A DNA stretch of 64,000 nt from a phage, in the sequence record NC_101835.1; one strand, written 5' to 3'. Below are positions 1 through 64,000 of this stretch, piece after piece. A program made the position numbers and the translations under genes. How positions within the stretch are numbered: the stretch's first letter is position 1; every line of letters starts with the position of its first letter. Under the pieces are notes generated by a model, which worked only from the letters and a program-made list of their open reading frames with translations, did no database searches and was not told where the DNA came from.

Positions 1-8990: not shown

Positions 8991-9077
8991 TGGTGGGGAG
9001 TGGTGGAGTCGAACCACCCGAGTCGCAATGACAATAGATTTACAGTCTACACCGCTACCTCTACGGGATAACTCCCC
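8991..9077 (-). tRNA. tRNA-Tyr (anticodon GTA), type II
   Basis: 87 nt, acceptor GGGGAGT/ACTCCCC, anticodon loop CTGTAAA, long variable arm, T-arm GTGG-TTCGACT-CCAC, encoded CCA. Confidence 0.75.
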
Positions 9078-9081
9078 AATT

Positions 9082-9156
9082 TGGCACCCCGTACTGGACT
9101 CGAACCAGTGTCAACGGCTTAGAAGGCCGCTGCTTTATCCACTAAGCTAACAGGGC
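9082..9156 (-). tRNA. tRNA-Arg (anticodon TCT)
   Basis: 75 nt, acceptor GCCCTGT/ACGGGGT (two G-U), D-arm GCTT-AGTGGATA-AAGC, anticodon loop CTTCTAA, T-arm ACTGG-TTCGAGT-CCAGT, encoded CCA. Confidence 0.75.
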
Positions 9157-9214
9157 ACTGGGTGGCTTTCTTTTACACCTTAGCCGCCAGAAAAGGTGGG
9201 AGACCATGTTTACA

Positions 9215-9243
9215 ATATTACACTGTTAAGCAAAGTTTGTCAA
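9215..9243 (-). promoter_or_regulatory. sigma70-like promoter upstream of tRNA cluster
   Basis: Minus strand TTGACA-N17-TAATAT. Confidence 0.4.
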
Positions 9244-9252
9244 GAAAATATT

Positions 9253-9591
9253 TTAGCTATTGCTAACAGGCTGTATTTCTGTAGTAAATGGCATAAAAGG
9301 TGCTGGTTTTTCAGCCTCTTCCACTACCACCTCTTCCTCTTCACCAAACATCTCATCATATTCTTCCTGCATTCGGTCTGCCTTATCAAGAACATACTCT
9401 GCAATGCTTTGACGAATATTTTGTTTGGTTTTCGGGTCCAACATCAGCTCTCTTAAAACTTTGTGAGCTTCTGGAACCATCGCTATAAAAGATTCCTTCA
9501 TATCAAGGATGTTCTTCTCTAGCTGAATGGCGTTGGACTCCTCTTTCAGAGGTCTGCCTCTACGGCGACGCTTTTTAGTTGTATCCGCCAT
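9253..9591 (-). CDS. hypothetical protein, basic N-terminus and acidic C-terminus
   Basis: ATG at 9591 preceded by GGAGG RBS; KKRRRRGRPLK AT-hook-like stretch; ORF-track upstream extension judged non-coding. Confidence 0.4.
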   Translation of the reverse strand: MADTTKKRRRRGRPLKEESNAIQLEKNILDMKESFIAMVPEAHKVLRELMLDPKTKQNIRQSIAEYVLDKADRMQEEYDEMFGEEEEVVVEEAEKPAPFMPFTTEIQPVSNS

Positions 9592-9935
9592 GTTTCCTCC
9601 ATTATCACGTGATAGGTGGATTTTATCATAGCAAATACTGATTGTCAAGTTCGCCGCAGGGTGGTATTCCCTGCGACTTGTCCAGCGTCCTGGACCAGCA
9701 AGACCCAACAAGTGGGTTACCAGAGCCCATTACCGCACTTTGGCTCGACCTTATTACAGGTTGGCCGGGGTCACATCGTCATGTGCTGGCTGCCCCTACC
9801 ATTTTAAGTGTGGTGCACTATCAAGCCCTCTAAGGGGAACTCAGCCTTCTCCGAACCCTGTTTCAAAGCATCCGGAGATAAAGCCATCAAATTCATCTTT
9901 AAATTGGATATTCATCATGATACACGAAAACAACC

Positions 9936-10178
9936 TCATTGTAAAGCACAAATAAATAAAACATACTTAATTTGTTTGTTATCAGGCTCAGGGTAGAAGT
10001 AGAAGATCTTGCTATCACCGATCTGAACACCACCATCCCAACAGCATAGCCCATAACCCGTATTCATACAAGCTAAGTCGTTGGCAAAATCTATTGCATC
10101 ATCTAGTGCACGAAATTCACCTTCATCTTCTAAATAATCCTCATTCATGGAACGAAAAACGAGCTTAACCTTAAACAT
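9936..10178 (-). CDS. hypothetical protein (80 aa)
   Basis: ORF on the local gene strand. Confidence 0.3.
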   Translation of the reverse strand: MFKVKLVFRSMNEDYLEDEGEFRALDDAIDFANDLACMNTGYGLCCWDGGVQIGDSKIFYFYPEPDNKQIKYVLFICALQ

Positions 10179-10254
10179 AGCATTACCTGTAGACCTCGTA
10201 AGTTAAAATTGCATCACATCATATTGCAGATCTTATCAGGTAACACTATTTTTG

Positions 10255-10464
10255 TCAACAGATTCCGGCCTTATCCTTCCTGTCTGCGTATTCTTTAATC
10301 GCAACCTCATCTGCATTAGTGACAAGGTCTTCAAAGTAACTCTCAAGCTCCTCGTCAATGTCAGGAGACCAGCTCTTTTTCCTGTCAGTGTGAATTGCAG
10401 ACTTGTTGAACTTATTACAGTTCTTTGCTACCGGGTTGTTCATTAAGCGCTCCTCAGCGTTCAT
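10255..10464 (-). CDS. hypothetical protein (69 aa)
   Basis: ORF on the local gene strand, overlaps stop of upstream gene. Confidence 0.3.
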   Translation of the reverse strand: MNAEERLMNNPVAKNCNKFNKSAIHTDRKKSWSPDIDEELESYFEDLVTNADEVAIKEYADRKDKAGIC

Positions 10465-11032
10465 AGTAAATCTTATTTAACATTACCTCATCCTTTGCAG
10501 AAAGGATATCAAGATATGCATCACCAAATCTTCCTGCAACAACCTCTGCATGATACATCACTTCGTTAACATCGTCAAGAGTGATAACCGGATGACCATA
10601 TCTTTCTGAATATTGTCTCAGGGTGCGATGTAACGAGTCGTCATCATATGCAGACTTTTTAATATCACAAACACGACGAATAGCCTTGATGTCGAAAAAA
10701 CCTGTGCGATACCACCCAAGAAAAAGGTTTCGTGCAGTGTCAACATCTACATTGATACCATCAAGAACCTTATCTACAAGATAGCTGTCATCCTTTGGAC
10801 CAGCGTCCTTAGTGCGAATGTAGTTGCCATCTTTTCCAGGCGACATCTCCTTCTCATCCCCAACCTGCATGCCATCATTTGGCGGTGTTAGCCACTTATC
10901 CGGATGCTTACGATCACGAGCGTTAGAATGATTACGCTGGAAACCGGGCTTCCACTTGAAAGTTTTCTCCATCTGTTCTTCATTCTGATAACGTTTTGCA
11001 ATCTTTTCACGGTCATCTTTGCGTGAACCCAT
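10454..11032 (-). CDS. hypothetical protein (192 aa)
   Basis: ATG preceded by GAGGAGG RBS. Confidence 0.45.
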   Translation of the reverse strand: MGSRKDDREKIAKRYQNEEQMEKTFKWKPGFQRNHSNARDRKHPDKWLTPPNDGMQVGDEKEMSPGKDGNYIRTKDAGPKDDSYLVDKVLDGINVDVDTARNLFLGWYRTGFFDIKAIRRVCDIKKSAYDDDSLHRTLRQYSERYGHPVITLDDVNEVMYHAEVVAGRFGDAYLDILSAKDEVMLNKIYYER

Positions 11033-11537
11033 AGCTGCCTCCTCTTCAAGTTATAGAAAAACTCACTGTATCGCTTTGTAACGAGCTTTTCTATCAAACT
11101 GGTGCGATTGCATTACCTGGTATAGTTTATATAGCTGTGGAGCGATTTAGGGGCCTTCTTGTCAGTTTCCACACATAAACTTCATCCAAGCTCGCGCGGG
11201 AGACTCTCAACCGACTCCTTACGGCGCTGGCAAGCTTTCGTCGGTGGTCCACATCAGTGCTCGGCCTTTGGCCTGCGCTATCGCTTCGCTCCCACACATG
11301 TTAACAGACCTGTATGTATGAACTTCTGTTATTGTGTGCACCAAAGAGGCCCGGCATCTCGCCCCTCGTAGGCGAGTGCCAATGAAGGGCCGACACTGCC
11401 CATAGTAAGTAATAAATTTAAAACATGGTACTTAGGATCTAGTATATTCTACATAAGTTAAGTATATGTACTTAGTACCATAAGTACTAGATCTTTTATT
11501 TTTTATTATTTAGTTATTTTAGTTATATTCTTTATGT

Positions 11538-11575
11538 GTCCGCGTGACGGACAGTAGTGTCCGTATCACGGACAG
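11538..11575. promoter_or_regulatory. tandem palindromic sites GTCCG-N5-CGGAC (x2, 21-bp register), candidate operator or alternative hairpins
   Basis: gtccgcgtgacggacag and gtccgtatcacggacag in intergenic DNA. Confidence 0.35.
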
Positions 11576-11649
11576 TTACTAACCTCTGTTCCAGAGCGAA
11601 CATAAAACATACGAATCCTTATAGTACAGATATTTAAGTTTTTACTGGT

Positions 11650-12000
11650 CTAACCAGTTGTTGACATTCGAATAACTTCTTCTGGTGGCAAAACTTTGGA
11701 AAATGTGCATCTTTTACCTCTCCCTTGTGTGGATATTTCAACCACTCCCGCACATTCTAAAGTTTTAACGCACGCTGCTGCTTTTGTTTTCTTTATTCCA
11801 ACATCTGCTGCAATTTTCCTTGTGCTGGGTGTGAAGCGTGAACTTCCTCCAAGCTTATACCAGTTGTGCAGGTAGCAGTATACGATCTTGTCATACAAGT
11901 CAAGAACAACAACCTCCCCAGTTGTGTCATTCAAAACTTTTGACATAGATAGTATTTCAAGGGGGACTTTAAGATATAGCAGCTTATCCCCATCTTTCAT
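11650..12000 (-). CDS. hypothetical protein, possible DNA-binding (116 aa)
   Basis: AGGAG RBS; basic C-terminal half. Confidence 0.4.
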   Translation of the reverse strand: MKDGDKLLYLKVPLEILSMSKVLNDTTGEVVVLDLYDKIVYCYLHNWYKLGGSSRFTPSTRKIAADVGIKKTKAAACVKTLECAGVVEISTQGRGKRCTFSKVLPPEEVIRMSTTG

Positions 12001-12047
12001 ATCTCCTGATTCTCCTTGTGTGGCAATTTTCTTTAAAATAGCAGGGA

Positions 12048-12602
12048 TTACTCCCCGCTGTCAATAGCAAAACTCATTGCAATACGGTATGCCTCTTCTA
12101 ATGGTAAGAGTCTCCCCCACACATCCCAACCGACATCAAACTGTCTGCCAAACAACTGTTGTGTGGTTCCGTGAGCATGACCGAACAGTTGGACTGATCC
12201 GTGAGGCTTTCTGTTCCACTTTGCAAACTGGTAATGGCTCATACAGATCAAATTCTTGTTGTGGCGAAGCTCGTAATAATCTACAACCTCATGACCGAAC
12301 TCTTTCATAATTCTGACAGTCGTCCTTGTGTCATGGTTGCCACGAACAAGAATAATATGTCCGTTCAACATATTTAGAACATCTGGGAGCAATTTGTTGA
12401 TATTCTTATCATTAGTGCACGCAATATCTCCCAAGTGAAACACAGTGTCTGCAGGTGACACAACAGAGTTCCACTTGGTGATGATTCCCGCATTCATACT
12501 GTCAAGATTGTGATCATACTGAGATCTGTGTTTTTGACATGAATCGAACTCCATGACCCGCTGGTGGAGAAAGTGTGTGTCGCTTGTTACAAAGTATTTC
12601 AT
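12048..12602 (-). CDS. calcineurin-like metallophosphoesterase (candidate RNA 3'-end healing phosphatase)
   Basis: Motifs VTSDTHF, GDI, GNHD; start taken at internal MKYFV; directly downstream of P-loop kinase. Confidence 0.6.
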   Translation of the reverse strand: MKYFVTSDTHFLHQRVMEFDSCQKHRSQYDHNLDSMNAGIITKWNSVVSPADTVFHLGDIACTNDKNINKLLPDVLNMLNGHIILVRGNHDTRTTVRIMKEFGHEVVDYYELRHNKNLICMSHYQFAKWNRKPHGSVQLFGHAHGTTQQLFGRQFDVGWDVWGRLLPLEEAYRIAMSFAIDSGE

Positions 12603-12609
12603 ACATTCC

Positions 12610-13020
12610 TCATTTAAGTTTAATGCAGTTTTTAAGCTGGCGTTCCATACGATCCACAACCCTGTCTGGAACATCATGAATGCTTTTATTACCATGGCGG
12701 TTTTCAACCACGATCACGGTATAACTATACCCATGACTGATCGCCATGTCAATATATTCTTGCACATATTTTTCTTTTGTAAACGTATTACTTACCACGA
12801 TACGGTCGTATCCCATACGCATCATATCTTCTACGTTATCTTTGCACCATTTTGCTGCAAGTGTTACTTTACTTGCATCCCAGTTATAATTTCCATCATC
12901 GTCGTACCAGAACATGTCGTTCTCAAAATGTGGATACAGACCTTCTAAAGATAGCGCATTTGCCAGTGTTGATTTGCCAGACCCTGGTAGACCACGCACG
13001 ATATATAGCATTTTAGACAT
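12610..13020 (-). CDS. polynucleotide kinase-like P-loop kinase
   Basis: ATG at 13020 with GGAGG RBS; Walker A GLPGSGKST as in T4 Pnk kinase domain. Confidence 0.6.
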   Translation of the reverse strand: MSKMLYIVRGLPGSGKSTLANALSLEGLYPHFENDMFWYDDDGNYNWDASKVTLAAKWCKDNVEDMMRMGYDRIVVSNTFTKEKYVQEYIDMAISHGYSYTVIVVENRHGNKSIHDVPDRVVDRMERQLKNCIKLK

Positions 13021-13120
13021 AGTAATCCTCCGTTTTAATTTCAACGATAGTATACCCAACTGTTTTGTTAATTTCAAGTGTTGACACCAGGTTATTTGTG
13101 TGGCAGGATAGACTGACAAA

Positions 13121-14056
13121 ATGACAAATGAGGAACGCATGATGAAGTATTTTAATGCAGACGACCTAGTTGACAAAGGTCTTGTAACCAGCAGATATTA
13201 CCCAGATCTTGGATTAAAGATCTATAAATATGCCAGAAAAGTATTTTACAACAATTTATGGCATTTGTCTCCTCGTTTGCTGGAGTGCCGAGGCATTGTT
13301 GTAGGTAATGAAGGGAATGTTGTGGCATGGCCCTTCACAAAAGTGTTTAACTTGGGAGAAAACTCCACCAACCTGCCTGACAATAAGCTTGTGACGGCGG
13401 TAGAGAAAAAGAACGGATTCCTTGGTGTGGTATCATCTCATAAAGGTGACCTATTGTTCTCAACAACCGGGTCTCTTGATTCTCCATATTGTAACCTTGC
13501 AAAGGAAACCATCCAAGAGCAATGTGGTAATTTAGATCTTATCAAGAAGGTTATGGGCAATGAAAACATGACATTCATGTTTGAAATTTGTCACCCTTCA
13601 GATCCGCATATTGTTCAAGAAGACCATGGCGCATATTTGATAGGTTGCAGATATAATGATTCTGGAATAATGCTACCAGAAGCAGCTTTAGATGGGATTG
13701 CCAAATACCTTGGTGCAAAACGTCCTCACACTGTGCGTGAAATCCCGTTCAGCTATGCAAAAGAATTAGCTGCAGAAACAAGGGGCGAAGGGTATATGAT
13801 CCGTAAGCCTTACTACCCTTATGACCTGCAGCTGAAGATCAAGTCTCCATACTATTTGGCACGGAAGGCCGTAATGAGAGGTAAAGCATGGAAGATTTGG
13901 GATGACGATATTTTTAAACGTGTTGACGAGGAGTTTTACGGTATGGTAAAATTTATTCGTAGCAACTATACAGAAGATGTGTGGAATTGCTTATTAGAGC
14001 AGGAGCGTCGCGAGATACTGGACTGCTATTTCCACAACGAGGACTATATGCAATGA
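13121..14056 (+). CDS. rnlA: RNA ligase 1 (T4 RnlA-like)
   Basis: Recalled similarity to T4 Rnl1: LLECRGIVV, KVFNLGEN, nucleotidyltransferase motif I KKNG. Confidence 0.7.
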   Translation: MTNEERMMKYFNADDLVDKGLVTSRYYPDLGLKIYKYARKVFYNNLWHLSPRLLECRGIVVGNEGNVVAWPFTKVFNLGENSTNLPDNKLVTAVEKKNGFLGVVSSHKGDLLFSTTGSLDSPYCNLAKETIQEQCGNLDLIKKVMGNENMTFMFEICHPSDPHIVQEDHGAYLIGCRYNDSGIMLPEAALDGIAKYLGAKRPHTVREIPFSYAKELAAETRGEGYMIRKPYYPYDLQLKIKSPYYLARKAVMRGKAWKIWDDDIFKRVDEEFYGMVKFIRSNYTEDVWNCLLEQERREILDCYFHNEDYMQ

Positions 14057-14403
14057 AGAAGTGGATTGTGTGGCTTGATGATTTTAGAGATCCGTCAGAT
14101 TATGGACTCCCAGACGCTCTGTGGCTAAAGAATTCTTCTGAATTTATGGATTTTCTTAATGATAAGAGAAAGCTCTACAGACGCGTATCTGAATGGTATT
14201 TTGACAATGATCTAGGTGAAGTTCTTGAAGGGTACGACTGCTTCTCTGCGCTAGAGGAGAAACTTGTATTCGGAAAGCCACCACTTATTGACAACGTGAT
14301 TATTTTCGTGCATACTTCTAATCCATCGGCAGCTCGTAAATTTATGCTTGCTGCTGACTCATTCAAGAAGTTTGGAATAGAGATCAAACAAAACATCTAC
14401 TAA
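14053..14403 (+). CDS. hypothetical protein (116 aa), Rossmann/receiver-like N-terminus
   Basis: ATG overlaps rnlA stop (ATGA); starts MKKWIVWLDDFRDP. Confidence 0.4.
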   Translation: MKKWIVWLDDFRDPSDYGLPDALWLKNSSEFMDFLNDKRKLYRRVSEWYFDNDLGEVLEGYDCFSALEEKLVFGKPPLIDNVIIFVHTSNPSAARKFMLAADSFKKFGIEIKQNIY

Positions 14404-14411
14404 GGACATTT

Positions 14412-15173
14412 ATGCGACGACTTATTGTTATTTCTGGTGCTGGTTTGAGCGCAGAATCTGGTATTCCCACCTTCCGATCTGGTAGCACTGCAATGTGGGA
14501 GAATTTCAGCATCGATGAGGTGTGCAACATCCACACCTTTGCCAAGAACTACTATAAGGTGCATGACTTTTACAATGCACGTCGTGTAGCTCTGGGCAGT
14601 GTTGATCCTAACCTTGCACATCTTCGGATCGCTGAGTGGTATTCCCGCTGGTCTGGTCGTGTGATCAACCTTACTACCAATGTAGATGATTTGCTGGAGC
14701 GTGCTGGTGTAAAACATGAAGATATTTTACATGTCCACGGGTATTTGCCTGAAATCACCTACGAAGATGCTGAAGGTAATGATGTAATTAAAAATATCGG
14801 ATACACGGAGGTAGATACAGGCAAGTATACCTGGGTTAAGCCCAATGTAGTGTTCTTCGGTGAGGTTGCTCCTAAGTATACAGACATGTATGACCTGTTG
14901 ACATCTCTTACCAGCAATGATATGGTGATCCTGGTAGGTTGTTCTAACACAGTTATTAATTTTAACTGGGAATTGTTTCCTGCTACTTGTAAAGGCACAA
15001 AACTGCTGATTGTAAACAAGTATGATTCGCAGAGTGCAGATGGAAGTGGCATTTCACGTAGCGACCTTTATCAATATGAGGATCGCGGGATCCCTGTATG
15101 GTTTAACGGTGCTGTTGACGCTTTCTCTGATAAAGCATTTATTGAAACTGTAGAAAACTTTATGGAACTGTAA
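14412..15173 (+). CDS. Sir2-family NAD-dependent deacylase/ADP-ribosyltransferase
   Basis: GAGLSAESGIPTFR NAD-binding motif and HG catalytic motif; no zinc-ribbon cysteines. Confidence 0.7.
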   Translation: MRRLIVISGAGLSAESGIPTFRSGSTAMWENFSIDEVCNIHTFAKNYYKVHDFYNARRVALGSVDPNLAHLRIAEWYSRWSGRVINLTTNVDDLLERAGVKHEDILHVHGYLPEITYEDAEGNDVIKNIGYTEVDTGKYTWVKPNVVFFGEVAPKYTDMYDLLTSLTSNDMVILVGCSNTVINFNWELFPATCKGTKLLIVNKYDSQSADGSGISRSDLYQYEDRGIPVWFNGAVDAFSDKAFIETVENFMEL

Positions 15174-15187
15174 GAGGTGACCTTTTA

Positions 15188-15901
15188 ATGCTAAATACTA
15201 AACTGATCGACAACCTGGAAAAACTGTCTCAGCCTGAAAACTACCTTTGGTCTGCCAACTGGGTGGAAAACTGGAACCGTGTGGCAGCTAAAGTGAAAAA
15301 ATCATACACACCATTCGAATTACAGCTTAGCTTCATTGAGGAAGAGTTCAATGAGGTTTTGGAAGAGCTGGAGAAAGGTGATGGTGGAGATCACCTGCTA
15401 AAAGAGGCCTGCGATCTTCACGTTGTCACAAGTTATGCAGCTTATCTCGTTAATGACAATCACGAAAAGTGGTCAAACCTGTTTGATAATCCACGAGGTC
15501 TTAAGTTCAAGATCGGTGAGTTCTATGATACACTGATCGCTGCGAAAAACACATCCAAGCAAAGAGCGTCAGCTTACCGCTTAGCGGAGTTGTCAACAGC
15601 TTTGCTGTTCCAGCTTCGCGGCGATGTGTGCGGGATGATGCGTAAGGTTCTCAAATCTAATGACAGCAAGTTTGCACGGGTAAACCATCTACGGTATTCA
15701 CACGGTGCCAGTGCAGATATGCCTGCTGAACAACTCATAGAGTTGGAGATTAAAGATCTTGAGCGACGCTTTGATGGTCGCTACGAAGGTTTTGTTGCTA
15801 AGGAAGAGTTCTACAACGGTAATAAAGTTATCATATTCCTTGACAGTAAAGGTAAGATCATGAAGCCTTCGAGCTTCAAGGATGTAACAGAGTATATTTG
15901 A
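15188..15901 (+). CDS. MazG-like nucleotide pyrophosphohydrolase domain protein (tentative)
   Basis: EExxE...ExxD pattern (FIEEEFNEVLEELEKGD...KEACD). Confidence 0.35.
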   Translation: MLNTKLIDNLEKLSQPENYLWSANWVENWNRVAAKVKKSYTPFELQLSFIEEEFNEVLEELEKGDGGDHLLKEACDLHVVTSYAAYLVNDNHEKWSNLFDNPRGLKFKIGEFYDTLIAAKNTSKQRASAYRLAELSTALLFQLRGDVCGMMRKVLKSNDSKFARVNHLRYSHGASADMPAEQLIELEIKDLERRFDGRYEGFVAKEEFYNGNKVIIFLDSKGKIMKPSSFKDVTEYI

Positions 15902-15963
15902 CAACATAGCCGGGTAATCCCGGCTTTACTTATTATGGAAAGTATGCAGCGAGGTAGTTAGTT

Positions 15964-16272
15964 ATGTACAAGCATTCCAGAAATCTTGAAAAAGATGCTG
16001 TGTTTGGCGACCAGATGAAGGAGCTGATCAAACTTATAGGTAGAATGGAAGATAAGTTTGACACTAAAATCTACATCGATAGCAAGATCTTCAACCACAA
16101 AATATGGACAAATGTGTGTGTTGGGCTACATGGTGATAAAGATATTGTAAATTTGGTTGTAATAAAGTTCATAGTGTGGCAGAATAAGACTATACGTTAT
16201 TCCGATCCACACTTACTTGTTTATCCTATAAAAGACCTACTACAGAAGGAGGACTGCAATGCCGTTATTTAA
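15964..16272 (+). CDS. hypothetical protein (102 aa)
   Basis: ORF in co-directional gene block. Confidence 0.35.
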   Translation: MYKHSRNLEKDAVFGDQMKELIKLIGRMEDKFDTKIYIDSKIFNHKIWTNVCVGLHGDKDIVNLVVIKFIVWQNKTIRYSDPHLLVYPIKDLLQKEDCNAVI

Positions 16273-16528
16273 TCTTGCTAAACCTGTAGAAGCCCACCAG
16301 TTTGACGGAAGCTCTTCATCAGTATCTGATCTGCAACGGTGGATTGATACAGGTGTGTTTACATCGTCACCTGTTCGGACCAGAGATCTTCGTCGCATGT
16401 GTGAGCTTGTCGAGCCTTTTGGTAACCTTGTCCTGTACCAGGGAGATTGGCTAGTTGACTTTATGGGAGACTGGTTGGTAATGAGTAAAGAAGAGATGTT
16501 TAAAATTTTTAAGGAAGAGGCCGAGTAA
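16259..16528 (+). CDS. hypothetical protein (89 aa)
   Basis: ORF in co-directional gene block. Confidence 0.35.
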   Translation: MPLFNLAKPVEAHQFDGSSSSVSDLQRWIDTGVFTSSPVRTRDLRRMCELVEPFGNLVLYQGDWLVDFMGDWLVMSKEEMFKIFKEEAE

Positions 16529-17811
16529 TGCATCAAATCAAAACAACACTGTACGCACTGAACAAAGATGGCAGCTACCAACAGTGGAAAGTATTCACTG
16601 ATGGCGAAAAGGTTATCGTAGAGTTTGGCAAGCTTGACGGTAAATTGCAGTACAAAGAGACGGTATGCACACCTAAGAACGTAGGTCGTGCCAATGAGAC
16701 TACAGCTGAGCAACAGGCCGAGCTTGAGGCTATTAGCAAGTGGGAAAAACAAGTCCGTCTGGGGTATGTTGAAAACATGGAAGATTGCGAGCAGGGTGTT
16801 GATCTTTTACCCATGCTGGTGCATGACTACCTGAAGCGTGGCAAGGCACTTAAACTACCTTGCTGGATCTTGCGTAAGTTAGATGGCCTTCGTCTGCTTG
16901 TTGTTTTCCAAAATGGTGAGCCTAAATTTATTTCCCGTGGTAATAAGTCCTACCCTATTCAAGGAAAGCTTTTAGAGCAACTTCGTTCTTTCCATTCTAC
17001 CACTGGGATTAAACAACTTGATGGGGAACTATACATTCATGGTCTTCCTTTGCAGAAAATAGTGTCTCTTGCTAAACGGTGGCGCACACAGGAAGAGATT
17101 CAGGCCGAGATCGATAAAGACTATGAGGCAGATAAAAAACGCCGTCATGCAGCAATTAAGGCAGGCTTATCAACATACAAAAACTTCAACAAGGTAGATA
17201 TTCCTGTCGATGTTGAGCCTGTTCGTGATGATTTGCGTTACGGTGGGTACTGTAGCTACGATCTGGAGTATCACATTTTTGATATTCCTAGCGACAAGGT
17301 GTGGTGGGATCCAGAAACAGAGTCTGGACGCTGCAAGGATCTTATGGATGCAGAGGATACCGTTACCACTCTGATGCTTGACCATATCAAGGTTGTTGAC
17401 GCAGAGCTTGCGTACACAGTTGATCATTGCGAAGAATCTGTTGGTATATTCATGTCCGAAGGATATGAAGGTACTATCATGCGTAATTTCTGCGGTAAAT
17501 ACGAGTACGGTCAGCGAACATCTGAAGCATTGAAATGGAAAAAGTTCAACGACGCAGAGGTGAAAGTTATTGACGTTGAGAAAGATAAGAATGATGAAGG
17601 TGTTCTTATCTGTGTTGACAAGGAAGGTGTTATTGTTAAAATGAAGATGAAAGGCACGCACGAGGAGCGTAGCTATGACAGGATGCAGGAAATGATCGGC
17701 AAGTTTGTCACCTTCAAATATCAATCAAGGACAGAAGACAACAACTACCAATTCCCTGTCGGTATCTGCGTCCGAAATGTTGACCCAGACACTTGGGAGG
17801 TTCTGGAATGA
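16528..17811 (+). CDS. ATP-dependent DNA ligase
   Basis: Adenylation motif I LRKLDGLR (KxDGxR); ~427 aa. Confidence 0.7.
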   Translation: MHQIKTTLYALNKDGSYQQWKVFTDGEKVIVEFGKLDGKLQYKETVCTPKNVGRANETTAEQQAELEAISKWEKQVRLGYVENMEDCEQGVDLLPMLVHDYLKRGKALKLPCWILRKLDGLRLLVVFQNGEPKFISRGNKSYPIQGKLLEQLRSFHSTTGIKQLDGELYIHGLPLQKIVSLAKRWRTQEEIQAEIDKDYEADKKRRHAAIKAGLSTYKNFNKVDIPVDVEPVRDDLRYGGYCSYDLEYHIFDIPSDKVWWDPETESGRCKDLMDAEDTVTTLMLDHIKVVDAELAYTVDHCEESVGIFMSEGYEGTIMRNFCGKYEYGQRTSEALKWKKFNDAEVKVIDVEKDKNDEGVLICVDKEGVIVKMKMKGTHEERSYDRMQEMIGKFVTFKYQSRTEDNNYQFPVGICVRNVDPDTWEVLE

Positions 17812-17935
17812 TGTAGGAAGGTTTAGTAGGTAACGGTAGCCAATCGAATGATGGTTTTTCAATTGGCACCTACATAACCACACTGTGTAGTGTTGTTGAT
17901 CTGGTTAGTTATGAGTAAACTGGAGAGTATGAAAA

Positions 17936-18406
17936 ATGAAACTTGATAAAAATGTTCAACGAAAAGCTTTCTTGGATATGATCGCATATTCAGAAGGCAC
18001 AGATAATGGTAGACAACCCACCAAGGATCGGGGCTATGATGTCATAGTTGGTGGCAAGCTGTTTAGCGATTACAGCAAGCATCCAGGTGTGTACGTTAAG
18101 CTAAATGCTAAACTTACCTCCTCCGCTGCTGGGCGTTACCAGGTTTTGGAGAAGTTTGCTAAACACTACATGGAACAGTTAGGATTGCCAGATTTTGGCC
18201 CTGCCAGTCAGGACAAGATTGCGTTGCAACTGATCCGTGAGTGCAAGGCTCTCGCCGACATTGACGAAGGGCGTATCCACGAGGCTATCCATAAATGCCG
18301 TTCCCGCTGGGCTTCGTTACCTGGTGCTGGATATGGTCAGCATGAACAGAAGATTGAGAAGTTGATCGAGGTGTTTAAAAAGGCAGGCGGTGTTGTCCTT
18401 GATTGA
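17936..18406 (+). CDS. endolysin, lambda R-like lytic transglycosylase
   Basis: Near-collinear with lambda R as recalled: QRKAFLDMIAYSEGTDNGRQ, GYDVIVGG, WASLPGAGYGQ. Confidence 0.8.
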   Translation: MKLDKNVQRKAFLDMIAYSEGTDNGRQPTKDRGYDVIVGGKLFSDYSKHPGVYVKLNAKLTSSAAGRYQVLEKFAKHYMEQLGLPDFGPASQDKIALQLIRECKALADIDEGRIHEAIHKCRSRWASLPGAGYGQHEQKIEKLIEVFKKAGGVVLD

Positions 18407-18469
18407 TCATTGACATAACCACACGGACGTGGTATTGTTGCCTCATAAAATGTTTAGGAGGGTTTAACC

Positions 18470-18676
18470 ATGAAAGATTTTCTGTTAGCAATTTTGTTCA
18501 TGGCAGCATGTCTGGCCTGTGGTGTCGTGTTTGCAGGTGAAACAGCGTATCTTGTCGATGTATATCGGGACAATGGTAAACGTATTTGCCTTTATGAGAC
18601 AAGCCAAGGTGAGCTCTACGAGCTTGTGAAACAAGGCGAGGCTGGATCTTGTCCTCGCACCCATTTCTTTGAATGA
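18470..18676 (+). CDS. small membrane/secreted protein (68 aa)
   Basis: N-terminal hydrophobic segment with cysteines. Confidence 0.3.
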   Translation: MKDFLLAILFMAACLACGVVFAGETAYLVDVYRDNGKRICLYETSQGELYELVKQGEAGSCPRTHFFE

Positions 18677-18685
18677 GGAGAATAC

Positions 18686-19150
18686 GTGGAAGACGGACGT
18701 TTAATGAAGTCTGAACGCAGGCTTATTGTGCAACTGATCCCAGAAACAGCTTGGTATAATAACCTCCGAAACGCTGTGAAGAAGAGTGAGTGGGATAAGA
18801 TCCGTAAGAAGTGCTACAGAGAAGCCAACTACACTTGTGAGGTGTGCGGAGGTAAAGGCAGCAAACATCCAGTGGAGTGTCATGAACTTTACACTTTCGA
18901 AGAGGGAGTGATCCGGCTTGTCGGACTGATAGCGTTGTGCCCAGATTGTCACACATCTGTGCATCCTGGGTTAGCAAATATCCGTGGAAAGTATGCTCAG
19001 GCAGTTAATCAGTTGGCTAAGGTGAATAAGATCACCAAGGGTATGGCAGAGGCCTATTACCGAGACTGCTTTGCAGAGTGGCGTGAGCTTAGTAAAGTTC
19101 CAGAATGGAAGACTGACTTTTCGTGGATAGAGGGTTACCTTGATGGCTAA
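18686..19150 (+). CDS. HNH-like zinc-binding protein (putative nuclease)
   Basis: CEVCGG...ECHELY...LCPDCHTSVHPG pattern. Confidence 0.35.
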   Translation: MEDGRLMKSERRLIVQLIPETAWYNNLRNAVKKSEWDKIRKKCYREANYTCEVCGGKGSKHPVECHELYTFEEGVIRLVGLIALCPDCHTSVHPGLANIRGKYAQAVNQLAKVNKITKGMAEAYYRDCFAEWRELSKVPEWKTDFSWIEGYLDG

Positions 19151-19433
19151 GAAACCTGCAAAAGAGAAATTTGATAAGACAGCTTTTGTATTCGATACAC
19201 CTCTGGACGATATCATCAGAGGTATGCAAGCCTTGTATCGGAAGTCTGAATCTGAGCAGTTGTCGGAATCAGAGCTTTACTGGTTGGGTTGGTGGGAGCT
19301 TAATCTACCTAAAGCTGAAAGCTCTGATCTAAAAACCGTTAAAACGTGTGCCCAAGAAAATGCTGCACTTGGAATTTACCACAAAAGAAAAAGATCAACA
19401 AAAAGCTCTCCAAGAAAGACTAAAAAGTCTTGA
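19140..19433 (+). CDS. hypothetical protein, basic C-terminus
   Basis: ORF overlapping upstream stop. Confidence 0.3.
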   Translation: MMAKKPAKEKFDKTAFVFDTPLDDIIRGMQALYRKSESEQLSESELYWLGWWELNLPKAESSDLKTVKTCAQENAALGIYHKRKRSTKSSPRKTKKS

Positions 19434-19459
19434 CAAATGAGTCTCTGATCTGATATTAT
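19430..19459 (+). promoter_or_regulatory. sigma70-like promoter
   Basis: TTGACA-N18-TATTAT. Confidence 0.4.
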
Positions 19460-19492
19460 CAGTTAACTATTTATTAACTAGGAGAACTAGGT

Positions 19493-19801
19493 ATGCTTAA
19501 AATTTTTATTGTTGAAGATAAAGATATCGTCCAGTTGTATGCACATGAGAATCACAAAGGTATGATTCTGAAGAAGGCAAGCAACCTTCATGAAAACACA
19601 ATTCAACCTGGCGATGTAATTAAGATCTGTGGCTATCTGATACCAGACTCCTTGATGAAAATAACCCACCACTGGGGGTCTAATCCGTTCCTTTTTGAAA
19701 AGTATTGGGATGTTGAGTCACTTATTGCAGAAAGTGATGATGCATTTCATTACAGCATCCAACCATCTTGCAGAGTAACTAACAGGAGGGGCTTTGAGTA
19801 G
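19493..19801 (+). CDS. hypothetical protein (102 aa)
   Basis: ATG preceded by AGGAGAA RBS. Confidence 0.4.
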   Translation: MLKIFIVEDKDIVQLYAHENHKGMILKKASNLHENTIQPGDVIKICGYLIPDSLMKITHHWGSNPFLFEKYWDVESLIAESDDAFHYSIQPSCRVTNRRGFE

Positions 19802-20933
19802 AGAATATCCACTTATTGAATCTGTAGATTGTCTTGCTGATCTTCTCGAACCTGACGCTATAGTTTATTATGACTTCGACCAGGTTGCATATCAAGCTGC
19901 GGCAAGTTGTGAAAAAAGGACAATTGAGGTAACACACAAAGCCTCCGGACGCAAGAAGATGTTTAAAACACGAACAGAGTTCTGGGGGCGGCAGAAGAAC
20001 ACCGTTGGTGGTTGGTTAAAAGCTGAGAATACCAACCGTGAAGCCGCATGTAAAAAGGCTGGAAAGGAGTTTATTCCGTGGACACGCGAAGATTTCGATG
20101 TCTTGGATATCCAAACCCCTGATCCTGTAGAGAACTGCTTACACACAATTAAGTGTAAAGCTAATGCAGTTCTTAACTATCTAGGTATTCCGGAAGAGCG
20201 ATGTGTCGGGGTGTTGGGAGGCACAGGTAACTTCAGACTAGATCTTCCAATGCCGGAAAGATACAAAGCCAACCGTAACAATACTCTTCGACCACTGCTG
20301 CTTGGAGATGCAAGACAGTATCTACAAAAGCAGTATAATGCTCAAGTGATCAACGGTATCGAGGCTGACGACTGGTTAGCTATCCAGCAATTTGAAGGTT
20401 GGAACCACTACCAAAAAACAGGTAAGTTCAACAAGTTTATTATCTCTATTGATAAGGACCAAAGAACACTACCGGGGCTTGTGTTCGATCCCATGCGAAA
20501 CGATAAGGGAGATTTTGTAAGGGAAACCCCTATGCTGATCGATAACGGTATGGGGAACATCTTCATGAAGCCTAATGGAGAGGTTGGTGGTTACGGAATG
20601 CTGTTCTTCGGATACCAAATGCTGTGTGGTGACTCTGCTGACAATATCAAGCCGTATCAAGGACTTATCGGTAAGGGTAAGTTCGGGGATGCCTCAGCAT
20701 TCTACCTACTGTCTCAGTGCAGCACTCCAAAGGAGATGTGGGTGGCTATTATTGATCAGTACAAGAAGTGGTTCCCGAAAGGTGTTGTTAAGTATACTGA
20801 CTTCAATGGTGTTGATCGTAGAATTTCCGTAGGTCAATGGATGAGTATAATTTTTGACTGTTTGTATATGAAGCGAACATTCAATGATCAAACAAAACTT
20901 GTTAACGTTCTTAGAAATGTTGGAGCAATTTGA
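19794..20933 (+). CDS. RNase H / flap endonuclease (T4 rnh-like 5'-3' exonuclease)
   Basis: Motifs IEADDWLAI and CGDSADNI as in T4 RNase H. Confidence 0.65.
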   Translation: MSREYPLIESVDCLADLLEPDAIVYYDFDQVAYQAAASCEKRTIEVTHKASGRKKMFKTRTEFWGRQKNTVGGWLKAENTNREAACKKAGKEFIPWTREDFDVLDIQTPDPVENCLHTIKCKANAVLNYLGIPEERCVGVLGGTGNFRLDLPMPERYKANRNNTLRPLLLGDARQYLQKQYNAQVINGIEADDWLAIQQFEGWNHYQKTGKFNKFIISIDKDQRTLPGLVFDPMRNDKGDFVRETPMLIDNGMGNIFMKPNGEVGGYGMLFFGYQMLCGDSADNIKPYQGLIGKGKFGDASAFYLLSQCSTPKEMWVAIIDQYKKWFPKGVVKYTDFNGVDRRISVGQWMSIIFDCLYMKRTFNDQTKLVNVLRNVGAI

Positions 20934-21265
20934 TGACTAAAAATTCTGTAGATAATGCAATTATGGAAGCTGTTTTTGAGGATGATCATACAACAGGGAC
21001 CATTAAAACAAAAAATACATTTATTGTTGCCACAGGTATGTGGCGGTTGTACGAAGATGACACCATTTCATACATCCTGTACACGGATGATTACGCAGAT
21101 GACCGTGTATGGTCTGCTGTTTTAAAAGAGGATTGTGAGCTGATTGAGGGCGAGCGGTTATGCATGTTCACCAGTGTGGAAACAGATGTTAAGCTTTGCT
21201 CTCTCGTCCTGTTCAAAGATAAGGCTTATGCTCCTGATGAAGGAGAGGAGGATGAGGAAGCATGA
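20930..21265 (+). CDS. hypothetical protein (111 aa)
   Basis: ORF with acidic tail, translationally coupled. Confidence 0.35.
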   Translation: MMTKNSVDNAIMEAVFEDDHTTGTIKTKNTFIVATGMWRLYEDDTISYILYTDDYADDRVWSAVLKEDCELIEGERLCMFTSVETDVKLCSLVLFKDKAYAPDEGEEDEEA

Positions 21266-21891
21266 GAGAGCGTCTATTATCCATAGACCAGTCGTTGACA
21301 CACACAGCTTGCGTTGTATGGGACGATGGAAAGCCTGTTCACAAGGTTGTGTTACGAACTCAAAGCTCATCTGCAAAAGAGAAGAAACCAGGGACGGTTT
21401 CTTTTGCAACAGCTGCTGAGCGTATTGACTGGATCTGCAAACAGGTCAGATATTATATCCACACGCACCACGTTGACACCGTGGTTATGGAAGGGCTTTC
21501 CTTTGGATCACGCGGGGATGCCACACGTGAACTGGCTGGGTTGTTTTACGGTCTCGAAGTTATGCTTTGGGATGCTTTAGCTGATTGTGAAAATGACGGC
21601 CTGTTTAAGGTTCACACAGTGACACCAACAACTGCCAAAAAGTTTGCTCGTAGTCATCTTCCTGAGGAACTTGCTTTTGAGGAGAAGAAAAAGCTTGACA
21701 AAAGGACAGGTAAAGAGCATACTGTGAAGAAACCTGTTACGATGGATAAAAAGTTGATGGTTAAGGCCTGCGAAGTATCTGAACCTGGGTTCCTAGATGG
21801 GATCAATTTGGTACAAGGTAAGGCCGATCTTGCAGATGCTTATTGGATAGGCAGGGCGCATCTGGAGGGATTATCGCAAAGCGTAAAATAA
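21262..21891 (+). CDS. RuvC-like resolvase (tentative)
   Basis: N-terminal LSIDQSLTHTACVVWDDG resembles RuvC-fold nucleases. Confidence 0.35.
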   Translation: MRERLLSIDQSLTHTACVVWDDGKPVHKVVLRTQSSSAKEKKPGTVSFATAAERIDWICKQVRYYIHTHHVDTVVMEGLSFGSRGDATRELAGLFYGLEVMLWDALADCENDGLFKVHTVTPTTAKKFARSHLPEELAFEEKKKLDKRTGKEHTVKKPVTMDKKLMVKACEVSEPGFLDGINLVQGKADLADAYWIGRAHLEGLSQSVK

Positions 21892-22448
21892 GAAAGAAAG
21901 CTGTCAAAGCTCCCGTTCATAACGGGTGGTTAAAAGATTCTAAGGACATAGCCAACTTTCGAAAAGAATTGTCAGAGGAGCAGGATGGTCTTGATCCAAT
22001 CTTGTGCGAGCCACTTCGTAAGCCTTGTTTAGATCATGATCATCTGACTGGTCGTTGCAGGGGTGTTTTGTCTCAATGCACTAATACCTTTGAGGGGTAT
22101 GTGCTTAAATACTGGATGAAATACTGTAACGAGTATACAGATTGCAGTTTATCAGAGGCGTTGCGCCGGATGGCTGACTATTTGGAGAAAGACTACAGCG
22201 ACTTCCCGCTCCACAAAAACTACAGAGATGATATGACAAAGTTCTTGAGGAGATGCTCTAAAGCTACGATCATTGCACGAGCAGAATCAGATCTCAATCT
22301 TGTCATTAATCCGGAGTGCACCAAGCATGAGGCTATTGAGTTCTACATGCAGGAGTTTATAAAGAAAACTGAGGAGAGAGATTTCTATGGGGATGAAAAA
22401 GGTATTCAATCCTTGCGACTCAGTCCTGATCAGGATGAAATACCGTAA
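21843..22448 (+). CDS. endonuclease VII-like junction-resolving enzyme; start uncertain
   Basis: CLDHDHLTGRCRGVLSQCTN matches the T4 gp49 HNH core; N-terminal extension overlaps upstream gene. Confidence 0.6.
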   Translation: MDRQGASGGIIAKRKIRKKAVKAPVHNGWLKDSKDIANFRKELSEEQDGLDPILCEPLRKPCLDHDHLTGRCRGVLSQCTNTFEGYVLKYWMKYCNEYTDCSLSEALRRMADYLEKDYSDFPLHKNYRDDMTKFLRRCSKATIIARAESDLNLVINPECTKHEAIEFYMQEFIKKTEERDFYGDEKGIQSLRLSPDQDEIP

Positions 22449-22608
22449 CTGGAAAGGTGTTGTTGCAGATCGCTGCGTTACTGAGCCTAATTTATGGTTT
22501 GGCTCTACAGAGTATCATAAAGAAGAGCAGTGGTTGATGCGTGCCTTCGATGTAGACAAGGGCGAATATCGTGACTTCGCTTTAAAAGACATTCTTCAGT
22601 TTTACTAA
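22387..22608 (+). CDS. hypothetical protein (73 aa)
   Basis: ORF overlapping 3' end of endoVII gene in another frame. Confidence 0.25.
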   Translation: MGMKKVFNPCDSVLIRMKYRNWKGVVADRCVTEPNLWFGSTEYHKEEQWLMRAFDVDKGEYRDFALKDILQFY

Positions 22609-22620
22609 GGAATCTTAACG

Positions 22621-23604
22621 ATGATGACAAAGTTAACTCTTGAGCAAATTTTAACACTAAAGCAACAGGGATACACTAATAGACAAATTGCTCGTGAATT
22701 TTTAGGCCGTGAGTCACGTGAGAGCTGGATCCGACTACAGCTTAAACGTGCACAAGAGAATATGTCAGAGATTGTAGGAGAAGCAACGGAGCGCTTCCTT
22801 GAAGAGCACAAAGGCGCTAAAGTTTGGGTGTATGATACAGAGACATCCCCAACAAACGGCTGGTTCTTTGGGCACTATAAGACCAACATTCAAACCTGTG
22901 GTATTGAAGTTATGCCTTATATGCTAACTTTCGCAGGTAAGTGGTTAGACAGCCCTAGTGTGGTTGACTGCGCTCTTCCCGATTACAAAATGTGGGATGA
23001 GGATATTCACAATGATCTCGAATTGATTCAGGATTTGTGGTATTATCTGGATAAATGCGATGTCGCAGTAGTCCACAATTCAGGTTTTGACTGCGGGTGG
23101 GCCAACCAACGATTTGCATTTCACGGGTTGCCTCCAACAAGCCCCTACAAAGAGGTTGACACCCTTAAAATGATCAAGAAGGCATTCCGTTTGAATGCAA
23201 ACACTTTGGAGTATGCATGCAAATACTTCCAACTGGCCAGACAGAAACTGATTGATCACACATTTGAAATGTGGATCAAGTGTGTCCATGGCGATCTTGA
23301 GGCATTTAAACAGATGCGGGAGTATAATGTTGGTGATATCCTGTCTCTGGAAGGACTGTATTTGCTGGCTCGCCCGTTTGCTAAGCAGCACCCAAACATG
23401 TCATTGTACTACCAGGACGAGGAGCCAAAGGTTCGTTGCCCACGCTGTGGTGGAGAACACCTTCACGAGGAAGAAGCTTTGGCATATACTCAGCTGAGTG
23501 CATTTAAAACATACCGCTGCGAAGGTTGTGGATCTGTTGTTCGTGACCGTAACAACATCCGTACCAGAGAAGAAATGAAAAACACCCTGATTCAGATAAT
23601 CTAA
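22621..23604 (+). CDS. DEDD-type 3'-5' exonuclease with N-terminal HTH and C-terminal zinc ribbon
   Basis: N-terminal HTH-like segment, VYDTETS exo motif, CPRCGG...CEGCG. Confidence 0.45.
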   Translation: MMTKLTLEQILTLKQQGYTNRQIAREFLGRESRESWIRLQLKRAQENMSEIVGEATERFLEEHKGAKVWVYDTETSPTNGWFFGHYKTNIQTCGIEVMPYMLTFAGKWLDSPSVVDCALPDYKMWDEDIHNDLELIQDLWYYLDKCDVAVVHNSGFDCGWANQRFAFHGLPPTSPYKEVDTLKMIKKAFRLNANTLEYACKYFQLARQKLIDHTFEMWIKCVHGDLEAFKQMREYNVGDILSLEGLYLLARPFAKQHPNMSLYYQDEEPKVRCPRCGGEHLHEEEALAYTQLSAFKTYRCEGCGSVVRDRNNIRTREEMKNTLIQII

Positions 23605-23612
23605 CAATTATA

Positions 23613-23640
23613 GGGAGGCTTGCGCCTCCCTTTTCCTTTT
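23613..23640 (+). terminator. rho-independent terminator
   Basis: GGGAGGC-ttgc-GCCTCCC followed by T-run. Confidence 0.5.
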
Positions 23641-23649
23641 GGAGGCACT

Positions 23650-24468
23650 TTGAGCAAGAAAGAGTCCAACGACAAATATTACACAAACCCTGAGTATGCA
23701 GAATATCTTGTTGGTAAAGTAAAAGATAAGTATGGGAATTGTGCATACGTTGAGCCTTCTGCTGGAAGGGGTTCTTTTTCAAAACTATTTTCAGAGATAC
23801 TGTCGTACGATTTAGTACCAGATCCTGAATTTGAAGGACCAACACCGTGCATTCAGGCAAACTTCTTGGAGGTTCATCCCAAGGCAGATGTCTTCATAGG
23901 TAACCCACCATTTGGCAAGAATTCATCTTTAGCTTGCAAATTCTTCAACCATTGTGCATCATTGCTAGAGCTTGGAGGGGCTATAGCCTTCATCTTGCCA
24001 CGGACATTTGAAAAAATATTTTTTGCAAACAAACTGGACATGTCGATGCACCTTGTCTACAGCGAAAGGTGCCCTAAGAATTCGTTTTTACTTAATGGCA
24101 AACCTTATGACGTGCCATGTGTTTTCCAAATTTGGGAGAAAAAGGAGTGCAATAGGGATCCTGTAGAGATTGGGGAGAATAGGTTATTTTCTTTTAGCAC
24201 TCCAGATGACTACGACTTCTGTGTAAGACGTGTTGGGTATAATGCTGGAAAAGTATTGGGGGAGGATGACCCAAAATCTGAAGAATCAACATATTTCATA
24301 AAATCTTTAGTTGACGGTGTTGACAGAGTGTTTGCTGAATGCTATTCTTCCTTTCAAGAAGAAGCAGGTAAGACTGCCGGAATGAAGAGTATAGGTAAGA
24401 AAGAACTACAATACATTTTGGAGACTAGGTATGATCAAAAGCATAGACTTGACCAAAGAACTTACTGA
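23650..24468 (+). CDS. DNA N6-adenine methyltransferase; non-ATG (TTG) start assumed
   Basis: Motif I EPSAGRGSF and motif IV IGNPPFG; ORF-track frame begins inside upstream terminator. Confidence 0.55.
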   Translation: MSKKESNDKYYTNPEYAEYLVGKVKDKYGNCAYVEPSAGRGSFSKLFSEILSYDLVPDPEFEGPTPCIQANFLEVHPKADVFIGNPPFGKNSSLACKFFNHCASLLELGGAIAFILPRTFEKIFFANKLDMSMHLVYSERCPKNSFLLNGKPYDVPCVFQIWEKKECNRDPVEIGENRLFSFSTPDDYDFCVRRVGYNAGKVLGEDDPKSEESTYFIKSLVDGVDRVFAECYSSFQEEAGKTAGMKSIGKKELQYILETRYDQKHRLDQRTY

Positions 24469-24889
24469 TGCAAAAGCTTTTGGTGAGACAGCGGTACAAA
24501 GGGGGCAGGCGATGGGACTGGCACTACCTTTCGTCTTAAAAGAGCACTTTACAGATTTTCAACTTATCAAGGGCGATAAGGGAATGCTTATCCTGGAGCA
24601 TAAGTTGAGTAAGAAACGCTACAAAGTTGTTTTTAATTCTAAAGCTCCAACAAAACTTGGATTCAGAACTTACAATCTCAACCCATCCTATACTAAGGGT
24701 GTTGGAAGGGTAGAACAACAGCATTTCAGTGCTAGAGCTTCTTTAGCCCCTTTGATGCTAAATTTCTCAGGGGTGGCTTTAGGATACCTTGACAAGAAAA
24801 GAGTTCTTCATGTCCGTTTCACAGACTTTGTAACGCTTTTAGCTAACAACGAAGTTGATGAAAAGGGACGTGTAAAAACAAACTTCTAA
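24431..24889 (+). CDS. hypothetical protein (152 aa)
   Basis: ORF in co-directional block. Confidence 0.35.
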   Translation: MIKSIDLTKELTDAKAFGETAVQRGQAMGLALPFVLKEHFTDFQLIKGDKGMLILEHKLSKKRYKVVFNSKAPTKLGFRTYNLNPSYTKGVGRVEQQHFSARASLAPLMLNFSGVALGYLDKKRVLHVRFTDFVTLLANNEVDEKGRVKTNF

Positions 24890-24904
24890 TAACGCATAGT
24901 ATGA

Positions 24905-25108
24905 TTGGAGACCGCAATGACACTAAAGTTAACAATTCCAGACAGCTTTTCAGAAAACTTTATCCCAGAAATGATGGGTAAGATGCGATCATTGCTTGAT
25001 CAGATTGAGGAAGCTGTTTGGGAAGACGATGCTGTAGTGGCTAACGAGCTGGTAGATAAGTGTAAAAGTATTATTGATGCAGTTGAAGAATACCACGGAG
25101 GTTTTTGA
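24905..25108 (+). CDS. hypothetical protein (67 aa, acidic)
   Basis: GGAG RBS. Confidence 0.3.
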   Translation: METAMTLKLTIPDSFSENFIPEMMGKMRSLLDQIEEAVWEDDAVVANELVDKCKSIIDAVEEYHGGF

Positions 25109-25722
25109 TGGATATTATTGTTCTTAACGCCCCACCCAGCAGTGGTAAGGATCACATTGCAGATCTCTTGTTGGAAGCTATTCCTAACTCACACCACCGT
25201 GAGGTTAAGGAGATGCTCTTCAGTGTGGCAATTAAGGGAGCTGGCGTAACTCCTCAACTCTGGAATGCACTTTATGACCGCCACTACAAAGAAGAGCCTT
25301 GCCCTTTCTTAATGATAGACGGCAAGCATGTTTCTCCGCGAGAATGGATGATCCATTGTAGTGAAAATCTGATTAAACCTATCTTTGGTGAAGATGCTTT
25401 CGGTAAAGCCGCAGTCGCATCTTTGAAGAAAGATTTCCCTAAAGGTAAAGGGGTTGTTGTTTACTCCGATGGTGGATTCAAAGAGGAGCTGGCATGCCTT
25501 AGCGAGTACGCGTACAGCACAGGTGGAGATCTGTTGTTGTTCCGTATTCACCGTGTCGGATATGACTGGGGAAATGATTCCAGAACCTATCTAAGTCTGG
25601 AAAAGAACGGAATAAAAGGAATTGAGTTCGATGTTGTAAACCCTGAAGGTGCACCTTGGGAATGTGCATCGGAGATTGTGTGCAAGTATATTGATGCTAA
25701 AGAGGCCCAAGAAGAATGTTAA
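25105..25722 (+). CDS. P-loop kinase, possibly dNMP kinase
   Basis: Walker A NAPPSSGKD (cf. T4 gp1 RSGKD). Confidence 0.35.
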   Translation: MMDIIVLNAPPSSGKDHIADLLLEAIPNSHHREVKEMLFSVAIKGAGVTPQLWNALYDRHYKEEPCPFLMIDGKHVSPREWMIHCSENLIKPIFGEDAFGKAAVASLKKDFPKGKGVVVYSDGGFKEELACLSEYAYSTGGDLLLFRIHRVGYDWGNDSRTYLSLEKNGIKGIEFDVVNPEGAPWECASEIVCKYIDAKEAQEEC

Positions 25723-26309
25723 TCGGTATTGATGTAGATTTGACACTGGTAGATTCAGGAACAGCATGGTGGGAGTGGTTGGAGCGTTTATATGGTCCAG
25801 CCAGTAAGACAGTCGCTAAACCTTCTAATGGGCTGATGTATTACGATCTGTCAAAGTATTGGCCTGATCGCCCCAAAGAAAACATCATAGGACCTTTTGA
25901 TTTCTGGAGTGACCCGTTCCTCTACGACTTTCTTAAGCCCGAAGAGGGGGCTATTGAGGTTATGAAAGATTTGGTGGCTCGTGGTCACAAGCTTGCATTT
26001 ATCTCGGTATGCAAGAAAGGTCACCTTGCATCTAAATCAAGGTTCTTAAAGCGTTGGACCAGTGATTTTATGGATCTGGACGATCACACCCAGGGTCACG
26101 GCTTCTACGCCACACATTTCAAAGGAAATGTGGCTGTAGATGTTATAATTGACGACAGGCATGAATACCTGAACCAATTCGCTTCACGACCTGAAGTTAT
26201 TAAAATCCTAAAAGATACGCCTTATGAGCAATTCGAGGAGTTAAAGGTCAGTGTTGACTATACCGCTAACAGCTGGTATAAAATAGGAAAGTTTTTAGAA
26301 GGTATTTGA
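25716..26309 (+). CDS. HAD-superfamily hydrolase (putative nucleotidase)
   Basis: N-terminal GIDVDLTL (DxDxT) and downstream IIDD. Confidence 0.45.
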   Translation: MLIGIDVDLTLVDSGTAWWEWLERLYGPASKTVAKPSNGLMYYDLSKYWPDRPKENIIGPFDFWSDPFLYDFLKPEEGAIEVMKDLVARGHKLAFISVCKKGHLASKSRFLKRWTSDFMDLDDHTQGHGFYATHFKGNVAVDVIIDDRHEYLNQFASRPEVIKILKDTPYEQFEELKVSVDYTANSWYKIGKFLEGI

Positions 26310-26310
26310 A

Positions 26311-26511
26311 ATGGGCAGATGTTCTAAAGGTGGCGATCCTGTAGTCAGATACGGTGACTGGCTAGAGGTGTATGATCTGGGAGGTAAGCTGGTGTATGCC
26401 TCCAGGATCACCCAAGACATGTGCTCCGATATGTTCAACAGATACCTTGCATTTAAGGCCAACATAAACCCAGACGAAATTTCCAAAATTAAAACAAGGA
26501 GAGCTAAATAA
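26311..26511 (+). CDS. hypothetical protein (66 aa)
   Basis: ORF, translationally coupled. Confidence 0.3.
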   Translation: MGRCSKGGDPVVRYGDWLEVYDLGGKLVYASRITQDMCSDMFNRYLAFKANINPDEISKIKTRRAK

Positions 26512-27494
26512 TGCTAAAACTGTGCACTGCAAAGATCATTGCTGACAGCATTTCCGAGAAAGGTAAGCGCATCACAACTTTTGAGCTAGAGTATCCTCGA
26601 ATTATTCACTCAGAGCTTATGACGCATCGAGTATTCAGCCGAAACGCCATGTCTTCCCGTGCAGTTCCTGTCGGCAAGATGCTGCAACAGATTGTGGAGA
26701 ATCCGGCAATGCCAGTTCGCTTCGGTGCAAATAAGCGAGGGATGGAAGATGGTGGGGAACACGATCAAAAGATCCGTGTAGAGTACACTGACATGGAGTT
26801 AACTCCTGAAGAATTTTGGAAAGAAGCTGCAAAAAACGCCGCTTGGCATGCAGAGAAGTTCGCCCTTGCTGGTTACCATAAGCAAGTATGTAACCGCTTA
26901 GTGGAGCCTTTTCAACGCATGAAAACAGTTGTAACAAGCACCGAGTGGAATAATTTTTTCCACCTCCGTTGCTGGCACGATGCGGATCCTACGATTCAGA
27001 TGTTGGCTAATTGTATGTGGGAGGCTCTTGGGAATAGCACTCCTGAAATCCTTAAACCGGGTCAATGGCACACCCCATATGTAGAGCACGTTTATTTGGA
27101 CGGAGAGTTTAACTACGCTGTGCGTGACACAGAAGGAAAGCTCTGCATTCTCGATACTAAAGAAGCTCTGTCTATCAGTGCTAGTTGCTGTGCACAAGTA
27201 TCTTATCGAAATATTGACAGCACGTTTGAAAAGGCAGACAGTGTGGCTAAAAAATTGATTGGTGGGGATCGTATTCATGCAAGCCCTTACGAGCACCAGG
27301 CAACACCTATGGATCACGATAACGCAATGGAACGTTTAAACTACTACCTGTCTTCATGTGAAATCACACAAGACATCAGTACTTGGCAGGAAGGTGTAAC
27401 CCATCAAGACCGTGATGGTAAATTCTGGTCTGCCAACTTTTGTGGGTGGGTTCAGCACAGACAACTGCTTAATAACCACTTCGTGAAAGGTTAA
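26511..27494 (+). CDS. thyX: ThyX-family protein (flavin-dependent thymidylate synthase-like, variant motif)
   Basis: ELMTHRVFSRNAMSSRA aligns to ThyX signature RHRxxSxNxxSxRY with R-to-T and Y-to-A changes. Confidence 0.55.
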   Translation: MLKLCTAKIIADSISEKGKRITTFELEYPRIIHSELMTHRVFSRNAMSSRAVPVGKMLQQIVENPAMPVRFGANKRGMEDGGEHDQKIRVEYTDMELTPEEFWKEAAKNAAWHAEKFALAGYHKQVCNRLVEPFQRMKTVVTSTEWNNFFHLRCWHDADPTIQMLANCMWEALGNSTPEILKPGQWHTPYVEHVYLDGEFNYAVRDTEGKLCILDTKEALSISASCCAQVSYRNIDSTFEKADSVAKKLIGGDRIHASPYEHQATPMDHDNAMERLNYYLSSCEITQDISTWQEGVTHQDRDGKFWSANFCGWVQHRQLLNNHFVKG

Positions 27495-27523
27495 TCCTAT
27501 CACAGCGATAGGTAACTTTTGTG

Positions 27524-27552
27524 TTGACTAATAGTATCAGATAATCTATAAT
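27524..27552 (+). promoter_or_regulatory. sigma70-like promoter
   Basis: TTGACT-N17-TATAAT. Confidence 0.45.
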
Positions 27553-27592
27553 AATGGCTCACTTTGTTAGTGAGCCAGAAATGGAGACAGAT

Positions 27593-28054
27593 ATGAGTAA
27601 TGTTATGATTCCTAAAAAGACATTTATTTCAGTTACTTTGGATTTCCTATCTACCGTTCCCGGGTTTAACGTTCGCACACGAAACGGTCTCCGAGCTGCA
27701 CTCTTTGCCGTAGGGTTTGATTTAAAAAGTATTGATGTTCTTCGTGGAAAAAACGTTCGATGCAAAAATAAGCCAACACATTATCGAAAGGCAGATGTAT
27801 TTGCTGGTGTCATGCGTGCAGACTTTAGATACCCGCAAATGTATAACGGTGTAGATATTTTAGATGTGGATAAAGCACCTGGTGAGGCAATGCTTGTTCA
27901 AGATCTCCCGTATGATATCCCAGTAGAGGATCGTGTTAATGTAAGAAAGTATACAAAACAATCTGAAAAGGCTGAAGATATTCATATTGTTGATGAACCT
28001 TTCAATTTTGAAGATCTGCATCGCCTGGAAAAATTATTCGGTATTGAAAGCTAA
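27593..28054 (+). CDS. hypothetical protein (153 aa)
   Basis: ORF-track start at 27554 lies inside the promoter; ATG at 27593 has GGAGA RBS. Confidence 0.4.
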   Translation: MSNVMIPKKTFISVTLDFLSTVPGFNVRTRNGLRAALFAVGFDLKSIDVLRGKNVRCKNKPTHYRKADVFAGVMRADFRYPQMYNGVDILDVDKAPGEAMLVQDLPYDIPVEDRVNVRKYTKQSEKAEDIHIVDEPFNFEDLHRLEKLFGIES

Positions 28055-28064
28055 GGTGGTGAAG

Positions 28065-28295
28065 ATGAGCCATAACTCCAAGTGGAAGGATCTTGGTTTT
28101 GCAAGTCGGGCAGAATATGTTGGTTGGCTTTGGTTCAACGGCCTGACAAACGATATTAAAATGTATGATGATGTTTATTATGACGAGTATACAGGTAAAA
28201 TTATAAATATCTCTGTAGAAGAGGATACCTTTATCCAGCAAGATACTGATACCTGCCTTGATAAATACGTTAATGAAGTGGAGGAAGCAAATTGA
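28065..28295 (+). CDS. hypothetical protein (76 aa)
   Basis: ATG with AAGGTGG RBS. Confidence 0.35.
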   Translation: MSHNSKWKDLGFASRAEYVGWLWFNGLTNDIKMYDDVYYDEYTGKIINISVEEDTFIQQDTDTCLDKYVNEVEEAN

Positions 28296-30607
28296 TCACC
28301 AAGGTAATTAAAAGCAACGGATGTGAAGCGGCATTCGACCCAGAACGTTTAAATAAGGCAGCTATTTTCGGTGACGACGGTAACGGAAATTGGTCACATA
28401 TTGCACTGGATGCATACAAACGACTGTATGATGGATGTACGACCAAAGAAGTTAACCAAGCTATCATAGACTCCTGTGTTAGCCGTAAAGACGAAGCACA
28501 TTCCCGTATGGCTGGTCGTGTTCTTATTGGTCAGATTTATAAAGAGGCTTTTGGAGGGTTTACAAAGATCCCTTCCTTACCATCATTTTACAACGACATG
28601 GTTGAGAAAGGGTATTGGGAGGATATGGGTTATAGCTTTACCGAGTTAAACACTTTAGGCACTGTTATTGATCACAGTAAAGATCTCGGTTATGGCTATG
28701 CAGTCCTTAAACAGTTTCGCGACAAATACGGGATCAAGGATACTCTTAAAGACACCCTGTTTGAATCTCCCCAGATGATGTTTATGGGGATAGCAATGGC
28801 TGTCATGAAGAATATGCCGAAAGAACGTCGTATCAACGATGTTGTAAAATTATACACTTATCTGTCCGACTTAAAGATCAATGCCCCGACACCGTACTTA
28901 AACGGGCTGCGCACAGGTAAGACAGGGTATGCATCTTGTTGTGTAATAAAAGCTGACGATACAGCAAAATCTATTGGTGTGGCACGTGAAGTTGCGTACA
29001 CAATGACGGTTAACCAGGCAGGTATCGGCTACTATTTATCCTCAAGATCTGCAGGCGATGGTGTTCGTGGTAACACTATTAAACATATGGGTAAGATTCC
29101 ATATTATCGAGGTATTGATGCTGGGGTTAAGGAGAACAGACAACAATCACGTGGCGGTTCTGCAACAGTATCATTCCTTGCACTGGATCCGCAGATTGAT
29201 GAGCTAATCCGTTTGAGAAACCCTATGACTGTTGCTTCAAAAAGAATCAACACCATGGACTACTCTATAGGTATTAATAGGTCGTTTATCAACCGTGTGG
29301 CTAAGAATTTAGATTGGATGCTTGTTTCTTATAAGCACGCGCCTCAACTGCATGAAGGTATCTTCACCATGTCTATGGAGGAGTTTGATGCAGAGGTTGA
29401 TCGTATCGCTAAAGATGACAGTATTCCTAAAACATGGATCCGAGCTAGAGATCTTGCTGTTGAACTGCTCACGCAGCGTATTGAGGTTGGAAGGCTGTTT
29501 GTATACTGGACAGACGAGATGAATAGACATACACCTTTTAAAGATGTGATCTATTCAAGTAACCTGTGTGCAGAAATAGCCCTCCCGACAAAAGGCTATT
29601 CAGATATGCGTAATATCTTCAAGCACGATGTTGATGATGGCGAAGTTGCATTGTGCTTCCTGTCATCACTTGTAGCTGGAAGGGTTACCCCAGAGGAGTA
29701 TGAGGATGTTGCATACTACACGGTGCTTATGATTGACAATGTTATGGAAATCATGACATATCCGTATGAAAATATGGAGAGTACTGTTAAAAAACGCAGA
29801 TCCATCGGGGTTGGCCTTACCAATGTTGCACATTTTATTGCCAGCCACAAGGTTACTTACGGATCTCCTGAAAGTAAACAGCTTGTTCACGATCTTGCAG
29901 AACTTCACAGCTACAGCTTGCATAAGGCAAGTTTACGGTTGGCAAAAGAGCGTGGTGTCTGCGAGTGGATGCATAAAACAAAATATCCAGAAGGTTGGTT
30001 ACCAATCGACACCTATAACAAAGAGGTCGATAGCGTGGTGAAAGATCCTTCTCTTAAACAGGATTGGGAAGGGTTACGTAAAGAAATCGTTGAAAATGGT
30101 GGGCTACGTAATAGCGTTCTTGAAGCATATATGCCTAATGAAAGCTCTTCGCTGGCAACAAACACCACTAACGGGGTTTATCCTGTCCGTGAGCACATTA
30201 TCTTTAAAAAGTCGCCACAAGGGCAGGTGCTGTTTATCGTTCCTGACTATGATGAGTTGAAAGAGTACTACACTTCGGCTTGGGACGTTGATACTAACGA
30301 CATGATCGATATGTATGCTGTGATTCAAAAATTCACAGGTCAGGCAATCAGCGCGGATTTGTACATAGACTACACCAAGTTGAAAGATGGTAAAATTTCA
30401 ATGAAGGAGCAGCTAGGGTACCTTATCCGTGCCACTAAATTCGGAATGAAGACATGGTATTATTTAAACTCTAGGGTTGGTGCTGGTGACTCCTTGGCAG
30501 AGGAACTTCATGCCAAGAAACAGGCTGAAGATGAAACCAGAAAGAACTATCCTTTGACTGCAGATAGTTCAGTTGAAGATCAGTATTGCGAAAGTTGTGC
30601 ACTATAA
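28292..30607 (+). CDS. nrdA: ribonucleotide reductase class Ia alpha subunit
   Basis: 771 aa; ATP-cone N-terminus; PTPYLNGLRT, SNLCAEIALPT, C-terminal CESCAL as in E. coli NrdA. Confidence 0.9.
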   Translation: MITKVIKSNGCEAAFDPERLNKAAIFGDDGNGNWSHIALDAYKRLYDGCTTKEVNQAIIDSCVSRKDEAHSRMAGRVLIGQIYKEAFGGFTKIPSLPSFYNDMVEKGYWEDMGYSFTELNTLGTVIDHSKDLGYGYAVLKQFRDKYGIKDTLKDTLFESPQMMFMGIAMAVMKNMPKERRINDVVKLYTYLSDLKINAPTPYLNGLRTGKTGYASCCVIKADDTAKSIGVAREVAYTMTVNQAGIGYYLSSRSAGDGVRGNTIKHMGKIPYYRGIDAGVKENRQQSRGGSATVSFLALDPQIDELIRLRNPMTVASKRINTMDYSIGINRSFINRVAKNLDWMLVSYKHAPQLHEGIFTMSMEEFDAEVDRIAKDDSIPKTWIRARDLAVELLTQRIEVGRLFVYWTDEMNRHTPFKDVIYSSNLCAEIALPTKGYSDMRNIFKHDVDDGEVALCFLSSLVAGRVTPEEYEDVAYYTVLMIDNVMEIMTYPYENMESTVKKRRSIGVGLTNVAHFIASHKVTYGSPESKQLVHDLAELHSYSLHKASLRLAKERGVCEWMHKTKYPEGWLPIDTYNKEVDSVVKDPSLKQDWEGLRKEIVENGGLRNSVLEAYMPNESSSLATNTTNGVYPVREHIIFKKSPQGQVLFIVPDYDELKEYYTSAWDVDTNDMIDMYAVIQKFTGQAISADLYIDYTKLKDGKISMKEQLGYLIRATKFGMKTWYYLNSRVGAGDSLAEELHAKKQAEDETRKNYPLTADSSVEDQYCESCAL

Positions 30608-30611
30608 TTTT

Positions 30612-30636
30612 AAAGGGGCTTCGGCCCCATTTTAGA
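30612..30636 (+). terminator. stem-loop, weak terminator or RNA stability element
   Basis: GGGGC-ttcg-GCCCC followed by ATTTTA. Confidence 0.4.
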
Positions 30637-30646
30637 GGTTAGAATA

Positions 30647-31735
30647 ATGGCTGTATTTAATGCTGAGAACACCGCTCATAAAACTGGTGACTATCCGCTG
30701 TTTCTAGGACAGCAAATGGGTATGTACGACTCTATCAACAAAAAATATCCACAACTGTTTGAACTATACAAAAAACAAAAAGAACAAGACTGGGCAGAGG
30801 ATGAAGTGGATTTGTCGCAATCTATTTCAGATTTTGTAACATGCTCAAAGTCAACTTATGACGTGATGGTGCAGACCTTGATGTGGCAATGGGAGGCTGA
30901 TAGCGTTGCGGCAAGATCTATCATTTGTCTGTTTTCACCATTTATCACCAATAGTGAGCTTTTCACTCTATTGATGAAACAGTCAGAGATTGAAGTTCTT
31001 CACGCACTAACTTACTCAGAGATTGTTAGACAATGCCTCCCCAATGCCCGTGAGATTATAGAAGAGATTCAGGAAAACCAAAACGTTCTGAGCAGATCCG
31101 GCGTTATTGTCAAATACATGCAAGAGCTTGAGGTTATTGGTGCAAAATACCGACTGGATCCTTCTAGTGTTGAAGAAGATGTTGTGCGGAAATGCATTCT
31201 TAGAGCGCTTTTTGCACTTTTAGCTCTGGAAAGTATTGAGTTTATTGCAAGTTTTGCATGCACTTTCGCAGTAGCTGAACAGGGTATTTTTGTTCAGGTG
31301 GCGCAGCTTGTTCAAAAAATCATGCTTGACGAAATGCTACATTCGAAAGGTGATTTTGCCATCATTGATATCCTGCTTAATGATCCGGCATGGGAGAAAA
31401 GCTTCCTTGAGATAAAAGGGGAGTTAAAAGAGATTCTTGATGAAGTACGAACCAAAGAGTACGGTTGGAGTGACTATATTTTCAGCGAAGGAAGAGCGAT
31501 TATAGGTCTTAACTCACCGTTGCTTAAAGAATGGGTTGACTATAACTGCTCACCGATTTATGATTACTACGGCATCGACAAAGACTTTGTGCCGCCAACA
31601 AAGGACCCTCTACCGTTTATGCAGGTGTGGATGAAACCTTCATTGCAACAGACGGCGAACCAAGAAATGTCGAACACTGACTACCGCGTCAACACAACTG
31701 TTAACGACGCTGAAGAAGAAATTTGGGAGTTTTAA
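30647..31735 (+). CDS. nrdB: ribonucleotide reductase class Ia beta subunit
   Basis: 362 aa ferritin-like protein directly downstream of nrdA. Confidence 0.8.
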   Translation: MAVFNAENTAHKTGDYPLFLGQQMGMYDSINKKYPQLFELYKKQKEQDWAEDEVDLSQSISDFVTCSKSTYDVMVQTLMWQWEADSVAARSIICLFSPFITNSELFTLLMKQSEIEVLHALTYSEIVRQCLPNAREIIEEIQENQNVLSRSGVIVKYMQELEVIGAKYRLDPSSVEEDVVRKCILRALFALLALESIEFIASFACTFAVAEQGIFVQVAQLVQKIMLDEMLHSKGDFAIIDILLNDPAWEKSFLEIKGELKEILDEVRTKEYGWSDYIFSEGRAIIGLNSPLLKEWVDYNCSPIYDYYGIDKDFVPPTKDPLPFMQVWMKPSLQQTANQEMSNTDYRVNTTVNDAEEEIWEF

Positions 31736-31738
31736 TAC

Positions 31739-32017
31739 ATGAGCTGTGAAAAATCTTTTTTCTTTATTATTTACGGTAAAGATAACTGCCCACATTGTGT
31801 AAGAGCAAAAGAATTTGCAGTCAGTAAGGGTCTGCCTTTTGTATATAAGACACTTGGCGAGGGTTACACAAAAGAAGAGCTTATTGAGAAGTGCAGTCCA
31901 ATCGTACCCAGAACGTTGCCGCAGATCTTCTTAGAAAGTAATCTTGAAAGTGTCCATATAGGCGGTGCCGACGATTTCATCTCTTTTGTTAAGAATGGTT
32001 TTGGAGAGAAAAAGTGA
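31739..32017 (+). CDS. nrdC: glutaredoxin/thioredoxin (T4 NrdC-like)
   Basis: CPHC active site; C-terminal PQIF...HIGGADDF resembles T4 NrdC. Confidence 0.65.
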   Translation: MSCEKSFFFIIYGKDNCPHCVRAKEFAVSKGLPFVYKTLGEGYTKEELIEKCSPIVPRTLPQIFLESNLESVHIGGADDFISFVKNGFGEKK

Positions 32018-32874
32018 AAGTTGTAAAACGGGACGGTAGAGAAGAGGTCTATAACGGAATTAAGGTGATCAAGGCGGCAGAGTCCGCCTTACTTGAGTCT
32101 GGACATACTGAAGAAGAAGCTTACCGGATCGCCTGCGCGGTTAATGAAGTTGTTGCTAACAATCTACCAACCGACCAGTGCACGATCTCTGTAAAAAATA
32201 TCCATATCCTTGTTGAAGACGCTCTTATGGATATGGGTTTAAAATGTGCAGCCAGAGAATACATCCAGTATAGGCAGACAAGAGATAATAACAGAGAGGC
32301 AGGTGGAAAACTGCTTGCAGATATTAGTGGCTTCTTGGATCGCACTTGTGATGAATTTACAAAAGAAAACGCAAATAAGCCTACCAATCATGTACACACT
32401 CATCGTGACCTGCTTGCAGGCATCCTTAGCAAACACCTTGCATCAACACAGATCCTGCCAGACCGTGTCTCAGAAGAGCACAATAGAGGCTTCATCCATG
32501 TGCATGATCTTGACTACTTGATCAGTCCGTTAACAAACTGTTGTTTGGTAAATTATCCAGATATGTTGGAAAACGGATTCAATATTGGTAACGCCCATGT
32601 CAGTAAGCCGAAGTCAATAGGGGTTGCAACAACAATCCTTAGCCAAATCTCTAGTGCGGTAGCTAGTGCTCAATATGGTGGTCAGACTATGAGCCATATT
32701 GATCATTATCTGGCACAGTATGCTGAAGCAACCTATGAGAAGAACCTTAAATTTTGCCAGGAACATTGGTTGCCAGATGCTGAGACTGTTGCAATGCAAA
32801 TGACAGATAAGGACGTGTTTGACAGCATGCAGACGTTGCTTTATCAGATCAACACACTAACCTCGGTAAACGGT
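32014..32874 (+). CDS. nrdD: anaerobic ribonucleotide reductase NrdD, exon 1
   Basis: ATP-cone then collinear with T4 NrdD (HVHDLDY, TNCCLV, ENGFNIGNAHVSKPKSIGVAT); ends NTLTSVNG at GGT|TAA. Confidence 0.8.
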
Positions 32875-33131
32875 TAACAAACTGGCCGTTTTAAAACTCT
32901 GCTAACCTCAGTATGAGGGGTCAGCTGATCGCTGGCTAACGGGGAACGCTAAGGCGAAAGCTATGCCAATCCCGTGACTAGCTTCACAAGGAGTGAGGCG
33001 GTTGTAACGACTAACCTTTTGGTGTAGGGATTATGGAAGATTCCGAAACGCAGAGGTCTGATTAATAATCACACGGTGTGATTTCAGGCAAGAGATAGTC
33101 TGGCCTTGTGGAAACATAAGGGTGGGGACCG
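32875..33131 (+). mobile_element. group I intron 1 in nrdD (ORF-less, ~257 nt)
   Basis: Exon end AAACGGT pairs with intron GCCGUUU (P1 with U-G at splice site); intron ends in G before CAA encoding QTPF, restoring T4-like NrdD sequence. Confidence 0.6.
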
Positions 33132-33431
33132 CAAACCCCTTTTATCACATTAAGTTTAGGTCTGGACACCTCAGTATTTGGTAGAATGATTACCAAAAAC
33201 TACTTGAAAGTCCACAAAATGGGTCTTGGTGAAGAACGTATCACACCTGTGTTCCCTAAAGTGCTGTTCTTCCTAGAAGATGGTGTCAACATGAACCCTG
33301 GAGATCCTAACTATGATTTGAAACGATTAGCTCTGGAATGCTCTGCAGAGCGGATTTATCCTGACTTTGTTTCTGTTCCACTAAATCGTAAAGTGACAGG
33401 CTCGACAGATGGTAAAGTAACGAGCATGGGT
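33132..33431 (+). CDS. nrdD: NrdD, exon 2
   Basis: QTPFITLSLG...ITPVFPK...DPNYDLKRLALEC...SMG collinear with T4 NrdD; frame stops 2 codons after SMG. Confidence 0.75.
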
Positions 33432-34193
33432 AAACTATAACTGCTCATGTAAAATCTATCTAAACGGGGAAACTCCAGAACGGACAATCCCGTGCTAAAC
33501 GTAACAGAACTCCTGACCAAGAGGAGTCCTGAAATGAGAAAACAAATTCGTGATTTTGAAGGTTATGAAATTGACGAGATGGGCAATGTTTATTGCACCC
33601 GCTACGAAAATGAAAGAATTATTCATTCGTGGGAAGAGATAAACACAGGTTACCGTCTTGTTAGGATACGCAAGAACAAAAAGACTGTTTGCCTAAGGGT
33701 TCACAGACTTGTTGCTGAAGCGTTCTTACCAAATCCAGACAATTTACCCTATGTTAAGCACAAAGGGGACAACAGGAAAGATAACAGTGTATACAACCTT
33801 GAGTGGGGAGCTTGCCCAGACAATACGCAAGAAGGATACAACAACAACTGTTATGCTTTTTACACAAGATGCCACGGTGTGAAAGCCACCAACAAATTAA
33901 CTGGTGAGGTTTTCCACTTTAAAAGTCTGAGATGTTGTGCTGATGTTTTAGGAGTGGATAGAAAAAGAATATCTGCTATCCTGAAACGTGGTGCGCCTAA
34001 TAACTATGATTACGAGTTCTGTTACGAAATGCCTAACGACTAACCGTGATGAATGTAGCGGTGTAGGGTGTAAGCCGATGACACTCGAAATGGTAGACAC
34101 ACTAAGTGTGAAGATATAGTCTGATCTGCATGGGAACATGCAGCAGCACGTAAAGGTGCGGGGGTGGACTTGCGAACCACCCTGAACATAATG
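33432..34193 (+). mobile_element. group I intron 2 in nrdD, carrying HNH homing endonuclease ORF
   Basis: Exon end CATGGGT pairs with intron GCTCATG (P1); intron ends in G before TGT encoding CRSF, matching T4 SPMGCRSF. Confidence 0.6.
33492..34043 (+). CDS. HNH homing endonuclease (intron-encoded)
   Basis: GYEIDEMGNVY...HRLVAEAFLPNP...KHKGDNRKDNSVYNLEWG, typical phage HNH family. Confidence 0.7.
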   Translation: MLNVTELLTKRSPEMRKQIRDFEGYEIDEMGNVYCTRYENERIIHSWEEINTGYRLVRIRKNKKTVCLRVHRLVAEAFLPNPDNLPYVKHKGDNRKDNSVYNLEWGACPDNTQEGYNNNCYAFYTRCHGVKATNKLTGEVFHFKSLRCCADVLGVDRKRISAILKRGAPNNYDYEFCYEMPND

Positions 34194-35171
34194 TGTAGAA
34201 GTTTCTTATCGAAATATAGCGACCCTGTAACAGGCGAGGAGAAATACCTTGGCAGATTTAACTTAGGCGTTGTTAGCATTAACCTGCCAATGATTGCGGC
34301 AAAAGCTAAAACGGAAGGTGTTGATTTCTTTGCAGTTCTTGACGAATACCTGGATCTTGCATACGAGGCTCACCTTGTAAGGGTTAATCGTCTAAAAGGG
34401 GCAAAGGCAGGGCAGAACCCTATCATGTGGTGTGAAGGCGCTCTTGCTCGCCTGGATCCTGAAGAGAGTATTGATAAACTCTTCTATGACGGGTACGCTT
34501 CCATCAGTATTGGGTATATTGGTGTGTATGAAACCTGTCAGATTTTGGGCAGAGAGGGTGACAAGGCTTTAGCTCTTGGAATCCTTCAGCACATGAGAGA
34601 TGCTTGTGAGAGATACAAGAAGGAAAGTAGACTAGCGTTTAGCTTGTACGGCACCCCTTCTGAGAGTCTATGCTATAAAGCTGCAACCTGTCTGGATCGT
34701 GAATATCCTGAAGTGTTGAAGCACGAGCATGAATATCTCACCAACAGTTTCCATCAGCCAGTATGGATCAATAGCTCTCCTTTTGATAAGTGGAAGTATG
34801 AGGAAGGTTTTGCTATGATCTCCTCTGGTGGCAACATCGGATACGTAGAGACACCAAATCTGAAAAACAACTTAGATGCTTTGGAAGCTCTTGTTGATTT
34901 CGGATATAAACACATTATGTATTTTGGTATCAACCAGCCTGTGGATAAATGTCTTAAGTGTGGTTTCTCTGGTGAGTTCAGTGCAACAGCTAAAGGGTTC
35001 TGCTGCCCTGCGTGCGGATGCCACGATGAACAATATATCTCAGTGATCCGAAGAGTGTCTGGCTATCTCTCCAGCCCGAACAGTAGACCGTATAACACAG
35101 GTAAACAAGCAGAGGTTATCGAACGTGTTAAACATGTTGGGAATGTAGACTGGTGTCCGTTGAGTAAATAA
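34194..35171 (+). CDS. nrdD: NrdD, exon 3 (glycyl-radical C-terminus)
   Basis: CRSFLS...NLGVVSINLP, zinc ribbon CLKCG...CPACGC, glycyl radical motif RVSGYL. Confidence 0.8.
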   Translation, partial: CRSFLSKYSDPVTGEEKYLGRFNLGVVSINLPMIAAKAKTEGVDFFAVLDEYLDLAYEAHLVRVNRLKGAKAGQNPIMWCEGALARLDPEESIDKLFYDGYASISIGYIGVYETCQILGREGDKALALGILQHMRDACERYKKESRLAFSLYGTPSESLCYKAATCLDREYPEVLKHEHEYLTNSFHQPVWINSSPFDKWKYEEGFAMISSGGNIGYVETPNLKNNLDALEALVDFGYKHIMYFGINQPVDKCLKCGFSGEFSATAKGFCCPACGCHDEQYISVIRRVSGYLSSPNSRPYNTGKQAEVIERVKHVGNVDWCPLSK

Positions 35172-35280
35172 GGAAAGAGATTGAGAGCAAGGATGCTCTC
35201 ATTTTTGTTTTTATTGACTTCTATTCCTCTTTTCTATAGTATGCAATATAAAGTGAATAGCGGAAGGGTCTGGTCTGGTA

Positions 35281-36213
35281 ATGAGGAGACTAACAACCGA
35301 AGAGTTTATAGAAAAAGCTCAGACTATACATGGTGACAAATATGATTACTTCAAAGTGGAGTATAAAAACAACAAGACACCTGTGTGTATAATTTGTCCT
35401 GAGCACGGTGAGTTCTGGCAAACCCCTGTGGCACATGCTTTCAAGAAGCATGGTTGTCCAAGGTGTGGTGGGTCAGCGAAAAAGAACACTGAAGAGTTCA
35501 TAAAAGAGGCTATGGTTGTTCATGGGGACAAGTACGATTACTCATTAGTCAAATATGCGAACATGAGAACGCCTGTAAAAATTGTTTGCCCTGAACACGG
35601 TGTGTTTGAACAATACCCTGAAAACCACTTATACCAAAGAAACGGCTGCCCAGAGTGCTATGACTTAAGACGTGGGCAAAGTCAAGCGTTAACCCATAAG
35701 GAGCATGCTGCAATTATCCACAAAGCCAACCCAGACATAGAAATATTAGAGAAAATTGCCAATGATAACACAAAAGTGCAATGTAGGTGCAAAATTTGTG
35801 GGTATAAGTGGTCTGCTAAACCTAATAACCTAAAAAGTGGTCGTGGCTGCTGTAAATGCGCACAAAATGGATTCTTATCTCATGAGTACGGTAAACTCTA
35901 CATTATGGTTGATGACTTAGAAGTGCCAACACTTATGAAAATCGGTGTATGCGTTAAAATGCACAGGAGGAAAAATGAGGTGCTTAACAGTGCTCGTAAA
36001 TCTGGCGCAGGTGTCCACACTCTTCACGTAGTAAAAACGTGGAGCGGATCAACTCAAAACATGGTAGACTTAGAAAAATCTGTGCATAAGGCCTTCAGCA
36101 AGTATAAAATAAACTTTCCTGTAAAATTTGACGGTAGCACTGAGTTTTTCTACTACAGGCCTGAAGTGTTTGACACGGTAGAAGAGGTATACAAGAAGAT
36201 TTGTGGTAAATGA
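35281..36213 (+). CDS. free-standing homing-endonuclease-like protein: 3 zinc-ribbon repeats plus C-terminal T5orf172 (GIY-YIG-like) domain
   Basis: Three ~60-aa repeats (HGDKYDY...CPEHG...GCPxC) and C-terminal T5orf172-like domain (EFFYY). Confidence 0.5.
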   Translation: MRRLTTEEFIEKAQTIHGDKYDYFKVEYKNNKTPVCIICPEHGEFWQTPVAHAFKKHGCPRCGGSAKKNTEEFIKEAMVVHGDKYDYSLVKYANMRTPVKIVCPEHGVFEQYPENHLYQRNGCPECYDLRRGQSQALTHKEHAAIIHKANPDIEILEKIANDNTKVQCRCKICGYKWSAKPNNLKSGRGCCKCAQNGFLSHEYGKLYIMVDDLEVPTLMKIGVCVKMHRRKNEVLNSARKSGAGVHTLHVVKTWSGSTQNMVDLEKSVHKAFSKYKINFPVKFDGSTEFFYYRPEVFDTVEEVYKKICGK

Positions 36214-36265
36214 TCGTAGAAAGATACACATATCTTAAACATGCTATAAACTAAGGAGGTACAGT

Positions 36266-36382
36266 ATGTCTACAGGTATTTATAAAATTTGCAAGTGCGG
36301 CTGTAGTTGCAATCTTCGTTGGTGCAAGGCACTAGACGATTTTATCTGGCATTGCCCTAAATGTGATGCGGAGTATCTATGA
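36266..36382 (+). CDS. small zinc-ribbon protein (38 aa)
   Basis: AAGGAGG RBS; CKCGCSC...CPKCD; below ORF-track size cutoff. Confidence 0.3.
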   Translation: MSTGIYKICKCGCSCNLRWCKALDDFIWHCPKCDAEYL

Positions 36383-36852
36383 ACATTGTCGGATACACAG
36401 AAATATCTTACACCGAAGGGCCAGGTATTAGAACTGCCTTGTGGGTATCTGGGTGCCCACACGCTTGCCCTGGTTGCTTTAATCAGGCATTTTGGTCAAA
36501 AGATAAGGGGAGGGAGTTCACTGAAGAAGACTTGCAAAAAATCTTGTCAGATTTAGATAACCCGTCTGTGTGCGGTATCTCTCTGCTGGGTGGAGAACCC
36601 TTAGCATACTATAATGAGCCAGATATTATTAGCCTGATGGAGAAAATTAAGGAAAAATTTGGTGACAAGAAAACTATTCTTGTATATACTGGGTTCACAT
36701 TTGACCATATCTCTAGTAATGTTCTTAAACTGGCTGATATCATCATTGACGGTAAGTATGTAAAAGATTTACCAACCAAGAAACCGTTCCGAGGTAGCGA
36801 TAACCAAAGAATGTTTAAAAAAGTAGCAGGCGGTTGGGTCCAGGTAGACTAG
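36379..36852 (+). CDS. nrdG: anaerobic ribonucleotide reductase activating protein
   Basis: Radical-SAM cluster motif CPHACPGC. Confidence 0.8.
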   Translation: MNIVGYTEISYTEGPGIRTALWVSGCPHACPGCFNQAFWSKDKGREFTEEDLQKILSDLDNPSVCGISLLGGEPLAYYNEPDIISLMEKIKEKFGDKKTILVYTGFTFDHISSNVLKLADIIIDGKYVKDLPTKKPFRGSDNQRMFKKVAGGWVQVD

Positions 36853-36855
36853 TTG

Positions 36856-36885
36856 TTGACAAAGCTTTGTTTAGATAGGTATAAT
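36856..36885 (+). promoter_or_regulatory. sigma70-like promoter
   Basis: TTGACA-N18-TATAAT. Confidence 0.45.
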
Positions 36886-36916
36886 TATCGTAAAATGAAA
36901 GCAGAGGAGGTGCCAA

Positions 36917-37030
36917 ATGGCTAAAAAAGCCTTGAAGAAGGCGTACAAGAAAGAGATTGCGCTTGAGCTTAAGAAAAAACACAAGCGTGAAAAGAAACAT
37001 CATGAAGATGAAGAGGGGGTGCAACAGTGA
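36917..37030 (+). CDS. small lysine-rich protein (37 aa)
   Basis: GAGGAGG RBS; below ORF-track cutoff. Confidence 0.3.
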   Translation: MAKKALKKAYKKEIALELKKKHKREKKHHEDEEGVQQ

Positions 37031-37377
37031 CACAAGAACGTATCGATTTGGCTAATAAGTTTGTAGATCTCATTTTGCCACGGTTAGTTACTCAACATGC
37101 AGATGCTATTTCTACTAATCTTGATGGCTTACGTCTAATGCTGAATCGCACAGATGACCCTCGTATTCGGGCTGATTTAGAAGCCTCTGCCAACAAACTG
37201 GAAAAGTTCTTGCAAGTAGGTACGCAAGAAGCCTTACACAAGATTATGGTGGAAGGTTTCTCTAAAGAATTTACCATTAAAGAGCTTAAGGAGCTGATCC
37301 ACCAAGAAGAGATGAATATCCGAGTTCAGGCTGTTGCAAGCAGCATGGAAGCGGCTATTGAAAAACTGTTGCAGTAA
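37027..37377 (+). CDS. hypothetical protein (116 aa)
   Basis: Translationally coupled ORF. Confidence 0.4.
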   Translation: MTQERIDLANKFVDLILPRLVTQHADAISTNLDGLRLMLNRTDDPRIRADLEASANKLEKFLQVGTQEALHKIMVEGFSKEFTIKELKELIHQEEMNIRVQAVASSMEAAIEKLLQ

Positions 37378-37415
37378 AAGTTCCAGACACATCTCAATCT
37401 GAAAGGAGTCCCAAC

Positions 37416-38210
37416 ATGGGTCGAGCTAAAGAAACAAAACGCATGCGTGATGAAGCTAAAGAGGCTCGCAAATCTGATCGCCTGCGTAAAGCTGCTGAGA
37501 AATTTGCTGAAGAACGAGAGCACACAGCTCCAGCTCTCCGACCGATGAATAAAAAACAAGAGTATTATCTCCACCTTCTTAAAACTAAACAGTTAGTGAT
37601 CGCAACAGGGCTGTTTGGCACAGGCAAGTCGTTTATGGCTGCAGCTTATGCTGCAGACCTGCTTCGTAAGAACGAGATTGATAGAATTATTGTTTGCCGC
37701 CCAAATGTTGAATGTGGAAGCCATGGCACGGGGTTCAAACCTGGAGGTGTATTACAGAAAAACGAACCTTTCTTAAAATCAATTTTAGAAACTCTCAAAA
37801 AACGACTCGGACCTGGTGCTTATAGTACGTTATTGGGAGACGGTCAGACTGGGCGCATCGAGGTGCAAGAGGTTGCAACAATCCGAGGTCGAGATTTCTC
37901 TGATCGTTGCATCATCCTAGTTGATGAGTTTCAGTTGACAACCTGTGCAGAGGCTTTGGCAATTGCCACACGGCTTGGTGAGCATGCACAAATGATTTGC
38001 ATGGGAGACTTACGACAGAACGATCTCAAAGGCACCTCAGGACTTCAGTGGCTGATCGACTTTGTAACGAGGCACGAAATCAACGGTGTTGGTATCGTAG
38101 ATTTTGACGAGCCAGAAGATGTGGTTCGCTCAGGTATTGGTAGACTGTTTGCACTAGGCCTTATGACTGACCGTAATAAAGGTGTGTGGACCCCTGAGGC
38201 AGGTTTATAA
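37416..38210 (+). CDS. phoH: PhoH-like ATPase
   Basis: Walker A GLFGTGKS, Walker B ILVDEFQ. Confidence 0.8.
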   Translation: MGRAKETKRMRDEAKEARKSDRLRKAAEKFAEEREHTAPALRPMNKKQEYYLHLLKTKQLVIATGLFGTGKSFMAAAYAADLLRKNEIDRIIVCRPNVECGSHGTGFKPGGVLQKNEPFLKSILETLKKRLGPGAYSTLLGDGQTGRIEVQEVATIRGRDFSDRCIILVDEFQLTTCAEALAIATRLGEHAQMICMGDLRQNDLKGTSGLQWLIDFVTRHEINGVGIVDFDEPEDVVRSGIGRLFALGLMTDRNKGVWTPEAGL

Positions 38211-38251
38211 TATATAGGAGAGAGGGTGATATTATTCACCCTCTATTTAAG

Positions 38252-39181
38252 ATGCGTTTAGGAGAACAGTTATCACGAGAAGAAGTGTTTATCAAGAAAG
38301 CTACTGATAAGCATGGTGACAAGTATGATTACTCCAAAGTTGTATACAAAAACAACACAACACCTGTGAATATAGTGTGCAACAAGTGTGGTACAGTTTT
38401 TAGTAAAACTCCTAAGTCTCACCTTATAGGCGCAGGATGCCCAGATTGTAAGAACAGGGAGTTAAGTGAGAGATTCCGAATGTCTAAGGAGGAGTTTGTA
38501 AAAAGGGCAACAGAACTGCACAAGGGGAAGTATGACTACTCTCTTGTAAAAAGTTTTTCTAACAGGAACGACACTGTTACTATTATTTGCCCCATCCACG
38601 GAGAGTTCAAGCAGACAGTTGCAAATCATTTAGCTGGTGGGTGCTACAAGTGTGGAAAAAGAGCGACAGCTAAAAAGATGAGGAAGTCTAAAGATAGATT
38701 CATAGAGGATGCTACTCAACTACACGGAGACATATATGACTATTCAGAAGTGAAGTATGTGAATACCCACACTCCTGTAACCATTATCTGCAAGTCTTGC
38801 GGGTGTAAGTTTCTTCAACAGCCTGCAAACCACCTGTGCGGTAACGGTTGCCCAGAATGCTCTACTTCAGGATTCAGGCAGAGTACTAAAGAGAGCTGTC
38901 TGTACCTTCTTGTTGATGATCTTACCATTCCCACGGTTATAAAAGTTGGGGTGACTATCAATCTACAGAGCAGACTATACAACATAAGAAGGAACACAAA
39001 TTTTCCTGTTCACGTGCTTAAAGTATTTACTTTCGAGCAGGGGTGTGCTACCATGCAGCTTGAAAAATTGGTGCATAAAGTCTTTGCAGATCGCAACTGC
39101 CACTTCGAAGGTTTCGACGGGGCAACGGAGTGGTTCTGGTACTCTCATGATATTGTAGAGTTTCTAGAAGACAATTGTTGA
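38252..39181 (+). CDS. free-standing homing-endonuclease-like protein, paralog of 35281..36213
   Basis: Same architecture: three HGDKYDY/zinc-ribbon repeats and C-terminal T5orf172-like domain (EWFWY). Confidence 0.5.
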   Translation: MRLGEQLSREEVFIKKATDKHGDKYDYSKVVYKNNTTPVNIVCNKCGTVFSKTPKSHLIGAGCPDCKNRELSERFRMSKEEFVKRATELHKGKYDYSLVKSFSNRNDTVTIICPIHGEFKQTVANHLAGGCYKCGKRATAKKMRKSKDRFIEDATQLHGDIYDYSEVKYVNTHTPVTIICKSCGCKFLQQPANHLCGNGCPECSTSGFRQSTKESCLYLLVDDLTIPTVIKVGVTINLQSRLYNIRRNTNFPVHVLKVFTFEQGCATMQLEKLVHKVFADRNCHFEGFDGATEWFWYSHDIVEFLEDNC

Positions 39182-39236
39182 CAAACAGATAAGCTTTAGG
39201 TATTATTATCGGACAAAACAAGGAGAAGGAGATAGT

Positions 39237-39548
39237 ATGGCTACAATACAAGAGAGACTGAATAAAATATACTGCCTGTTTGTCTATAACGGCGAGACAA
39301 TTTTGGCAAATAAAGGATCCAAGAATGTGTGGATCAAGGACAGTGGTGGTAATATAATCAACTTAGCGTTGCTACGTGAGCGCCGACACAGATTCTTTAT
39401 CGAGTCTCGGATTATTGAAAGCAGCACCTGCTACAGAACAGGCGATAAAGTAATTGTTGACAATGATACGTGGTATGTGGTAGACTGGCAATCATTGAGC
39501 TGTGATGCTTCTGACAATCGTAAGTATTCCCTAGTGATTGCTAAATAA
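39237..39548 (+). CDS. hypothetical protein (103 aa)
   Basis: GGAG RBS. Confidence 0.35.
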   Translation: MATIQERLNKIYCLFVYNGETILANKGSKNVWIKDSGGNIINLALLRERRHRFFIESRIIESSTCYRTGDKVIVDNDTWYVVDWQSLSCDASDNRKYSLVIAK

Positions 39549-39608
39549 AGGTAAATGTGAATCAGTTTTAAATAAATAGCTTTCAACTTCCAATATTAAG
39601 GATTTCTC

Positions 39609-40658
39609 ATGAATTTAACACCTCGCAGCACCATGGTACACGGCATGAAAGAAAAACAGAACGGTTTCGAACCTATGAGTAATAAAATGTTTGGTATGCC
39701 GGGTGGTATTATGGAAACATACAGCTACCCAACACCTGTTGTTGACCACGTTCTTTATATCGACGATTTGGAAGACTTACAAGATCATATGTCTCGTCTG
39801 CAGACGATCCGTATGGCTCAGCCAGAAGAAAGTATCCGTGTAATCATTAACAGTCCTGGTGGTTGCGTTCACATTGCTATGGCGTATTTGCAGGCATTCC
39901 GCGAGTCTCAGGCAAGCGTTGTTGCACATGCTGAAGGGATGTGCTGCTCTGCTGGAACAATCTTATGGCTTGGTTGTAAAGAACGTACTGTGGCTCCGGA
40001 CACAGAGTTTATGTTCCACTACTATCAAGGTGGCACTTATGGTAACGGTGTGAACATGAATACTCAGGTCAGCTACTGGAAAAAACGTTTTGAACGCCTG
40101 ATCGAAAAATACTACGGTGGGGTGCTGACAGAAGATGAGATCGCATCCATCACAGCTGGTGGCGAAGTGTGGTTGGACGGAGAAGAGCTGGCAGCACGCA
40201 CTGGAGCTATTATTCTGGATGAAGGCAACATACAACGCATCCAGAACGGACAAAAACCGAAAAAGCTTCTGGCAAAAGGTGATGAAGAAGGCGTGTTAGG
40301 TGAAGCAGGTCTTCCGGAGATTCACCAGTGCACATCTTTAGATGAGTTAGTTCATGCTGTTGAATCTGCAAAAGCGGGTGGTTCGAAAGGTGATGTTCAC
40401 ACTGTGTTCCTGAATCTGCAGATGGAAAGTGGCGAGACCGTCAGAATTGCCCTGAGTGAGATTACTTCAGAAGATCTGCAGAGATTCTCTGTCGTTGAAC
40501 TTCAGGATATTCTGTCTCAATTGAAGACTACTCTGAACGGCGGTGAAGAGGTTAAGGTGAAAGATAAGACTCGCAAGCGTCTGGTGGACAATATTATTAA
40601 AACAGCAAAAGAGCTCAATGAAAAAATCCTGGGTGCAGGAATTGTCGAAGAAGCTTAA
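39609..40658 (+). CDS. ClpP-family (S14) serine protease-like protein with ~150-aa C-terminal extension
   Basis: IINSPGGCV, catalytic-Ser context GMCCSAGT, His in FMFHYY, as in ClpP. Confidence 0.6.
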   Translation: MNLTPRSTMVHGMKEKQNGFEPMSNKMFGMPGGIMETYSYPTPVVDHVLYIDDLEDLQDHMSRLQTIRMAQPEESIRVIINSPGGCVHIAMAYLQAFRESQASVVAHAEGMCCSAGTILWLGCKERTVAPDTEFMFHYYQGGTYGNGVNMNTQVSYWKKRFERLIEKYYGGVLTEDEIASITAGGEVWLDGEELAARTGAIILDEGNIQRIQNGQKPKKLLAKGDEEGVLGEAGLPEIHQCTSLDELVHAVESAKAGGSKGDVHTVFLNLQMESGETVRIALSEITSEDLQRFSVVELQDILSQLKTTLNGGEEVKVKDKTRKRLVDNIIKTAKELNEKILGAGIVEEA

Positions 40659-40669
40659 ACATTAATTCT

Positions 40670-40696
40670 AAAGCCCTCTTCGGAGGGCTTTTATGA
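40670..40696 (+). terminator. rho-independent terminator
   Basis: AAGCCCTC-ttcg-GAGGGCTT followed by TTTA. Confidence 0.5.
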
Positions 40697-40709
40697 TCTG
40701 GAGATTTGC

Positions 40710-41243
40710 ATGACTTGTGCTAGAAAACCTGATGAACAACGTAACGCCTACGATGAGTATGTGACACCGGAGTGGTGTGCAGAAGGGCTGTATGACCTTA
40801 TTCCGTTCCCAGAAGACTGGACCTACTTAGAGCCTTGCAGGAATAGTGCCTCAGGTGTGTTCTACTCCCGTATGCCGTTAGGATCTGCATGGGGAGAAAT
40901 ACAAGAAGGTGTTGACTATCTGAATACAGAATACAACCATGTTGACTGTATTATCACCAACCCACCATACAGCCTGGCTCGTGAGTTTGTAGACAAGGCG
41001 TTGAAAGATGCTGACGTAGTTATTATGCTTTTGCGTCTTAATTTTCTGGAAAGCAAAGCCAGATTTGAATGGTGGCTTGATAATGCACCTACTACTGTGA
41101 TCACAATATCTAAGCGTCCATCATTTCAATCAAACGGCAGAACTGACGGGCAAGCATATGCGTATTTTGTGTGGGATAAGAAAAACCGTTTAGACTTGCC
41201 GCCGTTTATGTGGTTGGCACCCCCAGAGGTAGACCTGAAATGA
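40710..41243 (+). CDS. small phage Dam-like DNA N6-adenine methyltransferase
   Basis: ~177 aa with ITNPPY motif. Confidence 0.55.
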   Translation: MTCARKPDEQRNAYDEYVTPEWCAEGLYDLIPFPEDWTYLEPCRNSASGVFYSRMPLGSAWGEIQEGVDYLNTEYNHVDCIITNPPYSLAREFVDKALKDADVVIMLLRLNFLESKARFEWWLDNAPTTVITISKRPSFQSNGRTDGQAYAYFVWDKKNRLDLPPFMWLAPPEVDLK

Positions 41244-41524
41244 AAATGAGTGCTAAGGACAAATTACACCAGCTAGCGCTAAAACGCCCTGTAACGCTCC
41301 CTGACGAGCTTAACTCCATTTATGATGCGATTGTAGGGGAGATACAAAATAAAGCGTTAGCAGGCTTTCTGGGGTGCGGATTTTCGATAAATCTACCCTC
41401 GCATCTCTCAGATTACTTCCCGCACATTGTTGGAGATTTAAGGGCAGGAGGTCTGCAGGTAGATGTTGTTGGCATCTCCCCAGAGAAAAATAATACGGTT
41501 GCCTACTTGACAGTAACCTGGTAG
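41210..41524 (+). CDS. hypothetical protein (104 aa)
   Basis: ORF in co-directional block. Confidence 0.3.
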   Translation: MVGTPRGRPEMKMSAKDKLHQLALKRPVTLPDELNSIYDAIVGEIQNKALAGFLGCGFSINLPSHLSDYFPHIVGDLRAGGLQVDVVGISPEKNNTVAYLTVTW

Positions 41525-41800
41525 TTGTGTATTGTTGTTTTCAACAAGAGGGGGTCATTTATGTACAAGTCATTTTCAATCTACTCAAGACAGGCGAAAC
41601 ACTACACAGAGATCCTGATCACTCAGAAAAAATCTGTGGAAGGTGAGTGGGAATATCACCATAAAATGTTGCGTCCAGACTGGGTTTTTGATAGACTTAT
41701 TGCTATGATCCCTCTCGGAGAAGTATACCCTCTGACAGCCCATCGCGATGCTTGGGATTTAATTGATTACATAGATTCATTTAAGGAGCCTAGATTATGA
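41525..41800 (+). CDS. hypothetical protein (91 aa)
   Basis: ORF in co-directional block; start may be internal. Confidence 0.3.
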   Translation: MCIVVFNKRGSFMYKSFSIYSRQAKHYTEILITQKKSVEGEWEYHHKMLRPDWVFDRLIAMIPLGEVYPLTAHRDAWDLIDYIDSFKEPRL

Positions 41801-42195
41801 AGATTGAGATTACTAAAGAAGGTAAGAAAGTGTCCGGCAACTATGCAACAGTAATTCGGGATTTAATGTTTGAAGCCACCAAGATCGGTACATCTAAAGT
41901 TGGTCAAACTGTTAGTGTGAAAAGTAATATCTCCACAGGAGAGAAGGTATTCATTGTGGTCAAAGGGCAGGATCCCGTGGAAGGAACAGTGGGCCGAGGT
42001 GGCTACCTGTGCATTTCTGAAGAGCCGCGTATGTTAGTGGCTGACGCTACTATGGGTGGGAAACGTGTGTGCGAGGCGGATGAGGTAATGATTATCCAAC
42101 CTGTTGATCCAGATGACCCAGCAACTTGGGTGGTAGGAAATGAAATCTTCTCTTTAGAAGAGTTATCCTTCCCAGCACCGCGCTCTGTTCAGTAA
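41797..42195 (+). CDS. hypothetical protein (132 aa), possibly distant member of small-protein family A
   Basis: Translationally coupled; VFIVVKG element. Confidence 0.35.
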   Translation: MKIEITKEGKKVSGNYATVIRDLMFEATKIGTSKVGQTVSVKSNISTGEKVFIVVKGQDPVEGTVGRGGYLCISEEPRMLVADATMGGKRVCEADEVMIIQPVDPDDPATWVVGNEIFSLEELSFPAPRSVQ

Positions 42196-42232
42196 TAATT
42201 TATCTTACCAGGGACGGTAGGTAGGAGGTAGC

Positions 42233-42466
42233 ATGAAAGTTAAATTTCTTACAGATTTAGGGTACCCTTCCTTGGTTGACTGTGTTGGTAAAATTGTGGA
42301 AGCAAAACGGCTATCTGCAAACGAGAATGTTGTCCTGGTTAAAGGGAAGGATTTACTAGCTGCAGGTGCAGAGTCTGGCAGGATCTCTCCTGATTATATG
42401 TATTACCTATCTTTAAGTAATCTGCCAGAGCGAGGCGGTAAAGGCCTTGAAGTTGTGGAGGAGTGA
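42233..42466 (+). CDS. small acidic protein, paralog family A
   Basis: MKVKFL..., VLVKGKDLLAAGA, C-terminal EVVEE. Confidence 0.4.
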   Translation: MKVKFLTDLGYPSLVDCVGKIVEAKRLSANENVVLVKGKDLLAAGAESGRISPDYMYYLSLSNLPERGGKGLEVVEE

Positions 42467-42996
42467 CAGGTATGCTTCTGATTAACTGGGAAGACCTCTA
42501 TGGGGACAAAGACCCTGTTGCGTTTGTTGATCGTAGGTGGAGATACACTGAAGAACAACTGGCGGCAAAAAATTTAACTGCAAAACGCAGAAAGATCATC
42601 CAGTGCAAGTACAAATACGCACAGTTTGCTGCAAAAGTGTCTCCACAAATCGAGAGCTTTGTGCTTAAATTGTATGACGAGTACCTCAAATTCAAATTGG
42701 ATTTTGTGCAGGTGTACCGTGCACAGGTACGACCAGATACCAACATATGTAGATGGAAGGTTGTTTGTGAAGGTAAAGATTTGCCGCTCAGCTTGACAAT
42801 TGAGTGGCGTTATGGGTATCATGAGTGTGGTCTGTATGATATTTGGGATGTCATTGTAGATCCTGCTAAGCATCTGAACACAGAGGAGCTGGAATATATC
42901 AATAAGGTTATTCTCGATATGTTTTTCAGCTACACACATGAAAACTCTGAGAAAGAACGGGATAATTTTCTTGACACCCTCAGCGACCATTTGTAG
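42463..42996 (+). CDS. hypothetical protein (177 aa)
   Basis: Translationally coupled ORF. Confidence 0.4.
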   Translation: MTGMLLINWEDLYGDKDPVAFVDRRWRYTEEQLAAKNLTAKRRKIIQCKYKYAQFAAKVSPQIESFVLKLYDEYLKFKLDFVQVYRAQVRPDTNICRWKVVCEGKDLPLSLTIEWRYGYHECGLYDIWDVIVDPAKHLNTEELEYINKVILDMFFSYTHENSEKERDNFLDTLSDHL

Positions 42997-43026
42997 TATA
43001 CAATTTAACCTACAAAGGGAGGACCA

Positions 43027-43254
43027 ATGAGTATAAATGTTGTGCTAATAGGTTACCTGGTAATGTCCGTTATAACAGCGGTATTCTTGACAGGTGTATG
43101 CATCGTGTCCAGACGAAGGGTGAAGTTTGATGATTTTATCACCATCATCACTGCTGCACCTTTTTGGCCTGTTGTTATCTTCATCGTAATAATGTGCCTA
43201 GTTGATTACTACAAGAATATCAGGAAGGAGAGTAGGGATGGAGACCGCACCTAA
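43027..43254 (+). CDS. small membrane protein (75 aa)
   Basis: Two predicted TM helices; GGAG RBS. Confidence 0.35.
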   Translation: MSINVVLIGYLVMSVITAVFLTGVCIVSRRRVKFDDFITIITAAPFWPVVIFIVIMCLVDYYKNIRKESRDGDRT

Positions 43255-43455
43255 AACTATCTATACTGTTCTTAAAGAGATTGCGTTCTACGCAGATCTT
43301 AGCCAGGCACCTTTATGGGAAAAGAGCATGTATTTAAAATGGTGCGTTAATTTAGGGAGACCTTCCAGTGTTTCAAGCCATGTTTATTGAGATGCTATCT
43401 GGGATATTGTTACTGGTAGCCATCTTAGGTGGTGCAGTTCTGATGTATAACTATC

Positions 43456-43659
43456 TTGAAAAAGGAGACAGCAATGGTAAAAAATAAATCTTTAGAGCAG
43501 GCTGAAAACCTTCTCCACGAGCTGGTAAAGGAGTGGAAAGTTGAATACTCAGATTTTAATGCACGAGAGGGTGAAGATTATTGGCCTACGGAGCGCTCAG
43601 AGGGCGAATGGTATCAAGATTTTATAGAGTGGTTATATCAGACGTGCGATGAGGGGTGA
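43456..43659 (+). CDS. hypothetical protein (67 aa)
   Basis: GGAGA RBS. Confidence 0.3.
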   Translation: MKKETAMVKNKSLEQAENLLHELVKEWKVEYSDFNAREGEDYWPTERSEGEWYQDFIEWLYQTCDEG

Positions 43660-44126
43660 CGATGTTTGTTAAATATGTAAAAACGTGCCTCAACAGTCTT
43701 GGCAGAGAGCATTGGTACACCTTGCTTGAAAAAGGGGAAATTTTAACAAAATCTGGAAAGATAACTTTGATACCTCTTGATAGTAAAGGTAAAGACCCGT
43801 CACGACTTGTTATAGATGATTACGTTACAGGTGTGACGTTCGAGGTCTCTGTGGAGAGGTTAATACGCAGAGCTGGCGGCCCTTATGACCGAAGAGAGTA
43901 TGTTTTCGATTCCGTTACAGAGATGGGGGAGCATCCGTCTTTAATGTTCAGGATGGTAATCAGAGATATGAGGTCATCTATAGATAGGATCGTAAAGGAC
44001 ATTAAGGAACCTTTTAGAGTAAAAGTTAAGAAGTTTTTCGATTCTAAGATTAACATACTCGCCGTTGCACTAGGTGTAGTTCAACTTCTGTTAATTTTGC
44101 ACTATTTTGAACTGCTATTTAAGTAG
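43656..44126 (+). CDS. hypothetical protein with C-terminal TM helix (156 aa)
   Basis: Coupled ORF; hydrophobic C-terminus. Confidence 0.35.
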   Translation: MTMFVKYVKTCLNSLGREHWYTLLEKGEILTKSGKITLIPLDSKGKDPSRLVIDDYVTGVTFEVSVERLIRRAGGPYDRREYVFDSVTEMGEHPSLMFRMVIRDMRSSIDRIVKDIKEPFRVKVKKFFDSKINILAVALGVVQLLLILHYFELLFK

Positions 44127-44188
44127 TAGTTGAGATATGGCACAAAGGATGTGCCATAGTGAAATAAACTAAGAAAGAGGTAGAGAGA

Positions 44189-44536
44189 ATGCCAAAGATT
44201 AAAACGTTATTACTGTGGGTAGCTGTTTTAGCTTTTATAGGGTACTGGACTTGGGAAACTGAATTAAAAGATATCGGATATACCAGTCTTGAGAGCAAGG
44301 CGTGCATTGGCATAACCGATGCGTTCAGGCAAAATGCTATGGATCACGAATGTGTTGATGCAGATATAGATGAGAAACTGTCTAAGGACAAAGATTTTTA
44401 CCATGGGCATGCTTTACTTGATAGTGGTGACACTGTAGAGTTCTGGTCGTGGTTTCGTGAAGATGGAACAATAAAAACAGCAGTAAAGATCTCTAACAAA
44501 GAGTTAATGCTGTTGCAGCAAAAGGAGGCTCAATGA
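44189..44536 (+). CDS. hypothetical protein with N-terminal signal/TM (115 aa)
   Basis: GAGG RBS; hydrophobic N-terminus. Confidence 0.35.
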   Translation: MPKIKTLLLWVAVLAFIGYWTWETELKDIGYTSLESKACIGITDAFRQNAMDHECVDADIDEKLSKDKDFYHGHALLDSGDTVEFWSWFREDGTIKTAVKISNKELMLLQQKEAQ

Positions 44537-44820
44537 TCTGGATATCCTATGCTGATGGCACCATGCTGTATACTGCAGGTACCAGATATGAAGTTCAGGA
44601 GAACGATAAAAAATTTATCGTAAAAACATTTGACAAGGACGACAACCTTTTGCTAGAATTGACTTACAAAGTTGGAGAGGTATCCAATATCCAGTTGGAT
44701 TGTGGTCATAAAGATAATCCACTCAAAAAACCTGGAGTAGGTAAGGCTTCAGAAGAACGTCTGTCTCGTATTGCAGAAAGCGTTTCTCCCCAAAAATCTA
44801 AGAAGAGGACTAGAAAATGA
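44533..44820 (+). CDS. hypothetical protein (95 aa)
   Basis: Coupled ORF. Confidence 0.35.
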   Translation: MIWISYADGTMLYTAGTRYEVQENDKKFIVKTFDKDDNLLLELTYKVGEVSNIQLDCGHKDNPLKKPGVGKASEERLSRIAESVSPQKSKKRTRK

Positions 44821-45011
44821 AAAACTTACGTTTTAACACTTATTACTACAACACATTGAATGATTTGTATTATATTGTTCGAAGTAAAAGTCCTGAAACA
44901 GTCCTATTCTGCCGCGAACCTTTCAAAGGGGAGGAAGTAGAGTCTGAGATGAATGTTAGCCAGATCACCTCTTTGTTGCTCTCAGGCGCAATGGAAGAAG
45001 CAATATTCTAA
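44817..45011 (+). CDS. hypothetical protein (64 aa)
   Basis: Coupled ORF. Confidence 0.3.
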   Translation: MKNLRFNTYYYNTLNDLYYIVRSKSPETVLFCREPFKGEEVESEMNVSQITSLLLSGAMEEAIF

Positions 45012-45029
45012 ACCAGGCAGGAGGGTTTT

Positions 45030-45218
45030 ATGAAGCACTATTGCCTGTCTGGTAGAATGGGTGCAGATTGTGATTGGGTTTTCTTAAAACTTGTCAGCAT
45101 TCGAGAGTTCATCCCAGAGGAAGAGCAAGAAAGCGAGCTGATGTCATGGATCAACCATTACGGTAACACTTTTCGGCATGTTAAGGTAGAAGAGTTGCCA
45201 AGCGAGGCTGAATTATGA
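45030..45218 (+). CDS. hypothetical protein (62 aa)
   Basis: AGGAGGG RBS. Confidence 0.3.
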   Translation: MKHYCLSGRMGADCDWVFLKLVSIREFIPEEEQESELMSWINHYGNTFRHVKVEELPSEAEL

Positions 45219-45511
45219 AACTTTTTGAGTGGTTTAAAAAGTTTAAATATAAAGCTGTAGCCATCGTGCCGTGGTCCATTCAGTGGGTTGATGAAGGTGG
45301 TCTACCGATACCTGGTGACAAAGATACTGGGTACTGGATTATGATGGAGAACGGGTTTGGAAAGCGAAAGTATACGTGCACAAACTCTACTCGATCTGCA
45401 CTTAATAGAGTGCCTGGTTACAAACTTATGGTTGTGTGGAAAATGTCAGGCGTGCCTCCAGCCAATGCTCAATTTCTTACTGACAATCCGACCACGGTAG
45501 AGGGAGATTGA
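45215..45511 (+). CDS. hypothetical protein (98 aa)
   Basis: Coupled ORF. Confidence 0.35.
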   Translation: MKLFEWFKKFKYKAVAIVPWSIQWVDEGGLPIPGDKDTGYWIMMENGFGKRKYTCTNSTRSALNRVPGYKLMVVWKMSGVPPANAQFLTDNPTTVEGD

Positions 45512-45795
45512 TAATGAAAAAGATTAACAGTAGTGAAGTAGAGTTTAAACTTGTCGGAAAAGGCACTTACTGGGAAGTTCGTCAAAAGGTATATTTGTTC
45601 GGTCTTATTCCCTACTGGTCTAAATTCTACTGGGGAGCTAACGAGTTGGGAAGATACGCCACCAAATCAATGGCACTTATTGGTATAGCAGAGTACATTG
45701 CAGCCCGAGACAGGGTTGGAACCACTTATTACTACACTGCTGACGATATTCGTAACAGTGTTTACGTCCCACAACCACCTGATGGAGACCGTTGA
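45508..45795 (+). CDS. hypothetical protein (95 aa)
   Basis: Coupled ORF. Confidence 0.35.
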   Translation: MIMKKINSSEVEFKLVGKGTYWEVRQKVYLFGLIPYWSKFYWGANELGRYATKSMALIGIAEYIAARDRVGTTYYYTADDIRNSVYVPQPPDGDR

Positions 45796-46019
45796 TGAAA
45801 GTTAAAGTTTTAGATTCAAGCTTCTATATTGGTCAGGAGCCTTTAGTAGGAAAAGTGTTTACTGCTGTCCCTAACGAAGATTACCCTGACCTTTTAAAAA
45901 TAAAAGGAGCAGATCTTATTGCCGCTGGTGCATCTCAAGAATGCTTTGACAGTCAGTGGACCTATAACTTTGCCCTAGGTGAGGATGTAGAGGTAGTGGA
46001 GGACGATCATGAAGGTTAA
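45792..46019 (+). CDS. small acidic protein, paralog family A
   Basis: MKVKVL..., KIKGADLIAAGA, C-terminal VEVVEDD. Confidence 0.4.
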   Translation: MMKVKVLDSSFYIGQEPLVGKVFTAVPNEDYPDLLKIKGADLIAAGASQECFDSQWTYNFALGEDVEVVEDDHEG

Positions 46020-46263
46020 AATTCTTGATTCTAACGTCTACTTGGGACAATCCTTCCTGAATGGAAAGGTCGTTCCTGCGGTATACTTTGAAGGGTTGCC
46101 GTGGGATGATCCTGTGCGGCAACATCACAGTTATGTAGGCCACAACGTGGTGTTTATCTTGGGATCAGACCTGATCACCGCTGGTGCACCTGAATATTAT
46201 TTCGGGGAAGAGTCCTACTATGCCTTTGGGGTAGGGTCAGATGCAGATATTGTAGAGCTGTGA
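46009..46263 (+). CDS. small acidic protein, paralog family A
   Basis: MKVKIL..., ILGSDLITAGA, C-terminal DIVEL. Confidence 0.4.
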   Translation: MKVKILDSNVYLGQSFLNGKVVPAVYFEGLPWDDPVRQHHSYVGHNVVFILGSDLITAGAPEYYFGEESYYAFGVGSDADIVEL

Positions 46264-46275
46264 TGGGTAACCGTT

Positions 46276-46674
46276 GTGAAAAATAAACTGTTTAAAGTTA
46301 CAATGAAAATTCGCGGGGCTTGGAGCGTAAAGCAAGGGCGTATTCCAGAATTTGAGAAAGACTTCTACGTAGTCTCCACCTCGGAGGAGGCTGCATGCTG
46401 GCAGGCTGGCTATGCCTATGCAAGAACCTGGTACGAAGGATACCAGACTGGGGGCTATGACGGAGAAATTATCAGCAAGGGTGTAGAAGAAATTAATGTG
46501 TTGACAAGTGAAAAAGTTTTTGTTATAGTGCATCCAGATTCCAGAGTGAAGCATTACTGGAATGCCAGAACAAAAACTTGGACACCGTTTGCAGATTCTG
46601 CTACGCCACTTTTAAACCAGAAAGCTCTTGACTCTGCCCCAAGTTATGGGGTTGTTGAAGAAAAGCTAAACTGA
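46276..46674 (+). CDS. hypothetical protein, paralog family B
   Basis: Shares HPDSRVKHYWNARTKTWTP-type segment with 48486..48881. Confidence 0.4.
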   Translation: MKNKLFKVTMKIRGAWSVKQGRIPEFEKDFYVVSTSEEAACWQAGYAYARTWYEGYQTGGYDGEIISKGVEEINVLTSEKVFVIVHPDSRVKHYWNARTKTWTPFADSATPLLNQKALDSAPSYGVVEEKLN

Positions 46675-46691
46675 AACAGTGAGGTGTCACC

Positions 46692-46982
46692 ATGATGGAT
46701 TTAATTCTAAATATTGATAACGCAGGAGAGTTTAAAGACGATGGTGTAACAAGCATGGACAAACCCTGCTCTGCTAAGGTTGACTCAAAATGGACCTACA
46801 AGTTTGACGGAGAGATCTTCGCAAATGATGAGAAGGTTGTAGATGCTGCAGCCATTTTAAACGCTCTAGGGTACGACCCTGTGAATTCTTTGATCAAGGA
46901 TCCTGTTGAGTTTGCAGAGTATGTTCGAAAAATGGCAGATCTTGCTGTGGATATTTTAAAAACTATCGACAACAAGCTGTAA
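46692..46982 (+). CDS. hypothetical protein (96 aa)
   Basis: ORF with RBS. Confidence 0.35.
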   Translation: MMDLILNIDNAGEFKDDGVTSMDKPCSAKVDSKWTYKFDGEIFANDEKVVDAAAILNALGYDPVNSLIKDPVEFAEYVRKMADLAVDILKTIDNKL

Positions 46983-47066
46983 AAACTGTTGACACAACGC
47001 TTCAGATTTAGTATCATTGTTTTCAAAGAGAGATAGTTATTCCCTCTTCCTTAAAAGGAACACGTT

Positions 47067-47387
47067 ATGCAAATTGAAATCACTGGCAACAATGTAGAAA
47101 TCACAGAAGGTATGGTATCTTTTATTTCCCGCAAAATGTCCAAGCTGGAGCGTTTACATCCCTCTGTTAACTATGCACGTGTGAGTGTAAAAGTTGAAAA
47201 TGATCACCAGGAAGTTATGGCGTTCATTTTTGACAATTCTGGAAAAGAAGTTATTGCCAAGGCTAAAGGCAGTGATGCTTACGAGGCAACTGACCGTATG
47301 GTAGATGTTGCAGCACGTCAGCTGGCTAAATGCGGTGGAAAGAAAGGTAAGGGGAAAGGCAAAGTAAAGATTGACTTTGGAGAATGA
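47067..47387 (+). CDS. hpf: ribosome hibernation promoting factor / RaiA (YfiA) family homolog
   Basis: Recalled alignment to E. coli HPF: MQIEITGNNVEITEG, KLE, VKVE, ...ARQLAK; C-terminal Lys/Gly-rich tail. Confidence 0.7.
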   Translation: MQIEITGNNVEITEGMVSFISRKMSKLERLHPSVNYARVSVKVENDHQEVMAFIFDNSGKEVIAKAKGSDAYEATDRMVDVAARQLAKCGGKKGKGKGKVKIDFGE

Positions 47388-47396
47388 GGTGCTACA

Positions 47397-47498
47397 ATGG
47401 GTGTGATTAAGAAATTAGTCCCAAATGTAGAGATTGCATGCTTTGAAATTATGTTTGCAATCGCAGTTGTAGTTAATGTGTTAGGTTACGGCTATTAA
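47397..47498 (+). CDS. small hydrophobic peptide (33 aa), tentative
   Basis: GAGGT RBS; hydrophobic; below ORF-track cutoff. Confidence 0.2.
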   Translation: MGVIKKLVPNVEIACFEIMFAIAVVVNVLGYGY

Positions 47499-47524
47499 TA
47501 TCAAATAATTGAGGAGACCTCTAA

Positions 47525-47794
47525 ATGAAAATTAAATTATTCCAAACTGAGCTGGCAGACAAAAATTGTGGACTGGTTGAAGGCATGATTGTTGAAGCAC
47601 AACCAGTGGACTATATGAAGGTGGTTCGTGATGCCCTAGGTGAAGGTTTTGATCTGATGGAGCCAGCTCTGCGAGAAGATGTTATCGAGATGGCTAAAAA
47701 GCACACACCTGAAGGTTTGGTGGTGTTTGTTGCACCGGGTAACGGAGAAGAGTTGATTGTAACTCCTGATGTGTATGAGATTGTAGAGGAATAA
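47525..47794 (+). CDS. small acidic protein, paralog family A
   Basis: MKIKLF..., C-terminal YEIVEE. Confidence 0.4.
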   Translation: MKIKLFQTELADKNCGLVEGMIVEAQPVDYMKVVRDALGEGFDLMEPALREDVIEMAKKHTPEGLVVFVAPGNGEELIVTPDVYEIVEE

Positions 47795-47885
47795 TCCTGC
47801 TTGGATTAGCATACTTCCTCGCTAAGGAAGATTTGTAATTATTTGTGGGAAAGGAGTCCCAATCTCTTACCAGAGGTGATACTAT

Positions 47886-48149
47886 ATGATTGTTTATTTT
47901 AAAACTTCAGGTGGATACCCTGATTCTCAAAGCTTGATCGGAAAAACGTGCACAGCATACTCACCTCTTGATGAGGAGGTAAGCGATATTTTACGAAATA
48001 TGTATCGGATTGACCCCCAAGAAGCCTTTGATCAAAACCTTGTATTTGTCAAGGGCTCAGATATGAAGTCTTTGGGAGCATTCCCTGAAGCAGATGATGA
48101 TGCCGTTTATTCGTTCATGACTCCTTTTGAAGCTATGGTTGTTGGGTGA
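47886..48149 (+). CDS. small acidic protein, paralog family A
   Basis: VFVKGSDMKSLGA, C-terminal acidic. Confidence 0.4.
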   Translation: MIVYFKTSGGYPDSQSLIGKTCTAYSPLDEEVSDILRNMYRIDPQEAFDQNLVFVKGSDMKSLGAFPEADDDAVYSFMTPFEAMVVG

Positions 48150-48153
48150 TAAT

Positions 48154-48486
48154 ATGAAAGTACGCTTTATTGGTGAAACAATTCCTGTGCATCTCCGGTC
48201 GCCTGAGGATTCTGCAGATCTTGCATCTCAAAAGGCGAGAGGTTATGATAAGAAAGTAACCTCAACCGATGTAGTGCTTGAGGCTACTAGTCTACCTGAC
48301 CCTGCTGCATTCTTTAATCATTATGGGTACTATTTCAGCAATCTGATGAATATCGGTGAGCTTGTGTTTATTAGTGGTGGAGAAATTGTTAGCAAGCTTG
48401 GCGGCGATCCGGATATCTTTCATGAAACCTGTCCTTTTGCATTTGTGGTAGGTTCAGATGTGGAAGTTATTGAGGAGGTGCGGTAA
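48154..48486 (+). CDS. small acidic protein, paralog family A; start at internal MKVRF
   Basis: VFISGGEIVSKLG, C-terminal VEVIEEVR. Confidence 0.35.
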   Translation: MKVRFIGETIPVHLRSPEDSADLASQKARGYDKKVTSTDVVLEATSLPDPAAFFNHYGYYFSNLMNIGELVFISGGEIVSKLGGDPDIFHETCPFAFVVGSDVEVIEEVR

Positions 48487-48881
48487 TGGTAAGCCTATAC
48501 CGTGTTGAGTATAGCTCAGATACTGTATACAACGTAAGAAGCAAAGATCGCAGCGACAGAGTGCAAGAAATGTATGTTCTTGCCGACAGTCCGTTATCTG
48601 CAGCGTTCAAGGCAGGGGCTCTTGCATCTCGTTGGAAATTTGAAGGTGGATCTTTCTATGAAGAAACCCTTGAAGATTCTGTTGTTATTTCTTCTGTAGA
48701 GGTTTCAGATGACTACGAAGGGAAAAAGTTCGTAATGCGGCACCCACACAGCAACATTGCGTACTACTGGGATGTTCTGAACAACGAGTGGACCCCAGAT
48801 CTTCAGAAGGCTACTGTGCTAACACCGTTTTTGGCAGATAAGTTCCCACCAGAAGGTAATTTATCCGCACTGTTTCAGTAA
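48486..48881 (+). CDS. hypothetical protein, paralog family B
   Basis: HPHSNIAYYWDVLNNEWTP segment shared with 46276..46674. Confidence 0.4.
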   Translation: MVSLYRVEYSSDTVYNVRSKDRSDRVQEMYVLADSPLSAAFKAGALASRWKFEGGSFYEETLEDSVVISSVEVSDDYEGKKFVMRHPHSNIAYYWDVLNNEWTPDLQKATVLTPFLADKFPPEGNLSALFQ

Positions 48882-48957
48882 TTTTCTTGCACACAGGTGT
48901 TGACAACGCCAACCCTGTGTGAAATAATACCTTCATCTTAATAAGACAGGGGACCGA

Positions 48958-49218
48958 TTGATGAAGATTAAATTGAAAAACCTTGAAACGGCAGAGATTC
49001 AGGACGGTGTTGATTTCCGTTCTAAAGATGGTGACATCTTAGAGGTAAATATTCCAACCTACGAGCTGATTAAAGGTTTTGGCAACGTTCCGGAAGAGGA
49101 TATTACAGAAATTCTTATGATGTTGATTCTTGACGGAACTGTGTTTGTAGGTGAAGGTGAGAACGCTATTGCAATCCCAGGCCATTTTTATGAAGTAGTT
49201 GACGAAGAGGTGCTGTAA
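48958..49218 (+). CDS. small acidic protein, paralog family A
   Basis: MKIKLKNL..., C-terminal YEVVDEEVL. Confidence 0.4.
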   Translation: MMKIKLKNLETAEIQDGVDFRSKDGDILEVNIPTYELIKGFGNVPEEDITEILMMLILDGTVFVGEGENAIAIPGHFYEVVDEEVL

Positions 49219-49569
49219 ATGAAAGTAGAAATTACCGGTTTTGATGTGAATGTGGTTCCGGAAGATATTTTAGCTAAACTTCCAGAAGGTTTTGGTAACG
49301 GCGTTGTGGTGGATGCTGTTCCTCCTACCAAAGACATTCTGCTGCAGTATGGTGTAGCAGAGGAAGATGTCGATAAAGTTCTTACAATGATGGCAATCGA
49401 TCGTGTTGTCGTTGTTAAAGGTCTCGATAATTTTGAGAGTGATCCCTTGATTATTCGTGGAGATGACTACAAAATCATCGATAATGAAGGCCAAGAGTTC
49501 TATGAACCTTGTGCAGAAGATATTCTTAACTTATTACTGGAAGCAGGTACCGAAGAGGAGGACGAATAA
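49219..49569 (+). CDS. small acidic protein, paralog family A
   Basis: MKVEITGFDV..., VVVVKGLD, acidic tail. Confidence 0.4.
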   Translation: MKVEITGFDVNVVPEDILAKLPEGFGNGVVVDAVPPTKDILLQYGVAEEDVDKVLTMMAIDRVVVVKGLDNFESDPLIIRGDDYKIIDNEGQEFYEPCAEDILNLLLEAGTEEEDE

Positions 49570-49898
49570 TGAAGATTGACCCGTTACTGAAGGCTCGTGC
49601 AGAAAAAGCGTACACCATTAAGCTGACCAACCTGGTTCCTACTTGTCATCCAGATGTAGGTTGGCCTGAAGGTCTGGTAGAGGGGACTGTAACAGCTGCA
49701 TACCTCCCTAACATCAAATACCTCATGGAAATCTTGGAGCTGGATGAGGAAACGGCAGAAGAGTTCCAGTTGGACATGAAACAAAGTGGGACTCTGGTTA
49801 TTCACGGGTGGTACAATACTAGAGATGCAGAAGACCCTCTGGTAACTTCTAATCTGGCATATGAAATCTTAGGGCCTTTGAACCTGGAGGAAGACTAA
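49569..49898 (+). CDS. small acidic protein, possible family A member
   Basis: Coupled ORF; acidic; YEILGPL near C-terminus. Confidence 0.35.
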   Translation: MKIDPLLKARAEKAYTIKLTNLVPTCHPDVGWPEGLVEGTVTAAYLPNIKYLMEILELDEETAEEFQLDMKQSGTLVIHGWYNTRDAEDPLVTSNLAYEILGPLNLEED

Positions 49899-50185
49899 TG
49901 AAAGATCTGGTTAAGATTAAGATTAAAGATACCAATGGAGAACTCAGTCATTTTGGAATTAATGATGGTGACGAGCTGATCGCACACCTGCCTACCAAGG
50001 AGGTTGTAAGCAAAGCAGTTGCCGGAGAAGAAGCTGCAATGCAGGCTGCAGGTGTGGATGAAAACTATGTAGCTATGTGCATGTGCCGAGATCAGGTTGT
50101 TCTGTATAAAGCGTATCGACCAAACGGAGCCACGGAGTGGCTTGTATTCCGACCCGAAGGATATGAAATCTTAGAGGCACTATGA
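49898..50185 (+). CDS. small acidic protein, possible family A member
   Basis: Coupled ORF; C-terminal YEILEAL. Confidence 0.35.
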   Translation: MKDLVKIKIKDTNGELSHFGINDGDELIAHLPTKEVVSKAVAGEEAAMQAAGVDENYVAMCMCRDQVVLYKAYRPNGATEWLVFRPEGYEILEAL

Positions 50186-50274
50186 TAAATCTTGCCAAGG
50201 TTGCAACGGCACTGTTAGTTATTTGCTGGTCTGTAACCTTAACACTGTGTCTTGTATTTCAGTGAGGTGCTTGT

Positions 50275-50538
50275 ATGAACATCCTGATGTGGGTTATAGC
50301 AGTGGCGTTTGTTGCATGTTTTTGCTGCTGGGTTGCGGTGAGGATTTCTGTAGCTACCCTTCGGAAGTTGGGGTTCTCAGAATGGGATATTAATATCCTT
50401 TCTTTTCGCAATGAAACAATCTCAGCCGCCCTGCTTTGTAAGAAATTTAAGTGGGAACCTTGTGAGGTCATGAGCTATCTAAGAACAGGCGATATCCCTG
50501 AAAGATTTAAAAAAGTTCTTGACGGCAAGGATAAATGA
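50275..50538 (+). CDS. small membrane protein (87 aa)
   Basis: N-terminal TM helix. Confidence 0.35.
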   Translation: MNILMWVIAVAFVACFCCWVAVRISVATLRKLGFSEWDINILSFRNETISAALLCKKFKWEPCEVMSYLRTGDIPERFKKVLDGKDK

Positions 50539-50693
50539 CAGTATAGTGACTAACAAGAGGTGAGGAATGACTGATTTTACTGAAGCTTTAATGATGGCCT
50601 TGTCTGTTTTAGCGCTATCGGTGTGTTTTGGGGCGTTATTCACATCTCTGGTTAAAGTTTTACATACAGTATTATTACCCAAGGAGCGCAGTA

Positions 50694-50945
50694 ATGACGA
50701 AGATTGACTTAAATGCTGGAGACCATGTTGTTGTCAAATGCATCGGAGATTATCTTGGATTCACAATCGGCAATACTTACGAGGCGGTAGTGGCGAAGGT
50801 TTACCATGATAAAGTCCTCAGTCTTGTATTTGACTGCGATGATGATGGGGATGACCGATACGTCTGTGAGGTGCTGGCACGAGACGATAGTGAAGACCAG
50901 AAATTCCTGGTTATTGAACTGAACGGTATTTTTGTAGAACGTTAA
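50694..50945 (+). CDS. hypothetical protein (83 aa)
   Basis: Internal ATG of ORF 50628..50945 with AAGGAG RBS. Confidence 0.35.
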   Translation: MTKIDLNAGDHVVVKCIGDYLGFTIGNTYEAVVAKVYHDKVLSLVFDCDDDGDDRYVCEVLARDDSEDQKFLVIELNGIFVER

Positions 50946-50973
50946 TTTAAAACAACATAAGGAGACTCTTACT

Positions 50974-51279
50974 ATGGCTAAATCTAAAGTTGAACTGTTC
51001 ACCTCTCTTCCTTCTGACACTGCAGAGCGTGATCGCCTTCGCAAAACAATCGAAGAACTGGTAGAACTCCAACTTCAGATTAAAGATCTGAAAGATGCCA
51101 TTAAGGATATCATTCTCGTTGAGAAGCAGGATCACCTGTATTCTCCTAAATTCATCAAATCTCTGGTGGCTACCGAGTTCGATATTCGCTATGAGGCTGA
51201 AAAACGTCGCGCTAAAATCGAAGAAGAGGTTGAGCACATGTCTGAGGCAGACATTCTGTTCAAACGCTCTGTAGAATAA
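50974..51279 (+). CDS. hypothetical coiled-coil protein (101 aa)
   Basis: AAGGAGA RBS; followed by strong terminator. Confidence 0.4.
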   Translation: MAKSKVELFTSLPSDTAERDRLRKTIEELVELQLQIKDLKDAIKDIILVEKQDHLYSPKFIKSLVATEFDIRYEAEKRRAKIEEEVEHMSEADILFKRSVE

Positions 51280-51285
51280 TGACAA

Positions 51286-51312
51286 AGAGGGGGGCTTGGG
51301 CCCCTCTTTTTA
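51286..51312 (+). terminator. rho-independent terminator
   Basis: AGAGGGG-ggcttggg-CCCCTCT then TTTT. Confidence 0.55.
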
Positions 51313-51334
51313 CTATCTATGAAGGAGATTTGAG

Positions 51335-51661
51335 ATGGGTATACCGATTACTGTAAAAGAGCTAAATGAACGTGATGCAGGTGGTCTATGGCCTGCACGA
51401 AAAATCCGCTGCGTCTATATGAAAGAGAATCTTGAACATCTTGATCAACAGATAAAGGTCGGCGATATTTTCGAGGTCTTCTATTCCAATCGGCGCAACT
51501 GGGAAACCATTCAGCCTTCTGGTTTTGTTCTTGCCAAACTTGACACTGGAGAAGTGATTATCCCTGGGTTGGATATTGTCTTCGAAATTATCCAAGAGTG
51601 GGATCCGGATAAGATTAGATACGAAGAATTATTCGGTAAAGGTATTATCAAACCTGTGTGA
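51335..51661 (+). CDS. hypothetical protein (108 aa)
   Basis: GAAGGAGA RBS. Confidence 0.4.
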   Translation: MGIPITVKELNERDAGGLWPARKIRCVYMKENLEHLDQQIKVGDIFEVFYSNRRNWETIQPSGFVLAKLDTGEVIIPGLDIVFEIIQEWDPDKIRYEELFGKGIIKPV

Positions 51662-51969
51662 GGTGGATTATGTCTACAAAGGCGGCTAAATACTCCTATA
51701 TGCCATCAACCTCTGCAGAGGTAGACTTTAGTTTCGATGTGTTTCCACTGTTTGAGGTGGTTCTGGCATACCCAACAATACTAACTACTCCTGAATCACT
51801 TGTGCCTGTTAAGTTGCAGAACGCTATGCATTCTATGCACTACAACAATAAATGTAGGCACAGATGGTGTCAGGACGAGGAAAAAGATTTGGATAGTTTG
51901 AGAGATTTTGACAGTCACCTTTTGACACCTTTTAGCTACTCCAACCTTGATAAGCCCTCATGGGTATAG
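51658..51969 (+). CDS. hypothetical protein (103 aa)
   Basis: Coupled ORF. Confidence 0.35.
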   Translation: MRWIMSTKAAKYSYMPSTSAEVDFSFDVFPLFEVVLAYPTILTTPESLVPVKLQNAMHSMHYNNKCRHRWCQDEEKDLDSLRDFDSHLLTPFSYSNLDKPSWV

Positions 51970-51993
51970 CAAAATATCAAATTTAAGACACCT

Positions 51994-52020
51994 AGGACGC
52001 TCTGTGGCGTCCTTTTCTTT
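51994..52020 (+). terminator. rho-independent terminator
   Basis: AGGACGC-tctgtg-GCGTCCT then TTTTCTTT. Confidence 0.5.
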
Positions 52021-52182
52021 GTCTGGTGCACGATTGCATACCTTGGACAGATAATCTCGTTACAGAGCGTTTAAGAGCTTCCTACAAACAACTCCATATT
52101 TCGAGCGTAGCGAGAACGCACGTCCGTTTTGACCCAAATCACCATACGCTCGGATTTTAACCAAACCCTCGCGGCGTTTCTA

Positions 52183-52217
52183 TTGACACATTACAGCTCC
52201 AGTGATAATATCCACAC
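52183..52217 (+). promoter_or_regulatory. sigma70-like promoter
   Basis: TTGACA-N17-TAATAT. Confidence 0.4.
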
Positions 52218-52231
52218 ATCATTTGGAGAAT

Positions 52232-52333
52232 ATGGAATACACTATGAGAACATTGTCCGAAGTTTTAGTGGTGATCCTGATGATCATTACGTCCATAGCG
52301 GCTGTTGCCGGAATACTCACAGGTGGAACATGA
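52232..52333 (+). CDS. small transmembrane peptide (33 aa), tentative
   Basis: TGGAGA RBS; single hydrophobic helix; stop overlaps next ATG (ATGA). Confidence 0.25.
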   Translation: MEYTMRTLSEVLVVILMIITSIAAVAGILTGGT

Positions 52334-52542
52334 TCAACACACATGCATCTGAAGAGACATCCGAAGGAGTGACCATATGTCCCTTGGATGAGCCAGTTAA
52401 AGAGGAAAACTTAGATTCTGAGGACTCTTCATCTTCGTCCCAGACAGATCCTGAGGCTGATGACCTGACGTGGGAGGACATCGTAGATATCTGGTTCTCT
52501 ATTATGCCTGAGCACGAAGAGTTCAGAGGTGGTAGACTATGA
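52330..52542 (+). CDS. small highly acidic protein (70 aa)
   Basis: 3' part of ORF 52129..52542 from internal ATG; 5' part of that ORF spans the promoter and is judged non-coding. Confidence 0.3.
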   Translation: MINTHASEETSEGVTICPLDEPVKEENLDSEDSSSSSQTDPEADDLTWEDIVDIWFSIMPEHEEFRGGRL

Positions 52543-52661
52543 AGCACCGAGCCCACACAGGTTCCTCATGCTAAAGCATGGCCTGAAGAGGCAAACGTGC
52601 ATAATTCCTGCGCATTTGGACGTATAATCCTGTTCACACTCTCATTTCCAGAGGAGATTTT

Positions 52662-52877
52662 ATGAAGATAGAGATATTTGGTGGAGCTGACAACACTCGT
52701 GGCCTGATTTACCTTGAATTCGATGAATCATACCTGCCAGAGGTGTTAAATATAGACTCTGTTGCTGAGGCTTTGGGAGTAAACCCTAAAGAACTCCACT
52801 CTTGTGCTGAGATCGATGGTTGGGAAGAGACCATGAACATTGATTTCAGTGAAGTAGAGGATGAACCGCTGGACTGA
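52662..52877 (+). CDS. small acidic protein (71 aa)
   Basis: GAGGAGA RBS. Confidence 0.35.
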   Translation: MKIEIFGGADNTRGLIYLEFDESYLPEVLNIDSVAEALGVNPKELHSCAEIDGWEETMNIDFSEVEDEPLD

Positions 52878-53219
52878 CACACAATTAGCTGCCCGGCTAA
52901 AGTGCTGGAAGCACCTATAACACATCTTTCAACTAAATTTCCTACCACCACAATCACTTACCTCCCACACATGACTGTTTGCTTGTTTAGTGAGCAGTCA
53001 TGCCTTGACATTCTTGCCTATCCTGATAAAATTAAGTTCTTCTCTTTTCTTTTACCGAGTAATTCGGGTTTTCTGTTCTCTTCGGTTTGAAGGGGTATGG
53101 AGATACACCTGAGTGAACAGGGTGAACAACCGAACCTTTGGCTATGGCATTAGCATGGCGAAGCGGACGGGTGACGAAAGAGGGGCCGGAGGACACCAGT
53201 CACTGCCATATGATATATG

Positions 53220-53800
53220 GGTGATAACCTGAAGAGTCTGAATAAGTGTTTAAGTACCAGTCAGAGGAAAAGGTGAATGGTAGCCGAAGGGGGGAGGGGG
53301 GTTTCTTGTATCTTTAATTTGTATATTATGTATACACTTGTAAACCAATCTAATCTGAATCTGTTTACCACACAAAGCGGATAGAGACAAATATTGCCTA
53401 TTAAACTTGAATTATTTATAGAAAATACCACAACACTACTTAAGTCTTTGATTTTACACACAAATCCTGCAGATATTCACCCTCCATATTTAACATACTT
53501 GTAACATATTCCATACTCTACCTGCCCGATCAATTCACCCAACTACATCCCCATATTTTCCCTGTCTGTACTACCCCTGCCCCGCCGGGAGTCCCATCAT
53601 ATCTGGCTTTCCAGCAAATATCACACCCACAAATATCATTGCCTGAAGAGGGTTTCATCCCATAATACCTGCCTTACCTGAAGAGCGCTTCATACACCAC
53701 GTAAATTTTTTAATTGACCTCCCCCTGCCCCGCCGGAGAGGTTGGCTTTTCCCACACAGACCTGAAGAGTCAGCCAGAAATATCTGAATAGGCCCAATTC
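53220..53800. repeat. dispersed direct repeats in non-coding region (CCTGAAGAG x4; CCCTGCCCCGCCGG x2)
   Basis: CCTGAAGAG at ~53226, 53643, 53677, 53761; CCCTGCCCCGCCGG at ~53573 and ~53722. Confidence 0.5.
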
Positions 53801-54339
53801 TACCACGATTTTGACCTGACCTACAGGGAGGCCCGAAGGGTCTAGCTTTCAGCTAGAGTCCTTGCAGGACCTACAGGAGCGCTGCCAGGCGGACGGAATG
53901 GGAATACTTCTCATTCTTATAACAATTCTCAAATATCGAGGCAGTGAGAGAAATTAATAGGCCAGGCCGTTCACACAGTGGCACAACATTTGCAACCTAT
54001 TTTGTGTGGATGAATGAGAATACCTATCATTATGAGAATAGTTATCATTACTGGCAATTTAACATAATACCCATTATGCGCACCACTGGCGATCCATACA
54101 GGGATTGATAACATGAGTTACTGTTTACGCATATAACAATTATATTTATTACTATTTGTGTTGGGTATAGTTAGCAGCCGATAGATTAGATATTGACCTG
54201 CAGACTTCCAACTGTCTAGACGTCTAAACGCCCACACAGCAAGGATTATACATACACAACTGAATGTAAACAGGGCCGCAAAAATGCTACCATACCAGAT
54301 TGTAAATTTTTCATGCAGCACTTGACAAAGAGGAGGAAA

Positions 54340-54760
54340 ACTTGTCTGACATACTGTGACATAATATGACATAATAGTGACACACTGGGCATACTCAACA
54401 CTGGATACAATAACAATTGTTACTATTGCATGCCTCACTGTTCACGCATAGATGATAAGCCATGCCATTCGTTTGCATGACAATAATTAACTTGTTTACA
54501 ATCTTTCACTGGCTATGCCAGGTGACCTTTGGTCACCCCTTCGGGTGTTTCTATGACATAATATAAAAGCAGGGCAACTATTAGAAGATCTATAGTTGCC
54601 TTGCTTGTTATGTCATGATTAACTAAATACAAGGCAACTATGATCTGATTAATAGATTGCAGACAAACTATCACGGGGGTGATGGTTACTGCTTTTATAT
54701 TATGTCGCGACTCCGTCGCGCCATGCCATTCGTTTGCATAGTTGCCTTATTGTTACAGGT
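54340..54760. repeat. iteron/palindrome cluster, candidate replication origin or regulatory hub
   Basis: Tandem TGACATAAT-type 10-bp repeats (~54343-54375) plus inverted copies near 54553 and 54688; 20-bp direct repeat CCATGCCATTCGTTTGCAT at 54462 and 54722; palindrome GGCAACTAT...ATAGTTGCC. Confidence 0.5.
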
Positions 54761-55350
54761 AAAATAATTACATTATTAATTATTTCTTATCTTTCTCTTA
54801 GTCATCTAATGATTCCAGTCAGTATAGTAATGTACAGTAAACATTAGACGACTAAATATTTCTCTGTTTATGATAACTCACCGTGACAATTTCGGACTGT
54901 TTACGAAAAATGTTGACACCTAAGCTGATTTATGTTATGCAGTTTACACGAATAATTATTTTATGCAGGTATTGACTATTCCGTTATTCTGTGGTTGGAA
55001 TAAATACTTTGCAGGCTATAGAATGGCGTGCGTACATGAATTCTGAGATCTGGCGGCTATAGTTATACTCGATTTTTCACGTAGAACACGCTTTTTAGTT
55101 TGTGTAAGTGTATGACTTATAAGAATTTTTACTTGTTGACAAGATATTGAAGATCTGCATCAGGTTAAAATTTGTGCAATAGCTGCATTACGTGCAATTT
55201 TGGAAGGGAAAACGGGTAAAAATAGCCCTGCTACCACACAATGAAAAGTTATGCAATAGTTATTTTACATGTATATTTGTACAGTGTGTGGGGTTGATGG
55301 CTCGTCAATTATTCCACTTGCCAGGTAGGGCCGTTTATGGTAGGAGAAGA

Positions 55351-55380
55351 GCAGACAAAAAGAAAGGGGCCTAAGCCCCT
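55351..55380 (-). terminator. rho-independent terminator for minus-strand block (possibly bidirectional)
   Basis: AGGGGC-ctaa-GCCCCT hairpin; T-run on minus strand after the stop of gene 55400..55819. Confidence 0.5.
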
Positions 55381-55399
55381 TGATAATTCAGTTAAAAAA

Positions 55400-55819
55400 T
55401 TATAATGATTCGTATATTTCAAAAATCCGATTTGCCAGGTCGTTACGGTAGCGGAATTTTTCCTCACGTTTGATCATAAGATCTTTATAGCCGTACTCTT
55501 TAAGCACTTCATTAACTTTATGGCGGCATACTTTCATATTATCCTGCGCGTCACCAATAAATCTGTTGCTATGGTGCATGGCTTTAATTTCTTCTTCCAG
55601 GACCAGGGCAACTATGCGGACCGGATCAAGCTGATAGGCGGTAACATCCATGCGGCATTGTAAACGGCTTTTTACGTCTGCCACCGGATATACTGCAACC
55701 TCTTCCCCGTCAACATTGACAATAATTAGTTTACCATCGATTTCGAATCCTTTCGCCGCCGGACCGTGACAAAAAGCGTTATCAAAGCTATATGCCGGAT
55801 TATTAGATTTAATGTTCAT
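55400..55819 (-). CDS. hypothetical protein (139 aa)
   Basis: AAGAGGTAAA RBS. Confidence 0.45.
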   Translation of the reverse strand: MNIKSNNPAYSFDNAFCHGPAAKGFEIDGKLIIVNVDGEEVAVYPVADVKSRLQCRMDVTAYQLDPVRIVALVLEEEIKAMHHSNRFIGDAQDNMKVCRHKVNEVLKEYGYKDLMIKREEKFRYRNDLANRIFEIYESL

Positions 55820-55963
55820 GGTGTTTTTACCTCTTAGTTAATTTTCTTACAACTTCCCTTCAAAAAAGAATATAGCAAAACTGCCGATCCCTGTCAACCA
55901 GGGATAGCATAATTTTTATGTGATCAAGGGGCTTTATTGCCCCTGACCATGTAACTTGTTGTA

Positions 55964-56227
55964 TTATTTGTTGCTCATCCAGTTTTCCCAAGCTGCCTGA
56001 TAATCTGCCTCACTACGGCGGATCTCTTCTTGCTCTTCAAGGCGGATCTCTTCTTCCAGGTACCCCAAGATGTCAGCCTTTTTAGTCTGGCGCAGCATCC
56101 AGTCATCTTTTTTGCGAGTGAAGATCTTATAAGCTTTCTCGCAAACCTCTTTTTTGCTACCTTTCTGGACTTCAAGAACACGATAAGCCATATATTGAAC
56201 TAATTTGAGCTGATCAAGACGTTTCAT
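55964..56227 (-). CDS. hypothetical protein (87 aa)
   Basis: AAGAGGTAAA RBS. Confidence 0.4.
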   Translation of the reverse strand: MKRLDQLKLVQYMAYRVLEVQKGSKKEVCEKAYKIFTRKKDDWMLRQTKKADILGYLEEEIRLEEQEEIRRSEADYQAAWENWMSNK

Positions 56228-56287
56228 GATGTTTACCTCTTTGTGCGGTTCTGATTAGTGGGCCTTTTGGCCCGTGTCATTATCTTA

Positions 56288-56560
56288 TTACTTATGGCGG
56301 CAGAATTCAAGCGTTTTTAATTGATAATCTTCCTCAGCTTGGAGTACGACCGCCTCGATCATTTCGTTGGCATTGTTAAAGCCATAACCTTTAGCGAACT
56401 CATCCGCGCCACCTTCGTGATCATGTTCTGCGTTCATCGCTTCCACAAAATGGAATTCCAAATTGTTGAGGTAGGGGCTTGATGTTCCGTCCTCTTTTTC
56501 GATGAGATCCCAAATAGCATTAAAACGTGATTCGACTTCTTGATTAATCCAGCTTGACAT
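56288..56560 (-). CDS. hypothetical acidic protein (90 aa)
   Basis: 5' UTR hairpin GGGGCAAAAGTGCCC then GGAGAGAGGAA RBS. Confidence 0.4.
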   Translation of the reverse strand: MSSWINQEVESRFNAIWDLIEKEDGTSSPYLNNLEFHFVEAMNAEHDHEGGADEFAKGYGFNNANEMIEAVVLQAEEDYQLKTLEFCRHK

Positions 56561-56771
56561 AGTGTTTTCCTCTCTCCTGGTTGTTGTGTGGGCACTTTTG
56601 CCCCTTCAAGATAAATGTTACCCCACCCCATGGCAGATGTCAACGGTTTTTATAGTTCTTATATGACAGGCAGGCCCGGTGATTGTCTCCCCCCGTCGCC
56701 AGGTGCCTGCCGTGAAACAAGTATAACAAAAAACAGGACCATTGCAAGCCCTGTTTTGTAGTTTATAAATA

Positions 56772-56963
56772 TTATATTTTTTCGCCTATGTAGTCCGGTC
56801 GGTTTTTCTCTGTCATGCGCTTTAGCAATTCTTGCATGTTGCTTATGGCTTGTAGTGTATCCCCTTCCAGGCTTGAATCGACATAATCAGGATCGTCTAT
56901 GACCTTTCTATGATTATGATAACGCAGTACCGCCAATACCTTTCTGACTTGTTCGATATTCAT
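56772..56963 (-). CDS. hypothetical protein (63 aa)
   Basis: ORF on block strand. Confidence 0.3.
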   Translation of the reverse strand: MNIEQVRKVLAVLRYHNHRKVIDDPDYVDSSLEGDTLQAISNMQELLKRMTEKNRPDYIGEKI

Positions 56964-57112
56964 TTTTACCGCTCTTTAAAACAAGGTGCCAACCGTTTCC
57001 AATAGATCACTGACTGCCAGGACAATACCGATCAGCACATATCTAACCATAAGGGGAAAGAGCGCCAATATTGCCACCACAATCCCCAAGGTGATAATTA
57101 TCTTTCTCATGG

Positions 57113-57406
57113 TTAACGGTTCACGTAAGTTTTCCCGTTCACGGTTATGGGCAGATCCTCCAGGTCTGGATCTTCCTTAAGGTCGCGAGCAAGCTCACCG
57201 CACCGGATACCCTCGAATCCGTAGTACTCTGTTGTGCCGTCCTTAAAAGTTTTAGCGGCAAGGCATAAGCGATAAGTAACCCCGATTTGATTGACGGCAT
57301 GAATATCCGTTAGATTAACCTCTTTTGCCAGCTCTTTAGCCATTACAGGCGCATTAAGTCCAACAACCAGGGCAACCACTGCGATCATCTTTTTCATTGT
57401 GTCCAT
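57113..57406 (-). CDS. small secreted/periplasmic protein (97 aa)
   Basis: AAGAGGA RBS; N-terminal signal peptide MKKMIAVVALVVGLNAPVMA. Confidence 0.4.
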   Translation of the reverse strand: MDTMKKMIAVVALVVGLNAPVMAKELAKEVNLTDIHAVNQIGVTYRLCLAAKTFKDGTTEYYGFEGIRCGELARDLKEDPDLEDLPITVNGKTYVNR

Positions 57407-57488
57407 CCTCTTTCTGCTACGTTTAAGGCGGCGGTAACCGCCTGTTTATGCTTTGTTGGTTAATTTTCGGGTATAGGTATAAATTAAA

Positions 57489-57704
57489 CTATGCTGTACG
57501 CTCAACTATAACAACGGCTTGAGGGATCTCACCTTCAACCACTATCAAGGCTTTTTTCTGCGTGATAGATATCTTTACCCGCTTCAGCGTGGCGGTAAAA
57601 TCTTTCATTTCGTCACGTGGTGTTTTAGTGCAATACCAGATCTCAGGCTTGCCGATCTGTAAGTTGCGTAAAAATTCTGTTTTGCCTGTTTTGTTAGTGA
57701 TCAT
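57489..57704 (-). CDS. hypothetical protein (71 aa)
   Basis: GGTGAGG RBS. Confidence 0.35.
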   Translation of the reverse strand: MITNKTGKTEFLRNLQIGKPEIWYCTKTPRDEMKDFTATLKRVKISITQKKALIVVEGEIPQAVVIVERTA

Positions 57705-57712
57705 TTGGCAAC

Positions 57713-57817
57713 CTCACCCGATACCGTTGGAAGACAAGATCGCATTAGCCATGGTTGCAATCAGGCCAATACCCAGGGCAATAACCAAGATCACTGCATC
57801 GATTAATTTCTGTTTCA
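57713..57817 (-). CDS. small hydrophobic peptide (34 aa), tentative
   Basis: Minus-strand ATG..TGA encoding MKQKLIDAVILVIALGIGLIATMANAILSSNGIG; below ORF-track cutoff. Confidence 0.25.
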
Positions 57818-57895
57818 TGGTGTTTATTCTCTTCTGTTAGTAACCTTATTCATGGGGCCGCTACCACAGCCCCAAGGTAAGGCAGCTATGTGCTT

Positions 57896-58141
57896 TTAGT
57901 GTTTCATTCCAACCATCGCGGCACGGATCGCCGTAGTGCTGTACTTGAAGCCGTCCGGGGTCTTATCTTGTCCGGTTAGCTCCAGAAAAAGCATCATATC
58001 CCGCGCCGCATCATTACGATTAGCATTGGCGTTAATAAAGCCTTGGGCCAACCGGTACAATGACTCATCGTTATTAATCCAAAGGCTTACATTCCAATGA
58101 GTTTTGTTTTTGTAACCGTTATAACCTTTATTGCTTTTCAT
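57896..58141 (-). CDS. hypothetical protein (81 aa)
   Basis: AGAGGTAAA RBS. Confidence 0.4.
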   Translation of the reverse strand: MKSNKGYNGYKNKTHWNVSLWINNDESLYRLAQGFINANANRNDAARDMMLFLELTGQDKTPDGFKYSTTAIRAAMVGMKH

Positions 58142-58487
58142 GGTGTTTACCTCTTCTTTGTTCCAGGTGGCGGATCATTCTACCACCTTATGTATTATGC
58201 TTTGTTAGATGGTTGTTTGTTGTCAAACTATTTTACCGATAATCATCATATGCTTTATTTACCTGGCGAATATAACATTCAAAAGCCAAATCAATAGATT
58301 TATATTCACGGATATACTCACCATAGGAAACCACATACATTTCTATAGCTTCCTCATATGCGAGGAGAATAGAATCTAAGCCTACGATCTCAGTCTTTGC
58401 AATAATAGCCATGATTTTTTATCCTCTTTGTGGTTGGTGGGGTTCGTTGCCCCTTTGATTTATATATTACAGTCTTATATGGTCATG

Positions 58488-58721
58488 TCAACTATTTTCA
58501 AAAAATTTTTCTGCTGTGATATTCTTCCCGGTAGGGTTCGCTACTTTCAAAATTTTATCATGCACTGGACGCCCAAAAGAATAAGCGCCGTACACAGTAA
58601 ACCAATAATCGCCGTCAGGTTGTACTATTACTGCCGCATATGGTACGCCTTTTTCGTTTTTGCTGACAAAATAGATCACGTTGCCATTAATAGCCTCGGC
58701 GCGTTTAATTTGTTCCATCAT
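58488..58721 (-). CDS. hypothetical protein (77 aa)
   Basis: AAGAGAGG RBS. Confidence 0.4.
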   Translation of the reverse strand: MMEQIKRAEAINGNVIYFVSKNEKGVPYAAVIVQPDGDYWFTVYGAYSFGRPVHDKILKVANPTGKNITAEKFFENS

Positions 58722-58777
58722 GATGATTTGCCTCTCTTTATTTTCATAATTGGGGGGCCTTTTCGGCCCCGCCAGGT

Positions 58778-59062
58778 TTATTTATTGATAGCGTGCAGCG
58801 GGAAAGGTACGCCAGGTTGATAGATAACCTTTACAACCTCATCAGGACAAAAGAAGTTGCAGAACTCACCGCAATAGGCCTCATCCTCTTTCAACTCTTC
58901 ATCAACATACTCAAAAAAGTAGTCGATGCTTGGATAATCTTGACCAGGGTTATAATCAACCATAGTGAGGACCAGTTCAAGATCATTGCGGATGATATGC
59001 ATACCAGCTTTTAAATACTTCGCTTCCATTTTTACTACATCGCCAGCGGTAACAATAGCCAT
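58778..59062 (-). CDS. hypothetical protein (94 aa)
   Basis: Internal ATG of ORF 58778..59128 with CAGGAG RBS. Confidence 0.35.
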   Translation of the reverse strand: MAIVTAGDVVKMEAKYLKAGMHIIRNDLELVLTMVDYNPGQDYPSIDYFFEYVDEELKEDEAYCGEFCNFFCPDEVVKVIYQPGVPFPLHAINK

Positions 59063-59293
59063 GGTTTTAACTCCTGTTTCTGTTAATGATTGGAGGCATA
59101 ACCCCCCTCGACAACTCTTATTATCCATATTGTAGGGCTTGATGCAAGTACTTCTTTAAAAAAAAAAATTTTTTAAGTGCCTTGGAGGCCGCTGTAACGC
59201 CAAAATAATAAAGGCCATGCAACCGCATAGCCTTTATGTGATTATATCGCTGCAGGCCCTGCTAGGGGCCTTATTTTGCATCATTTGCCGGAA

Positions 59294-59602
59294 CTATACA
59301 GAGAAAACATCGTTCACAATAGCGATCACAATGCCGCCCACCTTGTCACGGTCAACAATGCACAAATCACCATAGATCATGTGGTAGTCTGGATGATCTT
59401 TCACGGAATAGTCAATGAGCGTTTTCTTGTCGTCCAGCTTTGTAACTTCCATTCTCATAACGATATGAGAATCATCAAAGGCATTATTCCGAAAAGTCAT
59501 AGCCTGACCACCAGGGCACCCAGTGATCTCCACTTCCACACCGTCTACGATCTGACCATCAAAGAAATAAAGATTATTAGCCAGGATAAACATGTTTATC
59601 AC
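59294..59602 (-). CDS. hypothetical protein (102 aa)
   Basis: AAGGAGTGAT RBS. Confidence 0.4.
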   Translation of the reverse strand: MINMFILANNLYFFDGQIVDGVEVEITGCPGGQAMTFRNNAFDDSHIVMRMEVTKLDDKKTLIDYSVKDHPDYHMIYGDLCIVDRDKVGGIVIAIVNDVFSV

Positions 59603-59640
59603 TCCTTGTTAACTGCGTGTTATTTTACCACGATTAAAAT

Positions 59641-59684
59641 TTACTTTACTGATGGCCCTGGCGTCAAGGCCATCTAAAAATAAA
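59641..59684. repeat. conserved ~44-nt intergenic element with hairpin GATGGCC...GGCCATC (copy 1 of 2)
   Basis: About 90 percent identical to 63385..63428. Confidence 0.5.
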
Positions 59685-59685
59685 T

Positions 59686-59886
59686 TTACAGGCCTACAAT
59701 CTCTTTGATTCGTTTAACTGCTGCCTCAGCGCCTTGGGGGTAGAAATTATGGTAACCGATCACGCGAGTGATACTAATCGCAGTTTGATGATCTTCATAA
59801 TAGCCCTTGAAGATTTCTTGACCGTCAATCAGCACGGCAATTTTTTCTTCTTTTTTGAAGTTAATAACGCGGATATTGTTGCTCAT
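59686..59886 (-). CDS. hypothetical protein (66 aa)
   Basis: Promoter TTGCAA...TAATAA, hairpin GGGGA-gctaa-TCCCC, GGAGA RBS upstream. Confidence 0.4.
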   Translation of the reverse strand: MSNNIRVINFKKEEKIAVLIDGQEIFKGYYEDHQTAISITRVIGYHNFYPQGAEAAVKRIKEIVGL

Positions 59887-60366
59887 TTTGTTTCTCCTTT
59901 CTGGTTTTTGTGTTGGTGGGGATTAGCTCCCCGTTGATTATTATTATCCATATTTCGGACCGGATTGCAACACCCCGGAAGAAAAATTTTTTGAAAAAGT
60001 TAGGCCCCCAGGGATCGGGGGCCGTTATCAGTTACTTACAGCGATAAAATACATCCCTACGCCTAACAATATTTCAAGGGCGATGATCTCAAGCCATACC
60101 ATAACCCGGCGCACCTTATCGGTGCGGGGCTTATCCTTGGTTGTCATCGTCTCCCCCTTTCATCCTGGTAGTAGTGACGTGGTTTACAATGGCCCCCAGG
60201 AGTACCATCACCACGCACATCACAAGAAAAATTATCTCTGTCGTTGTTCGATCCATTGTTATAAAATTCCTTAAGATCAGGCCTGAAAATAAAGCGTTCG
60301 TTATTGAATCCATCACGCCAGGCGGCTGGCTTCAAATCTTCATCAAAGGGATTAATTAACGTGGTA

Positions 60367-60738
60367 TTATTTAAACGGCTGGCCCACATATTTTCTATTC
60401 CTCTCAAATAGGCGATCCGCCTCAGTTAAACAAATCTCATGGGCGTGATCTCTGGTTTTAGCTTCATCGAAAACCTGTTGTGCAAGGCTGCAGCGTAGGG
60501 AGACTGGAAGATCACTATAATAGGCGTTGACAAATGTTTGCGCGTCATACAGGTCGGAAAATACTTTACCCTTTCTATTATCGCCTTTGTCAACAATTGC
60601 AAGGATAACAAGTACAATAGTTGCAACCACCCCCAGGAAAATAGATATAATAAACCATAAAAAGGCGGATCTACCCATCTTGCCAGCGATCCAGGCGTTA
60701 AACAAGGCAACTAATACGGCCAAAATAATAAATTCCAT
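60367..60738 (-). CDS. membrane protein (123 aa)
   Basis: Internal ATG with AAGAGGTA RBS; two TM helices. Confidence 0.4.
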   Translation of the reverse strand: MEFIILAVLVALFNAWIAGKMGRSAFLWFIISIFLGVVATIVLVILAIVDKGDNRKGKVFSDLYDAQTFVNAYYSDLPVSLRCSLAQQVFDEAKTRDHAHEICLTEADRLFERNRKYVGQPFK

Positions 60739-60802
60739 TCTATGTACCTCTTTTGCAGTTCTGTTTAACAATAAGGCGGCAAATATGCCGCCTGTTACCT
60801 GA

Positions 60803-61183
60803 TTAAAAATTATCGCCGTAAATCTTTCCGCTTTCTGCCCACACCACCACGCGGGGCATACTATCCCACACGTCTTGTTTTAGATTGAGCGCGTGCAATT
60901 CTTCGGTGGTGCCCATACCAGGCACGGGCTGATTGTATACTGCAAAACGACCACCCGCATAGTCATAGGCCAGAGTTAAATCACACTGGATCATCTTTTT
61001 GATCATGGCATTAAGCATGGCGTTAGCCGCATACTGATCACGTTTTAAAGGCAACTCTTTGATTAGTTTGCGATAGTTTTCAATGTGATCGCACACTGTT
61101 TCACGTGGAAGATCTTTCATATCCTCGCGAAAGGTAACCAGGTTAAACATGACGGTGTCAATAGCTTTAGTAGTGTTTTTCAT
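60803..61183 (-). CDS. hypothetical protein (126 aa)
   Basis: ATG at 61183 preceded by promoter TTGCAA-N16-TATATT, hairpin GGGGCAA...TTGCCCC and GAGG RBS; ORF-track extension lies in the 5' UTR. Confidence 0.45.
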   Translation of the reverse strand: MKNTTKAIDTVMFNLVTFREDMKDLPRETVCDHIENYRKLIKELPLKRDQYAANAMLNAMIKKMIQCDLTLAYDYAGGRFAVYNQPVPGMGTTEELHALNLKQDVWDSMPRVVVWAESGKIYGDNF

Positions 61184-61273
61184 GATGTTTTCCTCTTTGT
61201 TTTGTGTGGGGGGCAAACGTCTTGCCCCTTGAGTTTTAATATAGCAGGTTTTTAGATTATTGCAACACTTTAT

Positions 61274-61897
61274 TTATGAAAAACTCATCTCTCCATATTC
61301 ATCCACATCAAACCGCCAATCATTGGCCTCGATAAGGCCGATCAGGTTTTCGGTAGTAAATTGTTCAAGATAAGCTTGCTCCAGGTCTACGTAAACCTTG
61401 CGGGATAGTTCCCGTACGTTCTCGGTGATCAACTCTTCCAGCTCTTCAACCTTACTTTCTTGCTTGGCTGTCAGGTCTAGCCATGTAGTATCGATGTACC
61501 CGCTTACAGTGTTTTCGTGACTATAGCGGCTATATGGATCACGCTCAACACTTGCGGATAGCTCGCCATCGTGCATTGTGCCGAACAAGTGACGAATTGA
61601 GCGGAATTTAGTCAGAGACTTGACTTTACGCAAGAATTTTTCTAAATCCACGTTTTCCGCACTGATTGACGCGCCGTCGCCCTGGCACCAAAAGCCGGAC
61701 CAATGTACCTTGGTATCTTCAAGGCCATACTCTGGAAAGATATGTTCTTTATAGTCTTCAATTACACTTTCTGCAAAAAAGTTATCCCCGCTGTGTTCTT
61801 CTCTTTCGCGGACCATTTCAATAGCTTTTTCTTTTTGTTCATCGGTCAGCACGTCGAAAGATAAATTGTAACCTGTGGTAATGTTAACGGTGGTCAT
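61274..61897 (-). CDS. hypothetical acidic protein (207 aa)
   Basis: Promoter TTGACA-N16-TATACT, UTR hairpin GGCGGGAA...TTCCCGCC, GGAG RBS. Confidence 0.45.
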   Translation of the reverse strand: MTTVNITTGYNLSFDVLTDEQKEKAIEMVREREEHSGDNFFAESVIEDYKEHIFPEYGLEDTKVHWSGFWCQGDGASISAENVDLEKFLRKVKSLTKFRSIRHLFGTMHDGELSASVERDPYSRYSHENTVSGYIDTTWLDLTAKQESKVEELEELITENVRELSRKVYVDLEQAYLEQFTTENLIGLIEANDWRFDVDEYGEMSFS

Positions 61898-61971
61898 GAT
61901 ATTTTCTCCTATTTTCTTTGTTAGTGGCGGGAAGTTTTCCCGCCTGTGTGTTTAAGTATACTTATCGAGAT

Positions 61972-62232
61972 TTACTTGTCAACACTATTTTTTAAATTAT
62001 TGTGGCGCAAAATGCTTAAAATCTCTTCAACGTCATCAACACGGCGGCAATTTTTAAACGCTACCAATTGCCCCATGATTTTAATCACTGGACGGCCTTG
62101 CCAGTGCCCCTGGAGAAAGCGCGCCTTGACTTTATCGGTGGAACTATCACGCCACCAAATGGCCTTGTTATTGCAGTAGTAAAAATTATTCAGGACAACA
62201 TCAACTTTATCAAAATTTTTTAATTTACGCAT
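61972..62232 (-). CDS. hypothetical protein (86 aa)
   Basis: AAGGAAGGAG RBS. Confidence 0.4.
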   Translation of the reverse strand: MRKLKNFDKVDVVLNNFYYCNNKAIWWRDSSTDKVKARFLQGHWQGRPVIKIMGQLVAFKNCRRVDDVEEILSILRHNNLKNSVDK

Positions 62233-62478
62233 GGCGTTTACTCCTTCCTTCTTGCTTTGATGTGGTTAGTATATCCGGACTATTCCAAGGTGTCAAGCTT
62301 TAAATAAAATCACTGTCAATGATATTTTTTAACACCATAAAACGGCCCTGGGTGATGTTTTCAGGTTAATAAAGGGGATTGCATAGGTAGGGGCTTTTGT
62401 GGCGTTTGTGGGGCCAACCAGGGGCGCTATTCGTAGGATAGAAATAAAAAACCCCGCACAATGGCGGGGCGTTGGTTG

Positions 62479-62676
62479 CTATTTGTCTTTGTGGCGGTAT
62501 CGTTCCGCTTGTCGTTCACGTTCCAAAAGCAGGCTGGGTAATTTGCGATCATAGTGATTTCGCCAGATCTTCCCAAATCTTTTCGGCTTATTCAGTTTAT
62601 TGTTACGCTGGCGTCGTTCCGGCAGCTCTTCGGAATCATGAGATCGCTTTACAATCTTCTCAAAATTAATCTTCAT
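62479..62676 (-). CDS. small basic protein (65 aa)
   Basis: Internal ATG with AAGGGGGGAA RBS; Arg/Lys-rich. Confidence 0.35.
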   Translation of the reverse strand: MKINFEKIVKRSHDSEELPERRQRNNKLNKPKRFGKIWRNHYDRKLPSLLLERERQAERYRHKDK

Positions 62677-63019
62677 ATATTCCCCCCTTGCTAACTTCAA
62701 TATTGGCCTGAATAGCCCGGATACGGCGCTTTATAACCTCCTGATCCTTGCAATCATATCCCCAAAAGTCTACGATTTTTGCGCCTCCAGCCTTTAGGCG
62801 GTATAGTGTTTCTTGCATCTTGTAAGCCGGGATCGGTCGCGGTGTTACCTGGTCGCCCTTCTCATTCTTGTACTTGATAATGTAGTCTTCATTGTCGTTG
62901 AATACCCAAAATGGGTATTCTGTGAGCGCGTTGCTCTCTTTTTCGTTTTTAGATTGGATCTTGTTTACAATTAAAGCCGTAGCAATAGCGCCAATAATAA
63001 AACTTGCCCCGCTGATCAT
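62666..63019 (-). CDS. membrane-anchored protein (117 aa)
   Basis: Internal ATG with AAAGGAGAAA RBS; N-terminal TM helix. Confidence 0.4.
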   Translation of the reverse strand: MISGASFIIGAIATALIVNKIQSKNEKESNALTEYPFWVFNDNEDYIIKYKNEKGDQVTPRPIPAYKMQETLYRLKAGGAKIVDFWGYDCKDQEVIKRRIRAIQANIEVSKGGIYED

Positions 63020-63094
63020 GTACTTTCTCCTTTCATTGTGTTGATAAACTATCTTTATAGATGGCCCTGCTACCAGGACCACCGAAAAAACAGC

Positions 63095-63340
63095 TTATTT
63101 GACGATACCGACAAAACAGATCCCGCCTTCCCCTATATAGGCAATATCGGTAATTTTATAATTTGTCAAGATCCGCGTGTTCAGATCATTAATAAAATCG
63201 GTCATCGCGTTGGTGTGGTTGTCTTCCGTGTCTAAGGCATAATCCCAGGTGTAAACCTTTTTACGTCCGAAGCCTTTTACCATGATACGGGCGCTTTTGG
63301 TGTTGGTAGGGGCATAATATTTGGTGATTAGTGCTGCCAT
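63095..63340 (-). CDS. hypothetical protein (81 aa)
   Basis: AGAGGAG RBS. Confidence 0.4.
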   Translation of the reverse strand: MAALITKYYAPTNTKSARIMVKGFGRKKVYTWDYALDTEDNHTNAMTDFINDLNTRILTNYKITDIAYIGEGGICFVGIVK

Positions 63341-63384
63341 GGTTTTAACTCCTCTGAATTAGTTCAGTGTTAACAGTATAAAGT

Positions 63385-63428
63385 TTACTTTATTGATGGC
63401 CCTGAAGTCAAGGCCATCTAAAAATAAT
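63385..63428. repeat. conserved ~44-nt intergenic element (copy 2 of 2)
   Basis: Near-identical to 59641..59684, same position relative to the flanking gene stop. Confidence 0.5.
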
Positions 63429-63429
63429 C

Positions 63430-63771
63430 TTACTCGTTTTCTTCCAGCTCCGCAAGCTCTTCTTTTGCTTCTTCTAACTCTGTCTGTAGTTCCTGGTATT
63501 CTTCATCGTCCTCAATATCCAGGCTGTCGATGTAGTCGCTAAATCCGCAGCGGTAAGCGATAGGATCTAGCTCCTTGAGGATACGCGACGGAAGAAAAGA
63601 AATGTTTCCGATCATAATTTCGCCGTAGATCTCGTCTAACCATTCATCATAGTTTTCGTCGTACTTGTCCTCGTCGATTTCAAAGTTATCGATCTTGTTC
63701 TCAAGGTCTGCGATCTGTTTTTTCAGCGCGGCGATCTGCATAGCTTTTTCTGCGGCGGTCATAGTAGTCAT
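63430..63771 (-). CDS. highly acidic coiled-coil protein (113 aa)
   Basis: Promoter TTGACA-N16-TATACT, UTR hairpin GGGAAAACTTCCC, GGAG RBS; very acidic. Confidence 0.45.
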   Translation of the reverse strand: MTTMTAAEKAMQIAALKKQIADLENKIDNFEIDEDKYDENYDEWLDEIYGEIMIGNISFLPSRILKELDPIAYRCGFSDYIDSLDIEDDEEYQELQTELEEAKEELAELEENE

Positions 63772-63852
63772 GGTGTTTTCTCCTTTTGTGTGCTCTGGGA
63801 AGTTTTCCCGTTTACGTGTTTAAGTATATCGATCTAAGTTAGTTTGTCAATT

Positions 63853-63969
63853 AAAAATTTAAGAAAAATTTTGCAAAACTGTTAGCGCTACTCATTAACA
63901 TTTGCGCCAGGATGTAACCGACAACGCAAACGATAATAGTTACCTTTGTGTATTGGCGTGTAGTGCTCA
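63853..63969 (-). CDS. small hydrophobic peptide (~38 aa), tentative
   Basis: AAGGGGG RBS; hydrophobic; below ORF-track cutoff. Confidence 0.2.
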
Positions 63970-64000
63970 TCTTAAAGCCCCCTTTTTTCGCTTAGTTGAG

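What the first reader, a model, noticed from the sequence alone, without database searches (positions are those of the whole stretch)
32014..35171. nrdD interrupted by two group I introns, one ORF-less and one with an HNH homing endonuclease
The three ORF pieces are collinear with T4 NrdD as recalled (NTLTSVNG|QTPF... and ...SMG|CRSF...). Both 5' splice sites show P1 pairing with a U-G at the junction (AAACGGU with GCCGUUU; CAUGGGU with GCUCAUG), and both introns end in G. Intron 1 is ~257 nt without an ORF; intron 2 is ~762 nt with an HNH ORF.
Basis: partly seen in the sequence, partly recalled or inferred. Interest (0 to 1): 0.7.

Follow-up and report, generated by a model that had tools for sequence, protein, structure and literature searches.

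The report
Two self-splicing introns in phage nrdD
The anaerobic ribonucleotide reductase gene of this rV5-like coliphage is interrupted by two mobile group I introns, one bare and one carrying an HNH homing endonuclease; this is real, but it is an ordinary kind of feature for phage nucleotide-metabolism genes.

Summary
nrdD has three exons: 32014-32874, 33132-33431 and 34194-35171. Joined, they give one 712-aa ORF. It aligns without a gap across both junctions to T4 NrdD (E 1e-166).

Intron 1 (32875-33131, 257 nt) has no ORF. Intron 2 (33432-34193, 762 nt) carries an I-HmuI-like HNH ORF (33534-34043) in the P6a loop.

Close relatives of this phage (genus Vequintavirus) lack one or both insertions, exactly at the predicted junctions. 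rV5 itself lacks both.

Both introns have a U·G pair at the 5' splice site, a terminal G and a full subgroup IA2 core. Intron 2 is a relative of the self-splicing T4 nrdD (sunY) intron. On a 7-sequence alignment 97.7% of pair cells form standard pairs and 34 of 67 pairs show compensatory changes. For intron 1 the unconstrained minimum-energy fold already gives the group I layout (z = -4.8).

Both score below Rfam's gathering cut-off (30 and 35 bits against 50).

The sites differ from T4's. Site 2 lies between the Gly289 and Cys290 (catalytic cysteine) codons in T4 numbering.

No paper I found describes these introns, but some GenBank records already annotate them. Splicing itself was not tested. 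Verdict: new members of a known kind, modest interest.

The parts
32014..32874 (+). nrdD exon 1 (287 codons; GTG start overlapping the glutaredoxin stop; ATP-cone plus the N-terminal part of NrdD)
   Evidence: ORF list; spliced translation; Pfam ATP-cone at residues 2-91 and NRDD; rV5 and JEP1 annotate the same start
32875..33131 (+). Intron 1: 257-nt ORF-less group I (IA2-type) intron. It begins with an in-frame UAA and ends in G33131
   Evidence: Precisely absent from rV5 and VB-EcoM-WM; Rfam RF00028 30.1 bits, E 2.5e-5 local; MFE fold z -4.8
32868..32891 (+). Intron 1 P1: exon AAACGGU (32868-32874) with guide sequence GCCGUUU (32885-32891); U32874·G32885 at the 5' splice site
   Evidence: compensatory change in JEP1/nomine/FV3 (CAACGGU with GCCGUUG)
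32897..32902 (+). Intron 1 P3 5' strand CUCUGC; pairs with GCAGAG at 33050-33055
   Evidence: JEP1-type has CUCUCC with GGAGAG (read from the sequence)
32906..32936 (+). Intron 1: two extra hairpins (CCUCA/UGAGG and GUCAGC/GCUGGC) between the P3 5' strand and P4
   Evidence: A-U to G-C change in the second hairpin
32939..32975 (+). Intron 1 P4-P5-P4' (ACGGGG ... UCCCGU)
33009..33013 (+). Intron 1 P7 5' strand GACUA; pairs with UAGUC at 33096-33100 (pseudoknot); followed by P7.1 and P7.2 (33027-33044)
   Evidence: matches the Rfam consensus ACGACUA / AGAUAGUCU
33057..33121 (+). Intron 1 P8 (33057-33088), J8/7 with the P7 3' strand (33089-33101), and P9 (33104-33121)
   Evidence: P9 compensatory changes against JEP1
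33132..33431 (+). nrdD exon 2 (100 codons, QTPF...TSMG)
33432..34193 (+). Intron 2: 762-nt group I (IA2, T4 sunY-like) intron with an ORF in the P6a loop; ends in G34193
   Evidence: Precisely absent from rV5, RudolfGeigy and nomine; Rfam 35.3 bits for the 3' half; covariation
33425..33505 (+). Intron 2 5' core: P1 CAUGGGU (33425-33431) with GCUCAUG (33443-33449); candidate P10 strand CUAUA (33435-33439); P3 5' strand (33455-33460); P4-P5-P4' (33464-33493); P6 (33494-33495); P6a 5' strand (33500-33505)
33534..34043 (+). HNH homing-endonuclease ORF (169 aa, I-HmuI-like). AGGAG lies 8 nt upstream of the ATG. The last codons ...EMPND-stop overlap P6', J6/7 and the P7 5' strand
34021..34193 (+). 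Intron 2 3' core: P6a' (34021-34026), P6' (34031-34032), P7 (34038-34042 with 34117-34121), P7.1 (34043-34062), P7.2 (34066-34086), P3' (34092-34097), P8 (34098-34110), P9 (34126-34143), P9.1 (34146-34159), P9.2 (34162-34182), terminal G 34193
   Evidence: blastn similarity to the T4 nrdD, SPbeta bnrdE, beta22 and RB3 introns
34194..35171 (+). nrdD exon 3 (325 codons plus stop). It starts with the codon of the catalytic Cys (T4 Cys290) and contains the Zn ribbon and the glycyl-radical motif RRVSGY. The first ~38 nt form a sequence tract strictly linked to presence of intron 2

Best explanation
nrdD of this Vequintavirus (rV5-like coliphage) is transcribed with two subgroup-IA2 group I introns. 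These excise themselves by the standard two-step guanosine-initiated transesterification. That joins 32874 to 33132 and 33431 to 34194 and restores one 712-aa class III ribonucleotide reductase. Intron 2 is a mobile element. Its I-HmuI-like HNH endonuclease, encoded in the P6a loop, most likely nicks or cuts intron-less nrdD alleles of co-infecting phages near the Gly289|Cys290 codons (T4 numbering). Repair then copies in the intron together with about 38 nt of downstream exon. Intron 1 in this phage is an ORF-less form of an intron that in sister phages carries its own HNH gene in the P8 loop. It can spread only by recombination or with an endonuclease supplied in trans. Shown here: the exon-intron boundaries, the ribozyme fold, homology to a proven self-splicing intron, presence/absence polymorphism, and the linked exon tract. 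Inferred: splicing in vivo, endonuclease activity and homing.
For: Reading frame: the spliced ORF is continuous and collinear with T4 NrdD across both junctions. Boundaries: both segments are precisely absent in close relatives. rV5 lacks both, VB-EcoM-WM lacks intron 1, and RudolfGeigy and nomine lack intron 2. Distribution among ~118 related records is sporadic: 13 carry ORF-less intron 1, 28 carry the ORF-bearing form, and about 18 carry intron 2. Intron 2 fold: RNAalifold on 7 homologues recovers P1, P3, P4, P5, P6, P6a, P7.1, P7.2, P8, P9 and P9.2 without guidance. With P7 and P9.1 added, 97.7% of pair cells are standard pairs and 34 of 67 pairs have double changes, against at most 10 in any slid control and 0 of 500 shuffles reaching the observed values. 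That alignment includes the T4 nrdD intron (Rfam 105 bits) and an ORF-less relative (65 bits). Intron 1 fold: the unconstrained MFE equals the group I layout, z -4.8. Compensatory changes against the JEP1/FV3 form occur in P1, P3.2, P6a and P9, and in P3 (CUCUGC/GCAGAG against CUCUCC/GGAGAG, read). Endonuclease: the HNH ORF matches I-HmuI over its full length. Orthologues sit in the same loop of same-site introns in Phapecoctavirus nepoznato (90% identity), Vibrio phage F93 (50%) and Felixounavirus FSL SP-010 (48%). P10: the candidate pairing covaries with the 3' exon, namely window CUAUA/UGUAG, SP-010 CUCUAUA/UGUAGAG and F93 GAUUGGCA/UGCCGAUC (read). Exon tract: TGTAGAAGTTTCTTATCGAAATATAGCGACCCTGTAAC is present in all four intron-2 alleles and TGCCGGAGTTTTCTTAGCAAATACA.TGACTTGGAAAC in all three intron-less ones.
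Against: No RNA data and no splicing assay. Both introns score below Rfam's gathering threshold (30.1 and 35.3 against 50 bits). For intron 2 this is because the ORF splits the core; for intron 1 it is probably because of the two extra hairpins. Pfam HNH_3 is below its curated cut-off (19.8 against 24.8). NrdD is not needed in aerobic growth (established for T4), so selection for splicing could be weak. Non-splicing HNH 'introns' have been reported in the related Certrevirus CB7 (PMC7344957). Only two or three distinct sequence types of intron 1 exist, so its covariation support is thin.
Confidence: 0.88

Rival explanations
1. One or both insertions are group I-derived but no longer splice (decayed relics). 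The gene is then a pseudogene, or is expressed as fragments that assemble after translation, as in Aeromonas phage Aeh1 NrdA split by mobE.
For: Sub-threshold Rfam scores. NrdD is dispensable aerobically (general knowledge of T4). A non-splicing HNH-containing insertion is reported in phage CB7 (PMC7344957). Intron 1 has lost, or never had, its ORF, and has unusual hairpins between P3 and P4.
Against: All core helices are intact, and compensatory changes are maintained across four virus genera. P1 and P10 covary with the exons. Exon 2 has no start codon or ribosome-binding site at its beginning, and each intron puts an in-frame stop within 0-3 codons. The exons remain under purifying selection, since flank differences are almost all synonymous.
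Confidence: 0.08
2. The insertions are not RNA introns. They are free-standing homing-endonuclease cassettes or other DNA insertions that simply split nrdD.
For: GenBank annotators mostly list the pieces as separate CDSs. A free-standing endonuclease-type gene does sit just downstream (35281-36213).
Against: The 257-nt insertion has no ORF at all. Both insertions have the full ribozyme architecture and are homologous to the T4 nrdD intron. The boundaries coincide with U·G/P1 and a terminal G.
Confidence: 0.03
3. Assembly or chimera artefact, or inteins.
For: None found.
Against: The same arrangement occurs in several independently sequenced genomes: A147, A135 and 241Ecol014PP, and JEP1 with the longer intron 1. 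The insertions are out of frame and contain stops, so they are not inteins.
Confidence: 0.01

Closest known systems
T4 nrdD (sunY) group I intron with I-TevII
   Same: Same host gene and same IA2 architecture (no P2; P7.1/P7.2; P9.1/P9.2). It has the same guide sequence GCUCAUG as window intron 2. Core identity is about 68%, with many compensatory changes. It is the best of the three T4 matches to intron 2.
   Different: The T4 intron sits in the Tyr180 codon (phase 1). That is 32 nt upstream of window site 1 and 329 nt upstream of site 2. T4 carries a GIY-YIG endonuclease in the 3' peripheral region. The window intron carries an HNH endonuclease in the P6a loop.
[quoted passage not shown] 2002; cited in PMC3653736 and PMC7344957)
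   Same: Two group I introns in one ribonucleotide reductase large-subunit gene, inserted at highly conserved, functionally important codons, one of them with an HNH endonuclease.
   Different: A different RNR class (Ib nrdE against III nrdD), a different phage family and different sites. Splicing was shown experimentally there, not here.
I-HmuI, the HNH nicking endonuclease of the Bacillus phage SPO1 DNA-polymerase intron (PDB 1U3E)
   Same: Full-length sequence match to the intron 2 ORF (E 1.8e-7), with the HNH motif and a C-terminal NUMOD-like DNA-binding domain. The exon tract linked to the intron lies downstream of the insertion site. As I recall, this fits the polarity reported for SPO1/SP82 homing; I did not verify that here.
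   Different: About 25-30% identity. Different host gene and target. The ORF lies in P6a here. Activity is untested.
T4 td intron with I-TevI
   Same: IA2 intron with the endonuclease ORF looped out of P6a. From memory of the td sequence, the P3-P4 region (AAUCUAUCUAAACGGGGAA) is nearly identical to intron 2.
   Different: td has a P2 and a GIY-YIG enzyme, and a different host gene.
Existing GenBank annotation of Vequintavirus nrdD (BASEL phage RudolfGeigy MZ501102, joined CDS; JEP1 note 'Phage intron')
   Same: The same intron 1 (98.8% identical) is annotated there as an intervening sequence. The BASEL paper says intron boundaries were set by comparative genomics (PMC8594841).
   Different: I found no structural, phylogenetic or experimental description. 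Most records list the exons as separate genes.

Membership tests
Group I intron (Rfam RF00028) | P1 helix between the end of the 5' exon and an internal guide sequence, with U·G at the 5' splice site | tested here: met
   Intron 1: AAACGGU/GCCGUUU. Intron 2: CAUGGGU/GCUCAUG. Compensatory changes in relatives: JEP1 CAACGGU/GCCGUUG and SP-010 GAUGGGU/GCUCAUC.
Group I intron (Rfam RF00028) | Terminal guanosine (omega-G) at the 3' splice site | tested here: met
   G33131 and G34193. The boundaries are fixed independently by intron-less alleles.
Group I intron (Rfam RF00028) | Conserved core: P3-P8 and P4-P6 domains, P7 pseudoknot with the J6/7 and J8/7 consensus (ACGACUA ... AGAUAUAGUC) | tested here: met
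   Intron 2: (97.7% paired; 34 of 67 pairs compensatory; P7 invariant in all 7 sequences). Intron 1.
Group I intron (Rfam RF00028) | Score at or above Rfam's gathering threshold (50 bits) | tested here: not met
   30.1 bits (intron 1) and 35.3 bits (3' half of intron 2), with E 9.5e-4 and 2.5e-5 for the whole window. Homologues pass: T4 nrdD 105.3 bits and ORF-less TS9 65.4 bits. All members with the ORF in P6a score 33-39 bits.
Group I intron (Rfam RF00028) | Guanosine-dependent self-splicing / ligated exons in RNA | not testable with these tools
   Needs in vitro transcription with GTP, or RT-PCR/RNA-seq of infected cells.
Subgroup IA2 (phage-type group I introns) | Extra helices P7.1 and P7.2 between P7 and the 3' strand of P3 | tested here: met
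   Intron 2: P7.1 34043-34062 and P7.2 34066-34086, both with covariation. Intron 1: P7.2 33027-33044, and a short P7.1.
HNH homing endonuclease, I-HmuI-like | HNH catalytic motif plus a C-terminal DNA-binding module | tested here: inconclusive
   Full-length alignment to 1U3E, E 1.8e-7, with VKHKGDNRKDNSVYNLEW aligned to VDHKDGNKDNNLSTNLRW. PHROG 59, E 2.8e-32. However Pfam HNH_3 (19.8 against 24.8 bits) and I-HmuI_NUMOD-like (20 against 27 bits) are below their curated cut-offs.
HNH homing endonuclease, I-HmuI-like | Site-specific nicking or cleavage of the intron-less allele, leading to homing | not testable with these tools
   Indirect only: sporadic distribution, and a ~38-nt downstream exon tract strictly linked to the intron.
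Class III (anaerobic) ribonucleotide reductase NrdD | NRDD fold, catalytic Cys on the finger loop, C-terminal Zn ribbon and glycyl-radical motif | tested here: met
   Pfam NRDD 532 bits, Gly_radical 86 bits, ATP-cone 50 bits. T4 NrdD 1H78, E 1e-166, with MGCRSF, CxxC...CxxC and RRVSGY aligned.

The most novel reading that the evidence does not exclude
Intron 2 belongs to one ribozyme lineage that sits at several non-homologous sites. The 5'-exon ends at those sites are nearly the same heptamer: T4 nrdD UAUGAGU; window, nepoznato, F93 and SP-010 nrdD C/G/UAUGGGU; Aeromonas phage TS9 tape-measure gene GAUGGCU; Pseudomonas phage PaoP5 DNA polymerase UAUGGAU. All pair with an almost unchanged guide sequence G(C/G)UC(C)AUG/C followed by UAAAA. 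This would mean the lineage colonised new sites, including a second site in the same gene, by guide-sequence complementarity (reverse splicing) rather than by endonuclease specificity. Different endonucleases (GIY-YIG in the 3' periphery, HNH in P6a) would then have been acquired afterwards. Separately, the two hairpins of intron 1 inserted between P3 and P4 may be a peripheral element not previously described for group I introns.
Probability: 0.2. Interest if true: 0.5.

Novelty: new member of a known kind. Interest (0 to 1): 0.3.

Why it matters
For annotation: most Vequintavirus, Phapecoctavirus and Felixounavirus records list nrdD as two or three separate genes plus a 'hypothetical protein'. 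They should carry one joined CDS plus intron and homing-endonuclease features. For biology: this adds a well-delimited natural series for studying intron homing, co-conversion and the gain or loss of endonuclease ORFs in coliphages that are easy to cross. The series comprises the intron-less allele, each intron alone, both together, and intron 1 with and without its ORF. It also shows a T4 sunY-type ribozyme sitting exactly at the codon of the catalytic cysteine of NrdD. This is another case of mobile introns targeting the most conserved part of an enzyme gene. None of this changes current concepts.

Tried and rejected
1. My first boundary guess was off by one base (32875/33430) and broke the frame. 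It was corrected.

2. The default Rfam gathering scan found only the terL intron. The two nrdD introns appear only in the E-value mode.

3. Rfam's own alignment of intron 1 uses CGCUGGCU as the P3 5' strand. I rejected this because that pairing fails in the JEP1 variant, whereas CUCUGC/GCAGAG covaries (CUCUCC/GGAGAG).

4. The MAFFT alignment of the two intron 1 types (A2) misaligns the non-homologous P7.1-P8 segment. P3 covariation therefore had to be read from the sequences. I did not run the count of structure pairs on A2.

5. Searches for more distant intron 1 relatives gave little. The viral contigs pattern scan gave one Vequintavirus-like contig. The genome contigs pattern scan gave nothing. 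The blastn 'distant' search gave only Vequintavirus plus a 50-nt match in Bacillus phage S4-2.

6. Literature searches for a description of these introns, or of hairpins between P3 and P4, found nothing specific.

7. Intein, group II intron and assembly artefact were considered and dismissed. The insertions contain stops and are out of frame, they have the group I core, and they recur in independent genomes.

The claim that the low score is due to the ORF rests on the scores of relatives.

9. An earlier count gave 24 nt between the T4 site and site 1. The correct figure is 32 nt, corrected in the later checkpoint note.
Full report
**Origin and context.** The window is from an rV5-like myovirus (genus Vequintavirus). 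Region 32014-35171 is 98.3% identical to two unannotated records labelled 'Campylobacter phage A147/A135', and 94-96% identical to many Escherichia Vequintavirus genomes. The gene order is nrdB (30647-31735), glutaredoxin (31739-32017), nrdD (32014-35171), an endonuclease-like ORF (35281-36213) and nrdG (36379-36852).

**Checking the observation.** The ORF list shows three nrdD-like pieces on one strand. My first boundary guess was off by one base and broke the frame.

The corrected layout is:
- exon 1: 32014-32874
- intron 1: 32875-33131 (257 nt)
- exon 2: 33132-33431
- intron 2: 33432-34193 (762 nt)
- exon 3: 34194-35171

With these boundaries the joined exons are 2139 nt and encode one 712-aa protein. 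That protein carries Pfam NRDD (532 bits), Gly_radical and an N-terminal ATP-cone. It aligns to T4 NrdD (PDB 1H78) at E 1e-166, with no gap at either junction: NTLTSVNG|QTPFITL against NTLFSSNGQTPFVTI, and KVTSMG|CRSFLS against VSPMGCRSFLS. Each intron places an in-frame stop within three codons of the 5' splice site.

**Natural controls.** A 489-nt query made of the spliced junction region finds 118 related phage records. Many of them, rV5 (NC_011041) included, match it as one uninterrupted piece. Direct comparison gives exact indels:
- rV5 lacks both segments.
- VB-EcoM-WM lacks only intron 1.
- RudolfGeigy and nomine lack only intron 2.
- 241Ecol014PP has both.
- JEP1 has intron 2 together with a 797/798-nt form of intron 1 carrying a 534-nt HNH ORF. 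FV3 has that same long form of intron 1; whether it has intron 2 was not determined, because the fetched locus ended before site 2 was found.

Intron 1 occurs in 41 Vequintavirus records, 13 ORF-less and 28 ORF-bearing. Intron 2 of this type occurs in about 18. Such sporadic presence among near-identical genomes is what mobile introns show.

**Exon flanks.** At site 1, intron-less alleles read AACGGG|CAAACT. Every intron-bearing allele has T at the last exon base, the U needed for the U·G pair. The ORF-less intron comes with about 30 nt of upstream and about 12 nt of downstream synonymous differences. The ORF-bearing form differs from intron-less alleles only at -1 and +3.

At site 2 the upstream flank varies by lineage only. 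The first ~38 nt of exon 3 exist in two versions strictly linked to the intron:
- all four intron-2 alleles: TGTAGAAGTTTCTTATCGAAATATAGCGACCCTGTAAC
- all three intron-less alleles: TGCCGGAGTTTTCTTAGCAAATACA.TGACTTGGAAAC

After that tract the sequences converge. This looks like a co-conversion tract, and probably also a change that destroys the target site.

**Intron 2 structure.** Rfam matches only its 3' half (34038-34143, 35.3 bits, below the 50-bit gathering score; E 6.7e-7 in the local scan, and 2.5e-5 for the whole window). The reason is that the ORF splits the core.

The 164-nt 3' part has blastn similarity to 885 phage records. These include classic self-splicing introns: T4 nrdD, SPbeta bnrdE, beta22 thymidylate synthase and RB3 nrdB. 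Aligned with the T4 nrdD (sunY) intron, the ORF-less core is about 68% identical and shares the guide sequence GCUCAUG followed by UAAAAUCU.

The same intron, at the same MG|C site and with an orthologous HNH ORF, occurs in three other phages:
- Phapecoctavirus nepoznato (90% protein identity)
- Vibrio phage F93 (50%)
- Felixounavirus FSL SP-010 (48%)

I aligned these with the T4 and SYGD1 nrdD introns and an ORF-less relative from Aeromonas phage TS9 (alignment A1). RNAalifold, which knows nothing of group I introns, returned P1, P3 (long-range), P4, P5, P6, P6a, P7.1, P7.2, P8, P9 and P9.2. Of 62 predicted pairs, 32 show compensatory double changes. After I added the P7 pseudoknot and P9.1, the count of structure pairs gave 97.7% standard pairs and 34 of 67 pairs with double changes. 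No slid control exceeded 10, and none of 500 shuffles reached the observed values.

Rfam scores the T4 member at 105 bits and TS9 at 65 bits. All members with the ORF in P6a score 33-39 bits.

Window coordinates of every helix are in the parts list. The ORF (33534-34043) lies in the P6a terminal loop. Its last codons...E-M-P-N-D-stop, are the P6', J6/7 and P7 nucleotides AAAUGCCUAACGACUAA. The same C-terminus occurs in nepoznato and F93.

A candidate P10 also covaries with the 3' exon: window CUAUA/UGUAG, SP-010 CUCUAUA/UGUAGAG, F93 GAUUGGCA/UGCCGAUC (read). This argues that exon ligation is under selection.

**Intron 1 structure.** Rfam gives 30.1 bits (E 2.5e-5 local, 9.5e-4 for the whole window). 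The unconstrained minimum-free-energy fold of 32865-33137 is identical to the fold constrained to my helix assignments (-97.8 kcal/mol). It is also far more stable than shuffled sequences (z -4.8, 0 of 200 shuffles as good).

That fold contains P1, long-range P3 (32897-32902 with 33050-33055), P4-P5, P6/P6a, P7.2, P8 and P9. The P7 strands GACUA (33009-33013) and UAGUC (33096-33100) lie in the consensus contexts ACGACUAA and AGAUAGUCU.

Against the JEP1/FV3 form there are compensatory changes in:
- P1: A-U to C-G, where the exon base changes together with the guide sequence
- the second extra hairpin
- P6a
- P9 (all four)
- P3: CUCUGC/GCAGAG against CUCUCC/GGAGAG, read

In the JEP1 form the HNH ORF lies in the P8 loop. 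Its start codon is within the 5' strand (CUCUAUG). Its last two codons are the 3' strand (GUAGAG), followed by the stop (UAA) that begins J8/7. The P7.1-P8 segment of the window intron (33016-33089) is not homologous to that of JEP1. The ORF-less form is therefore not a simple deletion derivative.

One oddity: two hairpins (32906-32936) lie between the P3 5' strand and P4, where these introns normally have only the three-nucleotide J3/4. Rfam's alignment treats them as P2-like, but its alternative P3 fails in JEP1. I found no description of such an insertion.

**The endonuclease.** The 169-aa product matches I-HmuI (1U3E) from end to end (E 1.8e-7), with the HNH region aligned. It also matches PHROG 59 (E 2.8e-32). 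The Pfam HNH_3 and I-HmuI NUMOD-like hits are below their curated cut-offs. Activity is inferred, not shown.

**Comparison with T4.** In T4 the nrdD intron interrupts the Tyr180 codon, after nt 538 of the gene.
- Window site 1 corresponds to T4 Gly190|Gln191, 32 nt downstream. An earlier count said 24 nt; 32 is correct.
- Window site 2 corresponds to Gly289|Cys290, 329 nt downstream.

By established knowledge of the T4 NrdD structure, Cys290 is the thiyl-radical cysteine. Neither window intron is therefore at the T4 site.

Intron 2 nevertheless shares T4's guide sequence, because the two 5' exon ends are alike (UAUGAGU and CAUGGGU). Two further relatives at unrelated sites have GAUGGCU and UAUGGAU: the TS9 tape-measure gene and the PaoP5 DNA polymerase gene. 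A Gamaleyavirus relative has a different P1. This pattern fits site choice by guide-sequence complementarity, that is reverse splicing. With so few cases it is only a lead.

**Literature and novelty.**
- The rV5 genome paper describes introns only in the terminase gene (PMC3606486).
- The Felix O1 paper reports no introns (PMC3185647).
- A survey of phage RNR genes notes that nrdD is the most often split RNR gene, but does not mention rV5, FV3 or Felix O1-like phages by name (PMC3653736).
- The BASEL collection paper states that intron boundaries were set by comparative genomics (PMC8594841). Its RudolfGeigy record joins the nrdD exons across intron 1.

The elements are thus present in databases and partly annotated, but not characterised. 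Phage RNR genes with one or two group I introns and HNH or GIY-YIG endonucleases are textbook cases (T4 nrdB and nrdD, Twort nrdE, SPbeta bnrdE and bnrdF). I therefore rate this as a new member of a known kind with modest interest.

**Verdict.** Observation confirmed and interpretation supported. What remains to be shown is splicing and endonuclease activity. The experiments and the results that would support or refute them are listed under decisive next steps.

Noticed in passing
window 4464-6894 (- strand); intron 5636-6478: The large terminase gene is split (exon 1 at 6466-6894, exon 2 at 4464-5552) by a group I intron that passes Rfam's gathering score (50.3 bits). The intron carries a 196-aa ORF (5660-6250) with a C-terminal HNH/endonuclease VII-like motif. 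This matches the terminase intron reported for rV5 (PMC3606486). Phage phiWec196 has another intron further into terL (before ...DNPVCLRDNPEY...) that this window lacks.
   Followed up: partly
window 35281-36213 (+): A free-standing endonuclease-type gene (Pfam DUF723, CapR, DUF4379 zinc fingers, T5orf172; PHROG 681 'endonuclease') lies between nrdD and nrdG. rV5 and 241Ecol014PP have other small ORFs there instead, so it looks like a separately mobile homing-endonuclease gene. In several relatives similarity to the window stops at 35134, 37 nt before the nrdD stop.
   Followed up: partly
window 32906-32936: Intron 1 has two hairpins between the P3 5' strand and P4, where related introns have only a 3-nt joiner. 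The layout is kept, with a compensatory change, in the JEP1/FV3 variant, and a similar layout appears in a Bacillus phage S4-2 intron (L015). I found no published description.
   Followed up: partly
window 34021-34043: The last codons of the intron 2 HNH ORF (E-M-P-N-D-stop) are at the same time the P6 3' strand, J6/7 and the P7 5' strand of the ribozyme. The same C-terminus is kept in the orthologues of nepoznato and Vibrio phage F93, which are 90% and 50% identical overall.
   Followed up: yes
window 34194-34231: There is a 38-nt exon tract, mostly synonymous differences plus two or three amino-acid changes (SDPVT against NDLET/SDLET). It is strictly linked to presence of intron 2 in seven compared alleles. 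It is probably a co-conversion tract, with loss of the endonuclease target.
   Followed up: yes
window 8435-9156 (-) and 8044-8385 (-): A cluster of at least five tRNA genes (plus two weaker tRNA-like hits) lies next to a 113-aa free-standing HNH-type ORF (...HHLDP...CRNCHAAVH).
   Followed up: no
GenBank records MG065644, MG065690 and about 20 others: Records named 'Campylobacter phage' with host Campylobacter jejuni are 97-98% identical to this region of Escherichia Vequintavirus genomes and carry no annotation. The host label looks doubtful.
   Followed up: no
L010 (Aeromonas phage TS9) 1716-1976; L018 (Pseudomonas phage PaoP5) about 1338-1853: Close ORF-less relatives of the intron 2 ribozyme interrupt a tape-measure gene (TS9) and a DNA polymerase gene (PaoP5). 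Their 5' exon ends (GAUGGCU, UAUGGAU) resemble those at the two nrdD sites.
   Followed up: partly

What the first reader, a model, noticed from the sequence alone, without database searches (positions are those of the whole stretch)
35281..39181. Two paralogous homing-endonuclease-like genes flanking nrdG and phoH
ORFs 35281-36213 and 38252-39181 share three ~60-aa zinc-ribbon repeats followed by a T5orf172 (GIY-YIG-like) domain. They sit immediately after nrdD exon 3 and after phoH, the typical placement of free-standing homing endonucleases next to conserved target genes.
Basis: partly seen in the sequence, partly recalled or inferred. Interest (0 to 1): 0.5.

Follow-up and report, generated by a model that had tools for sequence, protein, structure and literature searches.

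The report
Two free-standing phage homing endonuclease genes
Two related selfish nuclease genes sit next to the nrdD/nrdG and phoH genes of an rV5-like coliphage, and each arrived with a rewritten piece of its neighbouring gene; this fits a recently described class of phage homing endonucleases, so it is well supported but not new in kind.

Summary
ORF A (35281-36213, 310 aa) and ORF B (38252-39181, 309 aa) are 38% identical paralogs. Each has three ~65-aa zinc-finger modules (DUF723/DUF4379/CapR type) followed by a T5orf172 domain. AlphaFold models of both are confident, and the C-terminal domain best matches GIY-YIG nucleases (Slx1, I-TevI).

The window is a Vequintavirus (rV5-like) coliphage. 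Among 119 related records, A is present in 18 and B in 6, and no record has both.

Each gene is strictly linked to an altered flank:
- A comes with a mostly synonymous recoding of the last ~30 nrdD codons (the glycyl-radical motif) and a new NrdD tail. That tail type also occurs in a distant phage carrying a 59%-identical homolog at the same site.
- B comes with a foreign 3' two-thirds of phoH, only 52% identical in protein to any other PhoH found.

The best explanation is free-standing homing endonuclease genes that spread by cleavage and co-conversion. They belong to the T5orf172 plus Zn-finger class described by Barth, Dunham and Seed (2023). Cleavage and homing remain untested.

These are new members of a known kind, of moderate-low interest.

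The parts
35281..36213 (+). Gene A: 310-aa free-standing T5orf172/GIY-YIG homing-endonuclease-like gene
35281..35868 (+). A: three Zn-finger DNA-binding modules (aa 1-65 and 66-130 of DUF723/DUF4379 type; aa 131-196 of CapR type)
   Evidence: Pfam; invariant Cys ligands; ligand positions; helix plus beta-hairpin plus Zn-ribbon repeated three times in the model
35869..36210 (+). A: T5orf172 nuclease domain (aa 197-310) with invariant Y207, K220, G222, R230, E265, H269, E288
35063..35171 (+). Recoded 3' end of nrdD linked to gene A: 19 nt differences but 1 aa change over codons 35043-35132 (glycyl-radical motif RVSGYL), then a replaced tail (HVGNVDWCPLSK instead of HYGSCGC). Presumed immune version of the target region.
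   Evidence: Codon comparison with Murica; alignments; present in exactly 18 records, matching the A+ count, and all nine A+ records listed are among them; same tail type in the distant phage contig L007
35063..36253 (+). A cassette as a whole (recoded nrdD end, terminator, promoter-like site, gene A, 40 nt); it replaces 73 bp of the empty site in Murica
   Evidence: blastn breakpoints 35134/36254 against L001 5235/5309; the cluster of differences starts at 35063
35182..35201 (+). Intrinsic-terminator-like hairpin plus T-run after nrdD, inside the A cassette
   Evidence: hairpin reproduced by folding
35214..35242 (+). Sigma-70-like promoter candidate (TTGACT-17-TAGTAT, 9 of 12) upstream of gene A, inside the cassette
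   Evidence: consensus match only
38252..39181 (+). Gene B: 309-aa paralog of A; free-standing T5orf172/GIY-YIG homing-endonuclease-like gene
38252..38869 (+). B: three Zn-finger modules of DUF723/DUF4379 type (aa 1-72, 73-140, 141-206)
38870..39178 (+). B: T5orf172 nuclease domain (aa 207-309) with Y218, K231, G233, R241, E271, E293
37550..38210 (+). Divergent 3' two-thirds of phoH linked to gene B: about 55-60% nt and 52% aa identity to the native allele, after a 5' part that is about 97% identical. This makes a chimeric phoH.
   Evidence: at DNA level found only in the 6 B+ records; next-best PhoH is 52% identical in phages and in 5.8 billion proteins
37550..39167 (+). B cassette as a whole (foreign phoH segment, 41-nt spacer with hairpin, gene B). 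Homology to the empty site resumes at 39168, 13 nt before B's stop codon, which overlaps the -35 hexamer of the conserved downstream promoter.
   Evidence: the cassette is 98.3% identical between the window and YP-6, while the downstream backbone is 92.8-93.8%
38221..38244 (+). Stable RNA hairpin 8 nt upstream of B's ATG (dG -16.3 kcal/mol, z -3.05) with no T-run. Possibly limits translation; role inferred only.

Best explanation
A and B are free-standing (not intron- or intein-borne) homing endonuclease genes of the T5orf172 branch of the GIY-YIG superfamily. Proposed mechanism: during mixed infection of one cell by a carrier phage and a non-carrier Vequintavirus, the array of three Zn-finger modules binds a long site in the non-carrier's allele. 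For A this is in or near the glycyl-radical-coding 3' end of nrdD or the nrdD-nrdG spacer; for B it is in the body or 3' part of native phoH or the spacer after it. The C-terminal GIY-YIG-type domain cuts nearby. The break is repaired by recombination using the carrier genome as template, which copies in the endonuclease gene together with the adjacent stretch of the carrier's nrdD or phoH (co-conversion). That stretch differs in sequence and so is presumably not cut, protecting carriers from self-cleavage. SHOWN here: domain architecture, GIY-YIG fold prediction, conserved catalytic-type residues, sporadic and independent presence of A and B at fixed sites, strict linkage of each gene with an altered flank, the foreign origin of A's nrdD tail, and higher similarity of the B cassette than of its backbone between two lineages. 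INFERRED: DNA cleavage, the location of the target sites, immunity of the altered flanks, and super-Mendelian inheritance.
For: Architecture and Pfam/PHROG assignments. AF2 models with confident C-terminal domains whose best PDB matches are GIY-YIG nucleases, including I-TevI. Invariant Y, K-x-G, R and E positions across 21 and 16 homologs. A T5orf172 domain has been shown biochemically to cleave DNA in a Glu-dependent way (ICP1 Odn, PMC8263062). Presence/absence: A 18 of 119, B 6 of 119, none with both, so with this window all four combinations exist for sites about 2 kb apart. Empty sites exist with short intact spacers (Murica). The last 30 aligned nrdD codons carry 19 nt changes and 1 aa change, against roughly 1-2 nt changes per 15 codons upstream. 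This recoded end occurs in 18 records, matching the A+ count, and all nine A+ records listed are among them. A is independent of the nrdD introns, because I29 has A with an uninterrupted nrdD. A 59%-identical homolog sits in the same nrdD-nrdG spacer of a distant phage (nrdD 72% nt identical) whose NrdD has the same tail type as A-carriers. phoH is chimeric only in B-carriers. The B cassette is 98.3% identical between the window and YP-6, against 93% for the flanking backbone. Other Vequintaviruses carry alleles at the nrdD-nrdG site with a related nuclease domain and different Zn-finger arrays, as described for this HEG class (PMC10448857).
Confidence: 0.75

Rival explanations
1. The genes are former homing endonucleases that no longer home. 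They would be either decaying relics or domesticated sequence-specific DNA-binding proteins (a repressor like PLE CapR, or an I-TevI-style autorepressor) that now regulate nrdG, phoH or neighbouring genes.
For: The Zn-finger modules are homologous to the DNA-binding domain of CapR, a domesticated transcriptional repressor. A lies just upstream of nrdG, and B's end overlaps the -35 hexamer of the next gene's promoter. Substitution counts among copies show no clear purifying selection.
Against: Both proteins keep a complete nuclease domain with every family-invariant residue and all 12 Zn ligands, and no carrier examined has a frameshift. A regulator useful to the phage would not be expected in only 15% and 5% of close relatives, nor to be tied to recoded flanks.
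Confidence: 0.12
2. They are weapons rather than selfish genes. Like ICP1 Odn, they would be nucleases that cut the DNA of competing phages, satellites or the host at sites unrelated to their own insertion locus, giving the carrier an advantage without homing.
For: Odn is a T5orf172 nuclease re-targeted against a satellite (PMC8263062). B gives a weak hit to the candidate defence family PDC-S57 in PADLOC (E 1.4e-4).
Against: The strict linkage of each gene with sequence replacement in the gene immediately beside it points to a cognate-locus target. A homolog keeps the same nrdD-nrdG position in a distant phage. The DNA-binding modules are the ordinary HEG type and not a borrowed replication-initiator domain as in Odn. 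The PADLOC hit covers only part of the nuclease domain.
Confidence: 0.08
3. They are passive cargo. The cassettes were moved by ordinary homologous or illegitimate recombination between co-infecting phages, and the encoded proteins play no part in their own spread.
For: rV5-like genomes are mosaic, and abrupt identity shifts are common (BASEL paper). The altered flanks are what any recombination with a diverged donor would leave.
Against: This does not explain why two paralogous site-specific-nuclease-type genes sit exactly at the two recombination boundaries, why several alleles of the same family occupy the same spacer, or why the class as a whole is enriched next to ribonucleotide reductase and other conserved genes.
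Confidence: 0.05

Closest known systems
T5orf172 homing endonuclease genes with repeated CapR/DUF723/DUF4379 zinc fingers (ICP1 and many other phages; Barth, Dunham & Seed 2023, PMC10448857)
   Same: Same domain order (N-terminal array of Zn-finger modules, C-terminal T5orf172). Same 'beads on a string' repetition and module shuffling between alleles. Same habit of sitting beside ribonucleotide reductase and other conserved genes and at boundaries of genetic exchange. Same variable presence among close relatives (searches compared).
   Different: rV5-like coliphages, nrdD/nrdG and phoH are not mentioned in the main text of that paper. The synonymous recoding of the nrdD glycyl-radical end and the chimeric phoH documented here are locus-specific details. 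ICP1 copies are only about 27% identical to B.
T4 Seg endonucleases (free-standing GIY-YIG; SegF and SegG 'intronless homing' and marker exclusion). Comparison from established knowledge; SegG is cited in PMC10448857, ref. 11.
   Same: Free-standing GIY-YIG-superfamily genes inserted between conserved genes. They cleave the neighbouring gene of non-carrier phages at some distance from the insertion point, and flanking markers are co-converted. That is the mechanism proposed here.
   Different: Seg proteins have an N-terminal canonical GIY-YIG domain and C-terminal DNA-binding regions. Here the order is reversed, the nuclease is the T5orf172 subfamily, and DNA binding is by three Zn-finger modules. 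There is no sequence similarity beyond the fold.
I-TevI (intron-encoded GIY-YIG homing endonuclease of T4 td)
   Different: I-TevI is intron-encoded, with an N-terminal nuclease and a C-terminal minor-groove helix plus HTH. A and B are free-standing with the opposite domain order. Sequence relatedness is not significant.
ICP1 Odn (Gp88), origin-directed T5orf172 nuclease
   Same: Same nuclease domain family. Odn is the only member with biochemically shown, Glu-dependent DNA cleavage.
   Different: Odn's DNA-binding part is a RepA_N domain taken from the satellite it attacks. It is a domesticated anti-satellite weapon, not a homing element.
PLE CapR (domesticated HEG-derived repressor)
   Same: Its Zn-finger DNA-binding domain is homologous to A's third module (Pfam CapR 39.5 bits).
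   Different: CapR acts as a transcriptional repressor encoded by a satellite (abstract). A and B carry a complete nuclease domain.

Membership tests
T5orf172 domain family (Pfam PF10544; GIY-YIG superfamily) | Match to the T5orf172 profile above the curated threshold | tested here: met
   A 33.0 bits and B 37.8 bits against a cut-off of 20. MUG113 gives 34.0 bits in B (cut-off 22.3) and 21.2 bits in A, just below.
T5orf172 domain family (Pfam PF10544; GIY-YIG superfamily) | GIY-YIG alpha/beta fold (three-stranded sheet flanked by helices) | tested here: met
T5orf172 domain family (Pfam PF10544; GIY-YIG superfamily) | Conserved catalytic Arg and Glu (Glu equivalent to I-TevI E75 and Odn E180) plus Tyr and the 'IG' motif | tested here: inconclusive
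   Y207, K220-x-G222, R230 and E288 in A, and Y218, K231-x-G233, R241 and E293 in B, are invariant in homolog alignments. Residue-by-residue equivalence to I-TevI or Odn could not be established statistically (hhalign probability 0.2; no PDB sequence hit).
CapR/DUF723/DUF4379 treble-clef Zn-finger DNA-binding modules | Profile matches above threshold, with four Zn ligands in every module | tested here: met
   A: DUF723 50.5, CapR 39.5, DUF4379 39.4 bits. B: DUF4379 39.8, DUF723 26.4 bits. There are three C-x2-[CH] ... C-x2-C sets in each protein. The Cys columns are invariant.
Homing endonuclease gene (functional class) | Variable presence at a fixed genomic site among close relatives, with intact empty sites | tested here: met
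   A in 18 of 119 and B in 6 of 119 records. The empty sites in Murica have 176-bp and 101-bp spacers.
Homing endonuclease gene (functional class) | Carrier-specific sequence change or co-conversion tract in the adjacent target gene | tested here: met
   The recoded nrdD end occurs in 18 records, matching the A+ count, with all nine listed A+ records among them. The divergent phoH segment occurs in exactly the 6 B+ records.
Homing endonuclease gene (functional class) | Site-specific double-strand cleavage of the allele that lacks the gene | not testable with these tools
   Needs purified protein or in vivo cleavage mapping.
Homing endonuclease gene (functional class) | Biased (super-Mendelian) inheritance in mixed infections | not testable with these tools
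   Needs phage crosses. Indirect support only: all four A/B combinations exist, and the B cassette is more similar than its backbone between lineages.
Intron- or intein-encoded homing endonuclease | ORF located inside a self-splicing intron or in frame within a host protein | tested here: not met
   Both ORFs are intergenic. A lies after the nrdD stop codon and occurs in I29 with an intron-less nrdD. No Rfam intron hit overlaps A or B. They are free-standing.

The most novel reading that the evidence does not exclude
The nrdD-nrdG spacer of rV5-like phages holds a natural allelic series of modular zinc-finger/GIY-YIG nucleases. The alleles share a related nuclease domain but have different finger arrays (the window and I29, JEP1, WalterGehring, SophiaRose, the L007 contig), and each is paired with a distinguishable variant of the flanking target genes. 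B has meanwhile driven the replacement of two-thirds of a core gene (phoH) by a xenolog from a lineage absent from all sampled sequence. If the enzymes are active, this would be the first tractable E. coli system to demonstrate homing by T5orf172 enzymes. It could also yield a DNA-recognition code for CapR/DUF723 fingers, that is, a natural programmable zinc-finger nuclease scaffold.
Probability: 0.35. Interest if true: 0.5.

Novelty: new member of a known kind. Interest (0 to 1): 0.3.

Why it matters
No member of the T5orf172 homing endonuclease class has been shown to home. These two genes are in easily handled E. coli phages for which natural carrier and non-carrier isolates already exist, including in the BASEL collection. 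The carrier-specific recoding of nrdD narrows the likely target of A to about 110 bp. That makes a direct cleavage and co-infection test simple to set up. The chimeric phoH and the imported nrdD tail also show concretely how such genes rewrite conserved phage genes, which matters for phage phylogenetics and for engineering therapeutic rV5-like phages. Otherwise the finding is an expected instance of a described phenomenon.

Tried and rejected
- A profile of the nuclease domain against PDB sequences found nothing at E <= 10.
No sequence-level claim of homology to I-TevI is therefore made.
- NCBIfam gave no hit, and PADLOC gave only a weak partial hit for B.
- The search for the donor of the phoH segment failed. 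No DNA match exists outside the six B carriers. The best protein matches are 52% identical, both in phages and among 5.8 billion proteins.
- Testing whether A is more similar than its backbone between the window and I29 gave no clear excess.
- I considered that the small ORF between A and nrdG, annotated in SophiaRose as an 'NTP reductase protein', might be a duplicated nrdD end created by the insertion. This was rejected because the same sequence is present in the empty-site phage Murica.
- I considered that A might be tied to the nrdD introns (collaborative homing). This was rejected because I29 has A with an uninterrupted nrdD.
- My first two codon-comparison scripts were out of frame. Only the corrected version is used.
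Full report
**1. What is there**

The region 32-40 kb of the window is the nucleotide-metabolism block of an rV5-like coliphage of the genus Vequintavirus. Megablast of 32000-40000 finds 303 phage records. The best are 98-99% identical E. coli phages such as phiWec191 and SophiaRose, plus GenBank records labelled 'Campylobacter phage' that have the same backbone.

The gene order on the + strand is as follows:
- nrdA, nrdB and grx
- nrdD in three pieces: 32014-32877, 33186-33440 and 34164-35171
- ORF A, 35281-36213
- a 38-codon Cys-rich ORF, 36266-36382
- nrdG, 36379-36852
- a 116-aa ORF
- phoH, 37416-38210
- ORF B, 38252-39181
- a 103-aa ORF, then a ClpP-like protease

**2.

A (310 aa) and B (309 aa) align end to end at 38% identity, E 1e-56. 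tblastn shows they are the only two copies in the window.

Pfam places DUF723, DUF4379 and CapR-homology zinc-finger modules in the N-terminal two-thirds and T5orf172 (plus MUG113) in the C-terminal third. These hits are above curated thresholds, except MUG113 in A, which falls just below. Both proteins fall in PHROG 681, 'endonuclease'.

Each protein has three modules of about 65 residues. A module is a helix, a conserved HGDKYDY-type hairpin and a C-x2-[C/H]...C-x2-C zinc site. All twelve ligands are intact in both proteins. The modules are still recognisable as 98-nt DNA repeats. A's third module is the CapR subtype, whereas all three of B's are the DUF723 subtype.

**3. The C-terminal domain is a GIY-YIG-type nuclease fold**

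AlphaFold2 with small alignments gave mean pLDDT 88.0 for A and 86.8 for B. The C-terminal domain is the most confident part of A, at 92-96.

- Mhr1/mL67
- further down the list: AtGRXS16-N, EF2693, UvrC-N, Eco29kI, T4 EndoII and PD-T4-3

In alignments of 21 and 16 homologs the only invariant non-Cys residues are a Tyr in strand 1, Lys-x-Gly in strand 2, an Arg at the start of helix 1, Glu/His in helix 2 and a Glu after the last strand. In A these are Y207, K220, G222, R230, E265, H269 and E288. That is the pattern expected of a GIY-YIG active site.

Sequence-only comparisons to solved structures were not significant, so the link to canonical GIY-YIG enzymes rests on fold and on Pfam's classification. 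One T5orf172 protein, ICP1 Odn, has been shown to cut DNA in vitro in a manner abolished by mutating the conserved Glu (PMC8263062).

**4. Distribution among relatives**

With queries spanning each gene plus its flanks, 119 Vequintavirus records match the flanks. Only 18 contain A and only 6 contain B. No record has both, so the window is a new combination. Together with A+B-, A-B+ and A-B- genomes, all four combinations exist for two sites about 2 kb apart.

Phage Murica has neither gene, no nrdD introns, and short intact spacers of 176 bp and 101 bp. It serves as the empty-site reference. Phage I29 has A next to an uninterrupted nrdD, so A is independent of the introns.

**5. Footprint at A**

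Against Murica, homology stops at 35134 and resumes at 36254, with 1119 bp replacing 73 bp. Just upstream of the break, the last 30 aligned nrdD codons (35043-35132) encode VIRRVSGYLSSPNSRPYN(T/K)GKQAEVIERVK, which is the glycyl-radical region. They carry 19 nucleotide differences and one amino-acid change. The preceding 270 codons average about 1-2 differences per 15 codons. After 35134 the NrdD tail itself is different: HVGNVDWCPLSK instead of HYGSCGC.

This recoded end is found in 18 records, which matches the A+ count. All nine A+ records that one search listed are among them.

A 59%-identical homolog, P0094, occupies the same nrdD-nrdG spacer in a 135-kb contig of a much more distant phage whose nrdD is 72% nt identical. 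That phage's NrdD ends in HVGNVDCCPLNR, the same tail type. The simplest reading is that the A cassette entered Vequintavirus from such a lineage by recombination and brought the donor's nrdD end with it.

The cassette also contains a terminator-like hairpin (35182-35201) and a promoter-like site (35214-35242) ahead of A. These are consensus matches only.

**6. Footprint at B**

The phoH of the window is about 97% identical to Murica's for its first ~135 nt. It then drops abruptly to 55-60% nt and about 55% aa identity through to the stop codon. This divergent segment is found at DNA level only in the six B-carrying records.

At protein level the next-best match is 52% identical, both among 50,697 phage genomes and among 5.8 billion proteins. 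The donor is therefore unsampled.

Homology to the empty site resumes at 39168, 13 nt before B's stop codon. That stop codon overlaps the -35 hexamer of a conserved near-consensus promoter for the next gene. Between the window and phage YP-6 the B cassette is 98.3% identical, while the downstream backbone is 92.8-93.8% identical. That indicates transfer of the cassette between diverged backbones. A stable hairpin lies 8 nt before B's ATG.

**7. Allelic diversity at the nrdD-nrdG site**

JEP1 (311 aa), WalterGehring (330 aa, annotated 'putative homing endonuclease' by its depositors) and SophiaRose (386 aa, 'putative GIY-YIG nuclease family protein') carry different alleles at the same place. 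Their nuclease-domain DNA is 76-97% identical to A from about 35853 onward, but the zinc-finger arrays differ in number and type.

SophiaRose and WalterGehring keep the Murica-type nrdD end, and JEP1 has a hybrid end. WalterGehring instead has a divergent region on the nrdG side. This is the domain shuffling described for the class.

**8. Comparison with what is known**

Barth, Dunham and Seed (2023, PMC10448857) described T5orf172 homing endonuclease genes with repeated CapR/DUF723/DUF4379 fingers in ICP1 and about 200 other phages. They reported enrichment of these genes next to terminase, ribonucleotide reductase and capsid genes, and their position at boundaries of genetic exchange. They also state that homing has not been verified experimentally.

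A and B meet every testable criterion of that class. rV5-like phages, nrdD and phoH are not mentioned in that paper's main text.

Mechanistically the closest worked-out analogues are the T4 Seg enzymes (established knowledge). Those are free-standing GIY-YIG genes that cut the neighbouring gene of a non-carrier and are copied in together with flanking markers. The domain order here is the reverse of Seg enzymes and I-TevI.

**9. Verdict**

I put 0.75 on active or recently active free-standing homing endonuclease genes. The rivals are domesticated or decaying DNA-binding proteins, Odn-like weapons and passive cargo.

The finding is a new member of a known kind. Its main value is as a convenient E. 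coli test bed for a class whose homing has never been demonstrated, with the likely target of A narrowed to about 110 bp of nrdD.

Noticed in passing
window 4464-6894 (- strand): The large terminase gene is split. ORF 6466-6894 matches Terminase_6N positions 2-104, and ORF 4464-5552 matches from position 119 plus Terminase_6C. Between them, Rfam finds a group I intron at 5636-6478 (50.3 bits, gathering score 50) that contains an Endonuclease_7-domain ORF at 5660-6250 (E 2e-21). This is another probable homing endonuclease, and it is intron-borne.
   Followed up: yes
window 32874-33130 and ~33432-34201: nrdD is interrupted twice relative to the uninterrupted nrdD of Murica and I29. One insertion is 257 nt and has no ORF. 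The other is about 770 nt and carries an HNH/NUMOD-like ORF at 33492-34043 (PHROG 59, 'HNH endonuclease'). Both have Rfam group I intron hits below the gathering score (30.1 and 35.3 bits). The first 100 nt of exon 3 are also more divergent from Murica (89% identity).
   Followed up: partly
window 36266-36382: A conserved 38-codon Cys-rich ORF (MSTGIYKICKCGCSCNLRWCKALDDFIWHCPKCDAEYL) overlaps the nrdG start by 4 nt. The sequence is present in empty-site phages too. It is annotated as 'hypothetical' or, oddly, as an NTP reductase protein in relatives.
   Followed up: no
window 8432-9156 (- strand): A tRNA cluster (Met, Thr, Ser, Tyr, Arg) includes an odd 99-nt ARAGORN call at 8589-8687 with a four-base anticodon and no assigned amino acid.
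   Followed up: no
window 37550-38210: The foreign phoH segment has no relative closer than 52% aa identity anywhere searched, and it is roughly equidistant from all Vequintavirinae PhoH proteins. Its source lineage is unknown.
   Followed up: partly
GenBank records MG065635-MG065690 (hits H1, H3-H10 and others): About two dozen records labelled 'Campylobacter phage' with host C. jejuni are 97-100% identical to this E. coli rV5-like backbone. One of them, C2, is the closest record to the window in the B region. The host label looks doubtful.
   Followed up: no
L003 (WalterGehring) 5336-5849; window 36376-36735: Some relatives (WalterGehring, and the naam/inoa/A51.2 type) have extra small ORFs and a divergent nrdG 5' region just downstream of the endonuclease gene. 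This suggests the nrdG side of this hotspot is also subject to replacement.
   Followed up: no
window 13121-15173 and 26511-27494: The early/middle region encodes a T4-type RNA ligase (13121-14056), a Sir2-family protein (14412-15173) and a ThyX-type thymidylate synthase (26511-27494).
   Followed up: no

What the first reader, a model, noticed from the sequence alone, without database searches (positions are those of the whole stretch)
39609..40658. ClpP-family protease encoded far from the head module
The protein has ClpP-like motifs (INSPGG, GMCCSAGT, His context) and a ~150-aa C-terminal extension, but lies among nucleotide-metabolism genes with its own terminator, not in the head gene cluster at 1-4400. 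It may be a displaced prohead protease or a protease acting on host or defence proteins.
Basis: partly seen in the sequence, partly recalled or inferred. Interest (0 to 1): 0.5.

Follow-up and report, generated by a model that had tools for sequence, protein, structure and literature searches.

The report
Non-structural ClpP-like protease of rV5-like phage
This is the already-annotated "ClpP protease subunit" gene of rV5-like E. coli phages: a divergent ClpP-fold serine protease in the DNA-metabolism gene block that is very unlikely to be the head-maturation protease, because the head module has its own, and whose real substrates remain untested.

Summary
A 349-aa ORF at 39609-40658 (+) has a ClpP-fold core (aa ~45-220), an invariant Ser114/His137 and a ~140-aa C-terminal extension. 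It lies about 35 kb from the head module, has its own promoter and is followed by a terminator hairpin.

The window is a Vequintavirus (99.9% identical to deposited phages). The protein is rV5 ORF122/gp117, annotated as a ClpP subunit in the rV5 genome record and its 2013 paper, so it is not new.

"Displaced prohead protease" is not supported:
- The head module carries an XkdF-type Peptidase_S78_2 gene in the canonical slot after the portal gene. Its orthologues were found in W70 and CB7 virions.
- No peptide of the ClpP-like protein occurs in the rV5 virion MS data.
- The rV5 capsid protein keeps its N-terminus.
- In 12 phage lineages sampled, homologues always sit among DNA/nucleotide-metabolism genes, and in 7 of 12 just downstream of PhoH.

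The "ATP-dependent" label is also doubtful. The ClpX/ClpA docking cleft is remodelled (Y60R, F82E, I90H, M92E, L48/F49 deleted). The protein scores 33 bits against a 308.6-bit cut-off for cellular ClpP.

Most likely it is an intracellular early/middle peptidase acting on host or phage proteins, with unknown substrates. Low novelty, modest interest.

The parts
39609..40658 (+). ClpP-like serine protease gene (349 aa), equivalent to rV5 ORF122/gp117. Regions: disordered N-terminus aa 1-41; ClpP-fold core aa ~45-220 (nt ~39741-40268) with Ser114, His137, Glu186 and oxyanion Gly85; disordered linker aa 223-238; C-terminal alpha/beta domain aa 240-343 (nt ~40326-40637).
   Evidence: (phrog_5410, full length, E=2e-155). 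rV5 annotation.
39178..39206 (+). Sigma-70-like promoter (TTGACA-17-TATTAT, 11 of 12 matches), 31 nt upstream of the 103-aa ORF. It is at the same position as promoter P121 annotated in rV5.
39237..39548 (+). 103-aa ORF of unknown function (phrog_5456), probably co-transcribed with the ClpP-like gene. It is conserved directly upstream only in close Vequintavirinae-like relatives.
40670..40691 (+). Intrinsic-terminator-like hairpin (9-bp stem, UUCG loop, -14.7 kcal/mol) with a U-rich tail, starting 12 nt after the stop codon.
   Evidence: Not listed by the consensus scan.
37416..38210 (+). PhoH-like P-loop ATPase, the recurrent upstream neighbour of the ClpP-like gene across lineages.
   Evidence: PF02562, E=1e-43. 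Linkage.
38252..39181 (+). T5orf172/GIY-YIG-type homing-endonuclease-like ORF inserted between PhoH and the promoter. It is absent from rV5 and most relatives.
   Evidence: (73% coverage in most relatives).
40710..41243 (+). DNA (adenine) methyltransferase-like gene (phrog_799), the conserved downstream neighbour across Vequintavirinae. A Dam gene sits in the same position in Barbavirus.
2318..2893 (-). Head-module protease candidate: XkdF-type Peptidase_S78_2, lying between the portal gene (2805-4361) and a scaffold-like or capsid-associated gene (1338-2318). The true start is uncertain: GTG at 2893, or ATG at 2749 or 2737.
   Evidence: PF14550, 62.5 bits against a cut-off of 24. Virion MS: the phrog_1530 orthologue in W70 and a 21-kDa protein annotated as prohead protease in the same post-portal slot in CB7.

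Best explanation
The gene encodes a non-structural, probably catalytically active ClpP-fold serine peptidase. Its catalytic residues are Ser114 and His137, with Glu186 at the third triad position and Gly85 in the oxyanion hole.

It appears to be transcribed with a 103-aa ORF from a host-type sigma-70 promoter and ends at its own terminator. It sits inside the replication and nucleotide-metabolism block of a Vequintavirus. The likely site of action is the cytoplasm of the infected cell, on host and/or phage proteins or peptides (host takeover, regulatory proteolysis or amino-acid recycling), not the procapsid. Head maturation is served by a separate XkdF-type protease in the head module.

The protein belongs to a phage-specific clade (phrog_5410/phrog_1827) that is widespread in virulent phages and often lies just downstream of PhoH. 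The cleft that binds the ClpX/ClpA IGF/IGL loops is remodelled and the N-terminal axial loops are not recognisable. It therefore probably does not dock host unfoldases in the canonical way. The lineage-specific C-terminal domain may provide gating, assembly or substrate recruitment.

Shown here: fold, catalytic residue conservation, gene context, existence of a separate head protease, and absence from virion MS. Inferred: expression timing, oligomeric state, independence from ClpX/ClpA, and substrates.
For: - Fold and family: PF00574 is above its gathering score. phrog_5410 matches over the full length at 2e-155 and phrog_1827 at 2.6e-40, both non-structural families. The AF2 core has pLDDT >90 and matches ClpP structures with TM ~0.7.
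- Catalytic residues: Ser114, His137 and Gly85 are invariant in 14 diverse family members and in 25 closer ones.
- Separate head protease: PF14550 at 2318-2893(-), next to the portal gene. The W70 phrog_1530 orthologue and a CB7 protein annotated as prohead protease in the same post-portal slot were found in virions, where no ClpP-like protein is listed.
- rV5 virion MS: 19 proteins detected and none of six ClpP-like peptide strings found. A capsid-protein peptide starts at residue 5.
- Context in 12 lineages is always DNA/nucleotide metabolism. This includes KVP40-like T4 relatives, which have gp21 as head protease (established knowledge).
- PhoH lies upstream in 15 of 16 IMG/VR loci with at least 37% identity.
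- Transcription signals: promoter and terminator.
- Docking cleft: Y60R, F82E, I90H, M92E, L114A, L23P and L48/F49 deleted. The residue list was verified in bioRxiv 10.1101/2023.03.01.530711.
- Curated cut-offs: TIGR00493 scores 33 bits against a cut-off of 308.6.
Against: - No expression, activity or substrate data exist for this protein or any homologue in the searchable literature.
- Its best NCBIfam hit is the ClpP-related head-maturation domain (60 bits, versus 39 for cellular ClpP subfamilies). Protease-plus-C-terminal-domain architectures also occur in prohead proteases, so a morphogenetic role is not formally excluded.
- Prohead proteases are often lost from mature virions, so absence from virion MS is weak evidence.
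- The third triad position varies among D, E and Q in the family.
- The docking-cleft argument rests on a ~20%-identity alignment, although that alignment is ungapped between invariant anchors. It also rests on a monomer model; no oligomer was modelled.
Confidence: 0.55

Rival explanations
1. It is a canonical ClpP proteolytic subunit, as annotated ("ATP-dependent protease subunit"). It would assemble into heptameric rings, alone or mixed with host ClpP, and be powered by host ClpX/ClpA to redirect host proteolysis during infection.
For: It has the ClpP fold and a Ser/His centre. The handle-region Gly-rich motif (G142, G145) is conserved. The idea that phages exploit host Clp systems is discussed in Iyer et al. 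2021.
Against: - Eight of the 16 verified IGF/ADEP-site positions are no longer hydrophobic or are deleted: L23P, L48/F49 deleted, Y60R, F82E, I90H, M92E, L114A.
- There is no recognisable N-terminal axial loop, and aa 1-41 are modelled as disordered.
- It lies far below the cellular ClpP curated cut-offs (33 against 308.6 bits).
Confidence: 0.15
2. It is a second or ancestral head-maturation protease with a scaffold-like C-terminal targeting domain, relocated away from the head genes.
For: Its best curated NCBIfam hit is Clp_rel_HeadMat (60.3 bits). It gives secondary PHROG hits to head-maturation proteases, with phrog_1684 covering aa 70-256. It has a C-terminal, partly helical extension.
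Against: - The NCBIfam score is below the cut-off (120 bits).
- A dedicated XkdF-type protease sits in the head module, and its W70 orthologue and the CB7 post-portal protease were detected in virions.
- The protein is not among the proteins detected in rV5 virions, nor in the W70 and CB7 virion tables as read.
- The capsid protein's N-terminus is intact.
- It is on the opposite strand, about 35 kb from the head genes, and has a sigma-70 promoter.
- Short family members lack the extension entirely.
- It is in a replication-type context in all 12 lineages sampled.
- The C-domain has no structural match to scaffolds.
Confidence: 0.1
3. It works together with the neighbouring PhoH-like ATPase as a phage-specific two-component machine. 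For example, PhoH could deliver or remodel ribonucleoprotein substrates for the peptidase. This would explain the conserved gene pair.
For: The order PhoH then ClpP-like, on the same strand, is seen in 7 of 12 lineages. The two genes overlap in Otagovirus and are 12 nt apart in Barbavirus. PhoH is upstream in 15 of 16 close IMG/VR loci. The canonical unfoldase docking site is lost.
Against: - The linked lineages share wider synteny (RNR, lysozyme, PhoH, ClpP, ligase), so linkage may simply be inherited.
- In Vequintavirus a promoter, a small ORF and here a homing endonuclease separate the two genes.
- Five of 12 lineages have the ClpP-like gene without an adjacent PhoH.
- PhoH is SF1-helicase-like, not an AAA+ unfoldase (PMC7824862). 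There is no precedent for such a pairing.
Confidence: 0.07
4. It is a catalytically dead ClpP-fold protein with a structural or regulatory role, for example as a decoy or inhibitor of host ClpP rings.
For: The third triad residue is not Asp and is Gln in several homologues.
Against: The nucleophile Ser, the general base His and the oxyanion Gly are invariant across very divergent members (22-30% identity), which indicates selection for catalysis.
Confidence: 0.03

Closest known systems
rV5 ORF122/gp117 "ClpP (ATP-dependent) protease subunit" and its orthologues in Vequintavirinae (phrog_5410)
   Same: It is essentially the same protein: 349 aa and 95-100% identical in 118 deposited phage records. 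It has the same neighbours and the same promoter position.
   Different: Nothing substantive differs. This window additionally has a homing-endonuclease ORF inserted between PhoH and the promoter.
Short stand-alone phage ClpP-like proteases (phrog_1827), e.g. in Otagovirus, Pakpunavirus, T5-like Sugarlandvirus/Novosibvirus, N4-like Alteromonas phage and KVP40-like phages
   Same: They share the ClpP-fold core, the invariant Ser/His, the altered docking-cleft positions and a location among DNA-metabolism genes.
   Different: They are 180-240 aa and lack the ~140-aa C-terminal domain. That domain is shared only with other Vequintavirinae, ICP1 gp211 and Vibrio phage F102.
Cellular ClpP (MEROPS S14; TIGR00493), e.g. 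E. coli ClpP
   Same: The fold matches (TM ~0.7), as do the Ser-His catalytic centre, the oxyanion Gly and the Gly-rich handle motif.
   Different: - About 20% identity, and 33 bits against a 308.6-bit cut-off.
- Asp171 is replaced by Glu186.
- The IGF/IGL-loop cleft is remodelled and the L48/F49 segment is deleted.
- There are no recognisable N-terminal axial loops.
- It has an extra C-terminal domain.
ClpP-related phage head-maturation proteases (NCBIfam NF045542; phrog_94/133/1684/2976)
   Same: It has a ClpP-like protease domain that is not dependent on host unfoldase docking, a phage origin, and a slightly higher profile score than to cellular ClpP.
   Different: It is below the curated cut-off (60 against 120 bits), is not in a head module, and was not detected in virions. 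The phage also has a different head protease, of the XkdF/S78_2 type.

Membership tests
ClpP family (Pfam PF00574 / MEROPS S14) in the broad sense | Profile match above the curated gathering score | tested here: met
   PF00574 scores 47.7 bits against 20.2, E=2e-12, over aa 59-168.
ClpP family (Pfam PF00574 / MEROPS S14) in the broad sense | ClpP/crotonase-like alpha/beta fold | tested here: met
   The AF2 core has pLDDT >90. The top Foldseek PDB hits are all ClpP, with TM ~0.64-0.74 normalised to the target.
ClpP family (Pfam PF00574 / MEROPS S14) in the broad sense | Ser-His-Asp catalytic triad | tested here: inconclusive
   Ser114 and His137 align with S97 and H122 and are invariant. D171 aligns with Glu186, and this position is D, E or Q across the family.
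Bona fide cellular-type ATP-dependent ClpP (TIGR00493 equivalog) | Score above the equivalog cut-off | tested here: not met
   33.2 bits against 308.6. The best cellular subfamily, NF009205, scores 39.1 against 228.
Bona fide cellular-type ATP-dependent ClpP (TIGR00493 equivalog) | Hydrophobic cleft that binds the IGF/IGL loops of ClpX/ClpA (and ADEPs) | tested here: not met
   Y60R, F82E, I90H, M92E, L114A and L23P, with L48/F49 deleted. The changes are conserved in the clade. The residue list is from bioRxiv 10.1101/2023.03.01.530711. This is alignment-based; no complex was modelled.
Bona fide cellular-type ATP-dependent ClpP (TIGR00493 equivalog) | N-terminal axial loops that gate the pore and contact the unfoldase | tested here: inconclusive
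   No alignable counterpart was found. Residues 1-41 have pLDDT <50, but the FGxPG and YSYP motifs are conserved.
Bona fide cellular-type ATP-dependent ClpP (TIGR00493 equivalog) | Assembly into a heptameric or tetradecameric barrel | not testable with these tools
   Only monomer prediction was available. The handle-region Gly motif is conserved.
ClpP-related head-maturation protease (NF045542) | Score above the curated cut-off | tested here: not met
   60.3 bits against 120.
ClpP-related head-maturation protease (NF045542) | Encoded in the head module, between the portal and the scaffold/major capsid genes | tested here: not met
   The gene is about 35 kb from the head module and on the opposite strand. 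That slot is occupied by a Peptidase_S78_2 gene. The context is non-structural in all 12 lineages sampled.
ClpP-related head-maturation protease (NF045542) | Processes capsid or scaffold proteins, and is present in procapsids | not testable with these tools
   Only indirect evidence is available: it is absent from the rV5 virion MS, and the capsid protein's N-terminus is retained.
Phage non-structural ClpP-like proteases (phrog_5410 / phrog_1827) | Full-length profile match | tested here: met
   phrog_5410 at E=2e-155, aa 24-345 against profile positions 4-322 of 323. phrog_1827 at 2.6e-40.
Peptidase_S78_2 (XkdF-type) head protease, for the head-module gene at 2318-2893(-) | Profile match above the gathering score, in the canonical position after the portal gene | tested here: met
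   PF14550 scores 62.5 bits against 24. The gene lies between the portal gene and the scaffold-like gene. The phrog_1530 orthologue was found in W70 virions, and a 21-kDa protein annotated as prohead protease in the same slot in CB7 virions.

The most novel reading that the evidence does not exclude
The conserved PhoH then ClpP-like gene pair marks a functional partnership. It is seen in Vequintavirinae, ICP1, Vibrio phage F102, Otagovirus and Barbavirus, and the two genes overlap in Otagovirus. On this reading, a ClpP-fold peptidase that has lost the ClpX/ClpA docking cleft is coupled to the enigmatic phage PhoH ATPase. This would give phage PhoH, a widely used marker gene of unknown function, a testable role in targeted proteolysis during host takeover.
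Probability: 0.07. Interest if true: 0.7.

Novelty: already known. Interest (0 to 1): 0.22.

Why it matters
As it stands this is a routine, long-annotated gene, and the main value of the work is corrective.

1. It should not be read as a misplaced head protease.
2. The inherited label "ATP-dependent Clp protease proteolytic subunit" probably overstates what is known. The unfoldase-docking cleft is not conserved, and the protein fails the curated ClpP and head-maturation cut-offs.

Non-structural ClpP-like proteases are widespread in virulent phages and none appears to have been characterised. A substrate-trapping experiment in an easily handled coliphage would therefore fill a real, if modest, gap. 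The recurrent linkage to PhoH offers a cheap hypothesis about another uncharacterised phage gene.

Tried and rejected
- **Consensus terminator scan**. It listed no + strand site after the gene. Direct reading and folding showed the hairpin.
- **rV5 "late" motif TggTAaAAtA**. It is enriched (21 sites against 6.7 expected) but occurs in both the head and replication regions. It looks like an extended -10 element, so it does not reveal expression timing.
- **rV5 "gp133", a predominant virion protein.** I checked whether it was the ClpP-like protein. It is a different 151-aa protein.
- **PADLOC.** No hit for the protease or for the 103-aa ORF.
- **The search for related loci with the diverse alignment A2.** It failed because no stretch was conserved enough. 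The A1-based scan recovered distant loci by the INSPGG pattern. These are a mixture of head-module and non-structural ClpP-likes, so they cannot serve as a clean background for PhoH linkage.
- **Literature searches for experimental work on phage-encoded ClpP.** Nothing was found.
- **Not checked:** whether phage W70 itself encodes a ClpP-like homologue.

Full report
**Observation**

The ORF is exactly as described: 39609-40658 on the + strand, ATG start, 349 aa. An AAGGA ribosome-binding site lies 6 nt upstream.

Pfam CLP_protease matches above its gathering score (47.7 against 20.2 bits). An AlphaFold2 model built on 25 homologues has a confident core (aa ~45-220, pLDDT >90). Its best solved-structure matches are all ClpP (TM ~0.7, 18-22% identity).

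E. coli ClpP aligns only to about residue 205. The remainder is a disordered linker (223-238) plus a separate alpha/beta domain (240-343). The "~150-aa extension" is therefore real.

The neighbours are confirmed as ThyX, NrdA, NrdB, a split NrdD, NrdG and PhoH. The head genes lie at about 1-5552 on the other strand.

The consensus scan listed no terminator. However, a 9-bp GC-rich UUCG hairpin with a U-rich tail lies at 40670-40691, starting 12 nt after the stop codon (-14.7 kcal/mol).

**Identity of the window**

The region is 99.9% identical to Escherichia phages phiWec191 and SophiaRose, and 95-99% identical to about 90 other Vequintavirus records. The protein is rV5 ORF122/gp117. It is annotated "ClpP (ATP-dependent) protease subunit" in the rV5 record and in the supplementary table of the 2013 rV5 paper (PMC3606486). 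By tblastn, 118 phage records carry it at 95% identity or more. PHROGs has a dedicated full-length family for it, phrog_5410 (E=2e-155). The gene and its family assignment are therefore already known.

**Is it a displaced prohead protease?**

Several lines of evidence say no.

- *A dedicated head protease exists.* The head module is arranged as TerL 4464-5552, portal 2805-4361, a 139-191-aa ORF at 2318-2893, a scaffold-like or capsid-associated protein at 1338-2318, a decoration protein at 942-1316, and the capsid protein running off the window. The ORF after the portal gene matches Peptidase_S78_2 (XkdF-type phage serine protease) at 62.5 bits against a cut-off of 24. This is the canonical position for a head-maturation protease.
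- *That protease is found in virions.* In the related phage W70, the phrog_1530 orthologue of this ORF was detected by virion mass spectrometry. In CB7, a 21-kDa protein annotated as prohead protease, in the same slot after the portal, was detected. No ClpP-like protein is listed in either table.
- *The ClpP-like protein is not found in rV5 virions.* The rV5 data set contains 19 proteins, and none of six peptide strings from the ClpP-like protein occurs in it.
- *The capsid protein is not trimmed.* The rV5 capsid protein starts MITRKDEFGIV, and MS recovered the tryptic peptide beginning at residue 5. There is therefore no N-terminal capsid processing to attribute to any protease.
- *Homologues are never in head modules.* I sampled 12 lineages: Vequintavirus, Seunavirus, Certrevirus, ICP1, Vibrio phage F102, Otagovirus, Pakpunavirus, Barbavirus, an N4-like Alteromonas phage, two T5-like genera and a KVP40-like T4 relative. 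In all of them the gene lies among replication or nucleotide-metabolism genes.
- *Other phages also carry both kinds of protease.* According to their papers, the Barbavirus phages and phage P26059A each carry a separate peptidase as well: Barbavirus one listed between portal and major capsid protein, P26059A an XkdF-type serine protease.

Absence from mature virions is only weak evidence, because head proteases often leave the capsid. The combined picture nonetheless makes the morphogenetic reading unlikely (about 0.1).

**What kind of ClpP-like protein is it?**

Across 14 members with 22-62% identity, the nucleophile Ser114, the general base His137 and the oxyanion Gly85 are invariant. The position of Asp171 is Glu186 here, and D, E or Q elsewhere in the family. 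This pattern argues for an active serine peptidase.

The protein nevertheless falls far below the curated cut-offs of both relevant families:
- cellular ClpP (TIGR00493): 33 bits against 308.6;
- ClpP-related head-maturation domain (NF045542): 60 bits against 120.

I mapped the E. coli residues that form the ADEP and IGF/IGL-loop binding cleft, using the list verified in bioRxiv 10.1101/2023.03.01.530711. The mapping gives Y60R, F82E, I90H, M92E, L114A and L23P, plus a five-residue deletion that removes L48 and F49. These changes are conserved in the clade. The alignment is ungapped between the invariant INSPGG motif and the catalytic Ser, and it is anchored by P130 and H137.

The N-terminal axial-loop segment has no alignable counterpart and is modelled as disordered. 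Canonical docking of host ClpX or ClpA is therefore unlikely. The inherited "ATP-dependent" label is unsupported, although only biochemistry can settle this.

The C-terminal domain is shared by Vequintavirinae, ICP1 gp211 and Vibrio phage F102. It is absent from the 180-240-aa members. It has no informative structural relative.

**Local organisation**

A strong sigma-70-like promoter (TTGACA-17-TATTAT, 39178-39206) sits at the same position as promoter P121 annotated in rV5. It precedes a 103-aa ORF of unknown function (phrog_5456), then the ClpP-like gene, then the hairpin. This suggests a two-gene unit read by host RNA polymerase, consistent with early or middle expression. That timing is an inference; no transcriptome was found.

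The 103-aa ORF accompanies the protease only in close relatives. The downstream methyltransferase and a 104-aa ORF are conserved across Vequintavirinae.

**PhoH linkage**

A PhoH-like ATPase lies upstream on the same strand in 7 of the 12 lineages. In Otagovirus it overlaps the protease gene by 8 nt, and in Barbavirus the gap is 12 nt. It is also upstream in 15 of 16 IMG/VR loci with at least 37% identity.

Two points argue against reading this as functional coupling. The linked lineages share broader synteny (RNR, lysozyme, PhoH, ClpP, ligase), so common descent can explain the pattern. Five lineages also lack the linkage. I treat a functional PhoH-protease partnership as a low-probability (about 0.07) but interesting reading.

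More distant environmental ClpP-like genes, recovered by the INSPGG pattern, are a mixture. Some lie next to portal genes. More lie next to phosphoribosyltransferase, primase/helicase or thymidylate synthase genes. This shows that non-structural ClpP-likes are common in phages.

**Comparison with the literature**

Iyer et al. (PMC7824862) already noted that ClpP has a patchy distribution in jumbo phages and suggested deployment against the host. Other papers simply list it as an auxiliary gene or assume a prohead role. Four searches found no experimental characterisation.

**Verdict**

The best explanation (confidence about 0.55 for the whole statement, about 0.85 for "not the head protease") is a cytoplasmic, catalytically active ClpP-fold peptidase. 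It belongs to a phage-specific non-structural clade and is probably independent of canonical ClpX/ClpA docking.

Novelty: already known. Interest: low to modest (0.22). The interest comes mainly from the remodelled docking cleft and the PhoH linkage, which are cheap to test.

Noticed in passing
window 32014-32877 and 34164-35171 (+), with ORF 33492-34043 in between: The anaerobic ribonucleotide reductase gene nrdD is split into two ORFs: ATP-cone plus the N-terminal part of NRDD, and the C-terminal part of NRDD plus the glycyl-radical domain. They are separated by a ~1.3-kb insert carrying a 183-aa ORF. rV5 has a single 2124-bp nrdD. The insert is probably an intron or other mobile insertion.
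   Followed up: partly
window 35281-36213 and 38252-39181 (+): There are two paralogous homing-endonuclease-like ORFs (T5orf172 with DUF4379/DUF723 zinc fingers). The second is inserted between PhoH and the promoter of the ClpP unit. It is missing from rV5 and most relatives, which explains their 73% coverage.
   Followed up: partly
window 4464-5552 (-), 5660-6250 (-), 6466-6894 (-): The large terminase ORF matches only the C-terminal part of its PHROG profile (positions 285-621). An EndoVII-like ORF separates it from an upstream "DNA packaging protein" ORF. This fits the split or intron-containing terminase described in the rV5 paper.
   Followed up: no
window 37000-43000 compared with GenBank MG0656xx records: About 19 records named "Campylobacter phage" (host C. 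jejuni) are 98-99.9% identical to this E. coli Vequintavirus. The host labels look doubtful.
   Followed up: no
whole window; e.g. 2756-2765 (-), 4431-4440 (-), 39347-39356 (+): The motif TGGTAAAATA (up to 1 mismatch) occurs 21 times against 6.7 expected. It resembles an extended -10 element. It lies just upstream of the head protease and portal genes but is also spread through the replication region.
   Followed up: partly
window ~1-894 (-) (major capsid protein, runs off the window start); rV5 gp60: rV5 virion MS recovered the capsid-protein tryptic peptide starting at residue 5. The mature capsid protein therefore keeps its N-terminus, and the head-module protease must act on other proteins, for example the phrog_2970 protein encoded at 1338-2318(-), which is abundant in W70 virions.
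   Followed up: partly
window 37416-38210 and 39609-40658; loci L004-L007, L011, L093, L012-L027: A PhoH-like ATPase gene recurrently lies just upstream of the ClpP-like gene in several distantly related phage groups. The two genes overlap in Pseudomonas Otagovirus.
   Followed up: partly

What the first reader, a model, noticed from the sequence alone, without database searches (positions are those of the whole stretch)
41797..50185. Tandem array of at least eight paralogous small acidic proteins plus a second two-member family
Genes at 42233, 45792, 46009, 47525, 47886, 48154, 48958 and 49219 (and likely 41797, 49569, 49898) encode 75-120 aa acidic proteins sharing an MK(V/I)K start, a VxVKG(x)DL...AGA core and a C-terminal (Y/V)E(V/I)VEE-like tail. 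A second family has members at 46276 and 48486. Diversified tandem paralogs of this kind often mark anti-defence or host-takeover repertoires.
Basis: seen in the sequence. Interest (0 to 1): 0.65.

Follow-up and report, generated by a model that had tools for sequence, protein, structure and literature searches.

The report
Small barrel-protein gene arrays in rV5-like phage
An E. coli phage of the rV5 group carries twelve tandem genes from three uncharacterised small-protein families, and published transposon data show that one three-gene unit is needed only on a clinical host strain, which makes it a testable host-range or counter-defence candidate.

Summary
The window is an rV5-like Vequintavirus, 99.7% identical to phage Murica. 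Every gene in the finding is annotated "hypothetical". Sequence statistics do not support one family of 8-11 members.

They support three families:
- **Family A**, five members (42233, 45795, 46009, 47886, 48154), with the VxVKGxDL..AGA core.
- **Family B**, five members (47525, 48961, 49219, 49569, 49898), without that core.
- **Family C**, two members (46276, 48486; phrog_7379).

Gene 41797 is not a member.

AlphaFold models of one A and one B protein (pLDDT 90) have the same strand order. The A model is an SH3/KOW-like small barrel. A-B homology is plausible but unproven.

A three-gene unit (A, A, C) occurs twice. Some relatives carry a chimeric 45795/46009 gene.

Family A also occurs in T4-like Krischvirus, again as an array, and in lambdoid prophages. 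B and C were found only in Vequintavirus.

In published Tn-seq of the near-identical phage Bas54, all members are dispensable on K-12. Orthologues of 47886, 48154, 48486 and 46276 are strongly depleted on uropathogenic strain CFE311.

Most likely these are host-strain-specific accessory proteins, possibly counter-defence. The mechanism is untested.

The parts
42233..42466 (+). Family A member (77 aa), solitary copy
   Evidence: phrog_5009 E 8e-36. BLASTP to 45795 E 9e-6. Leave-one-out HMM E 1.1e-8. Bas54 orthologue bas54_0166 shows no phenotype.
45795..46019 (+). Family A member (74 aa), position A1 of module 1. This is the protein modelled.
46009..46263 (+). Family A member (84 aa), position A2 of module 1. 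It overlaps the A1 gene by 11 nt.
   Evidence: BLASTP to 45795 E 2e-13, 40% identity. phrog_5009 E 3.7e-32. It fuses with 45795 into a 70-aa chimera in two related contigs.
46276..46674 (+). Family C member (132 aa from the GTG start, or 123 aa from ATG 46303), third gene of module 1
   Evidence: phrog_7379 E 4e-74. 28% identical to 48486, BLASTP E 2.7e-7. Orthologue bas54_0157 is depleted on CFE311, log2FC -2.14, q=0.
47525..47794 (+). Family B member (89 aa), solitary copy upstream of module 2
   Evidence: Leave-one-out HMM rank 1, E 2.8e-3. Near full-length hhalign to 48961 over 77 columns. bas54_0153 log2FC -2.78, not significant.
47814..47830 (+). Terminator-like hairpin between 47525 and module 2
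   Evidence: Pattern scan only. Function not shown.
47886..48149 (+). Family A member (87 aa), position A1 of module 2, with an insertion between strands 2 and 3
   Evidence: HMM E 1.9e-6. Leave-one-out E 3.1e-5. hhalign probability 78-84% to 45795 and 42233. bas54_0152 log2FC -7.16, q=0 on CFE311.
48154..48486 (+). Family A member (110 aa), position A2 of module 2. Its stop codon overlaps the start of 48486 (TAATG).
   Evidence: HMM E 6.4e-5. Leave-one-out E 1.1e-6. hhalign probability 92% to 46009. Sequence read. bas54_0151 log2FC -6.17, q=0.
48486..48881 (+). Family C member (131 aa), third gene of module 2
   Evidence: phrog_7379 E 2e-66. bas54_0150 log2FC -6.77, q=0 on CFE311, while the next four downstream genes are unaffected.
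48900..48928 (+). Sigma-70-like promoter match (TTGACA-17-AATAAT with TG) in the gap before the four-gene B block
   Evidence: Pattern scan, 11 of 12 matches. Function not shown.
48961..49218 (+). Family B member (85 aa). This is the protein modelled.
   Evidence: phmmer to 49219 E 2e-4. Leave-one-out E 1.7e-7. AF2 pLDDT 90.1 with order beta1-beta2-two helices-beta3-beta4-beta5.
49219..49569 (+). Family B member (116 aa) with an acidic C-terminal extension (net charge about -21)
   Evidence: Leave-one-out E 3.6e-9. Charge.
49569..49898 (+). Family B member (109 aa), the most divergent
   Evidence: Leave-one-out rank 1, E 2.3e-3. Pairwise evidence alone is weak.
49898..50185 (+). Family B member (95 aa)
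   Evidence: Leave-one-out E 6.3e-5. A 95-aa protein of an Escherichia myovirus (vB_EcoM-ECP32), possibly its orthologue (identity not verified), is the second structural hit of the 48961 model in BFVD, E 2.5e-3, TM 0.66.
41797..42195 (+). Not a member.
   Evidence: No significant hit to any member. It matches a separate family, phrog_5748.
51670..51969 (+). Outside the finding and unrelated in sequence: orthologue of bas54_0140, validated as required to overcome the DS-28 defence
   Evidence: 98% identical to bas54_0140. Paper text. Sequence.

Best explanation
The region is a conserved accessory-gene block of an rV5-like (Vequintavirus) coliphage. It grew by tandem duplication of genes for small, acidic, single-domain proteins.

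Shown here:
- There are two five-member families (A and B) and one two-member family (C).
- The family A model is an SH3/KOW-like five-stranded barrel. The family B model has the same strand order, with a helical insert between strands 2 and 3. The longer A members carry their inserts at the same position.
- A three-gene unit (A, A, C) is present twice, at 45795-46674 and 47886-48881.
- Neighbouring A genes can recombine into one chimeric gene.

Shown by others' data: the genes are dispensable on E. coli K-12, but the second A-A-C unit and the first C gene are needed on uropathogenic strain CFE311.

Inferred: the proteins have no catalytic motifs. They most likely act stoichiometrically, binding host proteins that differ between strains. 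The most probable targets are components of an anti-phage system or another strain-specific barrier. Paralogue diversification would widen the range of targets. The A-A-C unit may act as one complex, or the C protein may be the effector with its expression coupled to the upstream A genes.
For: - Identity of the phage and conservation of the block in 114 of 121 Vequintavirus records.
- Family membership statistics.
- Confident AF2 models for one A and one B protein with the same element order.
- Shared weak BFVD hits between the two models.
- Tight packing and start/stop overlap in module 2.
- The chimeric 45795/46009 gene in two independent contigs.
- Tn-seq: all members non-essential or intermediate on K-12. 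bas54_0150, 0151, 0152 and 0157 are depleted on CFE311 while flanking genes are not. Orthology at 98-100% identity.
- A validated anti-DS-28 gene lies 1.5 kb downstream in the same gene block.
- Family A occurs patchily in unrelated phages, always inside runs of small unknown genes. In lambdoid prophages it lies between antiterminator Q and the holin. In T4-like Phi1 it lies between dam and gene 38, where five ORFs match the profile.
- Strong sigma-70-like promoter matches are almost all on the + strand: 13 versus 1 at >= 10 of 12 matches. This is consistent with host-RNAP (early) expression.
Against: - No binding partner, defence system or biochemical activity is known for any member.
- Orthologues of 42233, 45795, 46009, 48961, 49219, 49569 and 49898 show no phenotype on CFE311. 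Usable data exist for that one clinical host only.
- Depletion of the two A genes in module 2 could be a polar effect on 48486, given the overlapping stop/start.
- The strain-specific requirement need not involve immunity.
- The block is syntenic and 79-98% identical even in the most divergent genus member, so it is less variable than many counter-defence islands.
- A-B homology is not statistically established.
Confidence: 0.5

Rival explanations
1. These are general host-takeover or physiology modulators, not counter-defence. The small barrels would bind conserved host machinery (transcription, translation, proteolysis) to tune infection. The CFE311 requirement would reflect physiological differences between strains.
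For: The array is embedded among a ribosome hibernation factor homologue (47067-47387; Pfam Ribosomal_S30AE E 4e-15), a ClpP-like protease, PhoH and a methyltransferase. SH3/KOW-like barrels often bind components of the translation and transcription machinery. The block is conserved across the genus.
Against: The genes are fully dispensable on K-12. The requirement is strain-specific and all-or-none for module 2, with counts falling to 0. The acidic charge argues against nucleic-acid binding. Family A is also spread among unrelated phages in moron-like positions.
Confidence: 0.2
2. Only the C proteins (48486 and 46276) matter. The A and B families would be redundant or near-neutral duplicates, and the depletion of 47886 and 48154 would be a polar or translational-coupling artefact.
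For: Both C paralogues are depleted, while A members outside module 2 are not. The stop codon of 48154 overlaps the start of 48486, and 47886 ends 4 nt before 48154. The preprint concedes that locus-dependent polar effects are possible.
Against: Insertions in 45795 and 46009, just upstream of 46276, are not depleted although 46276 is. Polarity is therefore not general in this block. The preprint argues against widespread polarity. A and B proteins are well conserved across about 120 genomes, and family A across unrelated phages, which implies selection.
Confidence: 0.2
3. The shared motifs are compositional or convergent, so there is no real gene family.
For: A versus B is not significant by profile methods. 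'MK' starts are the commonest two-residue start among + strand genes here (16 of 77), and acidic pI is frequent.
Against: Within A, within B and within C, homology is statistically solid. A natural chimera between 45795 and 46009 also exists. This rival therefore survives only for the A-B link and for 41797.
Confidence: 0.05

Closest known systems
PHROG families phrog_5009 (family A core) and phrog_7379 (family C), both 'unknown function'
   Same: 42233, 45795 and 46009 match phrog_5009 end to end (E 1e-32 to 1e-38). Both C proteins match phrog_7379 (E 1e-66 to 1e-74).
   Different: PHROGs places 47886, 48154 and each B member in separate single-lineage families (phrog_13920, 13661, 11868, 12359, 12155, 12457, 12794). 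The groupings found here are therefore not recorded in PHROGs. No function is attached to any of these families.
SH3-like / KOW / PsaE small beta-barrel fold
Phage counter-defence and accessory gene clusters, such as the T4 early anti-defence genes and the neighbouring validated gene bas54_0140
   Same: These are small early-region genes, dispensable on a laboratory host, conditionally required on a wild isolate, and clustered with a validated anti-defence gene.
   Different: No cognate defence system is known. There is no similarity to bas54_0140 or to any characterised inhibitor.
Small acidic phage inhibitors that mimic DNA (Ocr, ArdA, Arn); comparison from general knowledge
   Same: Small size and strong net negative charge, from -6 to -21.
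   Different: The predicted fold is a beta-barrel, not the elongated helical mimics. Charge spacing was not analysed. There is no sequence match.

Membership tests
phrog_5009 (unknown function) | Full-length match to the family HMM | tested here: met
   42233, 45795 and 46009 match at E 8e-36, 1.7e-38 and 3.7e-32. 47886 matches only weakly (E 1.2e-4) and 48154 gives no hit. Those last two join only through a custom profile.
phrog_7379 (unknown function) | Full-length match to the family HMM | tested here: met
   46276 at E 4.3e-74 and 48486 at E 2.1e-66.
   hhalign probability 1.7% and 7.8%, over the N-terminal 27-28 columns only. No cross-hits in HMM searches. Column-shuffle test: 3 of 200 shuffles reach the real score.
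   The order of secondary-structure elements is the same in the two models, and they share a few weak BFVD hits. No direct superposition was possible, and only one member of each family was modelled.
SH3-like small beta-barrel fold class | Five-stranded barrel that superposes on SH3/KOW/PsaE domains | tested here: met
SH3-like small beta-barrel fold class | Conserved ligand-binding residues of SH3 or KOW domains | not tested
   Sequence identity to hits is 4-25%. No residue-level comparison was made.
Characterised anti-defence proteins (Acr, Ocr/ArdA, Tad, Gad, Dmd and others) | Sequence relationship to a characterised inhibitor | tested here: not met
   No Pfam, NCBIfam or PDB-sequence match for any member.
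Characterised anti-defence proteins (Acr, Ocr/ArdA, Tad, Gad, Dmd and others) | Demonstrated neutralisation of a defined defence system | not testable with these tools
   Only indirect evidence exists: conditional essentiality of four orthologues on strain CFE311.
DNA-mimic proteins | Strongly acidic surface | tested here: met
   pI 4.05-4.8 and net charge -6 to -21 for nine of ten A/B members.
DNA-mimic proteins | Charge pattern that imitates the DNA backbone, and binding to DNA-binding proteins | not tested
   No surface analysis or binding data.

The most novel reading that the evidence does not exclude
Family A would be a widespread SH3-like inhibitor scaffold, so far unrecognised, that phages amplify in tandem to match host immune diversity. 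Arrays are seen in Vequintavirus and in T4-like Krischvirus, with single copies in lambdoid prophages and several sipho- and podoviruses. The conserved A-A-C unit at 47886-48881 would form a three-protein complex that disarms a still unidentified immune system of uropathogenic E. coli CFE311.
Probability: 0.25. Interest if true: 0.75.

Novelty: new member of a known kind. Interest (0 to 1): 0.5.

Why it matters
rV5-like phages are broad-host-range coliphages used in therapy cocktails, and most of their early genes are unannotated.

This analysis turns twelve 'hypothetical' genes into three defined families with a predicted fold and a duplicated three-gene unit. It connects them to an existing but undiscussed genetic phenotype: a requirement on a clinical UPEC strain.

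That gives a short, concrete path of four knockouts plus a search for the host factor. The outcome could be either a new counter-defence family or a new host-range determinant.

It also flags a wider phage protein family (about 40 clusters at 50% identity) that forms arrays in at least two unrelated phage lineages.

Tried and rejected
- **One family of 8-11 members.** Rejected. A and B profiles do not find each other. The column-shuffle test is only suggestive, and its shuffled scores had large outliers.
- **41797 as a member.** Rejected.
- **Neighbours 50628 and 51335 as further members.** No sequence support. An 83-aa protein of Shigella phage CM1 is a weak structural hit of the B model. I could not verify which gene it corresponds to.
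- **Characterised-family matches.** None in Pfam, NCBIfam, PDB sequences or named PHROGs.
- **The search for related loci with the broad family A alignment.** It failed because no stretch was conserved enough. I used tblastn of distant members instead.
- **Other functional-genomics papers.** CRISPRi-ART, a second phage transposon preprint and an accessory-gene screen hold no data on these genes. The Zorya/Druantia/ARMADA paper names no phage counter-defence genes.
- **The CFE303 Tn-seq comparison.** It could not be used. The sheet labelled CFE303 in Extended Data Table 8 holds the CFE311 comparison again.
Full report
**What the window is.** The 8.4-kb region is 99.7% identical to Escherichia phage Murica and at least 90% identical to about 120 rV5-like (Vequintavirus) genomes. 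In 114 of 121 records one match covers at least 80% of the region. All ORFs named in the finding are annotated CDSs with ribosome-binding sites in Murica, and are present in the BASEL phages. All are 'hypothetical protein'. The genes lie at the far end of a long + strand block (GC skew). That block also encodes PhoH, a ClpP-like protease, a methyltransferase and a ribosome hibernation factor homologue.

**Is the paralogy real?** All-against-all BLASTP of the window's 539 ORFs links 45795-46009 (E 2e-13), 42233-45795 (E 9e-6) and 46276-48486 (E 2.7e-7). The links to 48154 are only weak. A profile of the three core genes then finds 47886 (E 1.9e-6) and 48154 (E 6.4e-5) and nothing else.

Among the other candidates only 48961-49219 is significant pairwise (E 2e-4), although each candidate's best hits are the other candidates. 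I collected orthologues from the 5.8-billion-protein collection and ran leave-one-out profile searches. The held-out gene was always the top non-member hit:
- Family A: E 1.5e-20 to 3e-5.
- Family B: E 3.6e-9 to 2.8e-3.
- Next best ORF in every case: E >= 0.23.

So there are two solid five-member families.
- A = 42233, 45795, 46009, 47886, 48154.
- B = 47525, 48961, 49219, 49569, 49898.

Identities within each family are 22-47% for A and 26-29% for B.

The A and B profiles do not detect each other. A column-shuffle control put the real hhalign score above all but 3 of 200 shuffles. That is suggestive only. Gene 41797 matches neither family and belongs to phrog_5748. The VxVKGxDL..AGA core is an A-only feature. 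The MK(V/I)K start and the hydrophobic-acidic tail are shared by both families. The two-member family C is confirmed, since both proteins match phrog_7379.

**Structure.** AlphaFold2 gave confident models using the family alignments.
- A (45795): pLDDT 90.3, elements E2-5, E21-23, E33-37, H38-43, E56-61, E65-69.
- B (48961): pLDDT 90.1, elements E2-5, E26-28, H34-38, H45-57, E61-63, E70-72, E77-79.

The order of elements is the same. B carries two helices between strands 2 and 3, which is where the longer A members (46009, 47886, 48154) carry their insertions.

No member matches Pfam, NCBIfam or any PDB sequence. Nine of the ten A/B proteins are strongly acidic.

**Organisation and dynamics.** The order is:
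- A(42233)
- ... a stretch of unrelated small genes ...
- [A(45795) - A(46009) - C(46276)]
- two unrelated genes, then the hibernation factor
- B(47525)
- [A(47886) - A(48154) - C(48486)]
- B(48961) - B(49219) - B(49569) - B(49898)

The A-A-C unit thus occurs twice. 47886 is closest to 45795 and 42233, and 48154 is closest to 46009. This fits duplication of the whole three-gene unit. In module 2 the genes are 4 nt apart and then overlap by 1 nt (TAATG). In module 1 the two A genes overlap by 11 nt.

Two independent rV5-like contigs carry a single 70-aa gene in place of 45795 and 46009. It has the N-terminus of 45795 and the C-terminus of 46009, and it sits directly before the C gene. This shows recombination between the adjacent paralogues.

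Bas54 lacks six unrelated genes (43656-45511) that the window has. Otherwise the array is syntenic even in the most divergent genus member. There 42233, 45795 and 46009 are 79-86% identical, while module 2 is 96-98% identical.

**Distribution.** B and C were found only in Vequintavirus. Family A is wider. An exhaustive HMM search of 1.84 billion representatives found 40 clusters at E <= 1e-3. Most are 63-87 aa with the consensus MKVKLLNDGGY...GK.v.A...I.G.eLI.aGA...Y.F..G.E.EvvEE. One is a tandem double domain.

Members occur in several settings:
- E. coli lambdoid prophages, between antiterminator Q and the holin, and the related phage MagusPhagus.
- Vibrio phage VpV262, Proteus phage Isfahan, Dhillonvirus and Citrobacter phage Merlin.
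- T4-like Krischvirus Phi1, where five ORFs between dam and gene 38 match the family profile. Two adjacent ORFs score E about 1e-8, and three more score E 2e-4 to 5e-3.

Tandem expansion of this family has therefore happened in at least two unrelated virulent lineages. It always sits inside runs of small unknown genes.

**Functional evidence from the literature.** The HIDEN-SEQ preprint (10.1101/2025.11.20.689424) reports transposon sequencing of Bas54, which is phage MaxBurger. Its proteins in this block are 98-100% identical to the window's, except the 41797 orthologue at 86%.

On K-12 every array gene is 'non-essential' or 'intermediate'. In the comparison of K-12 with uropathogenic isolate CFE311, insertions change as follows:

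| Bas54 gene | Window gene | log2FC | q |
|---|---|---|---|
| bas54_0152 | 47886 | -7.16 | 0 |
| bas54_0151 | 48154 | -6.17 | 0 |
| bas54_0150 | 48486 | -6.77 | 0 |
| bas54_0157 | 46276 | -2.14 | 0 |
| bas54_0153 | 47525 | -2.78 | not significant |

For the first three genes the counts fall to zero. The orthologues of 42233, 45795, 46009, 48961, 49219, 49569 and 49898 are unaffected. The main text does not discuss these genes. It follows up only bas54_0063 and bas54_0140, which are required against the predicted DS-28 system. The orthologue of bas54_0140 lies at 51670-51969, 1.5 kb beyond the array, and is unrelated in sequence.

Three caveats apply:
- The two A genes of module 2 could be depleted through polarity on 48486. 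Against that, insertions in 45795 and 46009 do not phenocopy 46276.
- The sheet labelled CFE303 repeats the CFE311 analysis, so only one clinical host is documented.
- The host factor is unknown.

**Interpretation.** The data support a conserved accessory block of small binding-type proteins, part of which is a host-strain-specific fitness determinant. Counter-defence is the most likely reading for the A-A-C unit, but it is not shown. For B and the remaining A copies nothing beyond conservation and context is known.

Strong sigma-70-like promoter matches are heavily biased to the + strand. Several lie in the intergenic gaps, at 46989, 47371 and 48900. This is consistent with early expression but is not tested.

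**Novelty.** The genes themselves are deposited, and partly clustered in PHROGs as unknown. The following appear not to have been described: the family structure, the fold, the duplicated unit, the wider distribution, and the link to the Tn-seq phenotype. I found no paper that describes them. I rate this a new member of a known kind: phage accessory or host-interaction gene clusters.

Noticed in passing
window 51670-51969 (+): Orthologue (98% identical) of bas54_0140, which a 2025 preprint validated as required to overcome the predicted DS-28 defence system of E. coli CFE311. It is unrelated in sequence to families A, B and C.
   Followed up: partly
window 47067-47387 (+): A phage-encoded ribosome hibernation factor / RaiA homologue (Pfam Ribosomal_S30AE, E 4e-15) sits in the middle of the array. 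It is non-essential in Bas54 on K-12 and on CFE311.
   Followed up: partly
window 35281-36213 and 38252-39181 (+): A second paralogue pair, 38% identical over 315 aa (E 2e-54). Both carry T5orf172/MUG113 and treble-clef zinc-finger domains, so they look like homing-endonuclease-type genes.
   Followed up: partly
window about 52000-54000: A stretch of about 2 kb where the + strand and - strand gene blocks meet (the sign of the GC skew changes here). It holds terminator-like hairpins at 51289-51305 and 51994-52013, and strong promoter-like sites at 52183 and 53005. The HIDEN-SEQ preprint reports that no transposon insertions are tolerated in the corresponding Bas54 region.
   Followed up: no
window 8432-9156 (-): A cluster of six tRNA genes. 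One of them (8589-8687) is 99 nt long, is called with a four-base anticodon by ARAGORN, and only just passes the Rfam tRNA threshold (35.5 bits).
   Followed up: no
window 5636-6478 (-): A group I intron match exactly at the Rfam gathering score (50.3 against 50 bits).
   Followed up: no
L013 and L014, 7001-7213: In two rV5-like contigs a 70-aa chimeric gene (N-terminus of 45795, C-terminus of 46009) replaces the two adjacent family A genes. This is evidence of unequal recombination within the array.
   Followed up: yes
L015 (phage Phi1, NC_009821) 393-3828: Five ORFs of this T4-like Krischvirus (ORF071, 073, 074, 076, 080) match the family A profile. They form an independent array between dam and gene 38.
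   Followed up: partly
L003, L004 and L005 (E. coli prophage contigs), gene at 8001-8228 or 371-598: A 75-aa family A homologue, 46% identical to 42233 and present in a cluster of 309 sequences. It lies between the Q antiterminator and the holin of lambdoid prophages, which is the classic moron position.
   Followed up: partly
GenBank MG0656xx records: Eighteen records named 'Campylobacter phage' (host C. jejuni), mostly unannotated, match this E. coli rV5-like region, the listed ones at about 99% identity. The host assignment looks doubtful.
   Followed up: no
Preprint 10.1101/2025.11.20.689424, Extended Data Table 8: The sheets labelled 'K-12 vs CFE303' and 'K-12 vs CFE311' both contain the CFE311 analysis, with the same command line and the same numbers. 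The CFE303 results for Bas54 are therefore not available from the held file.
   Followed up: yes
window 43656-45511 (+): Six small genes present here and in Murica are absent from Bas54, so this part of the block varies between close relatives. Murica annotates one of them (43656-44126) as a possible virion structural protein.
   Followed up: partly

Follow-up and report, generated by a model that had tools for sequence, protein, structure and literature searches.

The closest known system to the gene described here is gp139 of the coliphage rV5 (ORF144; ABI79209, YP_002003641), whose RefSeq record describes it as similar to a Klebsiella sigma-54 modulation protein. Mizuno et al. (2019, PMC6375957) catalogued HPF in rV5, FV3, JES-2013, typing phage 14 and FFH2, and used pBAD24 to express the rV5 protein in E. 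coli NM522. By mass spectrometry, its peptides were present in the crude extract, and none were found in the 70S and 100S fractions of sucrose gradients at high salt; the abundance of 100S particles was unaltered by the expression (PMC6375957). As possible reasons the authors gave the wrong growth phase, a genuine loss of binding and salt-induced dissociation. They speculated that viral HPF competes with the host factor and prevents ribosome dimerisation, and suggested that the transfer to the phage was relatively recent (PMC6375957). In 2020 another paper noted hpf, in five rV5-like phages of the gut. Our search of the literature found no functional work on phage HPF after 2019, and nothing relevant in vequintavirus transcriptomics or as mentions of HPF in the Paride and BASEL papers. 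The HPF homologue of rV5-like phages is thus already known; its annotation goes back to the rV5 genome record and its publication to 2019. What is new here is the dN/dS values, the conservation of promoter and gene in a sister lineage, and the replacement of contact positions together with an added basic tail.

The closest cellular relative is the short HPF of E. coli (YhbH; structures 2rql, 4v8h and 6h4n), which is 42–43% identical to the phage protein. Unlike E. coli HPF, the rV5 protein had no visible effect on 100S particles (PMC6375957). E. coli RaiA (YfiA, or protein Y) has the same fold and the same expected site, and both RaiA and the phage protein have a flexible extension past helix α2. 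The RaiA tail is reported to run toward the RMF site (bioRxiv 10.1101/2025.10.07.680626) and to block RMF binding. Other large myoviruses likewise encode PF02482 proteins, as in Cronobacter phage GAP32 (AFC21633) and phrog_8990, but these form a separate family: the protein studied here belongs to phrog_12469 (1e-69) and matches phrog_8990 at 1e-7 only. Mizuno et al. placed the GAP32 HPF elsewhere in their tree (PMC6375957), which implies independent acquisitions.

The HPF-family gene and its product

The DNA analysed here (the window) is a stretch of 64,000 nucleotides from the phage sequence record NC_101835.1. Over the 3 kb around the gene, identity is 99.9% with Escherichia phages SophiaRose, Murica and MaxBurger and 98% with rV5, and the window is therefore identified as an rV5-like Vequintavirus coliphage. 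The gene is an ATG-to-TGA reading frame of 106 codons, the exact coordinates of which were confirmed, and its features are collected in Table 1. Its product is MQIEITGNNVEITEGMVSFISRKMSKLERLHPSVNYARVSVKVENDHQEVMAFIFDNSGKEVIAKAKGSDAYEATDRMVDVAARQLAKCGGKKGKGKGKVKIDFGE. In the record of phage Murica, a ribosome binding site is annotated at the position equivalent to the AAGGA sequence upstream of the start codon.

Table 1 Features of the HPF-family gene and its promoter in the window
Feature	Coordinates	Strand	Remarks
Sigma-70-type promoter, TTGACA, 17 nt spacer, TATCAT	46989..47017	+	Predicted; 11/12 consensus positions
Shine-Dalgarno sequence AAGGA	47055..47059	+	7 nt 5' of ATG; read off the sequence
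CDS, phage HPF-family protein, 106 aa, orthologue of rV5 gp139 / ORF144	47067..47387	+	Including stop codon
HPF core domain, aa 1–89	47067..47333	+	AlphaFold2 pLDDT about 90 or more; best Foldseek match 6h4n_x
Core secondary structure			β1 2–8, α1 14–30, β2 34–43, β3 48–56, β4 61–68, α2 71–93
Asn8-Asn9 (AAC AAT)	47088..47093	+	One-codon length polymorphism, β1-α1 loop
Lys/Gly-rich C-terminal tail, aa 90–106, GGKKGKGKGKVKIDFGE	47334..47384	+	Predicted disordered

By tblastn, the protein has matches in 118 phage records, in every one of them at least 93% identical. The 'ribosome hibernation factor' of phage MaxBurger has exactly the same sequence, and the allele is also found in slur16, V18 and naswa. 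The rV5 orthologue is 97% identical and shares the locus, the promoter and the Lys/Gly tail; relative to it, the window allele has one extra asparagine (GNNVE; 106 versus 105 residues) and three substitutions. The GNNVE form, which is also that of E. coli HPF, is carried by the window and 20 other records; rV5 and most of the genus have GNVE instead, as does the sister lineage described below. In some HPFs, position 8 touches A964 of the 16S rRNA (bioRxiv 10.1101/2025.10.07.680626).

The labels given to the gene across the matching records vary, and include 'sigma 54 modulation factor', 'ribosome hibernation promoting factor' and 'ribosome-associated translation inhibitor RaiA'. We take 'sigma-54 modulation' to be a historical name of the HPF/RaiA family, and a functional reading of the label was rejected on that ground. 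Several public records (OR062528, MT884009, MT884011 and KR698074) contain annotation errors at this gene. In three phages it is mislabelled 'ATP-dependent protease La Type I', and in APECc02 the label 'sigma 54 modulation factor' has been placed on a neighbouring gene, the frameshifted HPF gene itself being called 'hypothetical protein'. It is worth adding that 18 unannotated 'Campylobacter phage' records (within MG065635-MG065684, host C. jejuni) are 96–99.9% identical to rV5-like phages of E. coli across the region considered here; their host label looks doubtful, and is possibly the result of contamination or mislabelling.

The initial annotation had proposed a homologue of HPF/RaiA that aligns with E. 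coli HPF along its length, to be checked by a profile search against the family. That search was run and gives a significant match, with a PF02482 (Ribosomal_S30AE) score of 56.7 bits (E 4.2e-15) where the gathering score is 23.7; the match extends over residues 3–89 of the phage protein and covers positions 1–83 of the 88 in the profile. The NCBIfam model TIGR00741 (HPF/YfiA family) is likewise matched above its cut-off (56.8 bits versus 40.9). The best matches among PDB sequences, using HMMER, are the E. coli HPF chains 2rql, 4v8h and 6h4n (E ~4e-15), with residues 1–90 of the phage protein aligned to residues 1–89 of E. coli HPF at ~42% identity, while RaiA chains reach only E ~0.02. The short strings quoted in the annotation are all present, and the runs common to the two proteins (ITGNNVEITE, KLE, KVE and ARQL-K) go far beyond chance. 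The structure predicted by AlphaFold2 from an alignment of 68 sequences has a mean pLDDT of 84.5. When this model was compared with the PDB using Foldseek, the top 36 matches were all HPF, RaiA or pY chains, the best being HPF in the E. coli 100S ribosome (rmsd 1.1 Å, TM 0.91). The product thus almost certainly belongs to the HPF/RaiA family.

Within the family, the phage protein is nearer to short HPF than to RaiA, and is an equivalog of neither. Its score against the gammaproteobacterial short HPF model (NF007780 / PRK10470) is 65.2 bits, under the cut-off of 125, and against the RaiA model (NF007654 / PRK10324) 22.8 bits, under the cut-off of 158. The name RaiA used in RefSeq is therefore the weaker label, given an identity to E. 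coli RaiA of 24%, a score of only 23 bits and a tail of opposite charge. The C-terminal dimerisation domain of long HPFs is absent: the protein has 106 residues and no second Pfam domain, and its tail is predicted to be disordered.

Genomic context, selection and age

The gene lies within a co-directional run of small ORFs, as the initial annotation had noted. In rV5, the region between coordinates 92269 and 121323 holds 88 ORFs, mainly small (Kropinski et al., 2013). Nine neighbouring small ORFs were searched against Pfam with no matches, and therefore provide no functional context. Upstream of the run are genes for an anaerobic NTP reductase, a PhoH-like protein and a ClpP-like protein. Some of the small ORFs beside the HPF gene are paralogous to one another: those at 45792-46019 and 46009-46263 are 40% identical, with a weaker similarity to this pair at 48127-48486, and those at 46276-46674 and 48486-48881 are 28% identical over 119 residues. 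No Pfam match was obtained for any of these flanking paralogues.

The promoter predicted upstream of the gene is annotated in the rV5 RefSeq record as 'Sigma70-type promoter P144', and would appear to be dedicated to the HPF gene. Its -35 block, ACTGTTGACAC, does not vary among four vequintaviruses, nor does it differ in the sister lineage, the HPF of which is 64% identical. The rV5 genome has 33 consensus sigma-70 promoters, and no evidence of re-programming of the host RNA polymerase has been found (Kropinski et al., 2013). Early expression of the HPF gene is plausible on the basis of this setting. A hairpin considered in the 5'-UTR (47027-47059) was dropped, since its predicted stability (-7 kcal/mol, z = -1.3) is no better than that of shuffled sequences. 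A scan of 45500-49000 against Rfam (E ≤ 1) gave no match, either to the raiA motif or to any other leader RNA.

Purifying selection on the gene is strong within the genus. In pairwise Nei-Gojobori comparisons of four vequintaviruses, dN/dS is 0.02–0.05, from 10–29 synonymous and 2–6 non-synonymous differences. A word-indexed search for homologues returned only five near-identical proteins, and the cellular relatives were reached by an exhaustive HMMER search of 1.8 billion representative proteins. Below an E value of 1e-10 this identified one other cluster, P0004, 64–66% identical to the phage protein; the nearest cellular relatives are short HPFs of enterobacteria, at 42–44% identity. P0004 is encoded on phage-sized contigs of 125–137 kb that are syntenic with the window across the entire small-gene array, with neighbouring proteins 28–88% identical to those of the window. 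These contigs, from the Logan assemblies (L002-L004: ERR6997038_58, ERR4623478_391 and SRR25571739_58736), are vequintavirus-like, and represent a sister lineage with no counterpart among 50,697 phage records. NCBI labels the HPF of this lineage as an Escherichia coli protein. A 33-residue ORF found 3' of the gene in the window (47397-47498) is missing from the sister lineage.

The sister lineage thus keeps the gene, the locus and the -35 block, and cellular relatives are only 42–44% identical, from which we conclude that the gene is old in the phage lineage. The suggestion made in 2019 of a 'relatively recent' transfer therefore does not fit. In a neighbour-joining tree, the phage clade falls on a long branch beside other divergent sequences, a placement that is unreliable, and pairwise identities were used instead. 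The HMMER search also matched a protein of 1160 residues (P0007), in which eight separate stretches resemble residues 36–82 of the phage HPF (E 5e-9); this suggests tandem HPF-like units of β-sheet and helix in an otherwise unrelated large protein.

Elsewhere in the window there are further elements of interest. Six tRNA genes (Met, Thr, Ser, Tyr, Arg) are clustered on the minus strand at 8432-9156. The sixth of the calls, at 8589-8687, is designated 'tRNA-???' by ARAGORN, which gives it an anticodon of four bases (atcc), and scores only 35.5 bits against the Rfam tRNA model; it could be intron-containing, frameshift-suppressor-like or degenerate. Also on the minus strand, 5636-6478 matches the Rfam group I catalytic intron along 843 nt, with 50.3 bits barely exceeding the gathering score of 50. 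The anaerobic NTP reductase of MaxBurger is annotated as a two-piece joined CDS, and is located away from this intron match. Between the end of the small-gene array and the genes on the opposite strand is an ORF-poor region of ~2.5 kb (~52880-55400), which corresponds to the 'non-coding' region 104013-106618 of rV5. Within it, ~54460-54760 is dense in direct and inverted repeats, including a perfect 20-nt direct repeat with copies 261 nt apart and perfect inverted arms of 18 nt. The ORF-poor region might serve as an origin of replication, have a regulatory function or encode a non-coding RNA.

Ribosome-contact positions and the C-terminal tail

The conserved residues through which Gram-negative HPF contacts the ribosome were taken from a 2025 cryo-EM preprint (bioRxiv 10.1101/2025.10.07.680626). 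They comprise K26 and Q29, which contact 16S rRNA positions 1496-1497; T53 and V/H62, which contact m2G966; H55 and E60, which contact the C-terminus of uS9; I40 and E51; and a basic track along α2 formed by K80, R83, K87, K89 and K91. The phage protein keeps K26, R29, E61, I63, R84, K88 and K92, which in E. coli numbering are K26, R/Q29, E60, a residue similar to V/H62, R83, K87 and K91. Three of the five residues of the α2 basic track are therefore retained, and the other two are replaced (V81 for K80 and G90 for K89). Further replacements are M51 for E51, F53 for T53 and S40 for I40. H55 is replaced by F55, with an extra residue, D56, inserted alongside, and R17, which is conserved in the family, is replaced by valine.

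Most of these changes are shared by the sister lineage, which has V17, S51, F55, T81 and S90, and an arginine in place of T53. Such a combination is rare: only two of 141 family members keep no more than one of R17, K81, K90 and E51, and the phage proteins keep none. Taken singly, a replacement can be less unusual, as valine is found at the K80 position in ~12% of family members. As judged from the aligned sequences, the ribosome-contact surface of the phage HPF is remodelled.

The added Lys/Gly-rich tail described in the initial annotation is indeed present. In the window it has the sequence CGGKKGKGKGKVKIDFGE (residues 89–106), in place of the HKDKLKQH of E. coli HPF; of its 18 residues seven are lysine and six glycine, and its net charge is +4. 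AlphaFold2 gives a pLDDT below 50 for residues 92–104. Among 141 relatives there is no other short tail close to it in both length and richness in lysine and glycine, and a screen at 60% K+G is passed by a single tail, of eight residues. The tail of the sister lineage, YSKSKGIDKRTAKWDY, has a net charge of +3 and a sequence unrelated to that of the window, the two having in common their charge and a terminal motif of K-hydrophobic-D-aromatic. Basic tails of unrelated sequence in both lineages are typical of an electrostatic RNA-binding tail. The isoelectric point of the phage protein is 9.0–9.4 across both lineages (9.0 in the window); the values of E. coli HPF and RaiA are 6.5 and 5.95. With its 17–18 residues, the phage tail is found at the position equivalent to that of the RaiA tail; however, the two are not homologous, and that of RaiA is on balance acidic (net -4).

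One-base indels in a purine-rich repeat shorten the tail, giving proteins of 99 residues in Murica and 101 residues in APECc02, and the APECc02 variant is also seen independently in a Logan assembly (P0003). The distal part of the tail is therefore not indispensable.

Possible roles during infection

The best explanation of these observations, and in our view the probable one, is that the phage HPF parks and protects vacant host ribosomes, using a modified and salt-sensitive mode of binding. Transcription of the gene would start at its own sigma-70-type promoter and rely on the host RNA polymerase in unmodified form, the gene being one of many small accessory genes, presumably early, that form a large array in this virulent rV5-like phage. 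We infer that the protein would occupy the tRNA/mRNA channel of the decoding centre, between the head and body of vacant host 30S or 70S particles, which would be held inactive yet intact as host mRNA vanishes, or in a slow-growing or stressed host, to the benefit of the phage. The disordered Lys-rich tail would exit from helix α2 where that of RaiA does, adding a non-specific electrostatic grip on the 16S rRNA, and may reach toward RMF or the anti-Shine-Dalgarno site. Given this RaiA-like exit, and the blocking of RMF reported for the RaiA tail, 70S monomers rather than 100S dimers would be expected, so that the outcome would be to favour parked and protected monomers. Binding that relies on fewer specific contacts and more on electrostatic contacts from the tail would be salt-sensitive, and this would reconcile ribosome binding with the negative result obtained at high salt (PMC6375957). 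In favour of parking and protection are the identity to HPF, the fold, the contacts that are kept, the low dN/dS, the synteny and the retained -35 block in the sister lineage and the basic tails of both lineages; against it count the negative experiment on rV5, the replaced contacts and the scores below the equivalog cut-offs. The initial annotation had suggested that the gene may control host ribosome activity during infection; the kind of ribosome-association experiment it called for is the one performed on the 97%-identical rV5 protein, with the negative outcome given above (PMC6375957).

That the protein is still a ribosome binder is rather likely, a judgement that applies jointly to parking or protection and to a second possible role, as a competitor of hibernation. 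In the latter, weak and reversible occupancy of the HPF/RaiA site, with the tail blocking RMF, would prevent 100S formation and dormancy and leave ribosomes free for phage mRNAs, a hypothesis offered by Mizuno et al. (PMC6375957). The phage tail emerges at the same place as the RMF-blocking tail of RaiA, the smaller number of specific contacts would suit weak and reversible binding, and some defence systems have been reported to raise RMF in infection. However, 100S particles were not visibly affected when the rV5 protein was expressed, in cells that were not in a 100S-rich state (PMC6375957), and a frameshift shortens the distal tail in at least two isolates. We consider competition unlikely, and of the two ribosome-binding roles, parking or protection is somewhat more likely. 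It is doubtful that the HPF scaffold has been kept while the canonical ribosomal site is no longer bound, the target being some other RNA or protein. The absence of the rV5 protein from purified ribosomes (PMC6375957) would fit such repurposing, as would the failure to reach either equivalog cut-off and the remodelled surface charge. In both phage lineages five published contact positions and R17 have been lost, at a dN/dS so low that a function is being selected. Yet the central contacts of α2 (R83, K87 and K91) are kept together with K26, the change at K80 is found in other family members, high-salt washing is a sufficient explanation of the negative result, and neighbours without recognisable domains suggest no alternative partner.

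The least probable reading by far is that of a recently captured host gene carried as an inert passenger, with no role for the phage. It would agree with the recent transfer suggested by Mizuno et al. (PMC6375957) and with the lack of a known phenotype, but the nearest cellular HPFs are only 42–44% identical, the gene is present in all 118 matching vequintavirus records and, at the same locus, in the diverged sister lineage, and selection and synteny together effectively exclude it. More broadly, there is some chance, though not a large one, that the phage HPF is a remodelled and selected variant, with either a new form of ribosome engagement or a non-ribosomal target, that counters translation-directed host responses; for example, weak and tail-anchored occupancy could block RMF or host-imposed dormancy, or could shield the decoding centre from defence nucleases. 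A loss or change of function is conceivable.

A ribosome-silencing factor is a counter-intuitive gene to find in a virulent phage. Vequintaviruses are common candidates for phage therapy. Useful new pointers are that purifying selection is strong and that the contact surface is altered, with a basic tail added. Whether the protein parks, protects or frees host ribosomes bears on the way in which large lytic phages manage translation in slow-growing E. coli of the gut.
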